NCBI GenBank assembly: GCA_963828465.1 | Contig: CAWHEU010000018.1 | Span: 288,001 to 352,000 of the forward strand | DNA from: an uncultured Acidobacteriota bacterium | GTDB taxonomy: Bacteria > Actinomycetota > Acidimicrobiia > Spongiisociales > ZC4RG35 | DNA: 64,000 nt | Reading direction: 5' to 3' | Made by a program: the position numbers and the translations under genes | Notes under the pieces: generated by a model | The model's database searches: none | What the model saw: the letters and a program-made list of their open reading frames with translations, nothing else | Told to the model about the DNA's origin: nothing | Part shown: in pieces, positions 1 through 64,000 of the stretch | Layout: every line of letters starts with the position of its first letter | Position numbering within the stretch: position 1 is the stretch's first letter

Positions 1-1
1 G

Positions 2-364
2 TTCTTCCAGACCTTCGTCTCCAACGTCGAGATGACTCTGGCCAAGACCGATCTCGAGATCGCCGGTCGTTATGTGTCCAGTCTCGTGGAGGAGGAGCAT
101 CGTGGGCTTCTCGACCTGATCCGGGCCGAGTGCGAACTGGCCACCGAGGAGATCCTCACCCTGCGCCGGCAACCGGACCTGCTCGGTGATCTGCCGCTCC
201 TGAAGCGAACCCTTGGGGTCCGTGACGTGTATCTCGACCCCATTAGCTACCTACAGGTGTCCCTGCTCGCCCGCAGCCGGGACGGCGGGGTGGGCGACGA
301 CCTCGACCGCGCCCTCCTCCTCACCGTGAACGGGATCGCAGCGGGAATGCGAAACACGGGGTAG
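2..364 (+). CDS. ppc: Phosphoenolpyruvate carboxylase, 3' end (truncated by window edge)
   Basis: C-terminus [13 protein letters not shown]...[16 protein letters not shown] is the PEPC signature end. Confidence 0.95.
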
Positions 365-379
365 ATAATCTCCCTCCCC

Positions 380-1000
380 ATGCCCGTCACCATCCTCGAC
401 CACCCACTTGCCGCCGACCTCCTCGCCATCCTCCGCAGCAAAGAGACCGAACCACCGGAATTTCGACAGATCGCCGAGCGGCTGGGCTACCTCCTGGTGG
501 CGGAAGCGCTCGCAGACATGACCACGGTGGACATCGAAATCGAGACCCCGTTGGAGAAGACGAGTGGCCGGCAGCTTCGGCGGCCCGTGGTCGCCGTAGC
601 TGTCCTCCGCGCCGGCCTGGGGCTCCTCGAGTCGGTGCTGACACTTGTGCCGGATGCCGCCATCGGCTTCGCCGGCGTCCAGCGCAACGAGGAGACGGCC
701 GAGCCGATCGAGTACTACACCAAGTTCCCCCAGCTCTCCTCGGCCAGAGTGCTCATCCTCGAGCCGATGTTGGCGACAGGCGGTTCTCTCTCCTGGGCCA
801 TCGACAAGGTGAAGGAGAACGGTGCAAAAGACATCACGGCCGTGTGTGTCGTCACCGCTCCTGAAGGGCTGGCGGCCATAGAGGAAAAGCACCCCGACGT
901 CCGCATCGTGGCTGCAGCCCTCGACCGCGAGCTGAACCCCAGTTTCTACATCGCACCCGGTCTCGGGGACATGGGGGACCGACTCTTCGGGACCTTGTGA
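380..1000 (+). CDS. upp: Uracil phosphoribosyltransferase
   Basis: VLRAG, EPMLATGGS PRPP loop, IAPGLGDMGDRLFGT. Confidence 0.96.
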   Translation: MPVTILDHPLAADLLAILRSKETEPPEFRQIAERLGYLLVAEALADMTTVDIEIETPLEKTSGRQLRRPVVAVAVLRAGLGLLESVLTLVPDAAIGFAGVQRNEETAEPIEYYTKFPQLSSARVLILEPMLATGGSLSWAIDKVKENGAKDITAVCVVTAPEGLAAIEEKHPDVRIVAAALDRELNPSFYIAPGLGDMGDRLFGTL

Positions 1001-1275
1001 CAGTCTTCGAAGACGCCGTGCTCGAGGTGATCACCTCACTAGAGCGGGGCGAAGTCGTCACCTACGGCGAGGTGGCCGATCAAGCGGGGTTCCCGGGGGC
1101 GGCGCGAGCGGTCGGAACAGTCCTCCGAAATTGCGACGGGGACGTCCCGTGGTGGCGCGTGGTGGGCGCTGGCGGATTGATCCGCACCCCCGGCAAGGAG
1201 AGACAGGCAGACCTCCTCAGATCGGAGGGCATCCTCGTCACGGACGGGAAGGTCGTCGCCGTCAGGAACCGTTGA
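997..1275 (+). CDS. Alkyltransferase-like protein (MGMT family, ATL/YbaZ type)
   Basis: TYGEVA...AARAVG HTH; PWWRV in place of the catalytic PCHRV; GTGA overlap with upp. Confidence 0.9.
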   Translation: MTVFEDAVLEVITSLERGEVVTYGEVADQAGFPGAARAVGTVLRNCDGDVPWWRVVGAGGLIRTPGKERQADLLRSEGILVTDGKVVAVRNR

Positions 1276-1298
1276 GGCCGTCCGATCGTCCAAGCGGC

Positions 1299-2051
1299 AT
1301 GACACGGACCACACATCGTCGCAACATCGCACTAATTGGCGGCCTAGCCGTCCTTCTCGCCGCCTGCGGCACCGCAGCCGGGTCGACCCCACAGGAGATC
1401 ACGGTCAACACATCGGAGGAGGCAACCACGGGCATCTCTGTCTCGGGGATGGGCGAGGTGACCGGCACGCCGGACACCGTGGAGGTAGGCCTGGGTGTCT
1501 CGGTGCTCGGTGAAACGGTCGACGAAGCGGCGACAAATGCGGCCGAGAAGGCTCAGGCGCTCATCGATTCATTGACTTCGAATGGTGTCGCCGAAGAGGA
1601 CATCACTACGACCGACTATTCGATCTACCCCGAGTACGACTACTCGAGCAACGAGGAGCGGCTGATCGGGTATCGGGTGAGCAACACGGTCAAGGCCAAG
1701 ATCAGGAACCTCGACAGCACCGGCGCAGTCCTGGACGATGCGACGGTGGCCGGTGGCGACGATGTCGTTGTCAATGGGCTCTCCTTCAGCATCGAGGACA
1801 ACGACGAACTGGTCGCCGCCGCCAGGGAGGCGGCGTGGAACGACGCCATGACCAAGGCCAGCCAGCTCGCCGAGCTGTCCGGGCAGACACTGGGCGAGGC
1901 AACCACCATCACCGAGACCGTGAGCATGCCTCCGATCCCGATCCCCTACGCCGGAGAGGCGGCAGCCGACCGGGCGGTGGAGACCCCGATCGAGCCGGGG
2001 ACATCGGCAGTGACCATCACGCTCCAGGTCCAGTTCGGCCTCGCCGGCTGA
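1299..2051 (+). CDS. SIMPL/DUF541 domain lipoprotein
   Basis: Signal peptide with lipobox LAAC; ISVSGMGEVTGTPD, GYRVSNTV, AREAAWNDA..KA, IEPG motifs. Confidence 0.88.
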   Translation: MTRTTHRRNIALIGGLAVLLAACGTAAGSTPQEITVNTSEEATTGISVSGMGEVTGTPDTVEVGLGVSVLGETVDEAATNAAEKAQALIDSLTSNGVAEEDITTTDYSIYPEYDYSSNEERLIGYRVSNTVKAKIRNLDSTGAVLDDATVAGGDDVVVNGLSFSIEDNDELVAAAREAAWNDAMTKASQLAELSGQTLGEATTITETVSMPPIPIPYAGEAAADRAVETPIEPGTSAVTITLQVQFGLAG

Positions 2052-2091
2052 GCAATAGGCTCCACGGCACGGAGCAAAACTGGAGGTCAAC

Positions 2092-2721
2092 ATGGGCATC
2101 ACCGTGGCAGGCGCCGGGGAGGCGAATGCCGCCCCGGACATGGTCGAGATCGATGTCGGTGTTTCCGTGCTCGCCGACACGGTTGAGGATGCCAGTCGAA
2201 CCGCGGCAGAGAGGGCCGAGGCGGTGTCCTCGGCCCTCACCGCAGGTGGCGTTCTTGCCGAGGATCTGGCGACCACCGAGTACTCGATCCGGTCCGAATA
2301 CGACTACTCGAGCAGCAAACAGCGGCTGCTGGGGTATCGCGTCAGCAACACCGTCCGCGCCAAGGTCCGCGACGTCGCATCGACCGGCCCCCTGCTCGAT
2401 TCCATCGCCTCCGCCGGAGGCGATGAGACCAGGGTCAACGGCCTCAGCTTCGGGGTCGCCGACGAGACCTCGCTCCTGGCCACGGCGAGGGAAGCGGCAT
2501 GGAACGACGCCCGAGCCAAAGCCGAGCAGCTGGCCGCCCTATCCGGGCACACCCTGGGAAAGGCGACCGCCATCACCGAGACGATCGAGGGCCCCGTGTT
2601 GCCGATGCCGAGGATGATGGCTGCCGACATGGCGATGTCGGAGAGGACATCGACCCCGATCGAGCCGGGATCATCGACTGTGACGGTGACGCTCAGGGTG
2701 GAGTTCGGCTTCCGGGAGTGA
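2092..2721 (+). CDS. SIMPL/DUF541 domain protein without signal peptide (paralog of upstream gene)
   Basis: GGAGG RBS; ITVAGAGEANAAPD, GYRVSNTV, AREAAWNDARAKA, IEPG. Confidence 0.88.
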   Translation: MGITVAGAGEANAAPDMVEIDVGVSVLADTVEDASRTAAERAEAVSSALTAGGVLAEDLATTEYSIRSEYDYSSSKQRLLGYRVSNTVRAKVRDVASTGPLLDSIASAGGDETRVNGLSFGVADETSLLATAREAAWNDARAKAEQLAALSGHTLGKATAITETIEGPVLPMPRMMAADMAMSERTSTPIEPGSSTVTVTLRVEFGFRE

Positions 2722-2763
2722 GCAGCCCCAGGGGGAATACCCCAGGCTCTCCTATCCTTGAGA

Positions 2764-4122
2764 GTGGCAACAGGCGAGCGCAATTTGAACGACCACTCAC
2801 GCCGCATCTACGACTCGATGCTCGGGCTGCTCTCGAACGCCGAGAACCCGACACCAATGGTCAGGCTCAACCACGTCGTCCCGTTCGTGCACACCGAGGT
2901 ATTCGCCAAGCTCGAGTGGTACAACCCGTTCGGCTCGGTCAAGGACCGAATCGCGTCGAACATGATCCAGCAGGCCCGCGAGCAGGGCGAGCTCACCGAC
3001 GAGGACCTGGTCGAGCCCACGTCGGGCAACACCGGTCTCGGCCTGATCATGATGGGCAACCTCCTCGGCTATGACCTCACCACCCCGCTGTCCAGCGCCA
3101 TTCCCGTCGAGAAGCGGACAATGCTCCGCTTCTTCGGCGCCACCGTCGAGGAGCTGGAAGACGACCTGTGCCCCGCCCCATGGGCACCCGAGGGCGCCAT
3201 CGCCCGGGCGACGGAGATCGCCGAAAAGCCCGACTTCCTGATGCTCAACCAATACAGGAACCCGTCGAACCCCGACGCTCATTATCGGACCACCGGCCCG
3301 GAGATATGGCGCCAGACAGAAGAGACGATCACCCATTTCGTGGCCGGGATGGGGACCTGCGGCACCATTACCGGGACGGGCAGGTATCTCAAGGAGCAGA
3401 ACTCCGCCGTGCAGGTCATCGGGGTGCACCCTGGCGAAGGCCATGACATCCCGGGGGTGCGCAGCATCCGCCAGCTGAAGCAGACCGAGTTCTTCCTGCC
3501 TGAGGAGTACGACGGGATGATCGAGATCGACAACGAGGACGCCTACGCCCTCACGCTTCGGCTCAACCGCGAGGAAAGCATCCCCGCCGGTCCCAGCTCG
3601 GGAATGGCTCTCGCCGGTGCCTTGGCCAGCATTCCCGACGAGCCCGGGATCAGGGTGGTCGTGATGTTCCCGGACAATGCCTTCAAGTACGCCTCGTCGA
3701 TGGCCAAGCACATCCCCGGGTTGGCTCCGCCTGTGCTGCCTCGAGCCAAGAGCCGCCGGGAGGAGCTCTTCGACGCCATCATCGAGCACACCCGGCACAA
3801 CCCCCACCTCACTGTAGATGCCGAGGTGGCGCACGACCGATGGGAAGCAGAGAGGCCTTTCGTGGTCGATGTCCGCTCAGCCGAGGAGTTCGCTCAGGGG
3901 CATATCCCGGGAGCGATCAATATCCCCCTCATGGAGCTGCCGGACAACCAGGACCAGCTGCCCGCCGACCTCGACACCCCGGTGCTGACCGTATGCGCCC
4001 GGGGCAACATCTCACTGCCGGGCGTCCTCTACATCAACTCACTCGGCTATCGGGATGCCCACAGCATCACCGGAGGCACCAATGCCTGGGTCGAGCAGGG
4101 ATACGAGACGGAAACCGGCTAG
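2764..4122 (+). CDS. PLP-dependent cysteine synthase family protein fused to a C-terminal rhodanese domain
   Basis: AKLEWYNPFGSVKDR (PLP Lys), EPTSGNTG, GMGTCGT; then VDVRSAEEF..GHIPGAINIP, CARGNIS, SITGGTNAW. Start uncertain (2758/2764/2785). Confidence 0.9.
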   Translation: MATGERNLNDHSRRIYDSMLGLLSNAENPTPMVRLNHVVPFVHTEVFAKLEWYNPFGSVKDRIASNMIQQAREQGELTDEDLVEPTSGNTGLGLIMMGNLLGYDLTTPLSSAIPVEKRTMLRFFGATVEELEDDLCPAPWAPEGAIARATEIAEKPDFLMLNQYRNPSNPDAHYRTTGPEIWRQTEETITHFVAGMGTCGTITGTGRYLKEQNSAVQVIGVHPGEGHDIPGVRSIRQLKQTEFFLPEEYDGMIEIDNEDAYALTLRLNREESIPAGPSSGMALAGALASIPDEPGIRVVVMFPDNAFKYASSMAKHIPGLAPPVLPRAKSRREELFDAIIEHTRHNPHLTVDAEVAHDRWEAERPFVVDVRSAEEFAQGHIPGAINIPLMELPDNQDQLPADLDTPVLTVCARGNISLPGVLYINSLGYRDAHSITGGTNAWVEQGYETETG

Positions 4123-4166
4123 CCCTCTCCTTTGGATTTCGCGGTTTCCCCAATCAAACTGCGACG

Positions 4167-5165
4167 ATGCGCCACTTTCTCAACACCTTCGATTGGACCC
4201 GACCCGAGCTCCAATCGATGGTGGACGAGGGGCGTCGGCTCAAGGCGTCTCCCTACGGCAATGCACTAGAGGGGAAGACCATCGCCCTGCTCTTTCTGAA
4301 CAACTCCCTGCGCACTCGCACCTCGTTCGACGTTGGTGCCAACCAGCTGGGTGGTCACGCGGTCGTGCTCTCCCCGTCCGGCGGAATGTGGCCACTCGAG
4401 TTCGAAGACGGGGCGGTGATGCTCGACGATGCCGAGGAGCACGTCAAGGAAGCCGCCAAGGTCCTCTCCCGCTACTGCGACCTGATCGGGATCAGGGCCT
4501 TTCCCAAATTCGAGAACTGGGAGGAGGACCGCAAGGACACCATCCTCCAGGCCTTCGCCACCCACGCCGACGTCCCTGTCATCAACATGGAGACCATCAC
4601 CCACCCCTGTCAGGAGCTCGCCCATGTCATGGCCCTTCAAGAACGCCTGGGCTCGCTCGACGGCAAGCGCTACCTGCTGACCTGGAGCTATCACCCCAAG
4701 CCGCTGAACACGGCGGTCGCCAATTCGGCGCTCGTGATCGCGGCCAAGTTCGGCATGAACGTCACCCTGCTCTGCCCGACCGAGGATTTCCTGCTCGATG
4801 ACCGGTACATGAACATCGCTACCCGCGACGCCGGCGCCAACGGGGGCAGCGTCACAGTCACCCATGAGATCGAGACCGGATATGACGGAGCCGATGTCGT
4901 CTACGCCAAGAGCTGGGGAGCGATTCCCTTCTTCGGTCGATGGGACGAGGAGAAGGTGATCCGGGACAAGTATCAGGACTTCATCGTCGACTCCCGCAAG
5001 ATGGCGATGACGAGCGACGCCGTTGTCAGCCACTGCCTCCCGATGAGACGCAACGTCATCATGACCGACGAGGTCTTCGACAGCCCGAGTTGCATCGCCT
5101 ACGACGAGGCGGAGAACCGCCTCCACGTGCAGAAGGCGATCATGACCAACCTGCTCACGCAATGA
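4167..5165 (+). CDS. argF: N-acetylornithine carbamoyltransferase (ArgF', Xanthomonas/Bacteroidetes-type)
   Basis: SLRTRTSF, AEEHVKE, HPCQELAH, WSYHPKPL, HCLPMRRN, EAENRLHVQKA. Confidence 0.9.
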   Translation: MRHFLNTFDWTRPELQSMVDEGRRLKASPYGNALEGKTIALLFLNNSLRTRTSFDVGANQLGGHAVVLSPSGGMWPLEFEDGAVMLDDAEEHVKEAAKVLSRYCDLIGIRAFPKFENWEEDRKDTILQAFATHADVPVINMETITHPCQELAHVMALQERLGSLDGKRYLLTWSYHPKPLNTAVANSALVIAAKFGMNVTLLCPTEDFLLDDRYMNIATRDAGANGGSVTVTHEIETGYDGADVVYAKSWGAIPFFGRWDEEKVIRDKYQDFIVDSRKMAMTSDAVVSHCLPMRRNVIMTDEVFDSPSCIAYDEAENRLHVQKAIMTNLLTQ

Positions 5166-6511
5166 GCGAGGACCGGGTCACAGGGTCGTCCAATCGGGAC
5201 GTTCGCCAGACCATCGTCCATCTCCTCTCCAACATGAGCGATGGGAGGGAGATTCGCTCCTATCTCCAGCGGTTCTCCGAAGTCGACCGCTCCCGTTTCG
5301 CCGTGATCAAGATCGGCGGCGCCATCCTCGCCGAGCATCTCGAAGAGACCGCCGCTGCCCTGGCCTTTCTCCACACCGTGGGATTGACCCCGATCGTGAT
5401 CCACGGTGGTGGCACCCAACTCGACCGCGCCCTCGATGAACGAGGTATCGAAAGCCGCAGGATCGACGGGCTCAGGGTCACCGAGCCCGACGTCCTCGAC
5501 GCGGCCCGGGACACCTTCATCGAACAGAACATCCGCCTCGTCGAGGCGATAAGAGAGCAGGGGGTAGCCGCCCACGGTCTCACGGCCGGCGCCTTCGAGG
5601 CCGACTATGTCAACCGGGAGAAGTACGGGCTGGTCGGCGAGCCGACCGAGGTGCACATCGCCCTCATACGCTCCATCGTCGACTCCGGAGCAATCCCCAT
5701 CCTGACGTGTCTCGGTGTCGCCCCGGGGGGGCAGATCGTCAACATGAACGCCGATTCGGCAACGAGGGCCCTGGTTCACGCGGTGCAGCCGCTCAAGATC
5801 ATCTTCCTGGTCGATGTCGGTGGCCTCCTCGACGACAACGGGCGGCCGATCGAGTCGATCAACCTCGCCTCCGACTACGACCACCTCATGGCCCAGGATT
5901 GGGTTCACTCCGGAATGCGGCTCAAACTGGCCGAGATCAAGCGGCTGCTGGACGACACGCCGCTTTCCACCTCCGTCTCCATCACAACGCCGTCTGGCCT
6001 GGTCAAGGAGCTGTTCACGCACGGCGGGTCGGGCACTCTGGTGCGGAAGGGCGAGCTGATAGAGCGGGTGACCGACCCGGGCTCCATCGACGGGAGTCAG
6101 GTGGTCAAGCTGGTCGAGGAGGCATTCGGGAGACCACTGAAGGACGGGTGGTGGTCGGGCCTCGACCTCGACAGCGCCTACCTCTCGGAGAGCCTCCGGG
6201 CCGGTGCGATCGTCACCCGCGTCGGCGACATCTCGTATCTGGACAAGTTCGCCATCCTCGAGGATGCCCGCGGCGAAGGACTGGCCAGGACGGTGTGGGC
6301 ACAGCTAATCGCCGATCACCCCGTGCTCTACTGGCGATCCCGGACCGAGAATCGGTTCAATTCCTTCTATGGCGATGAGGCCGATGGCTCGGTGAAGCGC
6401 GCTCCCTGGACCGTGTTCTGGAAGGGCGAGACCGACTTCGATCGCATCGCGCCCCGGGTCGAGTCGATCGCGGCACTCCCCGCATCGTTCGTTGGCGACA
6501 ACGATGAGTGA
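5162..6511 (+). CDS. argB: Acetylglutamate kinase with C-terminal DUF619/NAT domain (NAGS/K type)
   Basis: FAVIKIGGA, IHGGG, NMNAD, SGMRLKL, ELFTHGGSGTL, then YLDKFA..ARGEGL..WRSR. Confidence 0.9.
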   Translation: MSEDRVTGSSNRDVRQTIVHLLSNMSDGREIRSYLQRFSEVDRSRFAVIKIGGAILAEHLEETAAALAFLHTVGLTPIVIHGGGTQLDRALDERGIESRRIDGLRVTEPDVLDAARDTFIEQNIRLVEAIREQGVAAHGLTAGAFEADYVNREKYGLVGEPTEVHIALIRSIVDSGAIPILTCLGVAPGGQIVNMNADSATRALVHAVQPLKIIFLVDVGGLLDDNGRPIESINLASDYDHLMAQDWVHSGMRLKLAEIKRLLDDTPLSTSVSITTPSGLVKELFTHGGSGTLVRKGELIERVTDPGSIDGSQVVKLVEEAFGRPLKDGWWSGLDLDSAYLSESLRAGAIVTRVGDISYLDKFAILEDARGEGLARTVWAQLIADHPVLYWRSRTENRFNSFYGDEADGSVKRAPWTVFWKGETDFDRIAPRVESIAALPASFVGDNDE

Positions 6512-7427
6512 GCGCCATACCGTCGGCGTGGTGGGCGCCCGCGGCCACACCGGCGCCGAGTTGGTCCGTTTGATCAGGGACCACCCCTCGCTCGAGCTCG
6601 TATTCGCCGGGTCCCGCGAGCTCGCGGGCATGCCGGTGCCCGGGCTGAATGACGTTGAGTATGAGTCCGTCGGCCCCGAGAATCTGGCCGGCCGCGACCT
6701 GGATGTTGTGATCCTGGCCCTTCCCGATGGCGCCGGCGACCCCTACGTCGACGTGATCGACGATGAGAGCGTGATCGTGGACATCTCCGCAGATCATCGG
6801 CTCGATGACAACTGGGCCTATGGACTGCCCGAGCTGTTCCGGGAGAAACTCAGCGGCGCCCAGCGCATCGCCAACCCCGGTTGCTACGCCACCGCCACTC
6901 AGATAGCACTCGCTCCCCTGCTGGAGGCCATCTCAGGGGCTCCGGCCGTCTTCGGAGTCTCCGGGTACTCGGGAGCGGGAACCACTCCCGGCCCACGTAA
7001 CGACCCCGACCGTCTTCGGGACAACCTGATGCCCTACAAGCTGGTGGGGCACAACCACGAACGGGAGACAGTCCACCATCTCGGGATCCCGGTCCGGTTC
7101 ATCCCCCATGTCCACCCGGCATTCCGTGGACTCCTCGTCACGGCCCATATCCCGTTGAATCGGGCAATGACCGCGGCCGAGATCGAGGCGCGTTATGAGG
7201 AGCAGTACGGCGAGGAGCCTTTGATCGAGATCCGGGACACCATCCCGGAATTGAGAGACGGGACTGACTACCCGGGCCTCATCGTCGGCGGCTTCGCAAC
7301 CAGCGAAGATGGGCAGAACGCCGTGGTGATCGCCGTCGAGGACAACCTGCTCAAAGGCGCGGCCGTGCAAGCCATTCAGAATGTCAATCTGGCAATGGGG
7401 CTGCCCGAGACGGAGGGTCTCGACTGA
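6504..7427 (+). CDS. argC: N-acetyl-gamma-glutamyl-phosphate reductase
   Basis: VVGARGHTGAEL, IANPGCYAT, GVSGYSGAG, DNLLKGAAVQA. Confidence 0.93.
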   Translation: MSERHTVGVVGARGHTGAELVRLIRDHPSLELVFAGSRELAGMPVPGLNDVEYESVGPENLAGRDLDVVILALPDGAGDPYVDVIDDESVIVDISADHRLDDNWAYGLPELFREKLSGAQRIANPGCYATATQIALAPLLEAISGAPAVFGVSGYSGAGTTPGPRNDPDRLRDNLMPYKLVGHNHERETVHHLGIPVRFIPHVHPAFRGLLVTAHIPLNRAMTAAEIEARYEEQYGEEPLIEIRDTIPELRDGTDYPGLIVGGFATSEDGQNAVVIAVEDNLLKGAAVQAIQNVNLAMGLPETEGLD

Positions 7428-7473
7428 TGGCAAACCCTTTGCAGTCGAGGCGTCCCTACAGCAAGGTGCCATC

Positions 7474-7641
7474 GTGAGCCCCGAGACCGTCTTTGCGACT
7501 AGGGACGATTTGTACGCGGTGCGGGACGAGCTGCGGTCCGAGCTCCGCCACCTATCAGATCGCATCGATCGGATGCAACTCACCCTGATCGCCGGGTTCC
7601 TATCCATGATCGTGGCTCTCTTGTTCAGCGGCGCCTTCTGA
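7474..7641 (+). CDS. Small coiled-coil protein with C-terminal TM helix (DUF1640-like)
   Basis: FATRDDL..VRDELRSELRHL heptads followed by hydrophobic LTLIAGFLSMIVALLF. Confidence 0.6.
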   Translation: MSPETVFATRDDLYAVRDELRSELRHLSDRIDRMQLTLIAGFLSMIVALLFSGAF

Positions 7642-7653
7642 TCGCCCGCCACA

Positions 7654-7682
7654 TTGACTTCGCACCCACCCGTGCATAACGT
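7654..7682 (+). promoter_or_regulatory. Sigma-70/SigA-type promoter TTGACT-N17-TAACGT
   Basis: Near-consensus hexamers at 17-nt spacing; predicted +1 coincides with GTG at 7689. Confidence 0.75.
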
Positions 7683-7688
7683 TCTGAG

Positions 7689-7772
7689 GTGTCTGATATG
7701 ACGATGTGCATGTGTCTCTGTGACAGCTCTCGGGTGGCATGCCCGAGCGCGACACATCGTCAGCGCTCCTAA
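7689..7772 (+). CDS. Leaderless Met/Cys-rich leader peptide MSDMTMCMCLCDSSRVACPSATHRQRS
   Basis: GTG TCT GAT ATG ACG ATG TGC ATG TGT CTC TGT ... TAA; 4 Cys and 4 Met (counting the initiator) in 27 aa, directly upstream of a sulfurtransferase. Confidence 0.72.
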   Translation: MSDMTMCMCLCDSSRVACPSATHRQRS

Positions 7773-7813
7773 CGACGCCACCACCCGAGAGCAAACCCCT
7801 CACGGCGTCGTTT
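7699..7813 (+). promoter_or_regulatory. Attenuator-like leader RNA with alternative helices
   Basis: Perfect complements 7699-7708/7753-7762 (10 bp), 7726-7737/7781-7792 (12 bp), 7771-7779/7804-7812 (9 bp). Confidence 0.7.
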
Positions 7814-7847
7814 CCATACACCGCACCCATCAGGAGCCAAAGAGCAC

Positions 7848-8684
7848 ATGACTTACGCAAATCCCGACGCCCTCGTCACCACCGATTGGCTCAAAGCCAA
7901 TCTCAGTGACCCGAACATCCGGGTCATAGAGGTGGACGAGGACGCAACCGTCTACGACAAAGACCACATCCCGGGCGCCATCGCCTGGAGCTGGTCCGAC
8001 GACCTCCACCACCCAACACGGCGTGACTACCTGGACCAGGAGGGTTTCAGCAAGCTGTTGTCCGCGGCCGGGGTCGGTCCCGACACAACGGTGATCCTCT
8101 ACGGCGGCAACAACAACTGGTTTGCCGCGTATGCCTACTGGCTGCTCAAGTACCGCGGCTTCGAAAACGTGAAGCTGCTCGACGGGGGTCGCAAGAAGTG
8201 GCAGATCGACTCCTTGCCCCTCGAGTCGGAGTCCCCTGAGATCTCACCCACCGAGTTCTCGATCACCGGGCCGGAGCGACCCGAGGTCCGTTCGTTCCGG
8301 GATCACGTGCTCGAGGTGCAGGGGCAAGCCACACTGGTCGATGTCCGCTCTCCTGAGGAGTTCAGCGGGGAGAAGATCGCTCCGGACCACCTCCCACAGG
8401 AACAGCCATACGTGGCGGGTCACGTGCCAGGGGCGAAGAACATCCCCTGGGGCAAGGCGGCCAATGAGGACGGCACTTTCAGGTCGGCGGACGAGCTGAA
8501 AGAGCTCTATGAGGGCGCCGGAGTCACCGGCGGCGAGATCATCGCCTATTGCCGCATCGGCGAGCGGTCCTCACACACCTGGTTCGTCCTGACCGAGCTC
8601 CTCGGCCACGAGGACGTCAAGAACTACGACGGCTCGTGGACGGAGTACGGGTCGTTGGTCAATGTCCCGGTCGAGCGGGGCTGA
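7848..8684 (+). CDS. Thiosulfate sulfurtransferase (tandem rhodanese, CysA/SseA type)
   Basis: LVTTDWL, HIPGAI, LLDGGRKKW, YCRIGERSSHTWF active site, YDGSWTEYG. Confidence 0.95.
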   Translation: MTYANPDALVTTDWLKANLSDPNIRVIEVDEDATVYDKDHIPGAIAWSWSDDLHHPTRRDYLDQEGFSKLLSAAGVGPDTTVILYGGNNNWFAAYAYWLLKYRGFENVKLLDGGRKKWQIDSLPLESESPEISPTEFSITGPERPEVRSFRDHVLEVQGQATLVDVRSPEEFSGEKIAPDHLPQEQPYVAGHVPGAKNIPWGKAANEDGTFRSADELKELYEGAGVTGGEIIAYCRIGERSSHTWFVLTELLGHEDVKNYDGSWTEYGSLVNVPVERG

Positions 8685-8689
8685 CTCGA

Positions 8690-9682
8690 TCAGGTGAGTG
8701 GGAACGGCGACTGAAGCCACCACGGCACCGGTGAGGGCTCGATCCGGGTCACCCATTTCACCCACCAGAACCCACGTCTCGCCGGGGCCACGATCCGGGC
8801 CGGGAAACCGTGCCCCGGGCTCAGCGGCTTGCCGCCGAGACGCGTCACCAACCATGTGCTCTCCAGGTCGGCGATCGGGAACCTTCGGGCATATCCGGTC
8901 GCCGACCAGGCGACGAAGCTGCGGTTGCCTGCAGGGTCGATCAATCGATCGAGTCTGACCCCGGTCCATTCCTGCTCCGAGTACCACCCACCCGTGCAGT
9001 CGAGGATGGAGGGGAACGTGTCCTGTGGCATCGCCTCCAGATCCGCAAGTGTCAGGTTCCGTCCCGCCACAACGGCCGTCCACTCATCGGCGTCGATCGT
9101 CGGCACGCTGTCATCGAGCCAGGAGGTGGTGGGCAGACCGGCAGGGTCATGTGACCCTCTCTCGTGCATGCCGGTGAACCGACGCTCCCTCCCCGGTGCC
9201 TCCAGCGCCTGAAGGGTCCCCTCCCAGGCAAGCCAGATTCCTGCCGCGGCCGCCGACAGCGCCGAGGTTCGCAGGAATGCTCGGCGGTCGACATCGAAAT
9301 GTCGTGGTGTCACCGGATGACGCCGGAAATGATCGATGGCGAGACCGAGTGCGAGGACGGCGCCTCCGACATGTATCTGCATGACCGTCAGCGGCCCGAT
9401 GCGTGAGATCTCCCCGTGGGCATGCAGCAAACCCGAGGCGAGTGTGATCAAGACAACTGTGAGAAGGATCAAGGAGAAGACCCGCCCCGGCCGCTTCTTC
9501 TTGAGCCCTCGCCGAACGATCGAGGTCTTCCACGGCGACAGGAGCAAGATGGCCAGGGCGACCGCACCGTGAATGACGGCGGTATCGAGTGGCCAGTCCA
9601 CCCCGATCGCCTGACTGGCCAGACCCGAGACGACTGCAGTGACCAACAGCACCGCCAGCGCCAGATTCGTCCTGCGACCCAC
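8690..9682 (-). CDS. Membrane-anchored molybdopterin-dependent oxidoreductase (sulfite oxidase/MsrP family)
   Basis: N-terminal TM helices with His residues, RRAFL, DCTGGW (Mo Cys), WTGVRL, HGFPARIVAP, WVKWV; GAGGAGG RBS before GTG 9682. Confidence 0.85.
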   Translation of the reverse strand: MGRRTNLALAVLLVTAVVSGLASQAIGVDWPLDTAVIHGAVALAILLLSPWKTSIVRRGLKKKRPGRVFSLILLTVVLITLASGLLHAHGEISRIGPLTVMQIHVGGAVLALGLAIDHFRRHPVTPRHFDVDRRAFLRTSALSAAAAGIWLAWEGTLQALEAPGRERRFTGMHERGSHDPAGLPTTSWLDDSVPTIDADEWTAVVAGRNLTLADLEAMPQDTFPSILDCTGGWYSEQEWTGVRLDRLIDPAGNRSFVAWSATGYARRFPIADLESTWLVTRLGGKPLSPGHGFPARIVAPARRGFWWVKWVTRIEPSPVPWWLQSPFPLT

Positions 9683-9704
9683 GACCCTCCTCAGTTGTGA
9701 GACG

Positions 9705-9722
9705 GTATAACACCCGTTATAC
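9705..9722. promoter_or_regulatory. Perfect inverted repeat GTATAAC-N4-GTTATAC, probable TetR operator
   Basis: AT-rich dyad in the short divergent gap between the Mo-oxidoreductase and tetR genes. Confidence 0.7.
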
Positions 9723-9737
9723 TCCGCGTTATTGGAA

Positions 9738-10373
9738 ATGGCAACCCCCACACGTGAGCGCGACACCGTCCGGACCGAGCTGATCGAAGCCGCGATTCGG
9801 CTCCTCGCCGACCAGGGCACCGAAGCGCTCGTACTTCGCCGGGTCGCCTCGGCAGCACACGTGTCCACGATGTGCGTCTATTCACGTTTCGGGGACAAGG
9901 TGGGGCTGATCAACGCGGTCTACACCGCCGGGTTCGAGCGCCTTGCCCTCGCCTTGACGACGGTCGAGCACCGCCATGACCCGCTGCGCCGGATCATGGA
10001 GCTGGGACTCGCTTATCGCCGGTTCGCAGTAGCAAACCCCGCCCTCTATTCGCTGATGTTCGAACGCGTGGTCGGTTTCGATCCCCCGCCACAACTTCGA
10101 TCCGAGGTCCTGGAGTCGACCTTCTCCATGGTGATCGATGCCGTGCGACAGGCCAGGGAGGAGGGGACGATCGAGGCTGAGAGCCCTCTGGTCGCCACAT
10201 ACACACTTTGGGCGGCAGCGCACGGCGCTGTGAGCCTCGAGCTCACCCACGCAACGCAGCGCCCACTCTCCGGCTGGCTGTTCGAGTCCCGTGACACGGG
10301 AGAGGACATCTTCCGTCAGGCGATCCTGACCACCCTCCGCGGCTTGGCTCCGAGCGGTCCTGCCGCTGCCTGA
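9738..10373 (+). CDS. TetR/AcrR family regulator (WHG-type C-domain)
   Basis: LRRVASAAHVSTMCVYSRFGDK HTH; AYRRFA..NPALYSLMF; WAAAHGAVSLE. Confidence 0.92.
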   Translation: MATPTRERDTVRTELIEAAIRLLADQGTEALVLRRVASAAHVSTMCVYSRFGDKVGLINAVYTAGFERLALALTTVEHRHDPLRRIMELGLAYRRFAVANPALYSLMFERVVGFDPPPQLRSEVLESTFSMVIDAVRQAREEGTIEAESPLVATYTLWAAAHGAVSLELTHATQRPLSGWLFESRDTGEDIFRQAILTTLRGLAPSGPAAA

Positions 10374-10396
10374 GCTGTTCCGGATAACGTCCGACC

Positions 10397-11701
<1,305 letters not shown>

Positions 11702-11805
11702 TTGGGACGAGCTGGTGTCACATGCGGCACTCTCGCTCCCAATTAGCCCAGCGGTGACTGCTCATTACCATCGCCCGGCACCCGACCACCGAGGAGTGAC
11801 CGGAG

Positions 11806-11837
11806 ATGAAGGTCCGCAAATGAAGGTCCGCGAGTGA
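11806..11837 (+). repeat. Tandem ATGAAGGTCCGC duplication forming two overlapping mini-ORFs (MKVRK*, MKVRE*) before etfB
   Basis: ATGAAGGTCCGC at 11806-11817 and 11820-11831; stops TGA 11821-23 and 11835-37. Confidence 0.75.
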
Positions 11838-12592
11838 ATGTCATTGTCTGTGTCAAGCAGATCCCCGACCCCGCCACCCCATATCGTCTCGAAGAGGGCA
11901 GCAACTGGTTGATCCGCCCTGAGGAGCAGATCCTCGACGACACCGACCGCTACGGGGTGGAGATGGGGCTGCAGATCGCCCAGGCGACCGAGGGGACCGT
12001 CACGGTCGTGAGCATGGGCCCGTCCGGCACCGGGCAAGGGATCCGGCAGGCGCTGGCGATGGGAGCGGACGACGCGATCCTGATCGAGGACGGCTCCCTG
12101 AGAGGGTCGGATGCCCTGACCACGGCACGGGTGCTGGCGGCGGCGATCGGCCGGAACGACTTCGACCTGGTGATCGCGGGGACCGAGTCGACGGATGGTT
12201 ACTCCGGTGTCGTGCCCCAGATGCTGGCCGAGATCCTTGGAGTGCCGGCCCTCACCTACGCCACCCAGGTGGATGCCGGCGACGGCTCCGTCACGATTCA
12301 TCGACAGACAGCGGCCGGATACGACGTCGTCACAGCGGATCTCCCCGCTGTGGTGTCGGTGACGGCAGGCGTGGTCGAGCCCCGCTACCCAACCTTCAAG
12401 GGGATCATGGACGCCAAGAAGAAGCCGATCGAGACGCTCTCGATGGGTGATCTCGGGGCGAAGCGTGCCCCGGAGCAGCTCGTGCTCTCCATCGTCGACG
12501 CCCCAGAGCGGACCGGTGGGCGAAAGATCGAGGACGACGGCGAGGCGCATCAGGCGATCATCTCCCTTCTCACCGAGAGGAAGGTGATCTGA
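11834..12592 (+). CDS. etfB: Electron transfer flavoprotein beta subunit
   Basis: VIVCVKQIPD, RQALAMGAD, GTESTDG, EPRYPTFKGIM. Confidence 0.95.
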   Translation: MNVIVCVKQIPDPATPYRLEEGSNWLIRPEEQILDDTDRYGVEMGLQIAQATEGTVTVVSMGPSGTGQGIRQALAMGADDAILIEDGSLRGSDALTTARVLAAAIGRNDFDLVIAGTESTDGYSGVVPQMLAEILGVPALTYATQVDAGDGSVTIHRQTAAGYDVVTADLPAVVSVTAGVVEPRYPTFKGIMDAKKKPIETLSMGDLGAKRAPEQLVLSIVDAPERTGGRKIEDDGEAHQAIISLLTERKVI

Positions 12593-13561
12593 GTGGCCGC
12601 GGTGTGGGTCTTCGTCGAGCAGGAAGGCGAGGCGCCATCCCAGCTGGGTCTAGAGCTGCTGGCGAAAGGTCGGGAGCTCGGTGACGCCACCGCGATCTTT
12701 CTCGGCCCCGGCTCGGACGCAATCTTCTCGACCCTCGGTGAGCACGGAGCGAAGACCGTCCTGCACCTTGACAGCGGCGATCGATTGCCCTCGGCTCCTG
12801 TCGCAGCAGCCTTGGCGGAACGAGTGGAGGCCGACTCCCCGGACCTGATCCTCCTTGGCCAGGCCTACAACGACCGGGATATCGCCGGTCGTCTCGCCGC
12901 CAAACTCGGGGTGGGCATCCTCTCCAATGCCAGCGACATCCGGCTGAACGGTGGCGGGGTCGAGACCGACCACGAGATCCTCGGCGGAAGCCAGGTCGCA
13001 ACGGCCAGCGCGTCCCAGGGCCCGTACATCGTCCTGGCGCGGCCCAAGTCGTTTGTCGCAGCAGCAATAGGCGGCGGAGCCGCGACGGTCGGAGGCGGAT
13101 CCCCGCAGGTCGAAAGGCTCGAGCTGCCCGAGGCAACCGCGGCGGACGCCAGAGTCGTCGAGTCCCACGTCGAGGAGAGGGAGGGCCCCCAACTCGGAGA
13201 GGCATCGATCATCGTCTCCGGAGGACGGGGCCTCGGATCGCCGGAGGCCTATGAGCTGGTGGAGAAGCTGGGCAAGCAGCTCAAGGCAGCGACCGGGGCT
13301 ACCCGCGCCATCGTCGACGCCGGGTGGGTCCCTTATGCCAAACAAGTGGGCCAGACGGGGAAGACCGTCAAACCCGACGTATACATCGCCTGCGGAATCT
13401 CAGGCGCGATGCAGCATCTGGTGGGGATGAAGGACTCGAAGACCATCATCGCCATAAACAAGGATGCCGACGCCCCGATCTTCTCAATCGCCGACCTCGG
13501 TGTCGTCGGCGATGTGCACAAGGTCCTTCCCAAGCTCATCGAGGCGCTGGATAGCCGCTAA
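12593..13561 (+). CDS. etfA: Electron transfer flavoprotein alpha subunit
   Basis: [46 protein letters not shown]. Confidence 0.96.
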
Positions 13562-13616
13562 ACATCCCGGAGATCACTACTGGCTAGCCGCTCCAGCGGG
13601 ATGAAAGGAGGCTGGC

Positions 13617-14036
13617 GTGGACTTCAAGCTCGAGCTGATACTGCTCCCGGTCACTGACGTGGACCGCTCCAAGCATTTCTATCAGGAGAACATGGGGTTC
13701 GTCCTGGACGTCGATCACCAGCCAAACGAGGAGTTTCGCGTGGTGCAATTCACCCCACCGGGCTCAGCGTGCTCGATCACCTTCGGAAAGGGCATAGTCG
13801 ACACGACTCCCGGTTCGGTGCGTGGGCTGCATCTGGTCGTCACGGACATCGAAGCCGCGCGGGACGAGCTGATCGTCCGTGGGGTCGAGGTCGGCGAGAT
13901 TCGTCACATGGGCCCTAACGGCTGGGAGCAAGGACGCGATCCCAACCGCTCCCGGTACAACTCGTTCGCCGATATCGCAGATCCTGATGGCAACACGTGG
14001 CTGCTCCAGGAGGTGCCGGAAGTGTCTGAGGACTAG
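13617..14036 (+). CDS. VOC/glyoxalase family protein
   Basis: LPVTDVDRSKHFY, VQFTPPGSACSI, DPDGNTWLLQE; AAGGAGG RBS. Confidence 0.92.
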   Translation: MDFKLELILLPVTDVDRSKHFYQENMGFVLDVDHQPNEEFRVVQFTPPGSACSITFGKGIVDTTPGSVRGLHLVVTDIEAARDELIVRGVEVGEIRHMGPNGWEQGRDPNRSRYNSFADIADPDGNTWLLQEVPEVSED

Positions 14037-14093
14037 CACCGCCCCACACGACCCGGTGGTTTGATCGAGCCCCTCGGCGGGTAGCACCAGGGG

Positions 14094-14717
14094 ATGCAAA
14101 GAGACACGGTCCGAATCGAGAAGCTCCCGCCAGATGGGATAGACCAGGCGGCCGATCTCCTCGCCCGGAGCTTCGAGAGCACGCCCGACTACACCCACAT
14201 GTTCCCCGATCCCCACACACGCAGAGACGCTCTGCGCGGGTTCATGCGGGCACCGGTTCGAGACAGCCAGGCGGAGGGCAACTGCTGGGTGGCGAGCGAT
14301 GGGACCATGATGCTTGGTGTCGCCGCATGGCAGGGGCCCGGGCGTTACCCATGGTCGCTGGGTCGCAACCTTCGAGCCCTGCCCGCAATCATGTCCGTGC
14401 TGCGTCATGCCCCGGGGTCGTTCCGTGATCTCCTGAAGTTCGGCTCGACCATCGATTCCCATTTTCCGGACACGCCGCTCTGGTATCTCCAGGTGATCGG
14501 AGTCAGCCCGGAGGCGCAGGGTCTCGGCGTGGGGTCAGCCATCCTCGAGCCGGCGTTCGACCTCGCCGACCGGGATCGGGTTCCGTGCTACCTGGAGACG
14601 TCAAACGAGAAGGCGGTCCCCTTCTACCTGCGGGCCGGCTTCCGTATCGATCGGCAAGCTGTCGAATTGATGCCCGGCGGGCCTACCTACTGGTTGATGA
14701 CCCGGCCACCCCGATAG
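14094..14717 (+). CDS. GNAT family N-acetyltransferase
   Basis: WYLQVIGVSPEAQGLGVGS, CYLETS..FYLRAGF. Confidence 0.9.
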   Translation: MQRDTVRIEKLPPDGIDQAADLLARSFESTPDYTHMFPDPHTRRDALRGFMRAPVRDSQAEGNCWVASDGTMMLGVAAWQGPGRYPWSLGRNLRALPAIMSVLRHAPGSFRDLLKFGSTIDSHFPDTPLWYLQVIGVSPEAQGLGVGSAILEPAFDLADRDRVPCYLETSNEKAVPFYLRAGFRIDRQAVELMPGGPTYWLMTRPPR

Positions 14718-14754
14718 TATTCGCTGGGCATCCCCTCAACCGGCAAGGAGTGCC

Positions 14755-15777
14755 ATCACGACGCAACCCGTCATCGAACTGGTCGAATTGGGCTTCCCCT
14801 GGCCCGGTCTCGATCCGTTCATCTTCACCGTCCACCACTTCGACGCCTACCCGGAAGGGAACGACGACCTCGGCCCGGCCGCCTCATTGGGCGGACGTGA
14901 CATCGGAGTCGACTTCTCCTATCTGGACGGGTGGAGCATGTACCACGGCGACGTGGTGCCGGGCTTTCCCCAGCACCCACATCGGGGCTTCGAGACGGTG
15001 ACTGTCGTCCGCCGTGGCTATGTCGATCACTCCGATTCTCTCGGCGCCACCGCCCGGTACGGCCAGGGTGACGTGCAATGGCTCACCACCGGCAGCGGGA
15101 TCATGCATGCCGAGATGTTCCCCCTTCTCGACCCGGCCGGGCCCAATCCCATGGAGTTGTTCCAGATCTGGCTGAACCTCCCGCCCGAATCGAAAATGGT
15201 CCCGGCATATTTCGGGATGCTCTGGGGCGAGGACATCCCGAGGATCGCCCCCTCCCCCGGTGTCCAGGTAGAGGTCATGGCCGGCGCCATCGAGTCCAAT
15301 CGACCGCCCTCTCCCCCGCCCGACTCCTGGGGATCGAGGGCCGACTCACATCTCGCCATCTGGCACATCACGCTCGAACCGGGCGCTCGCTGGCAAATGC
15401 CACTCGCGCCGACCGGGGTGAATCGAATGCTGCACTGTGTGCAGGGCAACGACGTGCGGATCGGCTCCACACGCTTCGGCGACAAGATCGGGGCCAGGCT
15501 TCAACCCGACATCGGGACAACCATCGAGAACCACGGCGACCCGGCCGCCTTTCTCGTTCTTCAGGGACAACCGATCGGCGCCCCCGTTTTCCAGCTGGGC
15601 CCGTTCGTGATGAACTCGGCCGAGGAACTACGGCAAGCGGTCGACGATTACCACCGCACCCAGTTCGGCGGCTGGCCCTGGTCACGCCGGGATCCTGTGC
15701 ATCCCCGAAACGAGGGGCGGTTCGCCATCCACGCCGATGGCAGGGTGGAGCATCGGGACATGATCCCGACCGGTTGA
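14755..15777 (+). CDS. Pirin family protein (start uncertain: ATC 14755 or TTG 14788)
   Basis: DPFIFTVHH, GFPQHPHRGFETVT, HSDSLG, GIMHAEMFP, GPFVMN. Confidence 0.9.
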   Translation: MTTQPVIELVELGFPWPGLDPFIFTVHHFDAYPEGNDDLGPAASLGGRDIGVDFSYLDGWSMYHGDVVPGFPQHPHRGFETVTVVRRGYVDHSDSLGATARYGQGDVQWLTTGSGIMHAEMFPLLDPAGPNPMELFQIWLNLPPESKMVPAYFGMLWGEDIPRIAPSPGVQVEVMAGAIESNRPPSPPPDSWGSRADSHLAIWHITLEPGARWQMPLAPTGVNRMLHCVQGNDVRIGSTRFGDKIGARLQPDIGTTIENHGDPAAFLVLQGQPIGAPVFQLGPFVMNSAEELRQAVDDYHRTQFGGWPWSRRDPVHPRNEGRFAIHADGRVEHRDMIPTG

Positions 15778-16196
15778 TGGCGGGCTACAGCGGCACACCG
15801 CTAATTCAAAAGCTGGGCATCAAGGAGGGAGTGACGGTGGGCATCCTCAACATGCCCAACTACTACGACCTCGACCTTGGCGACCTGCCCCCCGAGGTCC
15901 AGATTCACCGAGGTGAGTTCCCCGCCGACCTCTACATCGTCTTCGCCGAACGCTCGGATGAGGCCGAACGCGGGTTCCAGGTGGCGATCACGTCGTTACC
16001 GCCGGATGGGGCGATCTGGGTGTTCTGGCCCAAGAAGAGCTCCGGCGTGGATACCGACCTGACCGAGCAAACGCTGCGAGACCTATTCCTCCCGACGGGA
16101 ATGGTGGACAACAAGGTGGTGGCAGTCGACGAGACCTGGTCCGGCCTCCGGTTCGTCGTCCGCAAGGAGAATCGCGAGAACTGGCCGGCGGCCTGA
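15777..16196 (+). CDS. DUF3052 family protein
   Basis: MAGYSGTPLIQKLGIK, IWVFWPKKSS, VDNKVVAVDETWSGLRFV; TGATG coupling. Confidence 0.85.
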   Translation: MAGYSGTPLIQKLGIKEGVTVGILNMPNYYDLDLGDLPPEVQIHRGEFPADLYIVFAERSDEAERGFQVAITSLPPDGAIWVFWPKKSSGVDTDLTEQTLRDLFLPTGMVDNKVVAVDETWSGLRFVVRKENRENWPAA

Positions 16197-16198
16197 CG

Positions 16199-16588
16199 TC
16201 AGAGGGTGAACCGAAAGGGAAGAAGCTCGTCGAGAGTGTGCTCGCGGATCTCGGACCCCTCACCGGCAGCCACGATGACCTTCTCCACGCCGAACTCGGC
16301 CATGATCTGCCGGCAACGCCCGCAGGGATAGGCCCCCAGGACATCGGTGGCGTCGATACAGGTGACCGCCAGAGTGTCGATCTTGCGCACGCCGGCGGCG
16401 ACCGCGGTATGGATGGCGGTGGCCTCGGCGCAATTGGACGTCGGGTAGGCGGCGTTTTCGATGTTGGCCCCGGTGAAGGTCTGCCCATCTGCAGCCACGA
16501 CTACCGCTCCGACGCGAAAATGTGAGTAAGGCGAGTACGCGTTCTCGGCCGCAGCACGGGCGGCAGCCACCAGTTCTTCTCGATTCAC
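16199..16588 (-). CDS. cdd: Cytidine deaminase
   Basis: AYSPYSHFRVGA, GANIENAAY, CAE, PCGRCRQ. Confidence 0.95.
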   Translation of the reverse strand: MNREELVAAARAAAENAYSPYSHFRVGAVVVAADGQTFTGANIENAAYPTSNCAEATAIHTAVAAGVRKIDTLAVTCIDATDVLGAYPCGRCRQIMAEFGVEKVIVAAGEGSEIREHTLDELLPFRFTL

Positions 16589-17583
16589 GACTGCTCCAGG
16601 AGATCGGCGACGAAAGAGTCCGGGTCGAAAGGCACGAGATCGTCGATCCCCTCACCCAGCCCGACGAACTTAATCGGGACACCGAGTTGTCGCTCGATTG
16701 CGATGACGATTCCACCTTTGGCGGTCCCGTCGAGCTTGGTGAGCACGATGCCGCTGAGAGGGACCGCGGCGGAGAACTCCCGCACCTGGGTCACGCCGTT
16801 CTGCCCGCCGGTTGCGTCGAGGACCAACAGCACCTCATCGACCCTTCCACTGTCGCCAGAGGCGACTCGATGGATTTTCCCCAACTCGGCCATCAGGTTC
16901 TTCTTGGCGTGAAGCCGGCCCGCCGTGTCGACGATCACCACGTCGTCTCCCCGGGCTCGGGCCGACCCGATGGCATCGAACGCGACCGACGCGGGATCTC
17001 CACCCTCCTGCCCCGAGACCACCTTCACCCCGAGCCGATTCCCCCACGTCTCGAGCTGGGCACTCGCTGCGGCCCGGAACGTGTCTCCGGCAGCGAGGAC
17101 GACTCCGCTGCCGTTGTTCTGGAGGCGGGCGGCCAGCTTGGCGATAGTGGTCGTCTTTCCGGTCCCGTTGACACCCACGACGAGGATCACGGCCGGATTG
17201 CCGTCGAGATGCAACCCGCGGTCCTTGTCGCCCAGCTCCGCCCTCAATTGGGTAGCGAGCGCCTCACGTGCCTGTTCGGGCGTCTCGGGAGCGGCAGACC
17301 GGACCCCGGCGACCACAGAGGTCGTCGCCTCGAGACCGACGTCGGCCCCGAGCAGCGCCTCCTCGAGTTCATCCCATGTGTGGTCGTCGAGACCGGTGCC
17401 CCATGCCCGACGCAGAGATGCACCCAGGGCGGTAGCGCTTCGCCCGATCCGGGAGGGCCGTCTCGTCTCGACTGACGTGGACCCACCATCGACGCTGCGC
17501 CGGCGACGGATCACGATCAGAACCGTGATCACAACGATGACCGCGACGATGACGAGGATCAGGGCCCATTCGCTCGTTCCCAT
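16585..17583 (-). CDS. ftsY: SRP receptor FtsY with N-terminal TM anchor
   Basis: GVNGTGKTTT, DTFRAAA, DTAGRLH, TKLDGTAKGG. Confidence 0.96.
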   Translation of the reverse strand: MGTSEWALILVIVAVIVVITVLIVIRRRRSVDGGSTSVETRRPSRIGRSATALGASLRRAWGTGLDDHTWDELEEALLGADVGLEATTSVVAGVRSAAPETPEQAREALATQLRAELGDKDRGLHLDGNPAVILVVGVNGTGKTTTIAKLAARLQNNGSGVVLAAGDTFRAAASAQLETWGNRLGVKVVSGQEGGDPASVAFDAIGSARARGDDVVIVDTAGRLHAKKNLMAELGKIHRVASGDSGRVDEVLLVLDATGGQNGVTQVREFSAAVPLSGIVLTKLDGTAKGGIVIAIERQLGVPIKFVGLGEGIDDLVPFDPDSFVADLLEQS

Positions 17584-17599
17584 AGCTATGCCAAGCTAA

Positions 17600-20500
17600 T
17601 TAGACGGCGAGATCGATACCGACCGAGGTCATGTCCTTTCGGACTACCTGTGAGGACCCACCCGGCTCCATGGTGACCCCGTAGAGCACATCGGCCGCCT
17701 CCATGGTCTGCTGCTGATGGGTCACGATCAACAATTGCGCCCTCTGACGGAACTCATCCACGATGCGGAGGAAGCGCCGGAGATTGGCGTCGTCGAGAGC
17801 GGCCTCGACCTCGTCGAGCACGTAGAACGGGCTCGGCCTCGCCTCGAAGATGGAAAAGAGGAAAGCGAGAGCGGCCAGGCTCCGCTCCCCACCCGAGAGC
17901 AGGGTGAGCTGGCTGACCTTCTTGCCCAGCGGTTGCGCCTCGATCATCAACCCGGAATGGGCGTCGTCGGGGTCGGCGAGCCGGATCCGGCCCCTTCCGC
18001 CCGGGAAGAGCACCGTGAAGTAGCGCTGATATGCCTCCGCCACCTCGGTGAACGCCTCCTGGAAGCGCAGCTCGATCTCGTCCTCCAGCGCCCTGATCAC
18101 CTTGCGAAGCTCGAAGCGAGATGATTCAACATCGGCCAGTTGGTCGACCAGGAAAGTGTGCCGCTCGTCTAGCTCGGCGAACTCGTCGGCAGCCAGAGGA
18201 TTGATCGGGCCGAGCCGGCGAAGCTGAGCCGATCGCTCCTCGAGGATGGCGGGCAGATCGGCGTCATCTGGAAAGTCCGGGCGGAGGGCACCACGAGCCG
18301 CGTCGGCGTCAGAATCGGCATCACGGCGGACACTCTCGATGACACTCTCCTTCAGGAGACGCAACTCGGTTAGACGCACCTGAAGCGTGGCGAGTCTCTC
18401 GCGCGCCGCAGCCGCCGAAGTTCGTCGCTCTTCCATCTGGGAGCGCGCCTGAGACAGCTCGGTGACAGTGCCTTCATTCTCGGCGCGGAGACCTGCCTGT
18501 CGCTCACGCAGGGTCGCCAGCCTGCCTTGCAGGATTTCAACGGCGTCGCGGGCGTATCGATCGACGAGGTCGAGCCGCTCGACGGCGATCGGTGCCGGTT
18601 CCTCGCCATCGACACGAGCCAGGTCGGCCTCGATTCTGACTACCCGCTCCTCGAGCAGACGACGGCGCTCGGAGATCACCCCTTGCACCGAGGCCGCTTC
18701 CTGCCATTCGGACCTGGCGATCTCGCGATCGGCGGCGATCTGGATGCGCCGGCCCTCCAACTCTTCCCAAACCTTCATTCTCCCGGCTTCTTCTCCTTCG
18801 AGAGCCTCGAGACGCCCGGTGAGCTCGGCGATCTGCCTATTCCGCTCTGCTGCTCCCTCCTCGATCGAGCCGAGCCGCTCCTTGAGTCGGGCCCGTTCGC
18901 CTTCGAGGGCATCGACGGATTTCTGGAGCCGGCCCATGGCCTCGGCCCGTCCGGCCAGCGCCGCCTCGGCCGATTCGAGCTGCTCGAGGGCCGCCCGCTC
19001 CAGGTCGCGGCTCTTCTCGAAATCGCGCTTGGCGGCCGTGTGGATGGAGGATGCGCGGGAAAGGTCAGTCTTTGCCTGTTCCGCCGCCACCCGGGCCGTC
19101 TCGACCATCGCCGGCCCGGCGCCGTCGGGCTGGGCGATCTGGACACCATCGATCGACACCAGGTCGCCTTCGGGTGTCACCGCCCTCAGGGCCGGATGGC
19201 GGGCGACCAGGGCCAGCGCGGTCGCCCATCCCTCCACCAGGAGGACATCGCCGAGCAGATGGCGGGCCAAGCCAAGGTCAGCACGCGGTCCGAGCCGATC
19301 CACGAGGGCGTCCACGCCGGACGCCGCGGCGATCTCCGAAGCGGGCGCCGACCCACGGTTCACCGCCGACACGACCGGCACGCCGCCTCCTCCGGCAGCC
19401 TTGACCGTCTCCACCGCCTCCTTGAGCCGATCGACGCTCTGGAAGGCGACAGCGTCGGCCCAGCGCCCCAGAGCCGCGTCTACCGCCTTCTCCAATCCGG
19501 CCGGGATGTCGAGACGGGAGACGAGAGCCCCAAGCGCTCCATCCACGGTCTCCACCTTGCGTCGGGACTCGATGTCGAAACTGCCAGACATGGCGGCTTC
19601 CAGGGCGTCGACTCTGGCCTCGGTGGCAGCAACGGCCAATCTGGCTTCGGTGATCGCTTCCTCGGCCCCGGACCAGGCCTTCTGATCGGTCTCGCGCCGG
19701 CGACTCGCCTTCTGATAGCCCTGTTGGAACCCGGACACGTCCTCGTCGAGGGCACGAATTTCATCATTGATCCGCGAGATCTCGCCCGATTCGTCGCCGA
19801 GCTGCGAGTCGACGACGGCGAGCCTGCGATCGATGCCCTCCACCTCCCGGCTGTCGCGCACACCGGCAGCCTGGAGCACCGATAGCTCGCCACGCACTGC
19901 CGCCAGCGCTCCCTCCGGGGAGAGCGCATTCTGGGTGGCGATTGCCCGCTCCTCGTCTTCGAGACGTCTGAATCGAGCCTCCATGGCCTCCGCATGGCTG
20001 GTCGCCCCGGTCTCCGATGCGGTGACTCGCACGAGCTCGTCGACGATCCCGCCAAGCTCCGAACGAAGATCCGATCGGCGCTCGATCCCGGCCTGCCTCC
20101 TCCCGCTGACGGCACGGCTTCGCTCTTGGGCCACAGCTCCGAGACGTCGCAATCTCTCGACCGTTGTCTCGAGCCGGGCGGCTGCGCCGGTGTCGCGGTC
20201 GAGATCCATTCCGACCGTCGATGCCCGAGCCGTCAGGGCCTCGACGGATGCCGTCAGGACGCCCAACTCCGACTCATCGGATGCGATTTGACCGGTCAGT
20301 GTCTCCAGGGTGACGCTCCCGGCATCCATCTCGGTCTCGTAGGCATCAATGGCAATCCCGGCGAGGTACAGACTCAGATCGCGCACCTCGGATTTGAGCC
20401 CGTGATATCGCTCGGCCGCCCGCGCCTGACGGCGGAGGGGTCTCAACTGCCTTTCGATCTCCCCAATGAGGTCCTGGAGTCGGAGCACGTCCTCGTCGGT

Positions 20501-21049
20501 TCGTTCGAGACGGCGCTCGGCTTTCTCCTTGCGGCGGCGGTGTTTGAGGATGCCTGCTGCCTCCTCGATCACGGCCCTGTGGTCTTCGGGCGAGGCGTTG
20601 AGCACTTCGTCGACCTGACCCTGCCCGATGATCACATGCTGATGACGGCCCACGCCCGAGTCACTGAGCAGTTCCTGCACGTCGAGCAGCCTGCAGCCCA
20701 CGCCATTGATCTCGTAGTCGGACGAGCCATCCCGGTACAGACGACGGGTGAGGGCCACCTCATCGAGATCCAGGGGCAGCATCCGCTCGGCGTTGTCGAT
20801 GATCAAGGTTGCCTCGGCCCGATTCAACGCGGGGCGAGTTGCGGTGCCGGCGAAGACGACGTCCTCCATCTTCCCGGTCCGCAGCGACTTGGTGGACTGC
20901 GTACCCATCACCCAGGACAGAGCGTCGACCAGGTTGGATTTACCCGAACCGTTCGGGCCGACGACCACAGTCACCCCGGGCCGGAACTCGAGTCGGGTCC
21001 GGTCGGCGAAAGACTTGAAACCGACGAGCTTCAGTGACTTCAAATACAC
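17600..21049 (-). CDS. smc: Chromosome segregation protein SMC
   Basis: GFKSFAD, GPNGSGKSN, long coiled coils plus hinge, LSGGE, LDEVEAALD. Confidence 0.96.
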   Translation of the reverse strand: MYLKSLKLVGFKSFADRTRLEFRPGVTVVVGPNGSGKSNLVDALSWVMGTQSTKSLRTGKMEDVVFAGTATRPALNRAEATLIIDNAERMLPLDLDEVALTRRLYRDGSSDYEINGVGCRLLDVQELLSDSGVGRHQHVIIGQGQVDEVLNASPEDHRAVIEEAAGILKHRRRKEKAERRLERTDEDVLRLQDLIGEIERQLRPLRRQARAAERYHGLKSEVRDLSLYLAGIAIDAYETEMDAGSVTLETLTGQIASDESELGVLTASVEALTARASTVGMDLDRDTGAAARLETTVERLRRLGAVAQERSRAVSGRRQAGIERRSDLRSELGGIVDELVRVTASETGATSHAEAMEARFRRLEDEERAIATQNALSPEGALAAVRGELSVLQAAGVRDSREVEGIDRRLAVVDSQLGDESGEISRINDEIRALDEDVSGFQQGYQKASRRRETDQKAWSGAEEAITEARLAVAATEARVDALEAAMSGSFDIESRRKVETVDGALGALVSRLDIPAGLEKAVDAALGRWADAVAFQSVDRLKEAVETVKAAGGGGVPVVSAVNRGSAPASEIAAASGVDALVDRLGPRADLGLARHLLGDVLLVEGWATALALVARHPALRAVTPEGDLVSIDGVQIAQPDGAGPAMVETARVAAEQAKTDLSRASSIHTAAKRDFEKSRDLERAALEQLESAEAALAGRAEAMGRLQKSVDALEGERARLKERLGSIEEGAAERNRQIAELTGRLEALEGEEAGRMKVWEELEGRRIQIAADREIARSEWQEAASVQGVISERRRLLEERVVRIEADLARVDGEEPAPIAVERLDLVDRYARDAVEILQGRLATLRERQAGLRAENEGTVTELSQARSQMEERRTSAAAARERLATLQVRLTELRLLKESVIESVRRDADSDADAARGALRPDFPDDADLPAILEERSAQLRRLGPINPLAADEFAELDERHTFLVDQLADVESSRFELRKVIRALEDEIELRFQEAFTEVAEAYQRYFTVLFPGGRGRIRLADPDDAHSGLMIEAQPLGKKVSQLTLLSGGERSLAALAFLFSIFEARPSPFYVLDEVEAALDDANLRRFLRIVDEFRQRAQLLIVTHQQQTMEAADVLYGVTMEPGGSSQVVRKDMTSVGIDLAV

Positions 21050-21112
21050 AGTAAACACCTGGCAAATGACACGACTGTGATTACCCGGAGCAGGCTAACA
21101 GCGGCCTCTTGC

Positions 21113-21406
21113 CTAGTCGCTCTTCATCGGGTTCGGGTAGATGAAGAAGTCACGCAAGGTCAGATCGGGGGCCACCGCGTCAGATTCCACACCGGTCACG
21201 ACCGCCATCGATGGTCCGGCCCACAGCCAGCCAATGAGCCGATCGACGTCATCGGCGGGCCCCTGGGCGAAGACCTCCACCCGGCCGTCGGCGACGTTCC
21301 TGACCCAGCCCACGAGACCAAGCGAGCGCGCCATCTGCCGGCAGCCCTGGCGGTATCCGACCTGTTGCACCTGCCCTGAGACATAGGCATGGACCGCCTT
21401 GATCAA
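21113..21406 (-). CDS. acyP: Acylphosphatase
   Basis: VSGQVQQVGYR, GWVRNVADGRVE. Confidence 0.92.
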   Translation of the reverse strand: MIKAVHAYVSGQVQQVGYRQGCRQMARSLGLVGWVRNVADGRVEVFAQGPADDVDRLIGWLWAGPSMAVVTGVESDAVAPDLTLRDFFIYPNPMKSD

Positions 21407-22245
21407 GCTCGCTCCGGCTGACAGTTGGGACAGAAATGACTGGATCTAGCCCTGATGACGATGCGTTGGATAGGCGTGCCGCAGTTGGGACAGGGCAGGT
21501 CGGTTCGGCCATAGACCCGCAACCGATCGAGGTTCTCCCCCGCCCGCCCATCGGGTAAGAGATATGCCAGGTCGTCGAGGCTCGTCCCGCCATTGTCGAT
21601 GGCATCGCCCAGAACGCTGCGGGTGGCTTGCAATAGCCGTGTCAACTCGGCTTCCGACAAGTCACCGCCGGGCCGCATCGGATGTATCCCGGCCATATGC
21701 AGCGCCTCATCGGCATAGATGTTTCCCAAGCCGGAGACAATGACCTGGTCGAGCAACAGCGCCTTGACCGGAGCGGTCCTCCTGGCGAGGGCGGCAGTCA
21801 GGTCTTCGGCCGATGGCGTGTTGTCCCAGGCATCGGGCCCGACACGGGACAGGCCCGAGCCTTCCATCTCATCACCGGTCACGACTGCTATGAAGCCGAA
21901 GGTGCGGGGATCGATGAAGCGGACCTCGCGTCCGTTGTCCAGCGTCGCCCGGAAGTGAGTGTGAGCCGGTTCGACTTCAGTCGGGTCGCCGATGCTGAAC
22001 CGACCGGACATCCCCAGGTGGGCGACGAGGGTCTGCCCATCATCGAGTGGCGCCGCCAAGAACTTCCCCTTTCGACCCACCCCGAGCACCGTCCGCCCTT
22101 CGAGCCGTTCATCGATCTCGGTCTCGCCACCTGCGTTGTTCCGGGCGGTCCGGGGATGAGTGGTGCGGACGTGAGTCAGCCGGCGACCTTTCATCGCATC
22201 GTCCAGATGGCGCCGGGTGATCTCCACTTCTGGCAACTCGGGCAA
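21403..22245 (-). CDS. mutM: Formamidopyrimidine-DNA glycosylase
   Basis: PELPEVE N-terminus, HLGMSG, GLGNIYADE, C4 zinc finger. Confidence 0.96.
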   Translation of the reverse strand: MPELPEVEITRRHLDDAMKGRRLTHVRTTHPRTARNNAGGETEIDERLEGRTVLGVGRKGKFLAAPLDDGQTLVAHLGMSGRFSIGDPTEVEPAHTHFRATLDNGREVRFIDPRTFGFIAVVTGDEMEGSGLSRVGPDAWDNTPSAEDLTAALARRTAPVKALLLDQVIVSGLGNIYADEALHMAGIHPMRPGGDLSEAELTRLLQATRSVLGDAIDNGGTSLDDLAYLLPDGRAGENLDRLRVYGRTDLPCPNCGTPIQRIVIRARSSHFCPNCQPERA

Positions 22246-22286
22246 GCTCGGCTCCGGGTCGAGGGCTGGTTACCGTACCCGGGCCC

Positions 22287-23093
22287 ATGGAGATAACCCC
22301 CAGGCCGTTTGGTGAGATCCTCGCCGAGGGCATGGCGATGCTCGGCCGGGTCTGGAAGCGAATCCTGGCTCCCGCCTTCTGGACATTCGTGCTCCTTGGC
22401 GCCGCCACCATCGCTGGCTTCGCTCTCACCGGAGCCGATGACATCCTCCAGCTGATCCTGAGCGACCCTCAGGCGCTGGTCGGGATGACCGACACCGAGA
22501 TCACCGAGGCCGGGCTCCTACTTCTGCAGGCAGGCTCGATCGTGCTCGTCTTTCAGCTGCTTGGCACCGGTTTCCTCAACCTGACCGTGCACCGCATCGT
22601 GGCTTCCGAGCTCGCCGGCGAGCACATGGGCGCAGGAGCGGCATCCTCGAAGGCACTCTCGAGGTTGTTCACACTGATCTTGGCCGGGATCCTCGCCGTC
22701 GTTCTGGTCGTCCTGGGACTGTTCGCCCTGATCATCCCCGGCCTGTGGCTTGCCGGCACGTTCAGCATGATTTCAGCCGTCGTCGCCTTGGAGGACGTGG
22801 GCCCGGTCGATGCCCTCCGCAGGAGCTTCGCGTTAGTGCGCGGCCGATGGTGGCCAACGGTCGGGTTCCTCCTTCTCGTCGGTCTCTTCGGGTCGCTTGC
22901 CGCCCAACTAGTTCAGCTCGTGGCCCTTCCCATCGTCGGTGCCGGCGACGTCGGTCTCGGTGCAGGGCTGGGCTTCGTGGTTCTCGTCGTCGCCCAGGGC
23001 TTCGTCGTGGCCGCCATCTCAGTGATGGTGACTCTCTGGTATTTGGATCTCAGGTCCCGGAAAGAGCCTCTCGTCACCGAGAGTCTGCGATGA
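22287..23093 (+). CDS. Multi-pass membrane protein (GDPD membrane-domain-like)
   Basis: About 6 TM segments; ALRRSFALVRGRWW and LWYLDLRSRKE motifs. Confidence 0.75.
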   Translation: MEITPRPFGEILAEGMAMLGRVWKRILAPAFWTFVLLGAATIAGFALTGADDILQLILSDPQALVGMTDTEITEAGLLLLQAGSIVLVFQLLGTGFLNLTVHRIVASELAGEHMGAGAASSKALSRLFTLILAGILAVVLVVLGLFALIIPGLWLAGTFSMISAVVALEDVGPVDALRRSFALVRGRWWPTVGFLLLVGLFGSLAAQLVQLVALPIVGAGDVGLGAGLGFVVLVVAQGFVVAAISVMVTLWYLDLRSRKEPLVTESLR

Positions 23094-23748
23094 GTCTCTC
23101 CAAGGCCTGCTCCGCTGCGCCCTGCTCCGCTTCCTTCTTGGACCGACCAGACCCCGAACCCAGGGCCATGCCGTCCACCTCGACATTGGCAACGAATGTC
23201 CGCTCGTGATCGGGGCCGGAGCCGTCCGTTAGGTACTCGGGGCGTTTGCCGTCCCTGGCCAGCACCTCCTGGAGACGGGTCTTGTAGTCCTTGAGCCCGG
23301 GGCGCTCTGCTCGCTCGCCGATACGGCTGCCCCAGAGACGCAGAACCAGATCGGTTGCGCTCTCGAGCCCGGAATCGAGGTAGACCGCCCCGATCACGGC
23401 TTCGAGCGCATCGGCCATGATGGAATCCTTGTCCCGGCCTCCGGTCCGCTCCTCGGCCAGCGTCAGCTCGATGTGATCGCTCAGGCCGAAGCTCCGGGCA
23501 ACGTCGGCTAGCACCGGCCTGCTGACAAGGCCCGCCCTTACCTTCGCCAGGTTTCCCTCCGGGAGATCGGTGTAGGTGTTGTATAGGTGGCCCGTTATCG
23601 CCAATTGCAAGACTGCGTCACCCAGGAACTCGAGGCGCTCATTGTCGTGTCTCGTGCCGTCCTCGCTGCTGACGGAGCGATGGGTGAGCGACAGTTTCAG
23701 CAGCAGAGGATCGGAGAACGTGTAGCCGAGCTGATCTTCCAGGGTCAT
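23074..23748 (-). CDS. rnc: Ribonuclease III
   Basis: NERLEFLGDAVL, ADALEAVIGAVYLD, dsRBD with GRSKKEAEQ. Confidence 0.97.
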   Translation of the reverse strand: MTLEDQLGYTFSDPLLLKLSLTHRSVSSEDGTRHDNERLEFLGDAVLQLAITGHLYNTYTDLPEGNLAKVRAGLVSRPVLADVARSFGLSDHIELTLAEERTGGRDKDSIMADALEAVIGAVYLDSGLESATDLVLRLWGSRIGERAERPGLKDYKTRLQEVLARDGKRPEYLTDGSGPDHERTFVANVEVDGMALGSGSGRSKKEAEQGAAEQALERLIADSR

Positions 23749-24719
23749 CAGGAGCCGAGACGAGCAGCCAGCAGACCGGGGAGATCGTTCTTGGCGGCCT
23801 CGGCTGCCATCACGAGGGCGTTGGCGATGGCCACCCGGTTCGATCTGCCGTGGGCGATCACGACGACTCCTTTCACTCCTAGGAGTTGAGCGCCCCCGTA
23901 GGTCTCGTAGTCGAGACGGCGCCTCACCTCGCCGAGGGCGGGCAAAACGGACTCCTGGACGTCGGGATCGAGCTCCGAGATTGCCTCCAACGAGTACATC
24001 ACCATCACCTTGGCCGCCCCCTCCATCGTCTTGAGGAAGATGTTGCCCGTGAAGCCATCGGTGACGATGACATCCGACTTGTCCTCGGCGACATCGCGTC
24101 CTTCGAGGTTCCCGACGAATCTGATCGGGGCCTGTTCGAGAAGGTCGTACGCCTCCTTTTCGAGGTCCCGGCCCTTTCCCTTCTCCTCACCGATGTTGAG
24201 CAGGCCGACTCTCGGGTTCTCCGCACCGAGCAGGATCTCGGCGGCAACCGAGCCCATGATGGCGAACTGGACGAGTTGCTCCGGTTTCACATCGGTGTTG
24301 GCCCCCGAGTCGAGGACGATGGTGGGGCTGCCGGGGGTGGGGAAGATCGATGCAATCGAGGGCCTTGCTACACCGCTTATCCGCCCGATATGCACAGCCG
24401 CAGCCGCCATAGCGGCTCCTGTGGAGCCGGCGGACACCATTCCATCGGCGTTGCCCTCATCCACGAGCTTGGCCGCCACGTTTATGGAGGCACCCGGCTT
24501 CTCACGGAGGGCGCGAGCCGGGTCGTCCCCCATCGCGATCACCTCTGGGGCGTCGACTATGGGAAGACTGGTTTCGTGCTTGGCGAGCTGGGCCTCGAGC
24601 ACTTGGGGGAGGCCCACGAGGACCACGTCGACCCCGCGGATGGCCGCATCGACCGCGCCGGAAACTGTCTCTTCAGGGGCGTTGTCGCCCCCCATAGCGT
24701 CGAGGGCGATCCGGGCCAA
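23748..24719 (-). CDS. plsX: Phosphate acyltransferase PlsX
   Basis: IALDAMGGDNAP, SAGSTGA, LDSGAN, DGFTGN, YGGAQLLG. Confidence 0.96.
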   Translation of the reverse strand: MARIALDAMGGDNAPEETVSGAVDAAIRGVDVVLVGLPQVLEAQLAKHETSLPIVDAPEVIAMGDDPARALREKPGASINVAAKLVDEGNADGMVSAGSTGAAMAAAAVHIGRISGVARPSIASIFPTPGSPTIVLDSGANTDVKPEQLVQFAIMGSVAAEILLGAENPRVGLLNIGEEKGKGRDLEKEAYDLLEQAPIRFVGNLEGRDVAEDKSDVIVTDGFTGNIFLKTMEGAAKVMVMYSLEAISELDPDVQESVLPALGEVRRRLDYETYGGAQLLGVKGVVVIAHGRSNRVAIANALVMAAEAAKNDLPGLLAARLGS

Positions 24720-24722
24720 GGC

Positions 24723-24899
24723 TCAGGAAGCCTCGATTACCTCGCGGCCGCCATAGGTGCCGCACTCCCGGCAGGCGCGATGGGGCAGCTTGGGCTTGCC
24801 GCATTGTTCGCAGGCAACTGAGGTCGGGCGGGATACCTTCCACGCCGATTTTCGCTGCCTGGTCCGCGAACGCGACATTTTCTTCTTGGGCACCGCCAT
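24723..24899 (-). CDS. rpmF: 50S ribosomal protein L32 (Zn-ribbon form; below ORF-track cutoff)
   Basis: Translated by hand: MAVPKKKMSRSRTRQRKSAWKVSRPTSVACEQCGKPKLPHRACRECGTYGGREVIEAS. Confidence 0.96.
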   Translation of the reverse strand: MAVPKKKMSRSRTRQRKSAWKVSRPTSVACEQCGKPKLPHRACRECGTYGGREVIEAS

Positions 24900-24915
24900 T
24901 TGGTGCTCTCCTTGG

Positions 24916-25407
24916 TCAGGGCTCGAGCAGATCTTTCAGGGTGGCGAAGGGTGAGTCGGAATCATCCCCGTGGCCTCCGCAAGGTTCACTATTCAAGTCG
25001 GTTCCACAGGTTGGGCAAAGTCCCAAACAGTCCTGCCTGCACAAGGGTTTCGCCGGCAGCGCCAGTGCCAACTCGTCGCGGGCCGGCCCGGAGACGTCGA
25101 CCTCGTCGTCGACGATGGCGTAGCCATCTTCGTCGGGCATCGTGCGGAAGTACTGCTTGGCCGCCACCGTGACCGCGCCATCCCAGTCGGTGAGACACCG
25201 CGTGCATGTGAAATGGCCCGTTGCCGTGACGTCGAACTCTGCCTCGACGGCGTCAATGAGGCCGACCACCCGGCCGGAAACGGTCATTGGCCCGTCGACA
25301 CGGGAATCGCCGAAATCGAGGCTCACCGGAGACGTTCCCTTGAACGGCCGCTCCTTCCCAGGCGACCCGATCAGGTCGCCAACCGGGACCACGAGATCGT
25401 GACTCAT
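24916..25407 (-). CDS. YceD/DUF177 family protein
   Basis: CTRCL...LPAKPLCRQDCLGLCPTCG; canonical position before rpmF. Confidence 0.92.
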   Translation of the reverse strand: MSHDLVVPVGDLIGSPGKERPFKGTSPVSLDFGDSRVDGPMTVSGRVVGLIDAVEAEFDVTATGHFTCTRCLTDWDGAVTVAAKQYFRTMPDEDGYAIVDDEVDVSGPARDELALALPAKPLCRQDCLGLCPTCGTDLNSEPCGGHGDDSDSPFATLKDLLEP

Positions 25408-25408
25408 C

Positions 25409-25951
25409 TCAGAGCGGGACGTCGGGGGGCTTGGGACGCGCCTCGTGTAGCTCGTCCCGCGCATCCTGTATCTGGTCGAGGATCTGGTTGAGAATCAGCT
25501 CGAGGCGCTGGAGCTTCCGCTCGATCTCGTCTTCGGTCTCGAGCCGGAGACGGCGGGCCTCCCCTTCGGCGCGTCGCACCAGGATGTTCGCCTCTTCAAC
25601 CGCCTCGGCCATGATGTTCGAGTCTGAGACCAGCTCGTCGGCTTCCTTCCGGGCGCGATCGACGATCTCGCGAGCCTTCTCATTGGTGCGGGCGATGAAT
25701 GCCTCGCGCTCACGGACCATCCACCTCGCAGCCCGCAGCTCGTCCGGCAGGTCGGCGCGGATCTTCTCCAGCATCCCGAGGAACTGCTCCCTGTCGACCA
25801 TGGCATTGCCGGACAGGGGAACGTTCTTCGCCTCGTGCAGGTAGACGATCAGGTCGTCGACCGTGTCCTGAAGGTCGCTCAGCTCGGCCCGACTCTCCTG
25901 CTCGACCGGCTCGATCGCCTCGGCTAGCGGGGCTTCCTGCTCGTCGGTCAT
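25409..25951 (-). CDS. Coiled-coil protein (DivIVA/ATP synthase B-like) conserved downstream of coaD
   Basis: EAKNVPLSGNAMVDREQ..LPDELRAARW and heptad repeats. Confidence 0.8.
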   Translation of the reverse strand: MTDEQEAPLAEAIEPVEQESRAELSDLQDTVDDLIVYLHEAKNVPLSGNAMVDREQFLGMLEKIRADLPDELRAARWMVREREAFIARTNEKAREIVDRARKEADELVSDSNIMAEAVEEANILVRRAEGEARRLRLETEDEIERKLQRLELILNQILDQIQDARDELHEARPKPPDVPL

Positions 25952-26415
25952 GTCAGACGCTCCTGGAGGGCTTTTTCGACGGCACTTGGTACCAGACCGT
26001 CGATCGATCCGCCCAGTTTGGCAACTTCCTTGACCAGGGACGACGAGATAAAGCTCCAATCGGACTTGGTAGCCATGAACACGGTCTCCATCCCGGAGAG
26101 GTTCCGGTTCATCTGTGACATCTGCATCTCGTACTCGTAGTCGTCGACGGTCCGCAGGCCCTTCACCACCACGTCGGCACCCACTTCGGCGGCATATTCG
26201 ACGAGGAGACCCGAGAACGATCCGATCTCCGCACGCCCACCGAAGAGCTCCTCGAGCAACGAAATACGCTCCTCGATCGAGAACAGCGACTCCTTCGAAG
26301 GGTTGTCCACGACCGAAACCACCACCCGGTCAAAGGCAGCGATGGCCCGCTCGATTACATCCACATGCCCGTTGGTCGGTGGGTCGAAGCTCCCGGGACA
26401 GAGTGCGGTGGTCAT
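25948..26415 (-). CDS. coaD: Phosphopantetheine adenylyltransferase
   Basis: PGSFDPPTNGH, KGLR..DYEYE, ISSSLVKEVA. Confidence 0.96.
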   Translation of the reverse strand: MTTALCPGSFDPPTNGHVDVIERAIAAFDRVVVSVVDNPSKESLFSIEERISLLEELFGGRAEIGSFSGLLVEYAAEVGADVVVKGLRTVDDYEYEMQMSQMNRNLSGMETVFMATKSDWSFISSSLVKEVAKLGGSIDGLVPSAVEKALQERLT

Positions 26416-26960
26416 ACGGCTTCAGCTTCCTTTTCGTACCGGAGGATTCTGGTATCCCCGTAGCGCCTATCGGTGGCAACGCTCCAGTTTGGCGGCGCCT
26501 CCGGGATGGTGTCGGTGTGACGTCTGGAGAGGATCACCTCGGCCCTGGCCGCCAATAGCCGCTCGAGGGCGCTCAGATCGGTGGCCAGAACTGACGATGC
26601 CATGTCCCACGGCGGGTCGATGAACACCAGATCGAACTCGCCGCTGGAGCGTTCGAGGAATTCCCGGACCTTGGAAGTCACCAACGTGCCACCCAGACCA
26701 ACTCCTTTGATGTTCTGTCTCAGGGCCTCGAGTGCCCGGTTGCCGCTCTCGACGAAGGTGGCCGCAGCGGCACCCCGGGACAGGGCTTCGAGTCCGAAAG
26801 ACCCGGATCCGGCGTACAGGTCCAGCACAGTGGCCTCCTCGACCCAGCCTCCGATCATCGAGAACACCGCCTCCCTCGCTCGGTCGGTGACGGGCCTCGT
26901 AGCCGGAGTGTCGGGGGCGACAAGCCGTCTCCCCTTCGCCTTGCCACTGATGATTCGCAT
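26412..26960 (-). CDS. rsmD: 16S rRNA m2G966 methyltransferase
   Basis: MRIISG, RPVTDRAREAVF, LDLYAGSG, FIDPPW, YGDT. Confidence 0.93.
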   Translation of the reverse strand: MRIISGKAKGRRLVAPDTPATRPVTDRAREAVFSMIGGWVEEATVLDLYAGSGSFGLEALSRGAAAATFVESGNRALEALRQNIKGVGLGGTLVTSKVREFLERSSGEFDLVFIDPPWDMASSVLATDLSALERLLAARAEVILSRRHTDTIPEAPPNWSVATDRRYGDTRILRYEKEAEAV

Positions 26961-26963
26961 CGC

Positions 26964-29126
26964 TCAGCTCTTGAATAGCCAGTCGACCGATTCTCCGAGC
27001 ATGGCCCGGACCTCCTCGGCCAGCTCGGGATGGTCGGCGAGTCCTGGATCCCTGTCGACGATGGCGAAGGCGTCATTGCGGGCGGCAGTCAGGAGGTCGA
27101 GATCTCGGAGCAAATCGGCGAGCTTCAGATCGGCAACGCCGGATTGTCTCGCCCCGAACACGGTCCCCTGTCCTCGGATCCTCAGGTCTTCCTGCGCCAG
27201 CACGAACCCGTCGGTGGTGGCTGCCATCGCGGCCAGACGCTCTTCACCATCCTCGGTGGCGGGATCGGCGATGAGCAGGCACAACCCCGGGTGCCGGCCG
27301 CGGCCCACCCTGCCCCGCAGCTGATGGAGCTGGCTGAGACCGAACCGATCGGCGTCCTCGATCACCATCACAGTGGCGTTGGGTATGTCGATCCCGACCT
27401 CGATGACCGTCGTCGCCACCAGCACGTCGATCTCACCGGCCCGGAACTGCGACATGACTGCCTCTTTCTCCACCGGTCTGAGCTGGCCATGGATGAGGCC
27501 CACGCGCAAATCTTTCATCAAGGCCGAGAGACGGTGGAACTCGGCCGTTGCCGAGGCGGCCTCGACCTTGGGGCTGTCCTCGACGAGGGGACAGACGACA
27601 AAGGCTTGACGCCCGTTGGCGACCTCCTCCGTGATCCGCTTCCAGGCCAGGGCCTCCTCCAGCCTGGAAACGACCTTCGTCTTGACCGGCGTGCGCCCAG
27701 GCGGCATCTCGTCGATGATCGAAACGTCGAGATCCCCGTAGAGGGTCATGGACAGTGTCCTGGGGATTGGTGTGGCGGTCATGATCAGCAAATCGGGGTC
27801 GATCTCATCGGCCTTCTCCTTCAGCATGACCCGCTGAGACACCCCAAACCGGTGCTGTTCGTCCACCACGGCGACACCGAGCCGGTGGAACTGGACCCCT
27901 TCCTGAATGAGTGCGTGGGTCCCGACCAGGATGTCGACTTGTCCGGAGGCGACGTCCGCGAGCAGATCCCCACGACTGACATCGGCCCGGTAATTGGCGG
28001 CGGCAGTCGAACCGGTGAGGATCCCGATGTGCACGGCCGGCCCATCCGAACCGAAGAGGCTGTCCATCCCCAGATCGCTGGGAGCCGCGAATGGCTCCGG
28101 AGACAGGCTGGCCTGGGCGAGTAGCCCGGTCACGCCCAGGTAATGCTGCACGGCGAGAACCTCGGTCGGCGCCATGATCGCCCCCTGCCATCCGCCCTCC
28201 ACTCCGCTGAGAAGGGCGGCCACCGCGACCACGGTCTTGCCCGAGCCGACCTCCCCTTGCAGGAGACGATGCATCGGGTGCGGCTCACGGAGGTCCTGGT
28301 CGATCTCCTCCAGCACTCTCACCTGGGCACCGGTGAGCTCGTACGGCAATCCTGCGATGAATCGGTCTGCCAATTCCCCACTCGGGGTGTGGGCGAACCC
28401 GGTGGCGTCCTCCATTTGACGACGCTTCTGCAGGGCAAGCGACAACTCGAGCCGGAAGAACTCGTCATAAACGAGGCGGTTCCGCGCCGGATCAACTCGA
28501 TCCAGCGATTCGGGGAAATGGATGTCGCTGAAGGCCTGGTCGCGGCTGATCAGGCCCTTCCGCTCCAGCATCTCGGCGGGTACCGGGTCGGGAATAGGCC
28601 GCGACCGGGTCAAGGCGATGTGCATGGCACGCAGGATCGCCCAGGGTTTCACCGACCCCACCTGTGGATGCACCGGCACGATCCGGCCGGTGACGATCGA
28701 TTCCTGGTCGTCTCCAAGCATCTCCACCACCGGGTTCGCCATCTGCAGTGACCCGTTGCGAGACGTCACGGTCCCGGAGAACGCCGCCTCGGTGCCAACC
28801 GGGAAACGTTTCTGTAGATAGGGCTGGTTGAACCAGATCACTTTGAGCGTCGCGGTCTCGTCGGCGATGATGGCCTCGGTGATCGATACCTTTTTCGGGC
28901 GCCGCGTGTTGATCTTCCTGACCTCGGCGATGATCGTCACCTCGGTGTCGAGGACGACACGATCCAGTCTGGGCTTGTTGGTGCGGTCGATGTATGTCCT
29001 GGGAACGTGATGGAGCAGATCGGCCACAGTCCGGATCCCTGCCTTGGACAGGGGCGCGGAATTCTTCGGCCCCAGCCATTTGATCTCCGACACCGGCACC
29101 TCGGCCAGACGGGTCAGAGTGGCCAT
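26964..29126 (-). CDS. recG: ATP-dependent DNA helicase RecG
   Basis: QGEVGSGKT, DEQHRFGV, MTATPIPRTL, QLHQLRGRVGRG. Confidence 0.97.
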   Translation of the reverse strand: MATLTRLAEVPVSEIKWLGPKNSAPLSKAGIRTVADLLHHVPRTYIDRTNKPRLDRVVLDTEVTIIAEVRKINTRRPKKVSITEAIIADETATLKVIWFNQPYLQKRFPVGTEAAFSGTVTSRNGSLQMANPVVEMLGDDQESIVTGRIVPVHPQVGSVKPWAILRAMHIALTRSRPIPDPVPAEMLERKGLISRDQAFSDIHFPESLDRVDPARNRLVYDEFFRLELSLALQKRRQMEDATGFAHTPSGELADRFIAGLPYELTGAQVRVLEEIDQDLREPHPMHRLLQGEVGSGKTVVAVAALLSGVEGGWQGAIMAPTEVLAVQHYLGVTGLLAQASLSPEPFAAPSDLGMDSLFGSDGPAVHIGILTGSTAAANYRADVSRGDLLADVASGQVDILVGTHALIQEGVQFHRLGVAVVDEQHRFGVSQRVMLKEKADEIDPDLLIMTATPIPRTLSMTLYGDLDVSIIDEMPPGRTPVKTKVVSRLEEALAWKRITEEVANGRQAFVVCPLVEDSPKVEAASATAEFHRLSALMKDLRVGLIHGQLRPVEKEAVMSQFRAGEIDVLVATTVIEVGIDIPNATVMVIEDADRFGLSQLHQLRGRVGRGRHPGLCLLIADPATEDGEERLAAMAATTDGFVLAQEDLRIRGQGTVFGARQSGVADLKLADLLRDLDLLTAARNDAFAIVDRDPGLADHPELAEEVRAMLGESVDWLFKS

Positions 29127-29270
29127 CTCAACTCGCTCGACGGTGTCGTCGCCACCAGGCAAACGGTAACGGCGGACTGTGACTTGACCCGGATCACAGC
29201 TATTCTTTCGTTCGGTCGTGACGGGCCTCACGCCCGTCTACCCTTCCAGACCACTCCAGGAGTCTTCGAG

Positions 29271-29459
29271 ATGTCTTATCGCTGTGAGATCTGCGGCAAG
29301 GAGCCGAGCTACGGGAAGACCGTGAGCTTCTCCCACAAGCGGAACAATCGCCGTTGGCTGCCCAACATCCAGAAGGTGCGGGTCCGCCACGGCTCCAACA
29401 CCCGCCGCGCCCGGGTGTGCACATCATGCATCCGAGCGGGCAAGATCGAGAAGGCCTGA
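29271..29459 (+). CDS. rpmB: 50S ribosomal protein L28
   Basis: CEICGK..GKTVSFSHKRNNRRWLPNIQ..VCTSCIRAGK; AGGAG RBS. Confidence 0.96.
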   Translation: MSYRCEICGKEPSYGKTVSFSHKRNNRRWLPNIQKVRVRHGSNTRRARVCTSCIRAGKIEKA

Positions 29460-29461
29460 GC

Positions 29462-29677
29462 ATGCCGCAGGGCGTGGTCAAGACCTACGACCCTGTGACC
29501 GGCGCCGGAATCGTCGTCCAGGACGAAGACCGGTCCGAGGTGTTCCTTCGCCCCGGGTCCCTCAAGGGATCGATATTCCGCACTCTGCGACAGGGCCAAC
29601 GCCTCGTTTTCGAGACCGTCGAAGAAGACGGAAACGTCTTTGTGTCTTCAGTCAGAGTGGGGCAAGAGGGCTACTAG
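29462..29677 (+). CDS. Degenerate cold-shock-domain protein
   Basis: GVVKTYD..GAGIV..EVFL..FRTLRQGQRLVFE OB-fold pattern without the canonical RNP1/RNP2 aromatics. Confidence 0.75.
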   Translation: MPQGVVKTYDPVTGAGIVVQDEDRSEVFLRPGSLKGSIFRTLRQGQRLVFETVEEDGNVFVSSVRVGQEGY

Positions 29678-29680
29678 GCC

Positions 29681-30211
29681 TCAGAATCGGTAGCGGGTCT
29701 GGCTGTAAGGCTCCCCTTTGCCGAACGCCAGGACCTTGGATGGGGTAACACCGAACACGAGAGCCGTGGCCAGGTCGCCTGAGTCCCCCGCATCTCCGGC
29801 CGGATCACGGAATCCGCCGTCGACTACATCGAAGGGCCAGTCGAGCTTCGACATCCACATCGACGCCAGGCGCTCGAGCATGTGCATGTCCACGACCCGG
29901 ACCGCTGTGCCTTCGACGATCACGTCCAGCCCGGTCCCGAACTCATTCGTGCCGGTGGTGAGAGCGCAGCGTGGGTTCGCCTCGATGTTCCTCGTCTTCT
30001 GCTCATCCGGTCCGGTGCAGAAGTGCAGGGCCCCGTCGAGCCACATCGCCGGTAGCGGGGTCACGTGGGGCCGGCCGTCGCTCCGGACCGTGGACAGCCA
30101 GAAGATCTCGGCTGCCTCGATCGCGTCGAGGACCGTCTGCCAGGGAAGGGGTTTGGCCCCCTCGCTGCTGAAGCGCGCGTCGAGCTCGATCCTCGGTTCT
30201 GATGACGGCAC
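29681..30211 (-). CDS. Pyridoxamine 5'-phosphate oxidase-like (split barrel) protein
   Basis: WLSTVRSDGRPHVTP, KTRNIEANP, IVEGTA. Confidence 0.88.
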   Translation of the reverse strand: MPSSEPRIELDARFSSEGAKPLPWQTVLDAIEAAEIFWLSTVRSDGRPHVTPLPAMWLDGALHFCTGPDEQKTRNIEANPRCALTTGTNEFGTGLDVIVEGTAVRVVDMHMLERLASMWMSKLDWPFDVVDGGFRDPAGDAGDSGDLATALVFGVTPSKVLAFGKGEPYSQTRYRF

Positions 30212-30288
30212 CACAGCACTTTCACCACGCACCACGCAAAATGCAATCAACTAGGGTCACGCCGACCCGAGACCCTAAGGAGGCTCAT

Positions 30289-30522
30289 TTGGTCCAGGCC
30301 TATGTCCTGATCCAGACCGAGGTCGGCAAGGCCGCCCTGGTCGCAGAGGAAGTGCGCGAGATCCCCGGTGTCGATTCTGCCGACGACGTGACCGGCCCCT
30401 ATGACGTCATCGTCAAGGCCACCAGCGACGACGTCGATTCCCTGGGGAAACTGGTCGTAGCCAAGATCCAGGCAATCGACGGGATCACCCGCACGCTCAC
30501 CTGCCCGGTGGTGCACCTCTGA
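30289..30522 (+). CDS. Stand-alone Lrp/AsnC ligand-binding domain protein
   Basis: VQAYVLIQTEVGKA, VTGPYDVIV, GITRTLTCPVV; AAGGAGG RBS. Confidence 0.92.
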   Translation: MVQAYVLIQTEVGKAALVAEEVREIPGVDSADDVTGPYDVIVKATSDDVDSLGKLVVAKIQAIDGITRTLTCPVVHL

Positions 30523-30541
30523 TCCGGAGAAGAGCCGACTG

Positions 30542-30571
30542 AGAAAGGACCGGCACCCGCCGGTCCTTTCT
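30542..30571. terminator. Bidirectional hairpin terminator
   Basis: AGAAAGGACCGGC-ACCC-GCCGGTCCTTTCT perfect 13-bp stem between convergent genes. Confidence 0.85.
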
Positions 30572-30573
30572 GG

Positions 30574-31650
30574 TTAACCGAGTTTCGAGGCGATGGTGCC
30601 TGCGCTTCGCAGTGCCGTCCCATCGCTTCCCGCCACGGAGAACACCCTCACCAGCCCGCTTCGGGCCTCCTCCACCAGGTCACGGAACAACTGCTCCCGG
30701 CCGATGGGCGGGTCGATCCACAAATACGCGCCCATCGAGCCTGGGATGGTGTTCACCTCGTTGACGACGATTTCGCCGTCGCGCTCCAAGTAGTCGATCC
30801 GGGCGATACCTCTGAGCCCGGCCAACTCAGTCACCCGGACTGAAAGACGACGGATCTCCTCTTCGAGCGCAGATTCGAGTACAGCAGGCAGCTCCCGACC
30901 GGCACTCACATCACCACCCCAGGCGAGATACTTCTGGTCGTACGAATAGATCCCATCGGTGGCCCTGGCTGGGGCCTCGATCGCAGACAGCTCCCACTTG
31001 GGATGGGTGCGCACAGCCACCTGAAGGTCCCGGCTCGCCGCCAGGAATGGCTCGACCACTGCCCCCTGGTCGAGGAAGGTCGAACGTCTCTTCAAGGCAA
31101 GAACGGTCGGCCAGTCCTCTGCGACCTCGATGCCGATCGAGGAGCCACCAAAGCGGGGCTTGACGATGAATGGCCCTTCGAATGGCGGAGCCGACTCCTC
31201 GCCGGTGGCCACCATGGCACGAGGCAGTGTGGGCAGGCCTGCCGCCGCCATTGCCGCCCCGAAGGCCAACTTGTCCATCCCCAGGGCCGAGGCAGCCTGA
31301 CCCGGGCCGCTGTAACGAAGACCGACGAGGTCGAGCAGGCCTTGCAAGGTGCCATCCTCCCCCGGTCCGCCATGACAGGCGATGACTACCGCATCGATTT
31401 CCAGCCGCCGCTTCTTGAGAATCAGACCCTGGCCGAAAGCGGCGACGAAGGTCAGCTCACGCGAGCGCCGGGGAACACCGTCGGCGAATTCCGCAGCCTC
31501 CAGATCGGGCTCGACCTCGAACCAGTCCCCCGTCTTCGACCAGTAGATGGCGTGGACATCGCCGAGGGCGCGGGTGACCTGGAGACCGGTGAGTATCGAT
31601 ATGTCGTGCTCGTCGGACGGGCCGCCGAAGATGACCGCCGGTTTAGCCAT
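30574..31650 (-). CDS. ddl: D-alanine--D-alanine ligase family protein
   Basis: FGGPSDEHDISI, HGGPGEDG, MDK, VKPRFGGSSIG, YDQKY, NEVNTIPG. Confidence 0.88.
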   Translation of the reverse strand: MAKPAVIFGGPSDEHDISILTGLQVTRALGDVHAIYWSKTGDWFEVEPDLEAAEFADGVPRRSRELTFVAAFGQGLILKKRRLEIDAVVIACHGGPGEDGTLQGLLDLVGLRYSGPGQAASALGMDKLAFGAAMAAAGLPTLPRAMVATGEESAPPFEGPFIVKPRFGGSSIGIEVAEDWPTVLALKRRSTFLDQGAVVEPFLAASRDLQVAVRTHPKWELSAIEAPARATDGIYSYDQKYLAWGGDVSAGRELPAVLESALEEEIRRLSVRVTELAGLRGIARIDYLERDGEIVVNEVNTIPGSMGAYLWIDPPIGREQLFRDLVEEARSGLVRVFSVAGSDGTALRSAGTIASKLG

Positions 31651-31658
31651 TCCGCTCC

Positions 31659-33152
31659 TCAGGGGTAGTGGTCAGGGAGATCGTTCTCGTAGAGGACGGC
31701 GTCTCCGGGGCCCAGATTCTGGCGGACCCAGTCGACCGCCTCCTCGCGCGACGTGACGACGGTAACCGAGGCACCTCCCTTGGCGGAACCTTCCAGTAGT
31801 GCGCCACGATTGGTCCGGCCGACGATGAGCAGGTCGTCGGCGAGGGCCGCCGATTCGGCGGCGAAAGTGAGGTTCTGATCGAACTGATCGGGCCCGAGCT
31901 CGACCATGCCCGGGGTCACCACGACCTTTCGCCCACCATCTCCAACCCTCTGTAGGAGACCGAGGGCAACCCTTGCCCCGTCGGGGTTCGAGTTGAAAGT
32001 GTCATCGATGACGGTGAACCCTCGTTCCGAATTGGACAAGGTTTGCCGGTGCTCCGGGCGGGGAAGCCCGTCCAGCCGCGACACCATGTCGCCGGGTTCC
32101 ACTCCAAGGGCGAGCCCGATCCCGAGTGCCACGGCCAGATTCACCGCGAACACGTCCTCGGGGGCTTTCCCGACCTCGGTGCCGTCGATCCGGATGACAC
32201 CCTCATGGACGGTCACCCGGGCGTCCGCGCCATCCCCGGAAACGGTGACCACCTCCATCGTGCCTCCGCGCTCGGCGGCAAGACCGGCCAGAAGGGGGTG
32301 ATCAACCGCGATCACTCCGACCCGGGCCCGGTCGAGGATCTCAGATTTGGCAGCGACGATCCGCTCCAGGGTCCGGAAACGCTCGAGATGAACCGGGCCG
32401 ATGGCGACCATCGCCGCAACGTCCGGCCGGATCCATCGAGTGAGCTCTTCGATCTCCCCTGGACCGTAGGTCCCCATCTCGGCGACGAAGACCTCGGTGC
32501 CAGGCACGAGGTGCTCGTTGATGGCCCGCGCGAGACCCATCCGGTTGTTGAACGAGGCCGGGCTGGCCATCGTGCGAAACCGTCCGGCGAGGAGATGCGA
32601 CGCGTATTGCTTGGTGGTCGTCTTGCCGTAGGAACCGGTTATTGCCACGACCTTCGCCCCCGAGGACCCGAGTCGGGCGGATGCCTGATCGACCCACCGA
32701 TTGCCCACCATCCGCTCGACCGGCCCGAGGACGAGGAGGGCGATATCGATCAATGCCGGCAGGAGGAAGAGACCGAGGGCGATGAAGAACCCAGACTCGA
32801 CGGCGGCGCCGCCGACGTACACAGCCAGCGTCAGGATCCCGGAGACGATGGCTACACGACGTAGCCGCGCCGTCCAAGCGAGTGGCGACGTGCGGCCACG
32901 GATCGACAACCCGACAGGGCCGACTTGCGCCAACGGCACCAGAAACGCCCACCACACACTCCACCACGACCCGACGAGCCCGATCACCGCCAACGCCAGG
33001 AGGAGCACGTTCGGAAGTCCGGATGTCCACCAGCGGCCGGCGAAGGTGGCCACGGCACCGGCGAGATAGTGCTCGCGTTGGGCCACCCGAAGCCAGCGAA
33101 GCCCGGCAGGGATCGCGGCCAGGAGACACGCTGCAAGAAGCGCCCAGATCAC
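31659..33152 (-). CDS. murF: MurF-like Mur ligase with N-terminal membrane domain
   Basis: Several N-terminal TM helices; ITGSYGKTTTK, EMG, DDTFNSNP, TPGMVELG, ENDLPDHY. Confidence 0.85.
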   Translation of the reverse strand: MIWALLAACLLAAIPAGLRWLRVAQREHYLAGAVATFAGRWWTSGLPNVLLLALAVIGLVGSWWSVWWAFLVPLAQVGPVGLSIRGRTSPLAWTARLRRVAIVSGILTLAVYVGGAAVESGFFIALGLFLLPALIDIALLVLGPVERMVGNRWVDQASARLGSSGAKVVAITGSYGKTTTKQYASHLLAGRFRTMASPASFNNRMGLARAINEHLVPGTEVFVAEMGTYGPGEIEELTRWIRPDVAAMVAIGPVHLERFRTLERIVAAKSEILDRARVGVIAVDHPLLAGLAAERGGTMEVVTVSGDGADARVTVHEGVIRIDGTEVGKAPEDVFAVNLAVALGIGLALGVEPGDMVSRLDGLPRPEHRQTLSNSERGFTVIDDTFNSNPDGARVALGLLQRVGDGGRKVVVTPGMVELGPDQFDQNLTFAAESAALADDLLIVGRTNRGALLEGSAKGGASVTVVTSREEAVDWVRQNLGPGDAVLYENDLPDHYP

Positions 33153-33896
33153 GATCGAAGAGCCTCGGCCAGGACCCGGGTGATGGCCTCTGGCGACTGG
33201 ATCGGCACCAGGTGGCCCACTCCGGGCAACACCTCGAGCTCGGCGGTCCCACCGGCCTGTCTGATGATGCGAAGCGCCATTTCCGCCACCGCCACCGGCA
33301 CCTCGTGGTCGTTCTCTCCCCAGAGAAGCATTACCCGGTTCCGCAGCTCCCTCAATTGGGGCTCATATCCCTCGTTCACCACTTTGACCAGGATGTCCCG
33401 CATCACCCCATTCGCCGCCCGGTAATCGGCGGATCCACGACTGCGTCGGATCTCCTCCATCCGATCGTCGGAGACCAAATGGGCGCGGTTGAGAAATCGG
33501 ACCAGCCGGTAGCTGGCTGAGGGTTTCTTTGCCGGCCCGAGGCGGAGCAAGGGCGATCCGCTGATCACCAGGGAAGCGACTCGATCCGGGTGGGCAGCAG
33601 CCAGACAGACGGCGATGCGGCCCCCGAATGAATGGCCGACCACGACCGGCGGCGACTCGAATGTGTCTAGAACGGGGGCAACGAGTGCCGCATAACCCTC
33701 GGCGCCGAGAACTTCGCTCGGAGCGGGAGTCGCCCCAAATCCGGGGAGATCGATTGCCAGCGCGTCGAAGTCGGCCAATGATGCGGCGAAATCGTTGCCG
33801 CGGCGCCCCCAGCCGTGAAGGGCCAGCACGCGGTGGCGATCCGTCACCATATGCCTCTGCGAACAATGCGCCGTCGGCGAGGGCGCGCAAAGCCAC
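33149..33896 (-). pseudogene. Alpha/beta hydrolase with an apparent single-base frameshift near 33832-33833 (pseudogene or sequencing error)
   Basis: N-terminus VALRALADGALFAEAYGDGSP is in one frame; RVLALHGWG..GHSFGG..GH is in another; removing one base joins them. Confidence 0.7.
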
Positions 33897-33955
33897 GTAT
33901 CTAGTCCTCGTTCGGAAATGCCGAGAATACAGTCGGAAGGCTTCCATTCAGTGAC

Positions 33956-35740
33956 ATGGACGGGATGACACCAACGACGCACCAGGCGATGGCCCGATTC
34001 CGGGCCTCTTTGCTTCGTCGCGCCTCGGCCGTGGCCTGGGTAGTCCTGATCATCATCGGCGCCCAGGCGGTTCGCCAGCAGGTATTCACCCAACCCGGGT
34101 TCTGGATCCCGATGGCAGGTCTCGCCGCGATGCTGATCGTCTCCACCGCCACGCGATGGGATCGGCCGATGGCCACCCGATACGCGCCCTGGATCGCTGT
34201 CGCCTGGCTGACCGGTCTCATCCTCGGAATCACTGCTTTCGCGTTGATCGATCCCCTCGAGGCGACGGCCACTCCCATCCTCTACGGGATCGCCGCAGTG
34301 TCAGGGCTTCTCCTCACCTGGTGGGCTCATGCGTTCATGACCGTGCTAATCGGATTCGCTATCGCGTTCATTGCCCGCGAGGGGGGTGCGGACGCGATCG
34401 CCGACGTCGTGGCCCCGGTCCTCACTGTCGCCGTGGTCTCCGCCGCCACCGCACTCGTTGGTTTGGAGTTCGAACGCGAGGCGGTCCGGTCGGCCTCACG
34501 TGAGACGCAGATCGACCAGCAACGTTTGGACTTCGAGCGTCTCTACGAGGTGAGCGCCACGCTGGCGCGGGCCGAGTCGCTCGCCGAGATCGTGCCCCAT
34601 CTCGTTGGCACCATCTGCAAGTACCTGGACGCCCAGGTCGGCGTGGTCCTCCTCTACAACCCTGAGCGTCACCGTCTCGAGGTGATGAGCCCGATCTGGG
34701 TCAACGGGTATCCCCTGGAAACCGATCCCATCGTCCTCGATGTGGCCTCGCCCGCCATCGTGGCCCAGGTGTACCGGTCAGGGCGCCCGTTCTTCGTCCG
34801 GGATATCGACCAGGAGACCGACGCCCACGTCCTCCTCAGGGAGCTGGGGTTGCGCCAGGCCCTGGTGGCGCCGTTGAAGGTCGAGAACCTGCGGGTGGGC
34901 GCCATCATCGTCGGCGATCCGTATGTGGGCACCTTCAACGAGGACCAGCTCGACCAGCTCGGCTCCTTGGCGGCTCCTGCCGGCCTCGTTCTGTCACAGA
35001 TCGGGCGTTACGAGGCGCAGGCAGAGATGACGAGACGTCTGGAAGAGGTGGCCCAGATGAAGACCGACTTCGTGTCGACCGTCAGCCACGAGCTCCGCAC
35101 CCCCCTCACCTCCATCATCGGTTCGCTGGACACCGTCAACCGGCCCGAGCTGGCACCCACCGAGGTCGCAGCGCAACAGCTCCTGTCGACTGCCCGTCGG
35201 CAGGCGGGCCGGCTCCAGCGTCTGATCGACGACCTGCTCGTGGTGTCCCGGATCGACCGGGGGGCCATACCGGTCCATCTCGAGCCGGTACCGCTCAAAC
35301 TGGCATTCGAGGAGGTGAACCGGGTCGTCTCGATCGAGCCGACCTTCACCATCGAACCCCCGGACCTCACCGTCGAGGCCGACCGCGACCATCTCACCCG
35401 CATCTTGATCAACCTGGTGGAGAATGCCGCCAAGTACGCGGTGGGGAGCCCGGTCGAGCTCTACGCCTGGGAACGTCCCAACAAGGCTGTGATCGCAGTC
35501 GTGGACCACGGGCCTGGCATCCCTGACGACGAGAGGGAGCGGGTCTTCGAGCGGTTCACTCAGATCGACCAGTCCGACACCCGGTCGAAGGGAGGGACCG
35601 GTCTCGGTCTCTCCATCGTCAAGAGCCTGGCCGAGGTGATGTACGGGGCGGTGCGGGTGGAAGCCACTGAAGGCGGCGGAGCCACCTTCGTCGTCGAGTT
35701 GCCCTTGGCGCGTGCTCTGCAGAAGGTCGAGAGCCGCTAG
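33956..35740 (+). CDS. Membrane sensor histidine kinase with GAF domain
   Basis: TM region, GAF, SHELRTPL, NLVENAAKY, DHGPGI, GTGLGL. Confidence 0.93.
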   Translation: MDGMTPTTHQAMARFRASLLRRASAVAWVVLIIIGAQAVRQQVFTQPGFWIPMAGLAAMLIVSTATRWDRPMATRYAPWIAVAWLTGLILGITAFALIDPLEATATPILYGIAAVSGLLLTWWAHAFMTVLIGFAIAFIAREGGADAIADVVAPVLTVAVVSAATALVGLEFEREAVRSASRETQIDQQRLDFERLYEVSATLARAESLAEIVPHLVGTICKYLDAQVGVVLLYNPERHRLEVMSPIWVNGYPLETDPIVLDVASPAIVAQVYRSGRPFFVRDIDQETDAHVLLRELGLRQALVAPLKVENLRVGAIIVGDPYVGTFNEDQLDQLGSLAAPAGLVLSQIGRYEAQAEMTRRLEEVAQMKTDFVSTVSHELRTPLTSIIGSLDTVNRPELAPTEVAAQQLLSTARRQAGRLQRLIDDLLVVSRIDRGAIPVHLEPVPLKLAFEEVNRVVSIEPTFTIEPPDLTVEADRDHLTRILINLVENAAKYAVGSPVELYAWERPNKAVIAVVDHGPGIPDDERERVFERFTQIDQSDTRSKGGTGLGLSIVKSLAEVMYGAVRVEATEGGGATFVVELPLARALQKVESR

Positions 35741-36519
35741 TCGGAGCGCTCGCCCCCGGAGGCGATGGCGTGAAACCCCCCGTCCACGTGAACCACTTCA
35801 CCTGAGGTCATCGGCGCCCAATCACTGAGGAGCACACACACCATCCGGGCCACCGGGTCCGGGTTCGATCCGTCCCAGGAGAGCGGCGCCCGCTCCTTCC
35901 AAACCCGGTCGAATGCATCGAAGCCGGGGATCGACTTGGCGGCAACGGTGCTCAGTGGCCCTGCCGACACCGCATTGACCCTGACACCGTGTGGCCCGAG
36001 GTCACGGGCCAGATACCGGGTCACGCTCTGTAGGGCGGATTTGGCCACACCCATCCAGTCGTAAGCCGGCCAGGCCTGCGAATTGTCGAAGTCGAGAGTG
36101 ACCAATGCCCCACCCTCCGTCATCAGGGGAAGAACTGCGACGGCCAGGGTCTTGTAGGAGAAGGCCGAAGTCATGAAGGCGGTCTGCGCCGATTCGGGCG
36201 GGGTGTTGAGGAAGTTGCCTCCGAGGGCGTCTTCGGGAGCAAAGGCGATGGCATGGAGGGCCCCGTCTATCCGCCCCCACCGCTCCCCCAGGTCCAACAT
36301 CAGTGACGAGACTTGATCGACGTCGTTGATGTCGAGCTCCAACACGGGACACGGCTCGGGCAGCCGCTGTACCGATCGCTCAGTCAAGCGGAGACCTCGT
36401 CCGAAACCGGTGACGACTATCTCAGCGCCCTCCTCCTGGGCAATCCTGGCAACGTGCCAGGCGATCGAGTCATCGGTGAGGACCCCGGTGATGAGGAGTT
36501 TCTTGTTCTCGAGCAGCAT
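35737..36519 (-). CDS. fabI: Enoyl-ACP reductase (FabI/InhA type)
   Basis: LITGVLTDDSIA, HAIAFAP, YDWMGVAK, VSAGPL. Confidence 0.94.
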   Translation of the reverse strand: MLLENKKLLITGVLTDDSIAWHVARIAQEEGAEIVVTGFGRGLRLTERSVQRLPEPCPVLELDINDVDQVSSLMLDLGERWGRIDGALHAIAFAPEDALGGNFLNTPPESAQTAFMTSAFSYKTLAVAVLPLMTEGGALVTLDFDNSQAWPAYDWMGVAKSALQSVTRYLARDLGPHGVRVNAVSAGPLSTVAAKSIPGFDAFDRVWKERAPLSWDGSNPDPVARMVCVLLSDWAPMTSGEVVHVDGGFHAIASGGERSD

Positions 36520-36528
36520 CGCGACCTC

Positions 36529-36900
36529 CTAGAAGTTGCCGCCAAAGGTGAGGATCCCCCTGATGGCGAGCCCCATTGTGAACAGAAGTAGTAGGCCGTA
36601 ATACATCGCCGGCCTTCTGCGGAACTGGGACCGATAGATGTAGGCGAACGAGAAGGTCACCGCGATTACGACGCCGTAGAAGACGTGCTGGTTACCCGGA
36701 TCGACACCGCCATTGGCCACGATCACCCCGATGACGATCTGGAGGAGGAGGGCCGAGATCGCCAGCCCGACGCCGTAATAGAAGGCCCACGGCGGGGGCT
36801 CGCGACGTCTGATCAATATCCCCCAGAGTCCCACGATCCCGCTGATCCCGGCCGCGATATACCCCCAGTTGGTGTGGAAATCGCTCAACAAAATGAGCAT
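36529..36900 (-). CDS. Small 4-TM membrane protein
   Basis: Four hydrophobic segments, HVFYG motif. Confidence 0.7.
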   Translation of the reverse strand: MLILLSDFHTNWGYIAAGISGIVGLWGILIRRREPPPWAFYYGVGLAISALLLQIVIGVIVANGGVDPGNQHVFYGVVIAVTFSFAYIYRSQFRRRPAMYYGLLLLFTMGLAIRGILTFGGNF

Positions 36901-36957
36901 AGGGACCCCTGCAAATGACTCGTCGTCACCTGTACAATTGATTCAGGAGGCTTGGGA

Positions 36958-37218
36958 ATGTTCGAAGCGGTGGAGTTCACAGAGGTCCGCGGAAGTGACG
37001 AGCCCGATCAGCGGGTGATCGGCACCTTTCCGGACGAGATCGGTGCGGTAGAGGCAGTCCGGTCGGCCAAGACAGAGTTCGTCGAGTCCGGTTCGGAGGA
37101 TTTCGCCTGGTGGGTGGTCCGTCAACCCGGAGCCACTCTGGCGCAGTTCATCTCCGATTCGAAGAGCGACAAGGAATTCATCGTCGATCTGACGACGGGT
37201 CAGCTGATCGAGGTCTGA
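36958..37218 (+). CDS. Hypothetical acidic protein
   Basis: CAGGAGG RBS, typical codon usage, fills the intergenic gap. Confidence 0.7.
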   Translation: MFEAVEFTEVRGSDEPDQRVIGTFPDEIGAVEAVRSAKTEFVESGSEDFAWWVVRQPGATLAQFISDSKSDKEFIVDLTTGQLIEV

Positions 37219-37261
37219 TCGTCCAGGGCCGGCGTCATTCGCCGTCCCTAGGCTTGACTTT

Positions 37262-38845
37262 GTGGCTGAACCTCCGGTCCCGGACACGGAGCGGGTGCGC
37301 ACCGCGGAGGTGATCGCCGCCGCCTGTCTGGCCACCGATCTGGGAATGGGCTTCCCGTTCGAGCACGGGCTTCAGGCGACTTTGGTGACGTGTCGGCTGG
37401 CGGAGCGTCTTGCCGTCGGCCCCGACACAACAGCTGAGGCGTTCTACGTGAGCCTTCTGATGTATTCGGGCTGCACCACCGATTCCGACGTCAACGCCGC
37501 CATCTTCGGGGGGAGCTTGAGCAGGAACATGACGGCCCGACAGTTCGGGTCGACTCTAGAGGCGTTGGGAGGCGTCATTCGTGCGTTACCTGACCCCGAC
37601 TCGGGGATCTTGAAGAGCGGTATCGAGATCGCCTCCGGCTTTCCCAAGGCAGCCAGGTTCCGCCGCAGCCATTTCACCGCCTTGTGTGAGGTCGCGATGA
37701 TGTTGTCGGAGCGGCTCGGCCTCCCCGATGAGATCAACGGGCTCTTCCTCTACCTCACTGAGCGCTGGGATGGCAGTGGCGTCCTGGGCAGAAAGGCCGG
37801 TGACGAGATCCCGATGGCCCTGAGAATCGTGACCGTGGCCAGGGATGCTGCTTATCAAGCCTTGATCGCCGGGAACGAGCACGCCGCCCGCGTGATCAGG
37901 GCGCGGGCCGGGCATGCCTTCGACCCCGATGTGGCGACAGTGCTCGCGGACAACGCCTCGGAGATACTCGGGACAGCCGATGACCCCCCCACGGTGTGGG
38001 ACTCGGTCCTCGATGCGGAGCCAGGGCCTCACCTCACACTGGACTCGGAAGGCGTCGACCGCGCCCTCGGCGCCCTTGGCGATTTCGCCGATCTGGTCTC
38101 CCCGTCTTTGGTGGGCCACTCGTCGGGCGTTGCCCAATTGGCCGGTGACGCGGCCACCGAGCTCGGCCTTGCACCGGCACAAGTCACCCGCGTCCGCAGG
38201 GCGGGCCTCATCCACGACATCGGCCGGGTGGCGATCGATCCCCGAACGTGGCAGAAGGGCAGCTCGCTCAATGCCGATGAGTGGGAGCAGGTGCGTCTGC
38301 ATGCCTATCACACGGAGCGGGTCTTCAACCGATCACCGCTTCTGGCCCCCGTGGCGGCCGTCGCCTGTCGACACCATGAGAGGATGGACGGGTCCGGGTA
38401 TCACCGCGGTCTGAACGCCACATCCCTGGAGCCGGCGTCTCGCCTGCTCGCCGCTGCCGACGCCTTCCACGCCATGACCGAACCCCGGGACCATCGGCCC
38501 TCGATGCCGCTGGCTGAAGCCGCCACATTTCTTCGTGAGGAATCGGCGGCCGGTCGTCATGACGGTGAGATGGTCGCCGCCGTTTTGCGCGCCGCCGGTC
38601 AACAGACATCCCCGGTAGACCGCCCGGCGGGTCTCACCGAGCGCGAAGTACAGGTGATTCGGCTACTCGCCCGCGGCATGCAGACCAAGCAGGTAGCTCG
38701 CGCACTGGACATCTCGACCAAGACCGCGGACCGTCACATCCAAAACGTGTACCGAAAAATCGGTGTTTCCACCCGCGCCGCTGCCACGCTCTACGCCAGC
38801 GAACACGGGCTGGTGCAATGGGGAGAACTCCCGATTTCGCCCTGA
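37262..38845 (+). CDS. Tandem HD/HD-GYP domain plus LuxR HTH transcriptional regulator
   Basis: ERWDGSG, LIHDIG, HHERMDGSGY, ADAFHAMTEPR, LTEREVQVIRLLARG..IYRK-like HTH. Confidence 0.92.
   Translation: MAEPPVPDTERVRTAEVIAAACLATDLGMGFPFEHGLQATLVTCRLAERLAVGPDTTAEAFYVSLLMYSGCTTDSDVNAAIFGGSLSRNMTARQFGSTLEALGGVIRALPDPDSGILKSGIEIASGFPKAARFRRSHFTALCEVAMMLSERLGLPDEINGLFLYLTERWDGSGVLGRKAGDEIPMALRIVTVARDAAYQALIAGNEHAARVIRARAGHAFDPDVATVLADNASEILGTADDPPTVWDSVLDAEPGPHLTLDSEGVDRALGALGDFADLVSPSLVGHSSGVAQLAGDAATELGLAPAQVTRVRRAGLIHDIGRVAIDPRTWQKGSSLNADEWEQVRLHAYHTERVFNRSPLLAPVAAVACRHHERMDGSGYHRGLNATSLEPASRLLAAADAFHAMTEPRDHRPSMPLAEAATFLREESAAGRHDGEMVAAVLRAAGQQTSPVDRPAGLTEREVQVIRLLARGMQTKQVARALDISTKTADRHIQNVYRKIGVSTRAAATLYASEHGLVQWGELPISP
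38818..38835. promoter_or_regulatory. Dyad ATGGGGAGAACTCCCGAT inside the regulator's 3' end; candidate binding site
   Basis: GGGAG-AA-CTCCC core with symmetric AT ends, about 35 nt before the next start. Confidence 0.5.
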
Positions 38846-38870
38846 CCGCCCTTGCCGTACGGTCGATTCC

Positions 38871-39401
38871 ATGTCGCGGGTGCATGGTGATCGAGGTCGA
38901 GGAGCCCGCAAACAGCTGATCACAGCCGGTGCGCTCAGCTTGGGGCTGTCGATCGGACTGGTCGCAACTTCGACAGCGGGCACGACGACTTTGGGGGCAC
39001 CGGCCTGGTGGCCCTGGCTCCTGACCGGTCTGCAGGTACTCGCCCTCTGGTCGGCAGGACGGAGCCGGTGGTGGGGATGGCTCCTGGGAGGAGCCGTGCA
39101 GCCGGTGTGGATCGCCTATGCCCTGGTCACCGGTCAGCTCGGTTTCGTCCCGGGATGCCTGGTTTCCGCCTGGGTGCAGACCGCCAGTTTCAAGCGACAG
39201 AGGACCGAAGGAGAAGATCATGCAAGTAAGTCGGCGAATATCGACCATCGTCATCGGAGGTGGTCAGGCCGGGTTGTCGGTCGGATATCACCTGCAACGG
39301 CTCGGGGTGCCGTTCGTCATCCTCGACGCAGAGGAGCGAGTCGGTGGGGCCTGGCGGAGCCGGTGGGACTCGCTCCGCCTGTTCACTCCGGCCCGGTATG
39401 A
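38871..39401 (+). CDS. Small membrane protein (PnuC-like WGWLLG segment); 3' end uncertain
   Basis: 3-4 TM helices; the frame runs about 180 nt into the next gene. Confidence 0.5.
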   Translation: MSRVHGDRGRGARKQLITAGALSLGLSIGLVATSTAGTTTLGAPAWWPWLLTGLQVLALWSAGRSRWWGWLLGGAVQPVWIAYALVTGQLGFVPGCLVSAWVQTASFKRQRTEGEDHASKSANIDHRHRRWSGRVVGRISPATARGAVRHPRRRGASRWGLAEPVGLAPPVHSGPV

Positions 39402-40329
39402 CGGGCTGGACGGAAAGCCGTTCCCCTCTACCGGCCACACCTTCCCCACCAAGGACGAGATGGCCGACTATCTGGAGACGTACTCGGCCGAGTTCGCCCT
39501 CCCGGTCCGAAGCGGCCAGCGAGTGACGAGCCTTTCAAAGCGGGACGCAGCGTTCATAGTGGAGACGGACGACACCCGGTTCGAGGCGGACAACGTGGTG
39601 GTTGCCATGTCCAGCTGGCAGAAGCCGAAGGTGCCCGGATTCGCTACGGAGCTCAGATCCGAGATCACCCAGATCCACAGCTTGGACTACCGCAACCCAT
39701 CCCAACTTCGAGACGGACCCGTCCTGATTGTTGGCGCAGGCAATTCGGGGGCGGAGATAGCGATGGAAGCGGCGCGCAGCCATCAGACACTGCTATCCGG
39801 CCCAGACACCGGTCACGTCCCGTTTCGCATAGAGGGCAGACTCGGGCGGTTGTTGGTCCGCGTGGTGCTCAGGTTCCTCTTTCATCGTGTTCTCACCATG
39901 AGCACCCCGATCGGGCGGCGAGCACTGCCCAAGATGATGGCCAAGGGGCAACCATTGGTGAGGACGAAGCCCGGGGACCTCGTCGATGCAGGGGTCGAGC
40001 GAACGCCGCGGGTTATCGGAGTCGAGGATGGCAGGCCGGTGCTCGAGGATGGTCGTGTGCTCCATGTGGCCAACATCATCTGGTGCACCGGGTTCGATCC
40101 CGGCTTCTCCTGGATCGATCTTCCTGTCTTCGAATCTGGGCATGTCAAACACGATCGAGGTGTGGTCGCGGAGGTCCCCGGTCTCTTCTTCGTGGGCCTA
40201 AAGGGCCTGTACTCGGTGTCTTCGGCCGAGGTGCATGGTGTCGGGCGCGACGCAGCGCGCGTGGCGAAGCAGATCGCGGCATCTGTCTCGACCCAGGATC
40301 TGCCCGCCCCCGCGACGGCGCGCCCGTGA
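39220..40329 (+). CDS. Flavin-containing monooxygenase-like oxidoreductase (CzcO/ArsO family)
   Basis: IGGGQAGL, WDSLRLFTP, IHSLDYRNP, VGAGNSG, IWCTGF. Confidence 0.9.
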   Translation: MQVSRRISTIVIGGGQAGLSVGYHLQRLGVPFVILDAEERVGGAWRSRWDSLRLFTPARYDGLDGKPFPSTGHTFPTKDEMADYLETYSAEFALPVRSGQRVTSLSKRDAAFIVETDDTRFEADNVVVAMSSWQKPKVPGFATELRSEITQIHSLDYRNPSQLRDGPVLIVGAGNSGAEIAMEAARSHQTLLSGPDTGHVPFRIEGRLGRLLVRVVLRFLFHRVLTMSTPIGRRALPKMMAKGQPLVRTKPGDLVDAGVERTPRVIGVEDGRPVLEDGRVLHVANIIWCTGFDPGFSWIDLPVFESGHVKHDRGVVAEVPGLFFVGLKGLYSVSSAEVHGVGRDAARVAKQIAASVSTQDLPAPATARP

Positions 40330-41441
40330 TCGCGGAGCGGGTCCTTGTTGTCGGCGGCGGGCTGGCAGGCCTGAGCGTGGGTATCGCGTTGACCCGCGTC
40401 GGCTCTCAGGTGAAGGTCGTCGAGAAGGCCGACCAGTGGGCCGAGGTCGGCGCCGGCATGTACCTGCCGGGCAACGCACATCGGGCGATGCAGGCTTTGG
40501 GTATCGGCCACGTCGTTCGAGATCGCAGCTTCCAGATCAAGCGCCAGGTCTTTAGGGATCACACCGGGCGGATCTTGGCCGACGTCGACCTGGAGGAGGT
40601 TTGGGGAAACACTGGTCCGTGCTTGGCGATTACCCGGGCCGACCTGCACCACACGCTCCGGGAGGCGGCATCCGACGTCGACCTGTATCTGGGTGTCGAG
40701 GTCACGGCGATCGACCAGGATGGCGACTCCGTGAGGGTCGACTTCACCGACGGCAGCAATGGCGAATTCGACTTCTTGGTGGGGGCTGATGGCCTCCACT
40801 CTTCTATCCGCCGACACGTGTCAGGGACTGAACCGAGTCCGGTGGGCCAGGTCAGCTGGCGGTTCATCGTCAACCGTGACTTCGGTCTGAGCAATTGGAC
40901 CGTCATGCTCGGTGGCGCACGGACATTCCTGGCAATCCCCCTCGGCGGTAGCCGCATCTACTGCTATCTCGACCTGTCGAGCCAGGATGGCACGGACCCC
41001 ACCCATGGGGACCCTGGCCGTCTCGAAGACCTGTTCGGCGATTTCGACGGCCCGGCCATTGACCTGATTCGGGCAGCCGCGAAAAGCCCTGTCCACTTCG
41101 GCCCCATCGAAGAGGTAGTCACGGACGATTGGGTGAACGGCCGGGTTGTCCTAGTGGGTGACGCGGCACATGCCACCTCACCCAACATGGCGCAGGGTGC
41201 TGCCATGGCTTTCGAAGACGCCGCCGTACTCGCAGAATGCCTCGCCGATCAGGTGTCGGTAACGCGAGCGTTGGGAGCGTATGTCGCACGGCGAATGCCT
41301 CGCATCCGGTGGGTTCGAGAACAGTCCCACCGGAGGGACAGAATCAGGTCTCTCCCCGCGCCCGTTCGCAATCTCTCCCTCCAACTAGCGGGCAAGCGGA
41401 TCTATCGGTCCAACTACGGACCGCTCATGGCTGACCTTTGA
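40326..41441 (+). CDS. FAD-dependent monooxygenase (group A aromatic hydroxylase family)
   Basis: VVGGGLAGL, VGADGLHSSIR, LVGDAAHATSPNMAQGAAMAFED. Confidence 0.92.
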   Translation: MIAERVLVVGGGLAGLSVGIALTRVGSQVKVVEKADQWAEVGAGMYLPGNAHRAMQALGIGHVVRDRSFQIKRQVFRDHTGRILADVDLEEVWGNTGPCLAITRADLHHTLREAASDVDLYLGVEVTAIDQDGDSVRVDFTDGSNGEFDFLVGADGLHSSIRRHVSGTEPSPVGQVSWRFIVNRDFGLSNWTVMLGGARTFLAIPLGGSRIYCYLDLSSQDGTDPTHGDPGRLEDLFGDFDGPAIDLIRAAAKSPVHFGPIEEVVTDDWVNGRVVLVGDAAHATSPNMAQGAAMAFEDAAVLAECLADQVSVTRALGAYVARRMPRIRWVREQSHRRDRIRSLPAPVRNLSLQLAGKRIYRSNYGPLMADL

Positions 41442-41460
41442 GTCAAAGCCTCACTTCAGG

Positions 41461-41946
41461 TCAGCTCATCGAGGTCTGAGGTCGCGTCACCCTCGAGTTC
41501 GATATCGCGACGCCAGCCGCGATGACCAACGCGATCAACCAGGTCAAGACTCCCTGGCTAGTTGCCAGGTACATCGCGAGCACGAGCGCCGCTGTGTTGC
41601 CGATCAGGCGCACCCACACCGGCGCCTCGCGGGCGGGCCGAAAAGTGACGCCAGCCAACACGAGCAGAACACCCGGCATCAACATAAGGGGTCCGAGGAG
41701 GTTCCCCCCAGACATGAGAGCCGCTCCGGTCACGAACATTGCGCCACCCAACGCGAGGACATATTCCGGCGCCAGCAGAGTGGCGACCGGAGGGGCCGCG
41801 AACACGGCCAGCAAGACGAGCCCTTGAAATACCGAAGTGGTGGTCGGACCGCCGTCGGGCGCGTTGAGCCCGAACAGCACAAAGGCGACGACGGCGATGG
41901 TTAGGGCGAATATCGAGGCGAGTCGAACTGGCGACCACCGATTGAT
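41461..41946 (-). CDS. Hydrophobic membrane protein (start uncertain; frame open upstream of GTG 41880)
   Basis: Multiple TM segments; in-frame upstream TM helix RLASIFALTIAVVAFVLFG. Confidence 0.6.
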   Translation of the reverse strand: MNRWSPVRLASIFALTIAVVAFVLFGLNAPDGGPTTTSVFQGLVLLAVFAAPPVATLLAPEYVLALGGAMFVTGAALMSGGNLLGPLMLMPGVLLVLAGVTFRPAREAPVWVRLIGNTAALVLAMYLATSQGVLTWLIALVIAAGVAISNSRVTRPQTSMS

Positions 41947-41947
41947 A

Positions 41948-43561
41948 TCAGCCCTCTTCCATGAGGAGGTCGGCGTATTCGTTCCTCACGACCTTCTTGT
42001 CGAACTTGCCAGTGCCTGTCTTGGGAATCTGGTCGATGAACAGGATCTTGTCGGGCAGCCACCACTTGGCGACCCGCTCCTCGAGGAAGGAATGCAAATC
42101 CTCCTCCGACACCTCGACGCCTTCACGGAGAACGACGAAGGCCACCGGGCGCTCCTGCCATTTGACGTGCTTCAGGCCAACGACGGTTGCCTCGCTCACG
42201 TCGGGGTGGGCCATGAGCGCATTCTCCAGATCGATCGATGAGATCCACTCCCCACCCGACTTGATCACGTCCTTGGCGCGGTCGGTGATCTTGATGTAGC
42301 CCTCGGGCGTGATCTTGCAGACGTCGCCGGTGCGGAGCCACCCGTCCTCGAACGACTGGGCGGAGCGGCTGTCCTGGTAGTACTCGGCGGCGATCCAGGG
42401 GCCGCGGATCAACAGCTCACCGAACGCCTCTCCATCGTGGGGCAGCTCCTCACCGATCTCGTCCACGATCTTGACCTGGAGCCCGGCCACCGGGATGCCT
42501 GCCGTCTCGAGGAAGTCGAGTTGCCGGTCGAGGTCCCACTCCTCCATCTCGGGCTTGAGGAGGCTGGTCGAGGCGACCGGGTTGGTCTCGGTCATGCCCC
42601 AGCCCTGCACGACCCGGATTCCCTGGACCTTCCAGTACCACTCGATCATCGCCCTTGGAACTGCCGATCCCCCGCACAGGAAAGCGCGGATCGAAGAGAG
42701 GTCGACATCCGGGTTCGCTTCGAGATACTGCTTGATCCCCAACCAAACCGTGGGCACACCGGCGCTGAATGTCACCTTCTCCTGCTCGAGCAGGGGGACG
42801 AGACCCTGTGGGGTCAAGTCGGGACCGGGATAGGTGAGTTTGGCCCCCTGAGTGACGGCCATGAAGGGGTACCCCCAGGCGGCAGCATGGAACATCGGCA
42901 CAACCGGCAGGACGTTGTCGCTCGGGAGCATGTTGAAGTTGGCCAAGTTGGAGATCGTGTGCAGGTATGTGGATCGCTGCGTGTAGGCGACCCCTTTCGG
43001 GTTGCCCGTCGTTCCCGACGAGTAACAGAACATCATCGGGGACCGCTCGTCGAGCTGGGGCCAGGGTCCGTGAGGCTCGGCGTCCCCGATCAGGTCCTCG
43101 TAGGCGATCGATCCCGGGATCGCATCCGAGGCCGACTCCCCCATGACGACGAAGGTCTCCACCGTCTTCAGCTCCGGTGTGATCGGTCCCAGGAGCGGAG
43201 CTAGATCGGGGTCGACGAACAGCACCTTGTCCCCGGCGTGGTTGATGATGTAGGCGATCTGATCGGCGAAGAGCCTGATGTTGACGGTGTGGCAGACGAG
43301 CCCGGTATTGGCGGTGGCCCAATAGAGCTCGTGATGGCGGCGGTTGTTCCAGGCAAAGGTGCCCACCGGGTCGCCCTGCGAGAGACCCAGGGCCTCGAAG
43401 GCGGTGGCGAGTCGTCTCACCCTGGTGTCGGTCTCGCCGTAGGTGGTGCGGGTCACCGACCGATCGGCCTCGACGGAGACGATCTCCTGGTCCGGGTAGA
43501 GCCAGACCGCCCGGTCGTAGAGGGTGGAGAGGTTCAGCGGGAAGTCCTGCATGTGTGGCAT
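41948..43561 (-). CDS. Medium/long-chain fatty acid--CoA ligase (AlkK/DmdB-like)
   Basis: YSSGTTGNPKG, GWGMTET, WLRTGD, DVIKSGGEWISS, GKFDKK. Confidence 0.93.
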   Translation of the reverse strand: MPHMQDFPLNLSTLYDRAVWLYPDQEIVSVEADRSVTRTTYGETDTRVRRLATAFEALGLSQGDPVGTFAWNNRRHHELYWATANTGLVCHTVNIRLFADQIAYIINHAGDKVLFVDPDLAPLLGPITPELKTVETFVVMGESASDAIPGSIAYEDLIGDAEPHGPWPQLDERSPMMFCYSSGTTGNPKGVAYTQRSTYLHTISNLANFNMLPSDNVLPVVPMFHAAAWGYPFMAVTQGAKLTYPGPDLTPQGLVPLLEQEKVTFSAGVPTVWLGIKQYLEANPDVDLSSIRAFLCGGSAVPRAMIEWYWKVQGIRVVQGWGMTETNPVASTSLLKPEMEEWDLDRQLDFLETAGIPVAGLQVKIVDEIGEELPHDGEAFGELLIRGPWIAAEYYQDSRSAQSFEDGWLRTGDVCKITPEGYIKITDRAKDVIKSGGEWISSIDLENALMAHPDVSEATVVGLKHVKWQERPVAFVVLREGVEVSEEDLHSFLEERVAKWWLPDKILFIDQIPKTGTGKFDKKVVRNEYADLLMEEG

Positions 43562-44172
43562 CAGGCGCCTCCGATCAGCTTCTGCTTCTCTGCCTCGAAC
43601 TCGACATCGCTCAGCTTGCCTTCGTCGTGGAGCCGAGACAGTGTGGCGAGCTGGGAAGCGGAGCTTTCTGCCGCCGCCGCCCGTCCCCCTGATTGCAAGG
43701 AGTGCTGGCGATCCTCCCTCGCCTGATAGATCAGCGACTGGATCGCCTCTGGATCGGGAATATCGGTGTAGTGGGTTTGCCCGTGGGTCCCGGCCGACTC
43801 GATGAGGAGATCACCGGTCCCGAAAATCCGCTCCCATGCCGATTGCTGAAACGCCACGTCGTTGATCACCTCGAGCGGGAGCTCTTTGCCCTGTTTGGAA
43901 AGGAGGCCCACGCGGTGGATCAGGCGCTCAGTCGTAATGACGTGCAGCGTGGTGAACCAGCGGATGAACCCTCTCGCCGTCAGCACGAGCCACAGGATGA
44001 TGAGGGCGCCGATCACCCACAGAGCCCAATCGAATCCCTGGAACGCGAGGAACACGATGACTGCGAGGGCGAGGATGGAGAGAATGGCTTCCTTGAGGAT
44101 CCCGGACCAGTGAGGTCTGAATTCGGCCTTGATCTCCTCGCCCGGGCTGAGCAGTTTCTCTGGATACGCCAT
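43561..44172 (-). CDS. Membrane protein with bacterial PH domain (bPH_2) and C-terminal SHOCT domain
   Basis: 2 TM helices, ITTERLIHRVG, ERIFGTGDLLIESAG, LSRLHDEGKLSDVEFEAEKQKL. Confidence 0.88.
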   Translation of the reverse strand: MAYPEKLLSPGEEIKAEFRPHWSGILKEAILSILALAVIVFLAFQGFDWALWVIGALIILWLVLTARGFIRWFTTLHVITTERLIHRVGLLSKQGKELPLEVINDVAFQQSAWERIFGTGDLLIESAGTHGQTHYTDIPDPEAIQSLIYQAREDRQHSLQSGGRAAAAESSASQLATLSRLHDEGKLSDVEFEAEKQKLIGGA

Positions 44173-44214
44173 GGCGGCAGGCTACCGATCAGGCCGTTTG
44201 GATGAGTCCCCACA

Positions 44215-44572
44215 CAACGAGAAAGTCCCGAGGGAGCCTTGGCCGAAGCCTCAACCCTCTCGGGACTCTCGCCCATCCGGTGTCAGGCCGGGGACCCAAC
44301 TCCGAATGGAGTTCTTGCCGATGGCCGAAGCCGCCGGCAGGTGTGCGATCCGAAGATCGCGACCTCCCCGTCTCCGGGAAGACCTTGCGAGTCGTGAGAC
44401 CCGCCGTTCGGTGACCGCTCGACGATCCCGAAGGATCCCCGTCCGGTCGTCCGACCGTCCCTGGGGCCCTCAGTTTCCCGGTGACTCCAGGTTCCCGCAC
44501 CACGGCCTCGGAGCGGCTCTCACCACTCCGAACCTCTTGATTCGGGCCGCCGCCGGGTTTCCCCTTCGGCGT
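44215..44572 (-). ncRNA. Unassigned highly structured RNA A (about 360 nt)
   Basis: Own promoter; about 10 helices closed by UUCG/GNRA tetraloops on the minus strand; long 3' hairpin shared with RNA B; no credible ORF. Confidence 0.75.
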
Positions 44573-44579
44573 GGGTGGA

Positions 44580-44608
44580 AACGTAGACCGGCACCATGGT
44601 GCTGGCAA
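44580..44608 (-). promoter_or_regulatory. Promoter TTGCCA-N17-TACGTT for RNA A, with an 18-bp dyad (44588-44605) in the spacer
   Basis: Reads TTGCCA gcaccatggtgccggtc TACGTT on the minus strand; first hairpin begins about 8 nt downstream. Confidence 0.7.
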
Positions 44609-44682
44609 CTCCAGGCACTGATTCTTTTTCGCGAGGTGATCAATAGTTTCCGCGGTGTCTGTCGGGGCTGGGGAAGACGCAC

Positions 44683-45771
44683 CTATCGGGGTCGTTTCAG
44701 TCTGACTCTGGAGACACCGAGGCGGATGATCTGAAGACCTTCACGGTGTACGGAGACATGATGGTGAAACCAGCACAGGGTGATCAGATTGTCCGCATCG
44801 GTCTTTCCACCGTGTGACCAGGGGATGACATGGTGGACTTGGAGCCGATAACTGAACGGGCAGCCTTCCACGGTGCATCCGCCGTCACGGTGGAGGACAT
44901 GACGTCTGAGTTTCCGGTCCACAGTCCTGGATCGGCGTCCCAAATCGAGCGGTTTGTGTTCGGCTCGACCGATCAGGTCCACATTCCCGTTACAGAGGAC
45001 CTCTGCGAGGGTGCCCGGTCCCAGTCTCGGACCGGCAAGGACGGAAACGCCCCGTTCGCCGCTGGTTTCCGCCGCTGTCGGGGCGTCGACGATCACTGCC
45101 AAATCGACCGGCGGGGACTCTTCGCCCGAAACGCTCTGATAGGGGGATTCTTCGCCCGAAACGCTCTGATAGAGGGAGTCCTGACAGATGGCGACCAGGG
45201 CCAAAGCCCGCCGTTCCGCCACTGCCAGACGTTGATCTCCCGGGACGATCTCATCGGCCCTCTGGTCGACCGCCTTCTCCATGATCCGGGCATCCAAACC
45301 GGGGAGCTCACCCCAAAACGATGTGGCCAGCTCATCGGAATGGCCGAAATGGACAAAACCATTCCCGGTTCTCCGTTCACGATTCCGGGTCAACCGCTTG
45401 TGATCAGCCACCAGACGACGCAACCCCGAAATGTCGTAACCCTCATGACCGGCACGGGATTCAGAGGGAAGCCGAGACAGCTGTTCCGCCCGATCAAAGG
45501 AGACCTCACCAGCCGCTAGCTGCTCGACCACATCGGGAGCCTCCGCCAGACGAGTTGCCGTCCAACACAGACTCCGGGCCGTCTCATGAGACACATCAGC
45601 ACGAGCCGCCATCCAATCAATGATCGACCGGCAACCATCAGCCAAATGAGACTTCCGGCGACGTTTCTCCGCCACCGCCGCCATCTGCAACAACCGGATC
45701 GTGGCGATCTCCCGCTCACCATCAGCAATCAACTGATCCAGTTGATCCTCGGAGTAACTCCCCAACTCCAT
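44683..45771 (-). CDS. DUF222 / 13E12-repeat-like HNH endonuclease
   Basis: RDGGCTVEGC..QVHHVIPWSHGGKTDADNLITLCWFHH; helical DUF222-like N-region; leaderless ATG at 45771. Confidence 0.88.
   Translation of the reverse strand: MELGSYSEDQLDQLIADGEREIATIRLLQMAAVAEKRRRKSHLADGCRSIIDWMAARADVSHETARSLCWTATRLAEAPDVVEQLAAGEVSFDRAEQLSRLPSESRAGHEGYDISGLRRLVADHKRLTRNRERRTGNGFVHFGHSDELATSFWGELPGLDARIMEKAVDQRADEIVPGDQRLAVAERRALALVAICQDSLYQSVSGEESPYQSVSGEESPPVDLAVIVDAPTAAETSGERGVSVLAGPRLGPGTLAEVLCNGNVDLIGRAEHKPLDLGRRSRTVDRKLRRHVLHRDGGCTVEGCPFSYRLQVHHVIPWSHGGKTDADNLITLCWFHHHVSVHREGLQIIRLGVSRVRLKRPR
45113..45172. repeat. 30-bp tandem duplication inside the HNH gene (YQSVSGEESP x2)
   Basis: GGGGA(C/T)TCTTCGCCCGAAACGCTCTGATAG twice, 1 mismatch, in frame. 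Confidence 0.9.
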
Positions 45772-45778
45772 ACCCGAC

Positions 45779-45801
45779 AACGTACGAGGAGGGCGTGACA
45801 A
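45779..45801 (-). promoter_or_regulatory. RecA-NDp/PafBC-type DNA-damage promoter TTGTCA-N11-TACGTT
   Basis: TTGTCAcgccctcctcgTACGTT, then 7 nt, then ATG of the HNH gene. Confidence 0.7.
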
Positions 45802-45944
45802 ATTTGCCCTTGGAAGAAGAAGATCTGAGTGAATTTCTCTAGAGAATTGCCCCCGCGATCAGTTGCGCCACGTAGCCCAGGTTGAAGTTCTTGGAGACTC
45901 AAGCCGGACCTTGCCCAGACCACTGAAATACCGGCCGAGGGTAA

Positions 45945-46095
45945 GACGCGAGAAACCCCGAGAAAGCTTTGGCCGAAGCCGAAGCCCTCTCGGGGCTCTC
46001 AGTGCCACTCGACCGGGAAAGCGGGCCCCCAGTCAGGTGGCGATCCGGAGGGGCCGAAGCCTCTCCTTCCCCGACCCGGGCGAACCCGTGTCGGT
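45945..46095 (-). ncRNA. Unassigned structured RNA B (about 150 nt, four hairpins)
   Basis: Own promoter; three UUCG-capped stems; 3' hairpin matches RNA A at 44 of 53 aligned positions with a compensatory change. Confidence 0.72.
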
Positions 46096-46102
46096 AAGCG
46101 GC

Positions 46103-46132
46103 AAAGTACGAGAACCCGACCTCACCCGTCAA
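46103..46132 (-). promoter_or_regulatory. Promoter TTGACG-N18-TACTTT for RNA B
   Basis: Near-consensus hexamers; +1 predicted at A 46095, the first base of hairpin 1. Confidence 0.7.
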
Positions 46133-46191
46133 GCCATACCGGAGCCTTGTTTTCGCGGCCTAGCCGATCTTTTCGCGTTTAGCCTTCGCCC

Positions 46192-46827
46192 ATGGCAACG
46201 GCCCGAAAGAGCGTGCCGACAGCATGGGTCGTGGTCTTCTTTCTCATCGCAGTCGTACTCGTCTTCGCCGTGATCCGGGTGACCATCGACAGCCAGAACA
46301 TCGCCAACGGAGTGATCCCGAACGAGGGCGAGTTCGATCGCCGTTATGCCCAGTATCCGATCCTGGCCTACGCCCACATCCTCCCCGGAGTCGTCTACCT
46401 GGTCCTTGCTCCATTCCAGGTCTCCCGCCGATTCCGCAATCGCCACCTCGACCTGCACCGAAAGATGGGCCGCTTCCTGGTGCCGATCGGAATCCTTTCT
46501 GGAGTGCTCGGAGTCATATTCGGCTTCTTCTTCTCCTTCGGCGGGTTCGCAGAGGCCAGTGCCGCTGTGGTGTTCGGCACCTGGTTCGTCATCGCCCTTG
46601 CCCTGGCCTACAGCTACATCCGAGCCGGCGACACCGTCCGCCACCGCCGATGGATGATCCGGGCCTTCGCCATCGGGCTCGGCGTCGGGACGATCAGGAT
46701 CTGGGTCGGGCTGTTCCAGGGATTCGGCCTATTCGACGAAGTCACTTCCTTCGGCGTGGCCTTCTGGTTGTCGTGGACCCTGCACGTGATCGCGGCCGAG
46801 ATCTGGCTGTGGCGACGGCCCACCTGA
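46192..46827 (+). CDS. DUF2306 family membrane protein
   Basis: AHILPG..LAPFQ, LHRKMGR, HRRWMIRAFA. Confidence 0.85.
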   Translation: MATARKSVPTAWVVVFFLIAVVLVFAVIRVTIDSQNIANGVIPNEGEFDRRYAQYPILAYAHILPGVVYLVLAPFQVSRRFRNRHLDLHRKMGRFLVPIGILSGVLGVIFGFFFSFGGFAEASAAVVFGTWFVIALALAYSYIRAGDTVRHRRWMIRAFAIGLGVGTIRIWVGLFQGFGLFDEVTSFGVAFWLSWTLHVIAAEIWLWRRPT

Positions 46828-46843
46828 CCGATCTCCCCATTCC

Positions 46844-46865
46844 TGTCACAGGCCGGTCTTACACT
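46844..46865 (+). promoter_or_regulatory. RecA-NDp/PafBC-type promoter TGTCA-N11-TACACT
   Basis: TGTCAcaggccggtctTACACT, then 7 nt, then GTG 46873. Confidence 0.7.
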
Positions 46866-46872
46866 CGGCATC

Positions 46873-47673
46873 GTGACTGTAGAACTGGAATTGGCCCCCC
46901 TGGAGACCCTCTCCCCGAGCCGTGCCGGGGACTTCAAGGCGTGCCCCCAGCTCTTCAAGTTCCGGGCCATCGACCGTCTCAGCGAGCCCGCATCGGTGTA
47001 TCAGGCCCGGGGTACCACGGCCCATCTCGCACTGCAGCGACTCTTCGACCACCCCTCCATCGATCGTTCGCCCGAGCTCCTGTATGACCTGTTCCGCGAC
47101 GCCTGGACCGAGCTCCGAGGGAGCGAGGAGTTCGAAGACCTCTTCGGCGACACCGACGAGGAGCGGCAATGGGGCGTGGAGTCCCTCGCCCTTCTCACCA
47201 ACTACTTCAGCATCGAGGACCCGACCGGGTTCGACCCGGTGGACCGCGAGCTGGACATGCTCGAAGACCTCGACGGGATCACGATCAGGGGGATCCTCGA
47301 CCGGATTGACCGCGACGACGACGGTCGACTCGTCATCACCGACTACAAGACGGGCAAGGCCCCACCGGAGAGGTACGCCCTCCCCGCCTTCTTCGCCCTG
47401 AAGATCTACGCCCTTCTCATTCGACGCCGCACCGGGGAGACCCCGAAGGAGCTTCGCCTCCTCTATCTGAGCGGGCCGACCCTTTACAGGCTCGACATCG
47501 ACGACCGCCAACTCGATGCCATGGACTCGCAGCTGCGGGCGCTGTGGAACGCGATCGACCGGGCCCTGGCCACTCGAAACTTCCCCACCCGTCCCGGCAC
47601 ATTGTGCAACTGGTGCTCGTTCAAGGAGATCTGCCCGGCGTTCGCCGAGGCCCCGATGGAGAAAGCCTCCTAG
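46873..47673 (+). CDS. RecB-family PD-(D/E)XK exonuclease with 4-Cys Fe-S motif
   Basis: LSPSRAGDFKACP, RGILDRID, DYKTGK, LCNWCSFKEICP. Confidence 0.92.
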   Translation: MTVELELAPLETLSPSRAGDFKACPQLFKFRAIDRLSEPASVYQARGTTAHLALQRLFDHPSIDRSPELLYDLFRDAWTELRGSEEFEDLFGDTDEERQWGVESLALLTNYFSIEDPTGFDPVDRELDMLEDLDGITIRGILDRIDRDDDGRLVITDYKTGKAPPERYALPAFFALKIYALLIRRRTGETPKELRLLYLSGPTLYRLDIDDRQLDAMDSQLRALWNAIDRALATRNFPTRPGTLCNWCSFKEICPAFAEAPMEKAS

Positions 47674-48941
47674 GGGAAGATCCCCCGCACCAGCTTGGCG
47701 TCGGCCACCTTGCGGATCCCCTTGATGAGGGCGGCAGTCCTCAGGTCGACGTCTTCGTTGATGGCGATGTTGTGCACATCGCTGAAGGCCCGGGTCATGA
47801 TCTCCCGCAGCCGTGCCACCACTTCGTTTTCGGTCCAGAAGTATTTCTGGACGTCCTGGACCCACTCGAAATAGGAGACCGTCACACCGCCGGCGTTCGC
47901 CAGGATGTCGGGGATGATCAGTACATCCCTCTCGCGGAGAATGTCGTCGGCTTCGATCGTGGTCGGCCCGTTGGCGCCCTCGATGATGATCTTCGCCTGA
48001 ATCTCGCTGGCGTTGTCGCCACGGATGACGTTCTGAACGGCGGCCGGCACGAGGACGTCGACCGGCAACGAGAAGATCTTGTCACCGTCGATGAAATCGG
48101 CGTCCGGAAAGCCCTCGAGGAAGCGGTTCTCATCGACCCATTTCGCCAAGGCGTCGACGTCCAACCCCTCCGGGTCGTAAAGCGCACCGGAGATGTCTGA
48201 CACAGCCGCGATCTTCACTCCCATCTGATGACCGGCGATGGCCGCATACCGGCCCACGTTGCCGAAACCGTGGATCGCAACCGATACATTGTTGGGGTCG
48301 ATGCCCCGGACCCCAGCCGCCTGTGGCAGGAGGAACATCAGCCCACGGCCGGTCGCCTCACGCCGGGCCACGCTTCCCCCAAGGGCCGGAGGCTTCCCGG
48401 TGACCACCGCGGGGACGGAGTGCCCGACATGCTGGGAGTACGTGTCCATGAGCCAGGCCATCACCTGCTCGTTGGTGCCGAGGTCGGGCGCGGGGATGTC
48501 GGTCTCCGGCCCGATCACGTTGATGATCTCCATCGTGAAGCGCCTGGTCACCCGTTGCAGCTCGGCGCGGGAGAGCTGCATCGGGTCGACCCGCACCCCA
48601 CCCTTTGCCCCGCCGAAAGGAAGACCGACGATCGAGCATTTCCAGGTCATCAACATGGCGAGGGCGGCGACCTCGCCCAGATCGACGTCGGGTGCGAACC
48701 GGATCCCGCCTTTGGTCGGGCCCATGGTCGTGAGGTGCTGGATCCGATAACCGAAGAGGGTCTCCACCTCCGAATAGGTGTCACGACGGAACGGGAAGCT
48801 GACCATGGTCGACTTCTGCGGGACACGGAGTCGGTCGGCAACGTTGTCGTCCAGGCCCATGAGGCGGGCTACCCGGTCGAACTGGCCGGCGGCCTCCTTG
48901 TACATCGGTGAGTCGAATTCGTTGCCAACCGCAGTGGTCAC
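47670..48941 (-). CDS. gdhA: Glu/Leu/Phe/Val dehydrogenase (glutamate dehydrogenase)
   Basis: GPTKGGIRF, MTWK, PFGGAKGG, DIPAPD, GFGNVG, EGANGPT, NAGGVTVSYFEW. Confidence 0.93.
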   Translation of the reverse strand: MTTAVGNEFDSPMYKEAAGQFDRVARLMGLDDNVADRLRVPQKSTMVSFPFRRDTYSEVETLFGYRIQHLTTMGPTKGGIRFAPDVDLGEVAALAMLMTWKCSIVGLPFGGAKGGVRVDPMQLSRAELQRVTRRFTMEIINVIGPETDIPAPDLGTNEQVMAWLMDTYSQHVGHSVPAVVTGKPPALGGSVARREATGRGLMFLLPQAAGVRGIDPNNVSVAIHGFGNVGRYAAIAGHQMGVKIAAVSDISGALYDPEGLDVDALAKWVDENRFLEGFPDADFIDGDKIFSLPVDVLVPAAVQNVIRGDNASEIQAKIIIEGANGPTTIEADDILRERDVLIIPDILANAGGVTVSYFEWVQDVQKYFWTENEVVARLREIMTRAFSDVHNIAINEDVDLRTAALIKGIRKVADAKLVRGIFP

Positions 48942-49004
48942 GCCGACCTCCGTTCATTCACCGCCACGCCGCCCATCCTATGCGCTGGGATTCTTCGGGA
49001 AATG

Positions 49005-49026
49005 TGTCATACCCGACCGATAGCTT
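49005..49026 (+). promoter_or_regulatory. RecA-NDp/PafBC-type promoter TGTCA-N11-TAGCTT
   Basis: TGTCAtacccgaccgaTAGCTT, then 7 nt, then ATG 49034. Confidence 0.7.
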
Positions 49027-49033
49027 CCCCGAT

Positions 49034-49171
49034 ATGAGCTACTTCGAGACATTCCAACCGATCACCGAGCCCGACTTCGACCCGTTTGCCGACCCTGTCC
49101 GCTACCTGGCCGAATACGGGATCCAGGCGGAGCTAGTTGCGGAGATCGCCCGGCTTCCCGAGGCGGCCTGA
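49034..49171 (+). CDS. 45-aa leaderless acidic small protein heading the adnAB operon
   Basis: MSYFETFQPITEPDFDPFADPVRYLAEYGIQAELVAEIARLPEAA; GC3-rich codons; ATG 7 nt after the -10 box. Confidence 0.65.
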   Translation: MSYFETFQPITEPDFDPFADPVRYLAEYGIQAELVAEIARLPEAA

Positions 49172-49187
49172 CCCTACGATCAGCCCT

Positions 49188-52139
49188 GTGCCGTTGACCG
49201 AGATCCGGCTCGAGCCGGAAGACTGGGGCCCTGTGCTCGCCGACGCCGACGGCCCCCAAATCGTGGTGGCCGGGCCCGGCACCGGGAAGACAGAGTTTCT
49301 GGTGCGCCGGGTCTCTTCCCTCATCGAATCCGGACAGGCGCGGAGAGACCAGGTCGCCCTGCTGACTTTCTCCCGCCGAGCTGCCGGCGATATCCGACGG
49401 CGGGTCGATGCCGCCCTCAGTGGCGGTGGGATGCCCATCGGTGCCTCCACATTCCATTCGCTGGCCCTCCGGCTCTTGGAGGCTGCCCCCACATCCGACC
49501 GCCCCATCCCCCTCACCACACCGGAACAGATTGGCCTGGTTGGTGAGCTTCTCCAGACGGAGGACCCGGAGCAATGGCCGATCCTCTACCGCGGCATCCT
49601 GGGCACGAGTGCCTTCGCCGGTGAGGTCGCCGACTTCCTCATGCGCTGCTCCGAGAGGATGCTCTCGCCCGAGGACCTGGAGGCGAGGGCTGCCGAGCGC
49701 GCAGACTGGAGGGGCATCCCGGGTCTGTTCCGACGATACCGGGAGACACTGGCGGACCGTGGCCGCACCGACTACGCCACGCTCCTCGTCTCGGCTGTCG
49801 ATCTACTCGGGCGCCCGGAGGGGCAGGACCTGGCAGCCCAGTTCACTCACGTGCTCGTCGACGAGTATCAGGACACTTCGACCGTCCAGGCCGAGATCGC
49901 CCGTCTCATGGCGCTGCCCCACGGCAATCTCACCGCGGCAGGAGACCCCTACCAGTCGATCTACTCGTTCCGGGGCGCAGAGGTCAGGAACATTGCTGCG
50001 TTTACCGAACAGCACCCCGACGCGCGGCGCATCGTGCTGGGCCGGAGCTTGAGGGTCCCGGCACAGATCCTCGACTCGGCACTTCGCATCGTCTCCGCCG
50101 GCGAACTTCCCGGGGCCGCCGGCCCGGTGGCCCCGGCTGCCCACACCGGGCGGGTCGAGACGTATGTGTTCGACCAGGAGACCGCCGAGGCGGATTGGAT
50201 CGCACGGGACATAGAGCACCAAATCAGGGTCGAAGGGCGCAAGCCGTCCGCCATCGCGGTGCTGGTCCGATCGAAACGGGAGATGCTCAACGAGCTGAGC
50301 CGGGCGCTGGACCGAAGAAATGTGCCTCACGACTCCCCGGAGGCCCGCCTGACAGAGAACCCGGCGGTGCGGATGATCCAGGATCTCGTGATCGTGGCCA
50401 AGAGCGGCGGGGCAACCCCCCTGGTCGCGCCGGGAGAAGCGGTCGACGCCGACCGAGCGATGAGAAGGCTTTTGCTAGGCCCGCTGATCGGAGCAGGACT
50501 GGGCAAAGAGCGCGAGATCCTGCGTTCCCGTCTCCGCACCTGGGATCCATGGCCCGCCGTCCTCGCCCGCGAGCTTCCCGAGCATGCCGGGCTAGCCGCT
50601 CTGCTCGACCAGCCCGACTGGGCCGTCGAGATGCCCGCGATCGAGGGCTTCTGGAAGCTCTGGACCAGCATCGACGAATTGGAACGGGTGGTGCTCGACC
50701 CGGAGCGGAAGGGGTGGCGTCTCGCCTTCACCTCGTTCTCCCAGGTGTTGGAGCGCCAGGCGGAACGGGACACCACGGTGACTCTGGACGCCGTGTTCAG
50801 TCTGACGGAGGAGGACGGCATCGAGTCGACCCCGCTTCTCCCCTACCGGTCCATAGAGCAGCAGGTCACGCTCACCACTTTGCACCAGGCCAAGGGCCTC
50901 GAATTCGAAGTCGTTTACATCGCCAACGCCGTCGAGGGGGTCTTCCCCGACCTTCGACGTGGGCGGAGGATGTTGAGGCCCGAGTTGCTCTCCCCGGAAC
51001 GGACCACCAACCCCGAGGCTCAGCACTTGTTTCAGATCCAGGAGGAGATGCGTCTCGCCTATACCGCGATGACCCGGGCCAGATCCAAGGTGGTCTGGAC
51101 CGCCACTTCGGCCGGCGTCGACCAGGGTGAGCACAGGCCATCTCGTTTTCTCATGGCGGCCGCCGAACCCGGGATGGGCCCCGGCCTGCCCGAGGAGCAG
51201 GACGGCCCACCGGTCTCGCTGAGCGAGGCCGAGGTCTCCCTGAGACGAACTCTGCTCGACCCCGGCGCCGCCGCCTTCGATCGTCTCGCCGCCGCACAGC
51301 TGCTGGCCCGGCCACCGGCTCCCTGGTGGAACCCGATGACGTTTGCCGGAGTCCCCGCGCCCGGGCCCGATCAGCCGATCCTCGAGGGAAGTCTTCGGCT
51401 CTCCCCCAGCCAAGCAGGCGCCTACATCACCTGCCCCCGGCAATATGCCCTGGAGCGTCGCCTCCGCCTGAGTGACACCTTCTCCCCGTATGCCGAGCTG
51501 GGGACCCTCGTCCATGCGGCCTTAGAGGCCGCCGAGAAGGAGGTCATCGGTTCGGGGAAGACCCATGCCGATCTCGCCGACGCCATGAGGCACCTGGAGA
51601 GCGTGTGGGCGAAGGCGGACTTCGGCACGCCTCAGCTCGACCAGGCATGGCTTCGACACGCCCGTGAAGCCGTTCTCCGGCTCTACGAGAAATGGCCGAG
51701 CGACGGGGCCCCGGTCGAGTTGGAGAAGAAGGTCGAGACCGAGATCGGCGGCGTCCAATGGGTCGGATACATCGACCGGCTGGAGAGAGGCTCGGACGGG
51801 CTGCGGGTCGTCGACTACAAGACCTCGAAGAACCCTCCCAGCGTCCCTGACGGGAAGGGGTCGGTTCAACTCGGCTTCTATGCGTCGGCCGTGACCAGGG
51901 AAACCGGGGAACCCGTCGTCGCAGCCGAAATGTGGTTCCCTCGCAAGGAGGCCGTATCCGTGACCAAGAGATCGTTCGACATGGACCTTCTGCCAGAGGT
52001 CATCGAGACCATGGAGGAAGTGACCGACTCGATCCTGGCTGAGCGATGGGAACCGAAGGTCAACAGCCGGTGCAACAAATGCGCCTTTCGGTTGTCCTGC
52101 CCGGCCTGGGCAGAAGGAAAAGGCGCCTACCTGCCATGA
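49188..52139 (+). CDS. adnA: AdnA-like UvrD helicase/RecB nuclease subunit
   Basis: AGPGTGKT, VDEYQD, GDPYQSIYSFRGA, TLHQAKGLEF, YTAMTRA, IDRLE..DYKT, CNKCAFRLSC. Confidence 0.88.
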   Translation: MPLTEIRLEPEDWGPVLADADGPQIVVAGPGTGKTEFLVRRVSSLIESGQARRDQVALLTFSRRAAGDIRRRVDAALSGGGMPIGASTFHSLALRLLEAAPTSDRPIPLTTPEQIGLVGELLQTEDPEQWPILYRGILGTSAFAGEVADFLMRCSERMLSPEDLEARAAERADWRGIPGLFRRYRETLADRGRTDYATLLVSAVDLLGRPEGQDLAAQFTHVLVDEYQDTSTVQAEIARLMALPHGNLTAAGDPYQSIYSFRGAEVRNIAAFTEQHPDARRIVLGRSLRVPAQILDSALRIVSAGELPGAAGPVAPAAHTGRVETYVFDQETAEADWIARDIEHQIRVEGRKPSAIAVLVRSKREMLNELSRALDRRNVPHDSPEARLTENPAVRMIQDLVIVAKSGGATPLVAPGEAVDADRAMRRLLLGPLIGAGLGKEREILRSRLRTWDPWPAVLARELPEHAGLAALLDQPDWAVEMPAIEGFWKLWTSIDELERVVLDPERKGWRLAFTSFSQVLERQAERDTTVTLDAVFSLTEEDGIESTPLLPYRSIEQQVTLTTLHQAKGLEFEVVYIANAVEGVFPDLRRGRRMLRPELLSPERTTNPEAQHLFQIQEEMRLAYTAMTRARSKVVWTATSAGVDQGEHRPSRFLMAAAEPGMGPGLPEEQDGPPVSLSEAEVSLRRTLLDPGAAAFDRLAAAQLLARPPAPWWNPMTFAGVPAPGPDQPILEGSLRLSPSQAGAYITCPRQYALERRLRLSDTFSPYAELGTLVHAALEAAEKEVIGSGKTHADLADAMRHLESVWAKADFGTPQLDQAWLRHAREAVLRLYEKWPSDGAPVELEKKVETEIGGVQWVGYIDRLERGSDGLRVVDYKTSKNPPSVPDGKGSVQLGFYASAVTRETGEPVVAAEMWFPRKEAVSVTKRSFDMDLLPEVIETMEEVTDSILAERWEPKVNSRCNKCAFRLSCPAWAEGKGAYLP

Positions 52140-55100
52140 GCTCGTTGCAGCCGTCGCCAGAGCAGAAGGCGGTCCTCGACATGGGTCTCGACACGATCCG
52201 GATACGGGCCGGGGCAGGCACCGGCAAGACGACGACCGTCGCCCTCGTCATCGCCAACCTCGTGGAGAACCACGGTGTCGACCCGGAACGGATCCTTGGA
52301 ATCACCTTCACCAACAAGGCGGCATCCGAGCTGGCCGACAAGGTGAAGGCATTTCTCGGGTCCGCCGTGGAGGAAGGCCGTCAGGCAGAGGTCCATACGT
52401 ACCACGGCTTCGCCGCGCAGATCCTGGCGGAGTTCGGAGCCCTCGTCGGGGTCGACACCAGGGTCAGGGTGATCACCCCGACCTTCTCCCGACAGATCCT
52501 CTCCGAGACCTATCACCACACGACGTATGAGCACATCGACATCACCAACCCACATGGGTTGGACAAGATCCGGACGCTGGGCGACCGAATGGGGGACCAC
52601 CTCGTCACACATGACGACCTGATCGCCCACGTCGATCCGGCAAACGAGGTGTGGGCGATGCGCGCCGAGATGCTGAAAACCCTCCAGCGTTATGACGCTG
52701 ACAAGAGACGGCTCAAAGTTGTCGACTACTCCGACCTGGTCACGTTGTCCACCCGTCTCCTGACCGATCACCCCGAGCTGGTGGCAGAGATCCGGGGCCG
52801 CTACCAGGTCGTGATCCTGGACGAATACCAGGACACCAACCCGGCGCAGCGAGTGTTGCTCACCAGGGCGTTTGGCCCGTCCGACGGGCAGGCGGCGATC
52901 CCGATGATCGCGGTGGGTGACGAGGACCAGACGATCTACGAATGGCGGGGGGCATCAGCCGAGAACTTCGAGCTCTTCCCCACCCACTTCCCGGCGCCGG
53001 ACGGAGGGCCCGCCAAACACGGCACCCTCACCCTCAACCGGCGCTCGGCTCCGGAGATACTCCAGGTTGCCAACGAGATCCGGCGGCGTGCCAACCCGAC
53101 TGCGGAAGACCTGGTCTCCCACGATCCCGACTCGAAGGGCGAGGTGGTGACCTACTGGGCAGAAGACGCCGTTGCAGAAGCCGATTGGATCGCTCGCAGA
53201 TTCGATGCGTTGCACCAGGCGGGCACACCCTGGTCGGAGATGGCCGTTCTTTTCAGGAAGAACCGGGACTTCTCAGTAGTCGTCGACTCCTTCGCCCGGC
53301 ATGACATACCGGTCGAGGTGGCCAACCTCGGTGGACTGCTCTCGGTGCCCGAGGTGGCCGACCTCCGAGCGTGGCTCACGGTGCTCGACCGGCCCGGACA
53401 CTCGCCCTCGCTGGTCCAGATCCTCTTCGGAAGCCGATATCGCCTCGGCTACGCCGACATCGCCCCACTGTCGCACTGGCTGGGCAGCAATCGGCGAGAG
53501 GACATAGATCGCGATGCGGTGCCGGGCGTGACACTGCTCGAGGCGGTCGAACAGGTCGACGGGATCGAGGGCCTCCGCCCCGAGGCCCGCGCCGCCTACG
53601 AGCACTTCCTGGAAATCTACCGAGACGTGCTTGCCGAGAGCCAGGGCGCCAGCCTGGTAGAGGTCTGCCGACTCGTCCTTGACCGGACCCGCGCATGGCA
53701 GGACGTCGAATCCCTCCCCACCAATCAAAGGACGACGGCCCGGCTCAATCTGTATCGCCTCCTCGACCTGGCCGAGGACTGGAGCCCACTCAAGGGACGT
53801 CCTTCCCTTTCGGCCTTCCTCGACTACCTGGAGGCGATGGAGGACGAGCCGGCCGAGGAGCTCGACTCCGCGCATCTCTCGGGTGAGGAGGCGGTCACAC
53901 TGGTGACCGTGCACCGGGCAAAAGGTCTGGAGTGGGATGTGGTCGCAATCCCGGCCGTCACCGATAAGAGCTTCCCGGTGAAGACCGGGACTTTCCCCGA
54001 TCCCGTCCGGTTCGCCCAGTTCCTTCCTCCGGAGCATCGAATCGACAACGCACTGGCCGACATGCCTGACGACGAGAAAGAGCGAATGGATTACTTCCGG
54101 GATCAGAACGCTCTACAGGAATGGCGGGTGGCCTATGTGGCGGCGACCCGGGCCCGGTCGATGCTGATCATGACCGGTTCTTACTGGTATGGGCTCCCCG
54201 AGCCCACGATCAATGCCAAGAAGCCTTCTGAGCTCTTCGATCTCGTCGAACAGCATCCGGTTACGCGGCAAGAGGGTCATGTCGACGAACCGGAGCGGCC
54301 GGCGCTGCTCCGATTCGCGGCTACGGGCGCCACGCCGGACCCGTTGTTCGACGACGGCTGGGACGGCGCATTGCGAGCCGCGGTAGCGGACGAGGAAGCC
54401 CTTCTCCAGATGGCCGGGACGATGGGCGTCGCCGAGGCGTACCAGCAGAAGGTCGAGGAGATGCGTCAGACTCTGTTCGATCTCGACGCACTCGGGGACA
54501 TCGTGGCCGAGCCGGAGAAGACACGGGTCGTCTCCGTGACGGGGCTCGTCACCTACGCCCAGTGCCCGAAGCGTTTCTTCTGGTCCGAGGTCGACCCCTT
54601 GCCCCGTCGTCGCAACATGGCCGCCATCGCAGGCACGGCGTTGCATCGCCGGATCGAGCTTCATCAAAGGGGTCAGGTCCCCTTCGAAGATCTCGAGCCC
54701 GGGCTCTACGACGCCATGGACGAATCGACCGGCGAGGGCGGTTTCAAGGCTTTTCTCGGGTCCCGGTACGGGACCGAGGATGCGTTGTTGGTGGAAGCGC
54801 CGTTCAGCCTGCACACAGAGAGCGGATACCAGATCAAGGGCCGGGTCGACGCGATCTACGAGAGCGACGGAAACTGGGAGATCGTCGATTTCAAGAGTGG
54901 GAGATGGAGGGACGACCCCGCTCGCCTCGTCCAGCTCCAGGCGTACGCGGTGGCCGCCACCAAAGTGGATTTCGGCGTGGACAAGCCGCACGAGATCGAC
55001 GTCACCTTCGCCTATCTCGGAGGTGGGCTCGATGTCCACACGGAGCATGCCGATGAGGGGTGGCGGCAGGATGCGGCCGGGAACCTCGAAGTGCTGACCT

Positions 55101-55204
55101 CCGCCATCGAAGATGAGCGCTTCGAGGCGGTGCCGGGAGACTGGTGTCACAACTGTGACTTTCTCCGCTTCTGCCCGGAGGGCAAGAGCGAGGTCGGGGA
55201 ATGA
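52136..55204 (+). CDS. adnB: AdnB-like UvrD helicase/RecB nuclease subunit
   Basis: AGAGTGKT, LDEYQD, GDEDQTIYEWRGA, TVHRAKGLEW, GRVDA..DFKSG, QLQAYA; ATGA overlap with adnA. Confidence 0.88.
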   Translation: MSSLQPSPEQKAVLDMGLDTIRIRAGAGTGKTTTVALVIANLVENHGVDPERILGITFTNKAASELADKVKAFLGSAVEEGRQAEVHTYHGFAAQILAEFGALVGVDTRVRVITPTFSRQILSETYHHTTYEHIDITNPHGLDKIRTLGDRMGDHLVTHDDLIAHVDPANEVWAMRAEMLKTLQRYDADKRRLKVVDYSDLVTLSTRLLTDHPELVAEIRGRYQVVILDEYQDTNPAQRVLLTRAFGPSDGQAAIPMIAVGDEDQTIYEWRGASAENFELFPTHFPAPDGGPAKHGTLTLNRRSAPEILQVANEIRRRANPTAEDLVSHDPDSKGEVVTYWAEDAVAEADWIARRFDALHQAGTPWSEMAVLFRKNRDFSVVVDSFARHDIPVEVANLGGLLSVPEVADLRAWLTVLDRPGHSPSLVQILFGSRYRLGYADIAPLSHWLGSNRREDIDRDAVPGVTLLEAVEQVDGIEGLRPEARAAYEHFLEIYRDVLAESQGASLVEVCRLVLDRTRAWQDVESLPTNQRTTARLNLYRLLDLAEDWSPLKGRPSLSAFLDYLEAMEDEPAEELDSAHLSGEEAVTLVTVHRAKGLEWDVVAIPAVTDKSFPVKTGTFPDPVRFAQFLPPEHRIDNALADMPDDEKERMDYFRDQNALQEWRVAYVAATRARSMLIMTGSYWYGLPEPTINAKKPSELFDLVEQHPVTRQEGHVDEPERPALLRFAATGATPDPLFDDGWDGALRAAVADEEALLQMAGTMGVAEAYQQKVEEMRQTLFDLDALGDIVAEPEKTRVVSVTGLVTYAQCPKRFFWSEVDPLPRRRNMAAIAGTALHRRIELHQRGQVPFEDLEPGLYDAMDESTGEGGFKAFLGSRYGTEDALLVEAPFSLHTESGYQIKGRVDAIYESDGNWEIVDFKSGRWRDDPARLVQLQAYAVAATKVDFGVDKPHEIDVTFAYLGGGLDVHTEHADEGWRQDAAGNLEVLTSAIEDERFEAVPGDWCHNCDFLRFCPEGKSEVGE

Positions 55205-55803
55205 CGATTCTCCTGGCGGCCCTGGCCGGGTACGTCATCGGTTCCTTGCCCACCGCCGTCTGGCTGGGCCGGCTCTGGGGGGTCGAGCTCCTGCGGGACG
55301 GGTCGGGCAACCCCGGTTCGAACAATGCCCGGAGCCTTGGCGGGCACACACTCGCCACGCTGGTTCTGATCATCGAAGTCGCCAAGGGTCTGACGGCTGT
55401 GGCAGTCGGCCTGGCCATCGGTGGCGAAGCCGCGGGACTCGCCGCGGGATTGGGCGCGGTGGCGGGGAACGTCTACAACGTCTGGCACCAATTCAAGGGT
55501 GGGAAAGGCCTCGGCATCAGCGGTGGCGTGGTCCTGGGTCTCTGGCCTGCCGCCTTTCCGTTCGTGGTTCTGACACTCGTCTTCGCTTGTGTTCTGACGA
55601 GGTCGACGGGGATCGGGACCCTCGTGACACTTGGGGCGGTCCTCGTCGGCGCCTTCGCCTGGGAAAGCACCGGGCTCGACAACCTCTGGGGTCTCGCCGA
55701 CCCTGTGCTGCTCGTCTTGCTGGTGATTGGCATCGGGCTGATCATCGGCCCGAGGCATTGGCGGGATGCCCGCAACCGTCTCAGGTCACCCGTCCGTCCC
55801 TGA
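55201..55803 (+). CDS. plsY: Glycerol-3-phosphate acyltransferase PlsY
   Basis: YVIGSLP, GSGNPGSNNARS, EVAKG, FKGGKGL. Confidence 0.88.
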   Translation: MTILLAALAGYVIGSLPTAVWLGRLWGVELLRDGSGNPGSNNARSLGGHTLATLVLIIEVAKGLTAVAVGLAIGGEAAGLAAGLGAVAGNVYNVWHQFKGGKGLGISGGVVLGLWPAAFPFVVLTLVFACVLTRSTGIGTLVTLGAVLVGAFAWESTGLDNLWGLADPVLLVLLVIGIGLIIGPRHWRDARNRLRSPVRP

Positions 55804-56236
55804 CCTCCAACACGATCGTGACCGGGCCAGAGTTCACCAACTCGACGTTCATCGACGCCCCGAACACACCGGTCTCGACGTGCACGCCCGAATTGCGGAG
55901 TCCGTCCACGAAACGATCGACCAACGTCTCCGCCTGTTGTGGTGGGGCCGCCCCGACGAATGAAGGTCGTCGTCCCTTGCGGAGATCGCCAAGAAGTGTG
56001 AACTGGCTCACCACGAGAGCCGAACCTCCGGTTTCGAGGAGCGATCGGTTCATCTGCCCTGCCGCGTCAGGGAAGACTCTGAGATGGCCAACCTTCTCCA
56101 CAGCACGAGCAATGTCGTCCTCCATGTCCAAAGGCTCGATGCCGACGAGGAGGAGGAACCCGGAATCGATCGAGCCCACGACGACACCATCTACCTCGAC
56201 GGAGGCTCGTGTCACGCGTTGCACCACGATCCGCAC
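55781..56236 (-). CDS. dtd: D-aminoacyl-tRNA deacylase
   Basis: IVVQRVTRASV, VSQFTL, GRRPSF, LVNSGPVT. Confidence 0.95.
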   Translation of the reverse strand: MRIVVQRVTRASVEVDGVVVGSIDSGFLLLVGIEPLDMEDDIARAVEKVGHLRVFPDAAGQMNRSLLETGGSALVVSQFTLLGDLRKGRRPSFVGAAPPQQAETLVDRFVDGLRNSGVHVETGVFGASMNVELVNSGPVTIVLEVRDGRVT

Positions 56237-56271
56237 GGGTGGCGATTGTGGCAGCCCAATAGAGTGGTGTC

Positions 56272-58545
56272 GTGGCTAGGAAATCGGCCGAACCCCCAGA
56301 ATTGCTGACCGGGCCGGCCGACTCGCGGGTCGTCTACCTCCTGGACGCCGCCTCCGACTACGAAGCCTCCCTCCTCACCCGATGGGCCGGGGACGAGATC
56401 GGTCGCGAGCTCGAGACGGTCAGGATCACGTCGTCGCGGCGGGGCAAGGGCGGTGACATCGATGCCCTGACCGATACGTTGGTCGCTGCCGACGACCCCT
56501 TCCTCATACCGCTTCGAGTCCTCTGGCTGGCTCCGATCAAGAAGGGTCGAAGGGCTGTCAGCTGGTGGGACATGATGCGACCAGGAGACGCCAGGGACCC
56601 GAGAGGGCTACGGGCGAGATGGATCAGAATGGCCCGGCCGGGGCGGATTCGATTCACCGCCGCCGCCGGGGCTCATGCCGCTGACCTCGCCGATGACTAT
56701 CAGGCCTCGGGCCAGGTGGACCCCTTGTCCAACTACGTGACCAGAAGGGCGTGGCTAATTCTCGACCGGGCCGAGCGGAGGCTGGTGGGCAACCGATACA
56801 AGATCCCCCGGTTCGTGCCCGAGGCCATCCTCTCCAGGCGAGAGTTCCTCGAGGCGGTGGACGCCGTCGCCGCCGAGACCGATATGACCCCCGCCCTGGC
56901 ACGCGAGAAGGCGGAGCGTTATCTCCGCGAGATCGCCGCCACTCACTCGCCGTATGTGATCGATCTGATCGCCAACGCCATCCACAAGCTGTACAGCCAG
57001 GGCTACGGCGACATCAAGTATTCGGAGGACGACGTCCGACGTCTCGCCGCTCTGGGCGATGGCGACCCGATCATCTTCCTACCCGCCCACCGCTCGAATC
57101 TCGACCGTCTGAGCCTCCAGTTCATGCTCTGGGAGAACGACTTCCCCCCCAACCACACGGCAGGGGGCATCAATCTGAACTTCTTCCCGGTGGGGCCACT
57201 CGTCCGACGCACCGGTGTGTTCTTCATCCGCCGCTCCTTCAAGGACAACCCTCTCTACAAGATGGTCCTGCGCTCGTATCTGGACTATCTGGTCGAGAAG
57301 CGGTTCCCCCTCGAGTGGTACATGGAGGGAGGACGGTCGCGCTCGGGGAAGCTGATGCCTCCTCGTCTCGGGCTTCTTAGCTACGTGACGGATTCCATGC
57401 ATCGGGGCAAGGCGGAGGATCTCCAGTTGGTCCCGGTGTCGATTGCCTACGACCAGATTCAGGACGTCCCCGACTACGCCCGTGAGGCGCAGGGAAAGGA
57501 CAAGGAGAAGGAATCTCTCGGGTGGATGCTGAAGGCGGTGCGGTCCCTACGCCGGCGATACGGGGACATCCATATCCGGTTTGGGGAGCCTGTTTCGGCG
57601 CGGAGCATGGTCGGACCTACGGACCTCGGCGAAGAGACGTCCATCGGGTTGCAGAAACTGGCCTTCGAGGTGATGTATCGGATCGCACATGTCACCCCGA
57701 TCACCCCGACTGCCGTGATCAGTGTTGCCCTTCTCGCCGCGAGGGGTACGGCCCGGACGTCAGACCAATTGGCCGAGGGGGCCGCCCAGCTCGTGGAGTT
57801 CGCCCGGGCCCGCGACCTCCCCACCACCGAGGATTCAGATCTGCGCGACCCGTCGCGGGTGGCCACCATCCTCGATTGGCTCGCCGAGCACGACAACGTG
57901 AGCAGTCACGAGGCCCTCGGGCGACGGGTCTTCTGGCTCGACGAGGATCAGATGATTCGAATCTCGTACTACCGCAACATGATCGTGCATTTCTTCGTCA
58001 ATCGCGCCCTGGCCGAGATGGCGATCGGCTCGGTCGCCGAGACCGGCGAGGAGCACCCGGAACAGGTGAGGGATGCCCTTCTCGCTTACCGCGACCTGCT
58101 CAAGTTCGAGTTCTTCTTCCCGGAAAAGGACCAGTTCCTCGCCGACGTCGAGTCCGACATCGCCATCGACGTCCCCGGATGGGAGCATGTTCTGACCACG
58201 ACCGGGTCGGCCGAGGTGCAGGCCAAGCTCGGGTCGCCTCTGGCCTACTGGGCGGTGCTGCCGATCCTCGACGCCTATCAAGTGGTAGGTGACGAGCTAG
58301 AAAGCCTCAAGCGCCGATACGAAGAGAAGTCCTTCCTCAAGGCGTGCTTGGCCCGGGCCCGCATGTACCGGATCGAGGAGCGGCTCATCTCGGGCGAGAG
58401 CGCCAGCCAGGTCCTCTTCAAGTCGGCGCTTGCCCTCGCCGCCAACAGAGGTCTGATCGATGACGCCGAGGGTGTCGCCGCCCGCCGCGCCGCATTCGCC
58501 GCCGAAGTCCGCAACGCCCGTACCCTCGCCGCCGCCGGGCTGTAG
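56272..58545 (+). CDS. plsB: Glycerol-3-phosphate 1-O-acyltransferase (PlsB type)
   Basis: HRSNLD (HX4D), FFIRR, EGGRSRSGKL, VPVSIAYDQ. Confidence 0.9.
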   Translation: MARKSAEPPELLTGPADSRVVYLLDAASDYEASLLTRWAGDEIGRELETVRITSSRRGKGGDIDALTDTLVAADDPFLIPLRVLWLAPIKKGRRAVSWWDMMRPGDARDPRGLRARWIRMARPGRIRFTAAAGAHAADLADDYQASGQVDPLSNYVTRRAWLILDRAERRLVGNRYKIPRFVPEAILSRREFLEAVDAVAAETDMTPALAREKAERYLREIAATHSPYVIDLIANAIHKLYSQGYGDIKYSEDDVRRLAALGDGDPIIFLPAHRSNLDRLSLQFMLWENDFPPNHTAGGINLNFFPVGPLVRRTGVFFIRRSFKDNPLYKMVLRSYLDYLVEKRFPLEWYMEGGRSRSGKLMPPRLGLLSYVTDSMHRGKAEDLQLVPVSIAYDQIQDVPDYAREAQGKDKEKESLGWMLKAVRSLRRRYGDIHIRFGEPVSARSMVGPTDLGEETSIGLQKLAFEVMYRIAHVTPITPTAVISVALLAARGTARTSDQLAEGAAQLVEFARARDLPTTEDSDLRDPSRVATILDWLAEHDNVSSHEALGRRVFWLDEDQMIRISYYRNMIVHFFVNRALAEMAIGSVAETGEEHPEQVRDALLAYRDLLKFEFFFPEKDQFLADVESDIAIDVPGWEHVLTTTGSAEVQAKLGSPLAYWAVLPILDAYQVVGDELESLKRRYEEKSFLKACLARARMYRIEERLISGESASQVLFKSALALAANRGLIDDAEGVAARRAAFAAEVRNARTLAAAGL

Positions 58546-58552
58546 CGCTCGT

Positions 58553-59047
58553 TCAACCTGGTCTCCCCCATTTCTTGCGCGCCTCGTCGATCAGCTGGCG
58601 CGATGTCTTCGGCTCGGGAGGTACCAGCGGTGGGGGGAGGTCGACGGGTTCCACGGCTGAAGTCTCCGTCGGTGACGAGGCCGGCTTTGGCGCCGGCTTG
58701 GTGATTATGGGCGGTGCCGGGCTTGGCGCTGGCGGCGTTTCCGTGTGCATCGATTCGATCCGAATGGTTGGCACCCGCTTATCGGTTGGGCCGGGCACCG
58801 GTGCCGGCGTGGCCGGCTCGATTTGCGTCTCCATGGTGCGGGCCCGGCGGCGAAGGGCGCGACCGGCCCACAGGAGCAGGACACCGGGGATGGCGCTCCC
58901 AAAAGCACCGGCAAAGAAACCCTCGCTGATTCCCACGTCGGACAGCACGCCGATCCCGCCCAACACGAGGAAGCCGAGCCAGAGTGTCCCGAGGATGGTG
59001 AGGACCCGCCCCAAACAGCCGACAGGATTGACGTTCTGATCAGCCAC
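58553..59047 (-). CDS. Membrane protein with 2 TM helices and a Pro-rich tail
   Basis: Hydrophobic hairpin, then a P/A/T-rich region ending KTSRQLIDEARKKWG. Confidence 0.65.
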   Translation of the reverse strand: MADQNVNPVGCLGRVLTILGTLWLGFLVLGGIGVLSDVGISEGFFAGAFGSAIPGVLLLWAGRALRRRARTMETQIEPATPAPVPGPTDKRVPTIRIESMHTETPPAPSPAPPIITKPAPKPASSPTETSAVEPVDLPPPLVPPEPKTSRQLIDEARKKWGRPG

Positions 59048-59064
59048 TGACGCTCATTCAAACA

Positions 59065-60231
59065 TCAGGGCCGTGTCAGCACCGCCCGAAGCCGCCAGCT
59101 GGCAAGCAGGAGCAGGACGGTGGCGTATACGACCAGGACGCCCAGCTCGGGGAGGATGTCGGCCACAGTTCCATCCCGGCGGACGAGATCGGCGAACCCG
59201 TCGAGCGCCCATGCGTGCGGCGTGAGATGTGCAACCCGGGTCATAGCCGGGGAGAACAACTCGATCGGGAGCATGCACCCGCCCAAGGCCGCCAGCCCGA
59301 GGCTGAGGACGACACCGATTCCGCCGGCCTGTTGGTCGTTCTTGAAGGTCGCCCCCATCAGCATCCCGGCTCCGGCCCCCACCGCCGAGAAGGCGACCAG
59401 GATGAGAAGGGCACCCCATGGATCACCCCAATCGACCCGGAACAGGAGATAAGTCACGATCACGATGTAGAGCCCCTGGACCATCGCCACCGCCCAGCGC
59501 CCGGCGCCCTCGCCACCGACGATGGTCCCCGTGGAGGTTGGCGTTGAGAGCATGCGGCGCGAAATGCCGAGCTTCCTGCTGAGTATCAGAGCAGCCGACC
59601 CGGCAAGGGCGGTCAGGAAGGTGAACAGGACGAGTTGCTGCGCGGCCCCCAGGTCGAACCTGCCCAGCGTCGTTGGGAAAAGCGCCTCACCGACCGCGGT
59701 GGTCTCGACATCGAGCCCGGGGGCGGCATCGGTCTGTGACCGTGCCACCTCCAGAGCCTCGTCGAAGCTCGCTTCCGCTTTTTCGGCCCCGAACTGGGCC
59801 GCCCCCACCGGCGTCATCACCCGGGCGACGCCGGCGCTGACGACCGACTGCAATTGGGGGCCGGCACCATCGGGTCTTGCCACGAATCCCATCTCGACCT
59901 GCTCTCCGGCTTCGGCTCTACCACTGGCCCCGGCCGGGATGAACAGGCCCGCCTGGACCGTGCCTCGCTCGACGGCGTCGAGCAATCCGTCCCGTGTCTC
60001 GAAGATCGTCACCGCCAACGAATCGTCACTCTGGATCTCCTCGGTGATGGCGGTCGCCAGCGGGTCCTCGTCCTCCTGGTGAATCCCGACCCCGGGATCG
60101 AAGTCCCCGCCGAACTGAGCCCCGATGAGGAGGATCAGGGCGATCGGGAAGATGAAGACGAAGAAGATGTTGGAGCGCTCGCGCAACATGCGGCGCACGT
60201 TGGAACCGGCGATGGCGAGGATTTTCCTCAT
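59065..60231 (-). CDS. ABC-2 type exporter permease
   Basis: RERSNIFFVFIFP, RMLSTP, LGGCMLP, TPHAWA. Confidence 0.9.
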   Translation of the reverse strand: MRKILAIAGSNVRRMLRERSNIFFVFIFPIALILLIGAQFGGDFDPGVGIHQEDEDPLATAITEEIQSDDSLAVTIFETRDGLLDAVERGTVQAGLFIPAGASGRAEAGEQVEMGFVARPDGAGPQLQSVVSAGVARVMTPVGAAQFGAEKAEASFDEALEVARSQTDAAPGLDVETTAVGEALFPTTLGRFDLGAAQQLVLFTFLTALAGSAALILSRKLGISRRMLSTPTSTGTIVGGEGAGRWAVAMVQGLYIVIVTYLLFRVDWGDPWGALLILVAFSAVGAGAGMLMGATFKNDQQAGGIGVVLSLGLAALGGCMLPIELFSPAMTRVAHLTPHAWALDGFADLVRRDGTVADILPELGVLVVYATVLLLLASWRLRAVLTRP

Positions 60232-61409
60232 CGCGTCAGCTTTCGCTGGAGGAGCACCCACGCCACGGTTCCGAAGACGAGCGTGAACAGGAGCAGGGCA
60301 CCGACCGCTGGCAGAACCTCGGTCCACTCCGCTCCACCGGAGATGTTGGCGAGACCACGCAAGAACCAGGCGTGGGGGGTCAGATAGGAGAGCCTGGCGA
60401 GAAAGTCGTTGCCCTGGCCGATCGGAAAGAAGGTCCCGCCCAGCATCCCCAGAATCACCGCGATGATCGCCCCCAGGTTGGCGGCGCCGTCGGCACTGGT
60501 GGCGGTGGCGGCGACTACCCCCATGATGGAGGTCGCGGCAAGGACGCCGGCGATGACCAGCAGCGCCACCCCCAGAGGGGGGCCCCACTCCGCATCCATC
60601 AGGTAGTGAGTGGCAACGATCAACACGGTCATCGAGATGACACCGAGCGCGAACGAGAGGATCGCCTTGCCCGCCACCACGCTGCTATGGCTGATCGGCG
60701 CCGCCAGCAGCCGTGCCAGGGTTCCGCCCTGTTTCTCCTCGAGGATGCCGACGACACCGAACTGAACGGTGAAGAAGAGGAAGAACACAGCCATACCCGC
60801 CGCAAAGAACGTGTTGGCGTCGAGTTGCCGGGTGTCGGCGGAGACATCCACGAAGGTGAAGGCCGGCGGACGAAGGGCTGCCTCCTGGCCCCAGGTGGCA
60901 AGCTCATCCGGAGGCGGTGGCTGGCCGAGAGCGATCGCCGTGGTGACCGAGAGCTGTGACCGCGCGATGGCCGATCCGAATTCGGAGGCGATCGCGGACG
61001 TCACTTGGGTCGTCGTCTGGCTGTCGACATCGCCGACCACCTCGATCGTGAATGGCTGGCCCTGGATGGCAGCGTCGCCGAGACCCTGGTTGAGAAGGAT
61101 GTAGGCGCCGATCTCGCCATCCTCGACCGAGGTCTCGGCCGCAGCCGCGTCTTCGAACTCGGTCACGACCAGAACTCCCTCGGCTTCCAGCCCGGAGAGC
61201 GCATCGCCCAGAGACTGCGACACCTGGGTGTCGTCCAGGTCGACCCATCCGACCTCGAGGTCCAATGCCTCCTCGCTAAATGTGCCGCCGAAGACGAGGT
61301 GGAAGATGTAAGCCAGCGCCAGCGGGGTGACGATCCCCATGATGAACGCCGAACGATCACGTACACGGAGCTTGAGGTCCTTCCCCGCGATCCGGGTCGC
61401 CGCCCCCAT
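60228..61409 (-). CDS. ABC-2 type exporter permease
   Basis: KDLKLRVRDR, EEKQGGTLARLLAAP, LGGTFFP, TPHAWF. Confidence 0.9.
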   Translation of the reverse strand: MGAATRIAGKDLKLRVRDRSAFIMGIVTPLALAYIFHLVFGGTFSEEALDLEVGWVDLDDTQVSQSLGDALSGLEAEGVLVVTEFEDAAAAETSVEDGEIGAYILLNQGLGDAAIQGQPFTIEVVGDVDSQTTTQVTSAIASEFGSAIARSQLSVTTAIALGQPPPPDELATWGQEAALRPPAFTFVDVSADTRQLDANTFFAAGMAVFFLFFTVQFGVVGILEEKQGGTLARLLAAPISHSSVVAGKAILSFALGVISMTVLIVATHYLMDAEWGPPLGVALLVIAGVLAATSIMGVVAATATSADGAANLGAIIAVILGMLGGTFFPIGQGNDFLARLSYLTPHAWFLRGLANISGGAEWTEVLPAVGALLLFTLVFGTVAWVLLQRKLTR

Positions 61410-61411
61410 GA

Positions 61412-62350
61412 TCAGTCGCGCAGGGCCTTGCCGGTCAGATGCAGGAAAACCGCCTCGAGATTGGGCTCCGACACGGCCACTCCGGTGACGTTGGCGCCGG
61501 TCGCAGCCACCCGGGACAGCAACTCGGGAAGAACTGACGAAGCGTCGTCCGCCAGGACGTCCACACCTGAGTCGGCAGGGCTGGCCTCGTGGACCGCCGG
61601 CAACTCGGAAGCGACGCGGGCGACTTCGACCAGGTCCCCGGTCACCGTCACACTGATCCGGTCCTTCTCCCCCACTAGTGACACCAGCTCGCGTCTGGTG
61701 CCCTCGGCCTTGATCACCCCTTCGTCGATGATGGCCACACGGTCGCAGAGCCGCTCGGCCTCCTCCATGTAGTGGGTCGTGTAGAGAACTGCTATCCCCT
61801 CGCCTGATAGGTCTTCGACCGATTCGAGGATGGCGTTCCGGGACTGGGGATCCACCCCGACTGTGGGCTCGTCCAGTATGAGCAGGCGCGGGCGGTGGAG
61901 CAGCCCGATGCCGATGTTCAGTCTCCGTTGCATACCGCCGGAGAACTCGCTGACCAGGTCGTCCTTACGCTCGGAGAGGCCGATCACCTCGAGCACCTCC
62001 TCTACACGTTTGTCCAACGTCTCGCCGGGCATGTCGTAGAGACGCCCGAAAAACCTCAGGTTCTCCGTCGCAGTCAGGTCGGGGTAGATGGCGATTTCCT
62101 GAGGCACCAGACCGATGTCCGCCCTTCCGTCGGTCGAATTGGTCCGGATCTGGGTTCCGGCAACGTGGACGGTGCCGTTGTCCGGCTCCAGTAGACCGGC
62201 GACCATCGAAATCGACGTGGTCTTGCCCGCCCCGTTAGGCCCGAGGAGGCCAAAAGTCTCCCCCTCCACGATCTCGAAGCTGACCCCGTTCACCGCGATC
62301 AGATCCCCGAAGCTCTTGATGAGCCCTTGAGCTGCCAGGACCGTCGTCAT
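61412..62350 (-). CDS. ABC exporter ATP-binding subunit
   Basis: GPNGAGKTT, FSGGMQRR, LDEPTVGVD, TTHYMEEAE. Confidence 0.95.
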   Translation of the reverse strand: MTTVLAAQGLIKSFGDLIAVNGVSFEIVEGETFGLLGPNGAGKTTSISMVAGLLEPDNGTVHVAGTQIRTNSTDGRADIGLVPQEIAIYPDLTATENLRFFGRLYDMPGETLDKRVEEVLEVIGLSERKDDLVSEFSGGMQRRLNIGIGLLHRPRLLILDEPTVGVDPQSRNAILESVEDLSGEGIAVLYTTHYMEEAERLCDRVAIIDEGVIKAEGTRRELVSLVGEKDRISVTVTGDLVEVARVASELPAVHEASPADSGVDVLADDASSVLPELLSRVAATGANVTGVAVSEPNLEAVFLHLTGKALRD

Positions 62351-62358
62351 CTCCTCCT

Positions 62359-63765
62359 CTATGCCGATGCGAGCGGCACCCTACCGATGGTGAGCCCGAC
62401 CGCCGCCGCCTGACCGGCGGTGGGCTCGGCACAACAGAACCAGCTCTCGGTAAGGCGCGGCGCCGGTGGCGACGAAGGCATGACCGCCATTTGAACACCT
62501 GTCATCTCCCCGATCCTCTCCCGCATCAGGAGCAGGGTGTCGCCGGCTTCCGCCCCGCAATCGGAGGCCTCGGCAGCGATGGAGTCGAGAGATCTATGCA
62601 GCCGCTCTGTGGTGTGGTCTGCGAACCGCCACGACCAGGTCAACGATTCTGGTTGATAGGCGGTCAGGTAGGGGACGACGGCGGGGTGTCTCTCCAGGAG
62701 CGACCCCTCGGGGATGAGGAGCTTGATCGCCAGTTGCACGGGGTCGGTCGCCGACCACAGCCGATGATCGTCGATGAAGCCCACGATGCCGGCCAGATCC
62801 CTCGGCGTGGTCCACGGGAAGAAAGGGAGCCAGGTCGGCCTCACATGGATGCCGGAGGAGCGAAGTAATGCCACCGCCTCGGACATGTCAGCCGCCGTGT
62901 GGTTCTTGTCGAGCACGTCGAGAGTGCGATCGTCGGTGCTCTCGAAGGCGCTGACCACGAAGAGAACGCCGAGCTCCGCCATCTCGGGCCACAGTGACCG
63001 ATGCACCAGGATGTGCTCGACCTTGACGGTCAGGTCGAAGGTCAGCTCAGGATGAGTGGTGTGGGCCTCCCTCAACAGGTCCATCGAATACCGGGGCGCG
63101 TTGAGAAAGTCCGGATCGCCGAATGTCACGTGCTGGATCCCGTCGGAAGCGAGCTGGTCGATGTCCGCCAGCACGGAATCCGCCCCGACCACCCGCATCC
63201 TCCCGTCGTAGACAACGGGGATGGGGCAATGACGACAGCGGTGCCGGCATCCGTGCGAAGCCTCGACTGCGGCTGCGAGACGCGCCTCGCCCATCCACTC
63301 GAGACGGGCGTAGTTGTCGTGTGATGGCAGCGCGGATCGCTCGGGCTGGTGAAACCTCGTCCGCCCCCGACTCCGGCTCACGCCGTCCCCTCCAGTTACC
63401 GAGCCCACGGTCGTTGCCCATTCAACGAGAGCCGGCTCGTACTCGCCGACAAACACCGAGTCGGCAACATCGCCTACTACCCGGTCCTGACCTACGCCGG
63501 CGTACAGACCGTAAAAGGCGATCGGAAGCCGGGGCTGCTGGCGGCGCAACTCCCTCGCCATCGGGATGGCGAGACGCATGGCGGTGTGCATCGGCACCGA
63601 GAAGGCGACGGCGTCGGCGCCGTCCAGACGGGAGCTGTCCCAGTCCTCCACGGCGAGATCGACAGTGACGACGTCGACGCCGGCCGCGGCGAGGGCCGCC
63701 GCCGGAGAGGCGATGTGGACCGGCTGACGCCCCAGCTCGTACGTGGAGACGAGGAGCAAGCGCAT
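62359..63765 (-). CDS. CUAEP/CCAEP-tail radical SAM protein (Cys form)
   Basis: B12-binding-like N-domain (STYELGRQP, SVPMHTA), CRHRCRHC radical SAM motif, C-terminal PRLTESWFCCAEPT. Confidence 0.85.
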   Translation of the reverse strand: MRLLLVSTYELGRQPVHIASPAAALAAAGVDVVTVDLAVEDWDSSRLDGADAVAFSVPMHTAMRLAIPMARELRRQQPRLPIAFYGLYAGVGQDRVVGDVADSVFVGEYEPALVEWATTVGSVTGGDGVSRSRGRTRFHQPERSALPSHDNYARLEWMGEARLAAAVEASHGCRHRCRHCPIPVVYDGRMRVVGADSVLADIDQLASDGIQHVTFGDPDFLNAPRYSMDLLREAHTTHPELTFDLTVKVEHILVHRSLWPEMAELGVLFVVSAFESTDDRTLDVLDKNHTAADMSEAVALLRSSGIHVRPTWLPFFPWTTPRDLAGIVGFIDDHRLWSATDPVQLAIKLLIPEGSLLERHPAVVPYLTAYQPESLTWSWRFADHTTERLHRSLDSIAAEASDCGAEAGDTLLLMRERIGEMTGVQMAVMPSSPPAPRLTESWFCCAEPTAGQAAAVGLTIGRVPLASA

Positions 63766-63804
63766 CGAGCCAGTGTATGACCCGCCCCCGGTACCCTTTC
63801 GACG

Positions 63805-64000
63805 ATGGGCAACTACGTGAGCACCCCCCAGGGACCGATGCACGAAATCGACTTCGGGGGGACCGGGCCGAGCCTGATCCTCATCCACGGCCTGGGCGGA
63901 TCGACGACCAACTGGAACGCGGTGGCGCCGGCGCTGACCGCCCTCGGTCGGGTGCGGGCCGTCGATCTCCCCGGGTTCGGCCTCACCCCGCCGCGGTCAG
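63805..64000 (+). CDS. Alpha/beta hydrolase, 5' part (truncated by window edge)
   Basis: LILIHGLGGSTTNW..AVDLPGFG; TACCCT -10 box 7 nt before ATG. Confidence 0.85.
   Translation, partial: MGNYVSTPQGPMHEIDFGGTGPSLILIHGLGGSTTNWNAVAPALTALGRVRAVDLPGFGLTPPRS

What the first reader, a model, noticed from the sequence alone, without database searches (positions are those of the whole stretch)
44215..46132. HNH endonuclease gene bracketed by two related structured non-coding RNAs: candidate RNA-associated nuclease system
Seen, all on the minus strand in order: promoter, RNA B (about 150 nt), damage-type promoter, DUF222-HNH gene, promoter, RNA A (about 360 nt). The RNAs share a 3' hairpin (44218-44270 versus 45949-46000; 44/53 identical, with a compensatory A-U to G-C pair and the same GGC-UUCG-GCC cap) but differ upstream. 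Known: HNH nucleases with adjacent structured RNAs include IscB/omegaRNA (HEARO), but this protein lacks RuvC motifs and resembles the 13E12/DUF222 family, for which I know no RNA partner. Inference: either a ribonucleoprotein system in which the shared hairpin is a protein-binding handle on variable RNAs, or a tandem sRNA family into which a mobile HNH gene inserted.
Basis: partly seen in the sequence, partly recalled or inferred. Interest (0 to 1): 0.85.

Follow-up and report, generated by a model that had tools for sequence, protein, structure and literature searches.

The report
Mobile HNH gene between two small-RNA genes
Two neighbouring genes for folded small RNAs of unknown function, conserved across one order of soil Acidimicrobiia, have been split in this genome by a selfish, DNA-damage-type HNH nuclease gene that is not their partner.

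Summary
On the minus strand lie RNA B (about 150 nt), a DUF222-HNH gene and RNA A (about 357 nt), and the RNAs share a 3' hairpin. The ribonucleoprotein reading does not hold. Both RNA genes matched in 24 of 24 same-genus genomes (one unpublished). In 6 of 21 genomes where both lie on one contig, only 52-162 nt separate them. Other species carry a methyltransferase, DsrE/DsrC-like genes or an unrelated DUF222 gene there. A hairpin model found the hairpin near 5 of 80 DUF222-HNH loci, four of them this same locus. None of 25 RNA arrays outside the genus has an HNH gene. The HNH unit (45801-44660) has a TGTCA-N11-TAnnnT promoter and a leaderless start, shared by 71 of 76 relatives. The RNAs are a tandem pair with a common upstream CGCGAAAA box and an invariant 3' hairpin. 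They have covariation support and no Rfam match, and contigs in 4 of 4 metatranscriptomes laid cover them. This scan had already noted the pair in five other genomes.

The parts
46150..46177 (-). Two CGCGAAAA boxes upstream of the RNA B promoter (46177-46170 and 46157-46150)
   Evidence: Invariant columns in 20 same-genus sequences. The same box lies upstream of RNA A and of the third RNA on C22. Function not tested.
46103..46132 (-). RNA B promoter: -35 TTGACG (46132-46127), 18-nt spacer, -10 TACTTT (46108-46103)
   Evidence: GCTTGAC and TAC.TT are invariant in alignment A2. The generic scan did not call it. The TAnnnT rule is recalled.
45946..46095 (-). RNA B gene, about 150 nt: three hairpins plus the shared 3' hairpin
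   Evidence: Conservation ends at 45946 in all 20 sequences. 59 pairs are 97.2% paired, with 5 pairs changed on both sides against 1.9 in shuffles and 0-2 when slid. Metatranscriptome contigs cover 45925-46137 in 4 of 4 runs laid. No Rfam match.
45949..46000 (-). Shared 3' hairpin, copy B
   Evidence: Model R1 scores it 79.6 bits.
45839..45931 (-). Remnant 3' end of a small gene (it ends ...NFNLGYVAQLIAGAIL, stop at 45841-45839). The gene is intact (126 aa) in relative G012.
   Evidence: Homology of 45931 onward to L048, L071 and L078. Intact ORF at L048:1101-1481 on the minus strand. The family of that ORF was not tested.
45779..45801 (-). Promoter of the HNH gene: TTGTCA, 11 nt, TACGTT (RecA-NDp/PafBC-like)
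   Evidence: The same motif, followed 5-9 nt later by a start codon, occurs at 71 of 76 DUF222-HNH loci and at 0 of 76 control stretches inside the genes. DNA homology between copies starts here.
44683..45771 (-). DUF222-HNH gene: 362 aa, leaderless ATG at 45771, stop at 44685-44683
   Evidence: Pfam DUF222 and HNH. Six other places match it in the same genome, in 11 further match rows, several of them split into pieces or with stops. 222 relatives were confirmed in the genome collection. The model's HNH part resembles McrA-type and Cas-associated HNH domains at Foldseek E 0.005 and weaker, and no match reaches E 0.001.
44660..44682 (-). 3' tail of the mobile unit
   Evidence: Homology to paralogues and to copies at other loci ends at 44660-44669.
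44625..44654 (-). Boxes upstream of RNA A: degenerate distal box (44654-44644) and proximal TCGCGAAAAA (44634-44625)
   Evidence: TCGCGAAAA is invariant in 30 sequences from ten genera. Empty-site relatives carry a second intact box at the distal place.
44580..44608 (-). RNA A promoter: -35 TTGCCA (44608-44603), 17-nt spacer, -10 TACGTT (44585-44580)
   Evidence: TTG and TCTAC.TT are invariant. The generic scan did not call it.
44216..44572 (-). RNA A gene, about 357 nt: a string of about 12 hairpins, many capped by UUCG or GNRA loops, ending in the shared hairpin
   Evidence: Fold z-score -5.3. Genus alignment: 121 pairs, 96.7% paired, 19 pairs changed on both sides against 10.1 in shuffles and 4-7 when slid. 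Family alignment: 49 of 114 pairs against 26.1 and 20-23. Metatranscriptome contigs cover 44221-44575 in 4 of 4 runs, and sequencing-adapter letters follow 44563 in three runs. No Rfam match.
44218..44270 (-). Shared 3' hairpin, copy A
   Evidence: Model R1 scores it 78.5 bits.
43561..44172 (-). bPH_2/SHOCT membrane protein gene, the conserved downstream neighbour of the RNA pair
   Evidence: Pfam. Found downstream of the array in 28 of 34 loci.
46844..47673 (+). PD-(D/E)XK nuclease gene with its own TGTCA-N11-TAnnnT promoter (46844-46865) and a GTG start at 46873; the conserved divergent neighbour of the RNA pair
   Evidence: Pfam PDDEXK_1 at E 3e-36. Motif. Present beside the array in 34 of 34 loci.

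Best explanation
The locus holds two independent things.

**(1) An old tandem pair of small-RNA genes.** RNA B and RNA A each have their own promoter, preceded by CGCGAAAA boxes, and each ends in the same nearly invariant hairpin. The pair sits between a divergent PD-(D/E)XK nuclease gene and a bPH_2/acyl-CoA-synthetase operon throughout one order of Acidimicrobiia. RNA A is a discrete, multi-hairpin RNA that is present in metatranscriptomes. I infer that the shared boxes give common transcriptional control. I also infer that the hairpin serves as the 3' end or stability element, and possibly as a binding site for a protein still unknown. Their cellular role is not shown. My best guess is an abundant regulatory or protein-titrating RNA in the manner of 6S, Ms1 or CsrB.

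**(2) A compact selfish DUF222-HNH gene (45801-44660).** It consists of a DNA-damage-type (PafBC/RecA-NDp-like) promoter, a leaderless ORF and a short tail. It inserted into the 50-80-nt spacer between the terminator of RNA B and the boxes of RNA A in one sub-lineage of the genus. Both RNA genes were left intact. The nuclease is expressed from its own promoter, probably after DNA damage, and does not need the RNAs.

**Shown:** presence and absence of the HNH gene at this site, the multi-copy family, the promoter motif, and RNA conservation with covariation.

**Inferred:** damage induction, the mechanism of mobility, and the role of the RNAs.
For: **Presence and absence at the site**
- RNA A and RNA B each matched in 24 of 24 same-genus genomes; this tally includes the unpublished G018.
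- Of 21 genus genomes with both RNAs on one contig (G018 left out), the spacer states are as follows.

| State of the B-A spacer | Genomes |
|---|---|
| 52-162 nt, no gene | G003, G005, G007, G010, G013, G086 |
| This HNH type | G000, G006, G012 (broken), G015, G019 |
| 378-nt remnant of it | G020 |
| Different DUF222 gene (32% identity over 96 aa) | G023 |
| Gene on the opposite strand; methyltransferase by Pfam in G011 | G009, G011, G022 |
| About 2.3 kb; DsrE/DsrC-like by Pfam in G008 | G004, G008, G024 |
| The two RNAs on opposite strands | G001, G002 |

**No general RNA-HNH link**
- Model R1 finds the hairpin in the own genome only at A, B and C22:129468. No other DUF222 copy has it.
- It finds the hairpin in 5 of 80 DUF222-HNH loci. 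Four are this orthologous locus. In the fifth, L126, the HNH gene lies beyond the bPH_2 gene.
- 0 of 25 arrays from other genera hold an HNH match.

**The mobile unit**
- Homology between copies runs only from 45801/45785 to 44660.
- The promoter motif with a leaderless start is at 71 of 76 loci and at 0 of 76 controls.
- In the own genome the motif also precedes other DUF222 copies and a uvrC-like ORF.
- An adjacent pair of WYL proteins is present.
- Passages of PMC3381160 state that M. tuberculosis 13E12 genes carry RecA_NDp and are damage-induced.

**The RNAs**
- The hairpin is found in 35 of 36 sampled genomes of the families that carry it, G000 not counted. It is found in 1 of the 114 other genomes of the class.
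- Synteny with the PD-(D/E)XK gene holds in 34 of 34 loci.
- Covariation supports the folds.
- There is no Rfam hit.
- RNase P RNA, tmRNA and SRP RNA lie elsewhere in the genome.
- Metatranscriptome contigs cover both RNAs.
Against: - Two unrelated DUF222-HNH lineages (the G000 type and the G023 type) occupy the same short spacer, and L126 has a third within 900 nt of an array. This is more than I would expect from random insertion and could mean some site preference.
- The spacer sequences differ too much between species to define exact insertion junctions or target-site repeats.
- The RecA-NDp consensus I compared with is recalled. The papers I read name the motif but do not print it.
- The loose motif is not enriched genome-wide: 31 matches against 33 on reversed sequence. 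Only the subset followed closely by a start codon is telling.
- The generic scan calls no promoter and no terminator here.
- Contig depth is summed over relatives, in runs chosen because they hold this stretch. It is not a measure of expression.
- No experiment bears on the function of either RNA or of the nuclease.
Confidence: 0.85

Rival explanations
1. Site-preferring homing. DUF222-HNH nucleases recognise the conserved palindromic hairpin DNA or the adjacent box and promoter sequence, and so repeatedly colonise the spacer of this RNA array. The RNAs would be a target, not a partner.
For: - Two distantly related DUF222 genes sit in the same 50-160-nt spacer in different species of one genus: the G000 type and the G023 type, 32% identical over the HNH part.
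- L126, from another lineage, has a 40%-identical HNH gene about 900 nt beyond an array.
Against: - 75 of 80 HNH loci have no hairpin within 2.5 kb.
- 0 of 25 arrays outside the genus hold an HNH gene.
- The same spacer also holds a methyltransferase, DsrE/DsrC-like genes, a GNAT gene and a ceramidase-like gene in other species. It looks like a general variable spot.
- L126 was found from the HNH side, and its HNH gene is not in the spacer.
Confidence: 0.08
2. Ribonucleoprotein system. The HNH protein binds the shared hairpin of RNA A and/or RNA B and uses the variable RNA body as a guide or regulator, as IscB uses its omega RNA.
For: - A structured RNA lies just upstream of the HNH ORF, and a related one lies downstream.
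- The HNH domain is of the IscB/Cas9 kind: NCBIfam guided_IscB at E 3e-7 over the HNH part, and PDB 9k2z HfmIscB at E 1.6e-4.
- The hairpin core is invariant, as expected of a binding site.
Against: - The RNAs are conserved order-wide without the gene.
- Other copies of the gene lack the RNAs.
- There is no RuvC or other IscB part: Pfam finds only DUF222 and HNH, and the guided_IscB score is 29.9 bits against a cut-off of 175.
- There is no HEARO or other Rfam match.
- The gene has its own promoter and decays at this site: a remnant in G020 and a broken copy in G012.
Confidence: 0.03
3. RNA A is not a free-standing RNA but a long regulatory leader (riboswitch or attenuator) of the bPH_2/acyl-CoA-synthetase operon, with the hairpin as its terminator.
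For: - RNA A ends about 45 nt before the bPH_2 start codon.
- The order RNA pair, then bPH_2, holds in 28 of 34 loci.
Against: - The same hairpin ends RNA B, which is followed by RNA A or by unrelated genes. It also ends the third RNA on C22, which faces a convergent gene.
- In several genera other genes or more than 1 kb separate RNA A from bPH_2 (L161, L162, L165, L166, L187).
- No Rfam riboswitch matches.
Confidence: 0.04

Closest known systems
13E12 (REP13E12) repeat family of Mycobacterium tuberculosis: multi-copy DUF222-HNH genes such as Rv1128c, Rv1148c and Rv1945
   Same: The domain pair DUF222 plus HNH. Many copies per genome, some broken. A DNA-damage-type promoter: passages of PMC3381160 say these genes are damage-induced and contain RecA_NDp or LexA sites.
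   Different: Here the conserved unit is a single promoter-plus-leaderless-ORF cassette of about 1.14 kb. No phage attachment site is known or was tested. The host is an Acidimicrobiia MAG. Sequence similarity to the mycobacterial genes was not measured here.
IscB with its omega RNA (HEARO RNA, IS200/IS605 family)
   Same: An HNH nuclease gene with a structured RNA just upstream. The HNH domain is of the same Pfam family and gives weak hits to IscB.
   Different: No RuvC or other IscB domains. No HEARO match. The RNA and the gene do not co-occur. The RNA has its own promoter and terminator and predates the gene.
Sibling (tandem, paralogous) bacterial small RNAs under one regulator, for example OmrA/OmrB, PrrF1/PrrF2 and the Qrr RNAs (recalled; not looked up here)
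   Same: Adjacent, separately promoted RNA genes that share an upstream DNA motif and a 3' stem-loop.
   Different: The bodies of A and B are unrelated and long (150 and 357 nt), and strongly structured rather than carrying a shared seed. The shared part is the 3' hairpin, with an invariant core across an order.
Ms1 RNA (MTS2823) and 6S RNA, the abundant RNA-polymerase-binding RNAs
   Same: A roughly 300-nt or longer, highly structured RNA of Actinomycetota present in transcriptomes. No Rfam 6S match was found anywhere in this genome, so that role is unfilled by search.
   Different: No Rfam 6S match to RNA A or B. The predicted fold is a string of local hairpins, not a rod with a central bubble. 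Ms1 synteny is HAD hydrolase and oxidoreductase (passages of PMC9130861), whereas here the neighbours are PD-(D/E)XK, bPH_2 and an AMP-binding enzyme. That paper does not mention Acidimicrobiia (0 occurrences).
McrA-type HNH endonucleases (PDB 6ghc EcoKMcrA; 4h9d Gme HNH nicking endonuclease)
   Same: Best fold matches of the model, over the C-terminal HNH part (Foldseek E 0.005 and prob 0.98 for 6ghc).
   Different: No match at E <= 0.001. The confident N-terminal helical DUF222 part (residues 1-125, pLDDT about 90) has no fold match. The model as a whole is weak (mean pLDDT 68, pTM 0.40).

Membership tests
IscB / omega-RNA (HEARO) RNA-guided nuclease | Split RuvC nuclease domain flanking the HNH domain | tested here: not met
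   Pfam finds only DUF222 and HNH at E <= 0.001. NCBIfam guided_IscB scores 29.9 bits against a cut-off of 175, matching profile positions 176-238 only.
IscB / omega-RNA (HEARO) RNA-guided nuclease | Adjacent RNA matches the HEARO/omega RNA family | tested here: not met
   No Rfam match at gathering score in the window. None at E <= 10 in 43900-46400 except one chance-level hit inside the ORF.
IscB / omega-RNA (HEARO) RNA-guided nuclease | Gene and RNA travel together | tested here: not met
   Hairpin found in 5 of 80 HNH loci. HNH found in 0 of 25 arrays outside the genus. Six of 21 genus genomes have an empty spacer.
DUF222-HNH (13E12-like) selfish nuclease genes | DUF222 domain followed by an HNH domain with an intact His/Asn/His and Cys set | tested here: met
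   Pfam PF02720 at E 1.4e-7 and PF01844 at E 1e-9. The C299, C304, H313, H314, C333 and H336-H338 columns are invariant in 24 relatives.
DUF222-HNH (13E12-like) selfish nuclease genes | Multi-copy, with presence/absence polymorphism and decayed copies | tested here: met
   12 match rows at seven places in the own genome, some split into pieces or with stops. Empty, filled and remnant states occur at this site.
DUF222-HNH (13E12-like) selfish nuclease genes | DNA-damage-type (RecA-NDp/PafBC or LexA) promoter | tested here: inconclusive
   TGTC[ACG]-N11-TAnnnT followed by a start codon occurs at 71 of 76 loci and at 0 of 76 controls. It also precedes a uvrC-like ORF. A WYL pair is present. The consensus I compare with is recalled, and induction was not tested.
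Intrinsic (Rho-independent) terminator | G+C-rich stem-loop followed by a U tract | tested here: inconclusive
   The stem is well supported. Conservation and contig cover end just after it.
6S RNA | Match to Rfam RF00013; rod-like fold with a central bubble | tested here: not met
   No match in the window or in the whole genome. That model rings in only 5 of 14 control genomes. The consensus fold is a string of local hairpins. Binding to RNA polymerase cannot be tested here.
Ms1 RNA | Conserved flanking genes (HAD-IB hydrolase and oxidoreductase) | tested here: not met
   The neighbours are PD-(D/E)XK, DUF2306, bPH_2 and an AMP-binding enzyme, against passages of PMC9130861. Sequence comparison with Ms1 was not done because no Ms1 sequence was at hand.
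Tandem sibling small RNAs | Adjacent, separately promoted RNA genes that share regulatory and 3' elements | tested here: met
   Shared boxes, -35/-10 elements and hairpin. Tandem copies 280-1400 nt apart in most of the 36 order genomes with hits. Contig cover falls on both RNAs separately.

The most novel reading that the evidence does not exclude
The invariant CCCGAGAGGG...CUCGGG hairpin is a protein-binding handle common to a family of abundant Acidimicrobiia RNAs. DUF222-HNH proteins of this genus have learned to recognise it, as RNA or as the palindromic DNA, which would explain why two unrelated DUF222 lineages sit in the same spacer. That would make this a lineage-specific link between an RNA or hairpin and a nuclease, and the first known partner or target for a DUF222-HNH gene.
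Probability: 0.05. Interest if true: 0.8.

Novelty: new member of a known kind. Interest (0 to 1): 0.42.

Why it matters
**What it rules out.** The locus is not a new RNA-guided nuclease. It shows how a structured RNA next to an HNH gene can arise by insertion.

**What remains useful.**
- The DUF222-HNH genes of Acidimicrobiia are very compact cassettes: a damage-type promoter, a leaderless ORF and a short tail. Filled, empty and decayed sites occur within one genus. That gives a clean natural system for asking how this large, uncharacterised family (13E12 in M. tuberculosis) moves.
- The RNA pair belongs to an undescribed, order-wide family. It has strong covariation, an invariant 3' hairpin and cover in soil and rhizosphere metatranscriptomes. 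It is a candidate major non-coding RNA of a common, uncultured soil group. Its function and protein partner are open questions that can be tested.

Tried and rejected
- **Rfam.** Nothing at gathering score in the window. At E <= 10 only one chance-level hit, Streptomyces-metK at 14.9 bits inside the ORF. Nothing in 12 related loci.
- **Known housekeeping RNAs.** RNase P RNA, tmRNA and SRP RNA are elsewhere in the genome. 6S was not found, but that model rings in only 5 of 14 control genomes, so this says little.
- **Generic promoter and terminator scan.** 0 promoters and 0 terminators in 44100-46250.
- **Is CGCGAAAA a general promoter element?** It occurs 49 times in the genome, about what I estimate from base composition. 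Only 5 occurrences are followed by -35/-10-like hexamers, and 3 of those are at this locus.
- **Weak R1 hits.** L099, L128 and L103 (14-21 bits, E 0.01-0.9) and G000:C22:475272 and C18:99766 (24 and 18 bits) were treated as noise and not followed.
- **Metatranscriptome cover of the HNH ORF.** Depth was 0 to 6.3 in the four runs. I draw no conclusion on HNH expression.
- **Fold search of the protein model.** No match at E <= 0.001. The helical DUF222 part stays unexplained.
- **Exact insertion junctions.** The spacers of filled and empty species are too unlike to align.
- **Literature.** One search (Acidimicrobiia, noncoding RNA, metatranscriptom, highly abundant, structured RNA) listed nothing on these RNAs among the 15 listings I saw of 334 papers. 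One search (13E12, HNH, DUF222, PafBC, RecA-NDp) listed nothing that links DUF222 genes to an RNA among its 13 papers. Supplements were not available.
- **Not done.** The wide protein searches (search for homologous proteins, the search of protein representatives), complex prediction and the atlas were not used, because the distribution tests already answered the question.
Full report
**What is there.** All coordinates below are on the minus strand of 44215-46132 unless stated.
- Two CGCGAAAA boxes lie at 46177-46170 and 46157-46150.
- A promoter follows: TTGACG, 18 nt, TACTTT (46132-46103).
- RNA B is about 150 nt and ends in a long hairpin at 46000-45949.
- A 93-nt remnant of a small gene follows at 45931-45839.
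- The motif TTGTCA-N11-TACGTT (45801-45779) comes next, with an ATG at 45771 seven nt after the -10.
- That ATG opens a 362-aa ORF ending at 44683.
- Downstream are a degenerate and an intact CGCGAAAA box (44654-44625) and a second promoter: TTGCCA, 17 nt, TACGTT (44608-44580).
- RNA A is about 357 nt and ends in the second hairpin at 44270-44218.
- The ORF is DUF222 plus HNH and nothing else by Pfam.
- Neighbours: a bPH_2/SHOCT gene and an AMP-binding enzyme gene downstream on the same strand. A DUF2306 membrane-protein gene and a PD-(D/E)XK nuclease gene lie on the plus strand upstream.
- Record titles of close relatives name Acidimicrobiia MAGs.

**Check of the observation.** The hairpins are 84% identical over 44 ungapped nt. 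BLAST gives 83% over 52-53 nt at E 2e-7 in the 3.07-Mb genome. A covariance model built from 35 hairpins finds three strong copies in the genome, at 73-80 bits. They are A, B and a third on contig C22, which also has a CGCGAAAA box and promoter-like hexamers upstream. RNA A folds far better than shuffles (z = -5.3). RNA B does so less clearly (z = -2.5). The generic sigma-70 and terminator scan calls nothing here. The promoters are therefore inferred from invariant alignment columns and the recalled actinobacterial TAnnnT rule. The U tract after the hairpin is short.

**The RNAs exist without the gene.** DNA searches of 40 relatives found RNA A and RNA B in 24 of 24 same-genus genomes. This tally includes the unpublished genome G018, and nothing else in the report rests on it. 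The distance between the two RNAs varies. In the 21 genus genomes with both RNAs on one contig (G018 left out), the spacer between the end of RNA B and the box of RNA A takes these forms:
- **Six genomes** (G003, G005, G007, G010, G013, G086): 52-162 nt with no gene.
- **Five genomes** (G000, G006, G012, G015, G019): this HNH type. The G012 copy is broken into several frames.
- **G020:** a 378-nt remnant with an internal deletion.
- **G023:** a different DUF222 gene. Pfam gives E 1.8e-32, and it is only 32% identical to ours over 96 residues.
- **Three genomes** (G009, G011, G022): a gene on the opposite strand, a methyltransferase by Pfam in G011.
- **Three genomes** (G004, G008, G024): about 2.3 kb, with DsrE- and DsrC-like genes in G008.
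- **Two genomes** (G001, G002): the two RNAs lie on opposite strands.

**The gene exists without the RNAs.**
- The own genome gives 12 match rows for the protein, at seven places. Several are split into pieces or carry stops. None of the six other places has the hairpin.
- Of 80 DUF222-HNH loci from other genomes, each with up to 2.5 kb on either side, the hairpin model hits five. Four are this same orthologous locus.
- In the fifth, L126, two RNA genes are followed by the bPH_2 gene and only then by a 40%-identical HNH gene.
- In 25 arrays fetched from other genera, tblastn with the HNH protein finds nothing.

**The HNH unit.**
- DNA homology between copies at different loci begins at 45801 or 45785 and ends at 44660-44669. 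That span covers the promoter, the ORF and about 23 nt of tail.
- The motif TGTC[ACG]-N11-TAnnnT, followed 5-9 nt later by a start codon, lies at 71 of 76 DUF222-HNH loci that had enough upstream sequence. It lies in 0 of 76 control stretches inside the genes.
- In the own genome the loose motif is not enriched: 31 matches against 33 on reversed sequence. The matches followed at once by an ORF do form a telling set. They include ours, at least five other DUF222 copies, the neighbouring PD-(D/E)XK gene, and ORFs whose first residues look like UvrC and a LAGLIDADG endonuclease. Those last two names are by eye and were not tested.
- Two adjacent WYL-domain genes, as expected of PafB and PafC, are present.
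- Passages of PMC3381160 say that M. tuberculosis 13E12 genes are damage-induced and carry RecA_NDp or LexA sites. Passages of PMC6789036 and PMC8223512 say that PafBC acts through RecA-NDp. None of these passages prints the consensus, which I recall as tTGTCRgtg-N8-TAnnnT.
- The protein's HNH part gives weak hits to IscB: NCBIfam at 29.9 bits against a cut-off of 175, and PDB 9k2z at E 1.6e-4.
- In an AlphaFold model (mean pLDDT 68, pTM 0.40) the HNH part resembles McrA-type HNH domains. The confident helical N-terminal part has no fold match.
- There is no RuvC.

**The RNA pair.**
- The hairpin model finds the family in 35 of 36 sampled genomes of seven families of one order, G000 not counted. 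It finds it in 1 of the other 114 genomes of the class. Most genomes have two copies in tandem, 280-1400 nt apart.
- RNA A and RNA B bodies are recognisable across the family. In other families of the order only the promoter module and the hairpin are.
- The array always lies beside the divergent PD-(D/E)XK gene (34 of 34 loci). It usually lies upstream of bPH_2 (28 of 34).
- Covariation for RNA A in the genus: 121 pairs, 96.7% paired, 19 pairs with changes on both sides against 10.1 in shuffles and 4-7 in slid controls.
- Covariation for RNA A across ten genera: 49 of 114 pairs against 26.1 and 20-23.
- Covariation for RNA B: 5 of 59 pairs against 1.9 and 0-2.
- Two stretches of RNA A and the hairpin core never vary.
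- Neither RNA matches Rfam. RNase P RNA, tmRNA and SRP RNA are elsewhere in the genome, and 6S was not found.

**Transcript evidence.**
- Six metatranscriptome runs hold a small share of the stretch. I laid four, from four studies, labelled soil, rhizosphere or metagenome.
- In all four, contigs at least 90% alike cover 44221-44575 and 45925-46137.
- Summed word depths for RNA A reach 2.5e3 to 7e5. For RNA B they reach 5 to 980.
- Sequencing-adapter letters follow 44563 in three runs. That is a weak hint of a 5' end 9 nt inside my predicted start.
- The depths sum relatives, and the runs were picked because they hold this stretch. They show that such RNAs are present as RNA-library contigs, not how much is made.

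**Reading.** The simplest account is an old tandem small-RNA locus with a variable spacer. In one sub-lineage a compact, damage-promoter-driven DUF222-HNH cassette inserted into that spacer and is now decaying in some species (confidence 0.85). The one result that fits less well is that two unrelated DUF222 lineages use the same spacer. I therefore keep site-preferring homing at 0.08. The RNP reading stays at 0.03 and the leader reading of RNA A at 0.04.

**Earlier notes of this scan.** After I had reached this reading, a look-up by sequence showed five earlier reports on other genomes. They describe the same tandem pair, about 150 nt plus about 394-416 nt, with a shared upstream motif and 3' hairpin, no Rfam match and no HNH gene. 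They agree with what I found and add five more arrays without the gene. The RNA family is therefore not new to the scan. The new points here are the HNH insertion, its cassette structure and the metatranscriptome cover.

Noticed in passing
window 45113-45172: A 30-nt direct tandem repeat (97% identical) inside the HNH ORF gives an in-frame 10-residue duplication. One low-depth metatranscriptome contig skips 31 nt at 45140-45172.
   Followed up: no
window 45839-45931; L048:1101-1481 (minus strand): G000 keeps only the last about 30 codons of a small gene that is intact (126 aa) between RNA B and the HNH gene in relative G012. The family of that ORF was not tested.
   Followed up: partly
window 46844-47673 (+): The PD-(D/E)XK nuclease gene carries the same TGTCA-N11-TAnnnT motif with a GTG start 7 nt after it. 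It is the divergent neighbour of the RNA array in 34 of 34 loci. An abundant RNA pair thus sits next to a damage-type nuclease gene throughout the order. The reason is unknown.
   Followed up: partly
G000:C22:129300-129527 (+): A third small-RNA gene has a CGCGAAAA box, promoter-like hexamers and the same 3' hairpin (73 bits), followed by a T run and a convergent gene. Hairpin matches at a third place were also seen in most same-genus genomes.
   Followed up: partly
G000:C22:431191 (+) and G000:C22:475272-475324 (+): Another CGCGAAAA box with -35/-10-like hexamers is followed at once by a hairpin. A weak hairpin-model hit of 24 bits lies on the same contig. These may be further family members.
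   Followed up: no
G000:C11:20628, C18:23793, C4:65049, C26:43052, C4:127216, C13:37997, C21:82633, C5:36358, C18:221832: A set of leaderless ORFs sits directly behind TGTC[AG]-N11-TAnnnT. Most are DUF222-type genes. One starts like UvrC and one like a LAGLIDADG endonuclease (names by eye, not tested). This looks like a PafBC-type regulon dominated by selfish nucleases. A WYL gene pair lies at C11:40762-41888.
   Followed up: partly
L165 (G003) spacer between RNA B and RNA A, 162 nt: The otherwise empty spacer holds two copies of a palindromic element of about 40 nt.
   Followed up: no
alignment A1 columns 108-206 (G015, G019): RNA A of two species lacks about 90 nt, that is three to four hairpins, while the rest is conserved. 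This shows that the middle hairpins are dispensable.
   Followed up: no
G001:C7 and G002:C146: RNA B and RNA A lie on opposite strands about 2 kb apart, so an inversion occurred between them.
   Followed up: no

Follow-up and report, generated by a model that had tools for sequence, protein, structure and literature searches.

A conserved multi-hairpin non-coding RNA of uncultured Acidimicrobiia

The locus

In the 64,000-nt stretch of an uncultured bacterial genome analysed here (hereafter the window), a 510-nt intergenic gap (44173-44682) lies between two genes of the minus strand and contains, on that same strand, a gene of about 357 nt that we call RNA A (44216..44572), read as a row of ten hairpins (H1-H9 and a 3' hairpin) with linkers of 1-12 nt between them. 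Upstream of RNA A is a DUF222/HNH gene (44683-45801, minus strand), which abuts the RNA A promoter in the source genome; downstream is a gene (43561-44172, minus strand; hereafter the PH gene) whose product, a membrane protein, combines a bacterial PH domain with a SHOCT domain, and next after it comes a gene for an AMP-binding acyl-CoA ligase. The PH gene has a conserved TAGCCT box of its own, 6 nt before its ATG. Two open reading frames overlap the gap and Pfam has no family for either of them; moreover, the homologues of RNA A differ from one another by indels of 1 and 2 nt and by a deletion of 88 nt. RNA A is thus non-coding. The 88 nt absent in two species are exactly hairpins H2 and H3.

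The promoter assigned to RNA A (44580..44608, minus strand) consists of a -35 box TTGCCA (44608-44603), a 17-nt spacer and a -10 box TACGTT (44585-44580), the latter presumably of the actinobacterial TANNNT type. Both boxes are in register in all 23 aligned sequences of the genus (23/23), the spacer being variable, and the same layout recurs in other genera. At the opposite end, the 3' hairpin (about 20 pairs, UUCG tip) together with CUUUCUCGUU forms the presumed terminator (44216..44270, minus strand); in the genus alignment its 20 pairs are 99.7% paired and 15 of them never vary. A scan for promoters and terminators of the E. coli consensus type between 43900 and 46400 called 0 of each (the U-tract of RNA A is too weak for such a scan), so that both assignments rest on conservation. 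The position of the promoter sets the start near A 44572 and, with an end near 44216, gives a predicted transcript of 357 nt. An initial annotation, made from the letters of the window, had put the ends of a structured RNA near 44572 and 44215, in agreement with the borders of conservation: 22 of the 24 other genomes in the genus share a conserved block that runs from just past the -10 box to the end of the 3' hairpin, and conservation as a whole begins about 65 nt upstream of RNA A and ends a few bases past that hairpin. We are close to certain that RNA A is a real non-coding RNA gene.

Conservation and gene neighbourhood

A DNA search of 41 genomes gave matches in 32. Within the genus, the body of RNA A was found at 71-95% identity in the 22 genomes just mentioned (a tally that includes one unpublished genome, G018, left out of all later alignments), and the two remaining genomes, 61% and 78% complete, gave matches to the 3' hairpin only. 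Two models were used for wider searches, R1 comprising hairpins H7-H9 and R2 comprising H9 plus the 3' hairpin. R1 matched 15 of 151 genomes of the order, namely the source genome, 13 of the 19 others of its family, and one of 131 in eleven other families; this single outside match, in family f9 (G163, 34 bits), sits in coding-like sequence and was dropped. R2 matched 35 of 151 genomes of the class, the source genome included, all of them in the source genome's order and none in families of other orders. Without the source genome, the R2 matches are distributed by family as 14/15 (f1), 7/7 (f9), 4/5 (f2), 5/5 (f12), 1/1 (f5), 2/2 (f6) and 1/1 (f11), and there are usually 2-3 of them per genome, close together. 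The sequence of the 3' hairpin is therefore kept across seven families, in only one of which the R1 body was matched.

We collected 58 distinct homologues, 270-480 nt long, with 8-15 hairpins each. The loops of these hairpins in minimum-free-energy folds are mostly of a few kinds: UUCG (211), GAAA (137), GAGA (85), CCC (47) and GCAA (21). Four elements of RNA A are fixed (the 5' hairpin, the tip of H4, the top of H9 and the 3' hairpin) and the intervening hairpins come and go. The word GGGAAAC occurs 114 times, in 55/58 homologues and at least twice in 40/58, and the word GGTCCCC is present in 58/58.

As for the neighbours, R1 matched with E <1e-5 in 45 of 70 PH-gene loci, and in every one of them the match precedes the PH gene and shares its strand. 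The distance between the two was within 300 nt in 28 of these 45 loci, 400-800 nt in 3 and at least 1.3 kb in 14; one of the gaps of at least 1.3 kb was inspected, and contains an unrelated hydrolase-cyclase gene. The HNH gene is without trace in some relatives of the genus and decayed in others, RNA A being retained. In two relatives (G005 and G010), only about 77 nt separate the RNA A match from a second copy of the 3' hairpin before it, which leaves no room for an HNH gene, and a search for HNH at these two loci found no match.

Fold and covariation

The minus strand of the 510-nt region folds at -255.8 kcal/mol (z -5.30, 0/100 shuffles as good) and the plus strand at -228.9 kcal/mol (z -1.67, 8/100 shuffles as good). 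If one counts, within 44216-44572, every hairpin with a UUCG or GNRA loop and at least three closing pairs, the minus strand has 10 and the plus strand 1, compared with a mean of 1.45 (sd 1.17, maximum 7) in 2000 dinucleotide shuffles, of which none (0/2000) reached 10. Two of the 10 fall within the terminator stem, in its 5' arm, and are probably not hairpins of their own.

The RNAalifold consensus of 19 sequences of the genus has 111 pairs arranged in ten local hairpins, with 98.3% of cells paired. In this alignment 15 pairs have changed on both sides, versus 7.6 +/- 1.7 in shuffled controls (0/500) and 2-6 in slid ones. The family alignment (47 distinct sequences), which leans towards R1 since its sequences were fitted to that model, shows two-sided changes in 20 of 30 pairs, versus 12.5 +/- 1.6 shuffled (0/500) and 3-11 slid. 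Covariation exceeds both controls, which argues for selection at the RNA level on the minus strand, as the initial annotation had proposed from the orientation of the stable loops; covarying homologues were sought and found, and the possibility that there are none, which would have spoken against that proposal, is ruled out.

Ten individual hairpins had been proposed by eye, and eight of them are present in the covariation-supported consensus: GGG-GAAA-CCC, GGAGUGGU-GAGA-GCCGCUCC, CGG-GAAA-CUG, GAUCC-UUCG-GGAUC, CCCG-GAGA-CGGG, GCGAUC-UUCG-GAUCGC and GGC-UUCG-GCC (twice). The other two have to be abandoned. A "GCAA-capped stem" is absent from the consensus, its letters being those of another hairpin's 3' arm and of a linker, and AACUCC-AUUC-GGAGUU gives way to a competing, longer hairpin of 39 nt with a CCC loop, H9 (44272..44310, minus strand), which is backed by compensatory changes: one of its pairs has gone from A-U to G-C in 5 of the 19 genus sequences, and family-wide the same pair is G-C in 23 sequences and A-U in 14. 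The outer pairs of H9 covary and its top, GGUC-CCC-GGCC (44296-44286), is invariant, the three top pairs being identical in 47/47 distinct sequences and the CCC loop and its closing pairs unchanged. The tip of H4, CGGGGAUCCUUCGGGAUCGUCG (44420..44441, minus strand), is also invariant (19/19 genus sequences); it has a UUCG loop, a bulged G and flanking GA/GA mismatches, exists as a single copy in the source genome, and is present in the family homologues, although its occurrence in all 58 of those collected is by construction, the H4 tip having been the anchor of the collection. The consensus of the 19 sequences supports no long-range helix. One such helix was predicted (columns 92-95 with 394-397) and turned out to be an artefact, these columns pairing locally with columns 36-39, in a stem that shows a change from C-G to U-A in two species.

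Sister genes and upstream motif

The 3' hairpin of RNA A is repeated twice in the source genome, once in the window (45949-46000) and once at an unlinked place (G000:C22:129466-129513). The copy in the window belongs to a predicted gene of about 150 nt, sRNA B (~46095-45946, minus strand, both ends predicted); this hairpin scores 55.5 bits with R2, and the sequence upstream can be read as a promoter on the minus strand, with TTGACG (46132-46127), 18 nt and TACTTT (46108-46103). The unlinked copy belongs to another small gene, sRNA C, with the same promoter design and the same 3' hairpin.

Before the -35 box of RNA A we noticed, on the minus strand, an upstream motif, TCGCGAAAA (44634-44626), preceded at a distance of about 20 nt by a degenerate copy, CGCGGAAA (44654-44647). 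The motif is conserved at this position in the homologues of the genus and of the family. RNA A thus has one exact and one degenerate copy, and a motif search located a double CGCGAAAA motif before sRNA B (46150-46177, minus strand), so that the tandem formed by the large RNA A and the small sRNA B has in common an upstream CGCGAAAA motif and a 3' hairpin. In its strict form (CGCGAARA-N10-16-CGCGAARA) the double motif occurs 33 times in 17 of 21 genomes of the family, the backwards control giving 2. In the source genome this strict form is confined to three places: sRNA B, sRNA C and the region upstream of open reading frames that read as dnaA/dnaN. The double motif is absent upstream of the genes that encode RNase P RNA, tmRNA and SRP RNA and, for this reason, looks like the binding site of a regulator rather than a general mark of stable RNA genes. 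Two promoters following the TCGCGAAAA word in another locus (L111) gave no Rfam match.

Presence in RNA libraries

When words of a 2.4-kb query were sampled, six RNA runs contained 8-10% of them and DNA runs up to 57%. In four RNA runs from four studies, contigs with at least 90% identity (495, 379, 189 and 20 in all) were located on 44218-44563, and contigs of three studies were located on sRNA B (45948-46087). Word depths in single RNA-library records went up to 21,898, a figure in which relatives are summed. RNA A is therefore present in RNA libraries; the contigs give no strand, ends or level, and DNA may be present in such libraries. The initial annotation had considered that the RNA would have to be given up if there was no transcript. 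This objection is weakened by the coverage of RNA A in four studies, without disappearing, as contigs cannot prove transcription.

Three minor observations concern the same data. No contig of the four RNA runs fell in the bins of the PH gene (43900-44142), uncovered parts in contig data being no evidence in either direction. For the HNH gene, the bins were empty in runs X17 and X19, and in X15 and X18 their depths were 0.15-6.3; ranks of contig depth are likewise no evidence. Finally, adapter-like letters abut 44563 in X17 and X18, nine bases inside the predicted 5' end, which is a hint of a fragment end only.

Comparison with known RNAs

At gathering thresholds, 0 of 4227 Rfam families matched in the whole window, and at E <=10 the region 43900-44900 gave five chance-level matches, the best with 16.1 bits for a threshold of 80. 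ARAGORN found nothing at RNA A. RNA A belongs to no catalogued RNA family; a confident hit to a known family, which the initial annotation had mentioned as an outcome that would refute it, is ruled out. That annotation had also seen no signature of RNase P RNA, tmRNA, SRP RNA or tRNA, and indeed neither Rfam nor ARAGORN gave a match to any of these at RNA A; the source genome has its RNase P RNA, tmRNA and SRP RNA elsewhere, each above cut-off. We also considered and rejected HEARO, the omega-RNA of HNH (IscB) elements: there is no Rfam match, the neighbour is a DUF222-HNH gene, and the linkage with HNH is not obligate. The search for 6S RNA (RF00013), which found it in 4-5 of 14 named genomes used as positive controls, gave 0 matches in the window, 0 in the source genome and 0/151 in genomes of the class. 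6C RNA was not found in the source genome, and neither CsrA (PF02599) nor Hfq had a match in this genome, which is 92% complete. A full-text literature search surfaced no paper on such an RNA in Acidimicrobiia.

Ms1 RNA calls for a more detailed comparison, since the initial annotation had been reminded of it by the size of RNA A, while seeing no sequence match. Two papers define Ms1 by a HAD-IB neighbour, a chain of BLAST similarity, a rod with a central bubble and binding to the RNAP core (PMC9130861; PMC4191392). Ms1 sits in an intergenic region beside a HAD-IB hydrolase gene (PMC9130861), and a long hairpin with a central bubble is required for its binding to RNAP (PMC4191392). In Actinomycetes, Ms1 is one gene away from the small 6C RNA (PMC6582537), and we saw 6C beside the HAD-IB gene in the loci that we fetched. 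Among the genes scanned in the window from about 37 kb to 55 kb there is no HAD-IB gene. The one of the source genome (TIGR01490) is on another contig (C22:585078-585677), where the listed open reading frames adjoining it leave no intergenic room. No PH protein matched near HAD-IB in 30 HAD-IB loci across the phylum (our general tally of HAD-IB genes includes the unpublished genomes G173, G189 and G218; none of our conclusions depends on unpublished genomes), Rfam found 6C and not Ms1 in 19 HAD-IB loci, and R1, run unfiltered on 27 HAD-IB loci, reached at best 18.2 bits (E 0.06).

With a Streptomyces-type Ms1 as query (L113:989-1217, identified beside HAD-IB and 6C in the fetched loci) and the settings of PMC9130861, BLAST recovered two congeners at 85-88% identity and nothing in the RNA A regions, the best overlap having E = 7.1; the earlier impression that there is no sequence match is thus borne out. 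The PH-gene loci of Actinocrinis and Micrococcales (L100-L106) provided no bridge to Ms1, the region upstream of the PH gene being largely covered by open reading frames in these loci. The Streptomyces Ms1 folds as a 5' hairpin followed by a long rod. Since the HAD-IB gene is elsewhere, similarity to Streptomyces-type Ms1 is lacking and the fold is not a rod with a bubble, RNA A is not a demonstrable member of the Ms1 family.

There are nevertheless several resemblances. Ms1 (MTS2823, scr3559) and RNA A belong to the same phylum, are a few hundred nucleotides long, occur in lineages without detectable 6S, and are located beside a small abundant sRNA (6C for Ms1 and, as a presumed counterpart, sRNA B for RNA A). 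Ms1 is a single-gene unit with a sigma-A-like promoter and a hairpin terminator, and RNA A, from its conserved promoter and 3' hairpin, is predicted to be one too. In addition, "PH domain-containing protein" is a flank phrase for Ms1 of Cellulomonas-type genomes in PMC9130861, and a PH gene flanks RNA A. They differ by the HAD-IB neighbour of Ms1 and by its rod with a central bubble, as opposed to a string of hairpins. Ms1 is near the replication origin and transcribed towards it; in the 29-contig assembly of the source genome, RNA A is on contig C18 and dnaA on contig C20. Acidimicrobiia are absent from the 824-species list of Ms1, insofar as "Acidimicrobi" does not occur in the supplement of PMC9130861.

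PMC11077062 describes one abundant RNAP-associated RNA per species and three classes of them, 6S, Ms1 and CoRP, with more expected. According to the same paper, CoRP is about 516 nt long and has close homologues only within Corynebacterium; like RNA A, itself presumably abundant, it is a long, abundant and structured RNA restricted to a lineage, in an actinobacterium without Ms1 and 6S. It was recognised only via its partner, RNA polymerase (PMC11077062), and it shows that polymerase-binding RNAs need share no sequence. Compared by description only, CoRP differs from RNA A by its location between tRNA genes and its cleavage into two fragments.

6S RNA (RF00013) could be likened to RNA A by the niche of abundant polymerase-binding regulator that the latter may occupy, RNA A being twice as long, devoid of the rod-and-bubble fold and without a match to the model. 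Sibling sRNAs under one regulator are known in OmrA/B and PrrF1/2, which are short, Hfq-dependent and base-pairing. RNA A and sRNA B resemble these as tandem paralogues with a common upstream motif and terminator, whereas RNA A and its homologues have 270-480 nt, are almost fully helical, and occur without any Hfq that we could find. The CsrB/RsmZ sponges have in common with RNA A a length of about 350 nt and repeated hairpins in variable number, but RNA A has closed tetraloops instead of GGA capture loops, and no CsrA gene was found.

Discussion

These data lead us to propose that RNA A may be a separately transcribed, very stable and trans-acting non-coding RNA of uncultured soil Acidimicrobiia, which would act by binding a protein rather than by coding or in cis. 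The first candidate for this partner would be RNA polymerase. RNA A might then play the role of Ms1 (which binds the RNAP core), CoRP or 6S, storing or sequestering the polymerase according to the growth state, and the shared CGCGAAAA motif, also present upstream of dnaA, could couple its synthesis to the state of growth or replication. We consider this abundant, polymerase-binding RNA in the Ms1/CoRP/6S niche as our leading guess, and as a tentative one. It is in line with the failure to detect 6S, Ms1 or 6C, with the lack of matches to Hfq and CsrA, and with the fact that RNase P RNA, tmRNA and SRP RNA are already accounted for. Abundant RNAP-bound RNAs have precedents in three classes, including the lineage-restricted CoRP (PMC11077062), and the tandem of a large and a small RNA has a parallel in Ms1 and 6C (PMC6582537). 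Furthermore, the promoter motif is specific, being present upstream of dnaA and absent at the genes that encode RNase P RNA, tmRNA and SRP RNA, and the RNA-library contigs of four studies cover RNA A.

Several points go in the opposite direction. A string of local hairpins is not the bubble rod that Ms1 needs to bind RNAP (PMC4191392), and a hairpin number of 8-15, with H2 and H3 missing in two species, is easier to reconcile with a scaffold or a sponge than with a promoter mimic. Neither by sequence nor by model is RNA A similar to Streptomyces-type Ms1, and the HAD-IB gene has no intergenic space beside it. The idea of a vacant niche does not single out RNA A, because 6S is undetected throughout the class and RNA A does not extend beyond one order or family; for a similar reason, the test of complementarity between 6S and RNA A failed, 6S being undetected in all 151 genomes of the class. 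Finally, neither the level of the RNA nor its strand and ends can be read from the contigs, and the promoter and the terminator both escape the consensus scan. Because the modular string of hairpins and the narrow distribution count against the polymerase, we do not go beyond a tentative preference for it, and we regard a different protein partner as a serious competitor, though doubtful in itself.

With such a partner, RNA A would be a scaffold or sponge for another RNA-binding protein, several copies of which would be bound by the invariant hairpins and those with GGGAAAC loops, the 3' hairpin serving as a common handle for a chaperone or protective factor, just as the enterobacterial terminator serves as a handle for Hfq. 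The modular number of hairpins (8-15), the recurrence of GGGAAAC (114 times in 55/58 homologues, two or more in 40), the invariance without covariation of the helix sequences of H4 and of the top of H9, and a 3' hairpin kept in seven families when the R1 body is found in one only, are all what one would expect of such an RNA; on the other hand, CsrA and Hfq were not found (in a genome 92% complete), no candidate partner gene is linked to RNA A, and its repeats have hardly anything but the loop in common. Loops of the UUCG and GNRA kinds are moreover closed structural caps, not typical protein-capture loops. We find it less probable, and quite unlikely, that RNA A is a base-pairing sRNA. Its targets would then be ribosome-binding sites of mRNAs that are rich in G, recognised by the C-rich top of H9 (UCCCCG) or by some other exposed stretch, in the manner of the C-rich loops of 6C and RoxS/RsaE, and sRNA B and sRNA C would be its siblings under a common transcription factor. 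Such a role would agree with a CCC loop and closing pairs that are invariant in 47/47 distinct sequences and with three paralogous genes having a common promoter motif and terminator, but a loop of three bases closed by G-C pairs is a poor seed, and the 357 nt are nearly all stable helix, with linkers of 1-12 nt and little single strand.

One could also imagine that RNA A works through its own three-dimensional fold, as a self-assembling "ornate" RNA or a ribozyme in which GNRA loops dock into helix receptors. We think this very unlikely: the density of GNRA loops is indeed very high (137 GAAA, 85 GAGA and 21 GCAA in 58 homologues) and several helix segments are invariant, but entire hairpins vary from genus to genus, two being absent in two species, which is hard to square with one precise fold, and no long-range pairs are supported. 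As for a leader or attenuator acting in cis on the operon of the PH-domain protein and acyl-CoA ligase, or a part of a mobile HNH/DUF222 gene, these hypotheses are in our opinion largely refuted and hardly credible any more. The association that suggests them is real, an R1 match preceding the PH gene, on its strand, at 45/70 loci (28 within 300 nt) and the HNH gene abutting the RNA A promoter in the source genome; nevertheless, 1.3 kb or more separate RNA and PH gene in 14 of the 45 loci, a conserved TAGCCT box belongs to the PH gene itself, the design of RNA A recurs in sRNA C, which is unlinked, and the HNH gene is missing or decayed in members of the genus that retain RNA A, the HEARO model giving no match.

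If the polymerase reading is extended to the small siblings, RNA A and these genes could represent a fourth, sequence-unrelated class of RNAs that bind RNA polymerase, or another core machine, in one order of Acidimicrobiia. Such RNAs would consist of tetraloop hairpins in a chain that can be lengthened, arranged around three fixed elements, and would be controlled by a dedicated transcription-factor site shared with the dnaA promoter, one regulator setting both the output of sRNAs and the initiation of replication; the 3' hairpin would be a common protein handle, more than a terminator. This combined scenario is speculative and, taken as a whole, unlikely. If RNA A does bind RNA polymerase, it would join 6S, Ms1 and CoRP and show that the function evolved once more, in an RNA of very different architecture. 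Otherwise, in a phylum without Hfq and CsrA, an unrecognised RNA-binding protein would be indicated by the invariant hairpins and by the 3' hairpin that the genes have in common. The compact promoter motif in common with dnaA provides a testable regulon.

Acidimicrobiia are common, mostly uncultured bacteria of soil and water, and we found no regulatory RNA described in them. RNA A, which is conserved, present in soil RNA libraries and without an Rfam match, is an example of unannotated material in metatranscriptomes. The DNA runs that contain the RNA A stretch are mostly soil metagenomes.

RNA A and its sister genes

RNA A, the non-coding RNA gene of about 357 nt on the minus strand (44216-44572), has a small sister gene in the window, sRNA B, of about 150 nt (45946-46095, minus strand), which combines a promoter (TTGACG/TACTTT), an upstream motif and a 3' hairpin. 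The 3' hairpin is common to both genes, and the double CGCGAAAA motif that lies upstream of sRNA B (46150-46177) is found upstream of RNA A as well. Three studies have RNA libraries with contigs that map to sRNA B, and the gene is divergent from one for a DUF2306 membrane protein (46192-46827, plus strand). A third gene of the set, sRNA C, of about 160 nt, is unlinked to the other two (contig C22 of the same genome, G000, about 129362-129530, plus strand; about 560-730 of locus L112); its promoter motif and 3' hairpin are those of RNA A and sRNA B, and its body consists of hairpins with GCAA, GAGA and UUCG caps.

The double CGCGAARA motif of these sRNA promoters also occurs at 158216-158243 (minus strand) of contig C20, about 245 nt upstream of an ORF that reads as dnaA (156502-157971) and is followed by dnaN, in surroundings that contain words similar to DnaA boxes. 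Single TCGCGAAAA copies, each beside DnaA-box-like words, are present at C2:187590 and C26:90084.

At locus L111, on C22, a promoter-like element (TTGAC-N17-TA(T/A)AGT) is found twice, at about 431210-431310 (L111 515-610) and about 431715-431800 (L111 1018-1100), each time with the same hairpin of about 60 nt after it (GAAGCCCCGACGGGUCGAAACUUCGGUU.CGACUUGUUGGGGCUUC); the second copy precedes an ORF at least 393 aa long. Rfam gave no match to the two copies; the model R2, built on H9 and the 3' hairpin of RNA A, matched copy 1 weakly (31 bits).

Variation at the RNA A locus

In two species (L016 of G015, L019 of G019) a natural variant of RNA A is shorter by 88 nt and lacks hairpins H2 and H3, this short form measuring 270 nt by script, and four other species have an additional UUCG hairpin between H6 and H7.

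A DUF222/HNH gene (44683-45801, minus strand) separates RNA A from sRNA B, placed exactly between the promoter of the former and the 3' hairpin of the latter. At the same spot, relatives have full copies (72-75% identical), shortened copies of 86 or 166 residues, or copies that have diverged strongly. The genomes G005 and G010 leave no space for such a gene, since about 77 nt separate the second 3' hairpin from the RNA A match that follows it. The pattern suggests a mobile gene, one which inserts beside the 3' hairpin and decays afterwards.

The downstream PH-domain gene

The PH-domain gene has a TAGCCT box (44179-44184, minus strand) 6 nt ahead of its ATG, and in another genus (L037) GGTAGCCTGC is retained at a similar distance from the start codon, again on its upstream side. 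Together, these sequence features suggest that the mRNA of this gene is leaderless, with its own promoter within the 43-nt gap after RNA A.

RNA A is also carried by records titled "uncultured Acidobacteriota" (L043-L048, L051, L076 and L091), titles that are probably wrong. Their PH proteins are mostly 83-99% identical to that of the window (71% for L076); sister records bear the title Acidimicrobiia.
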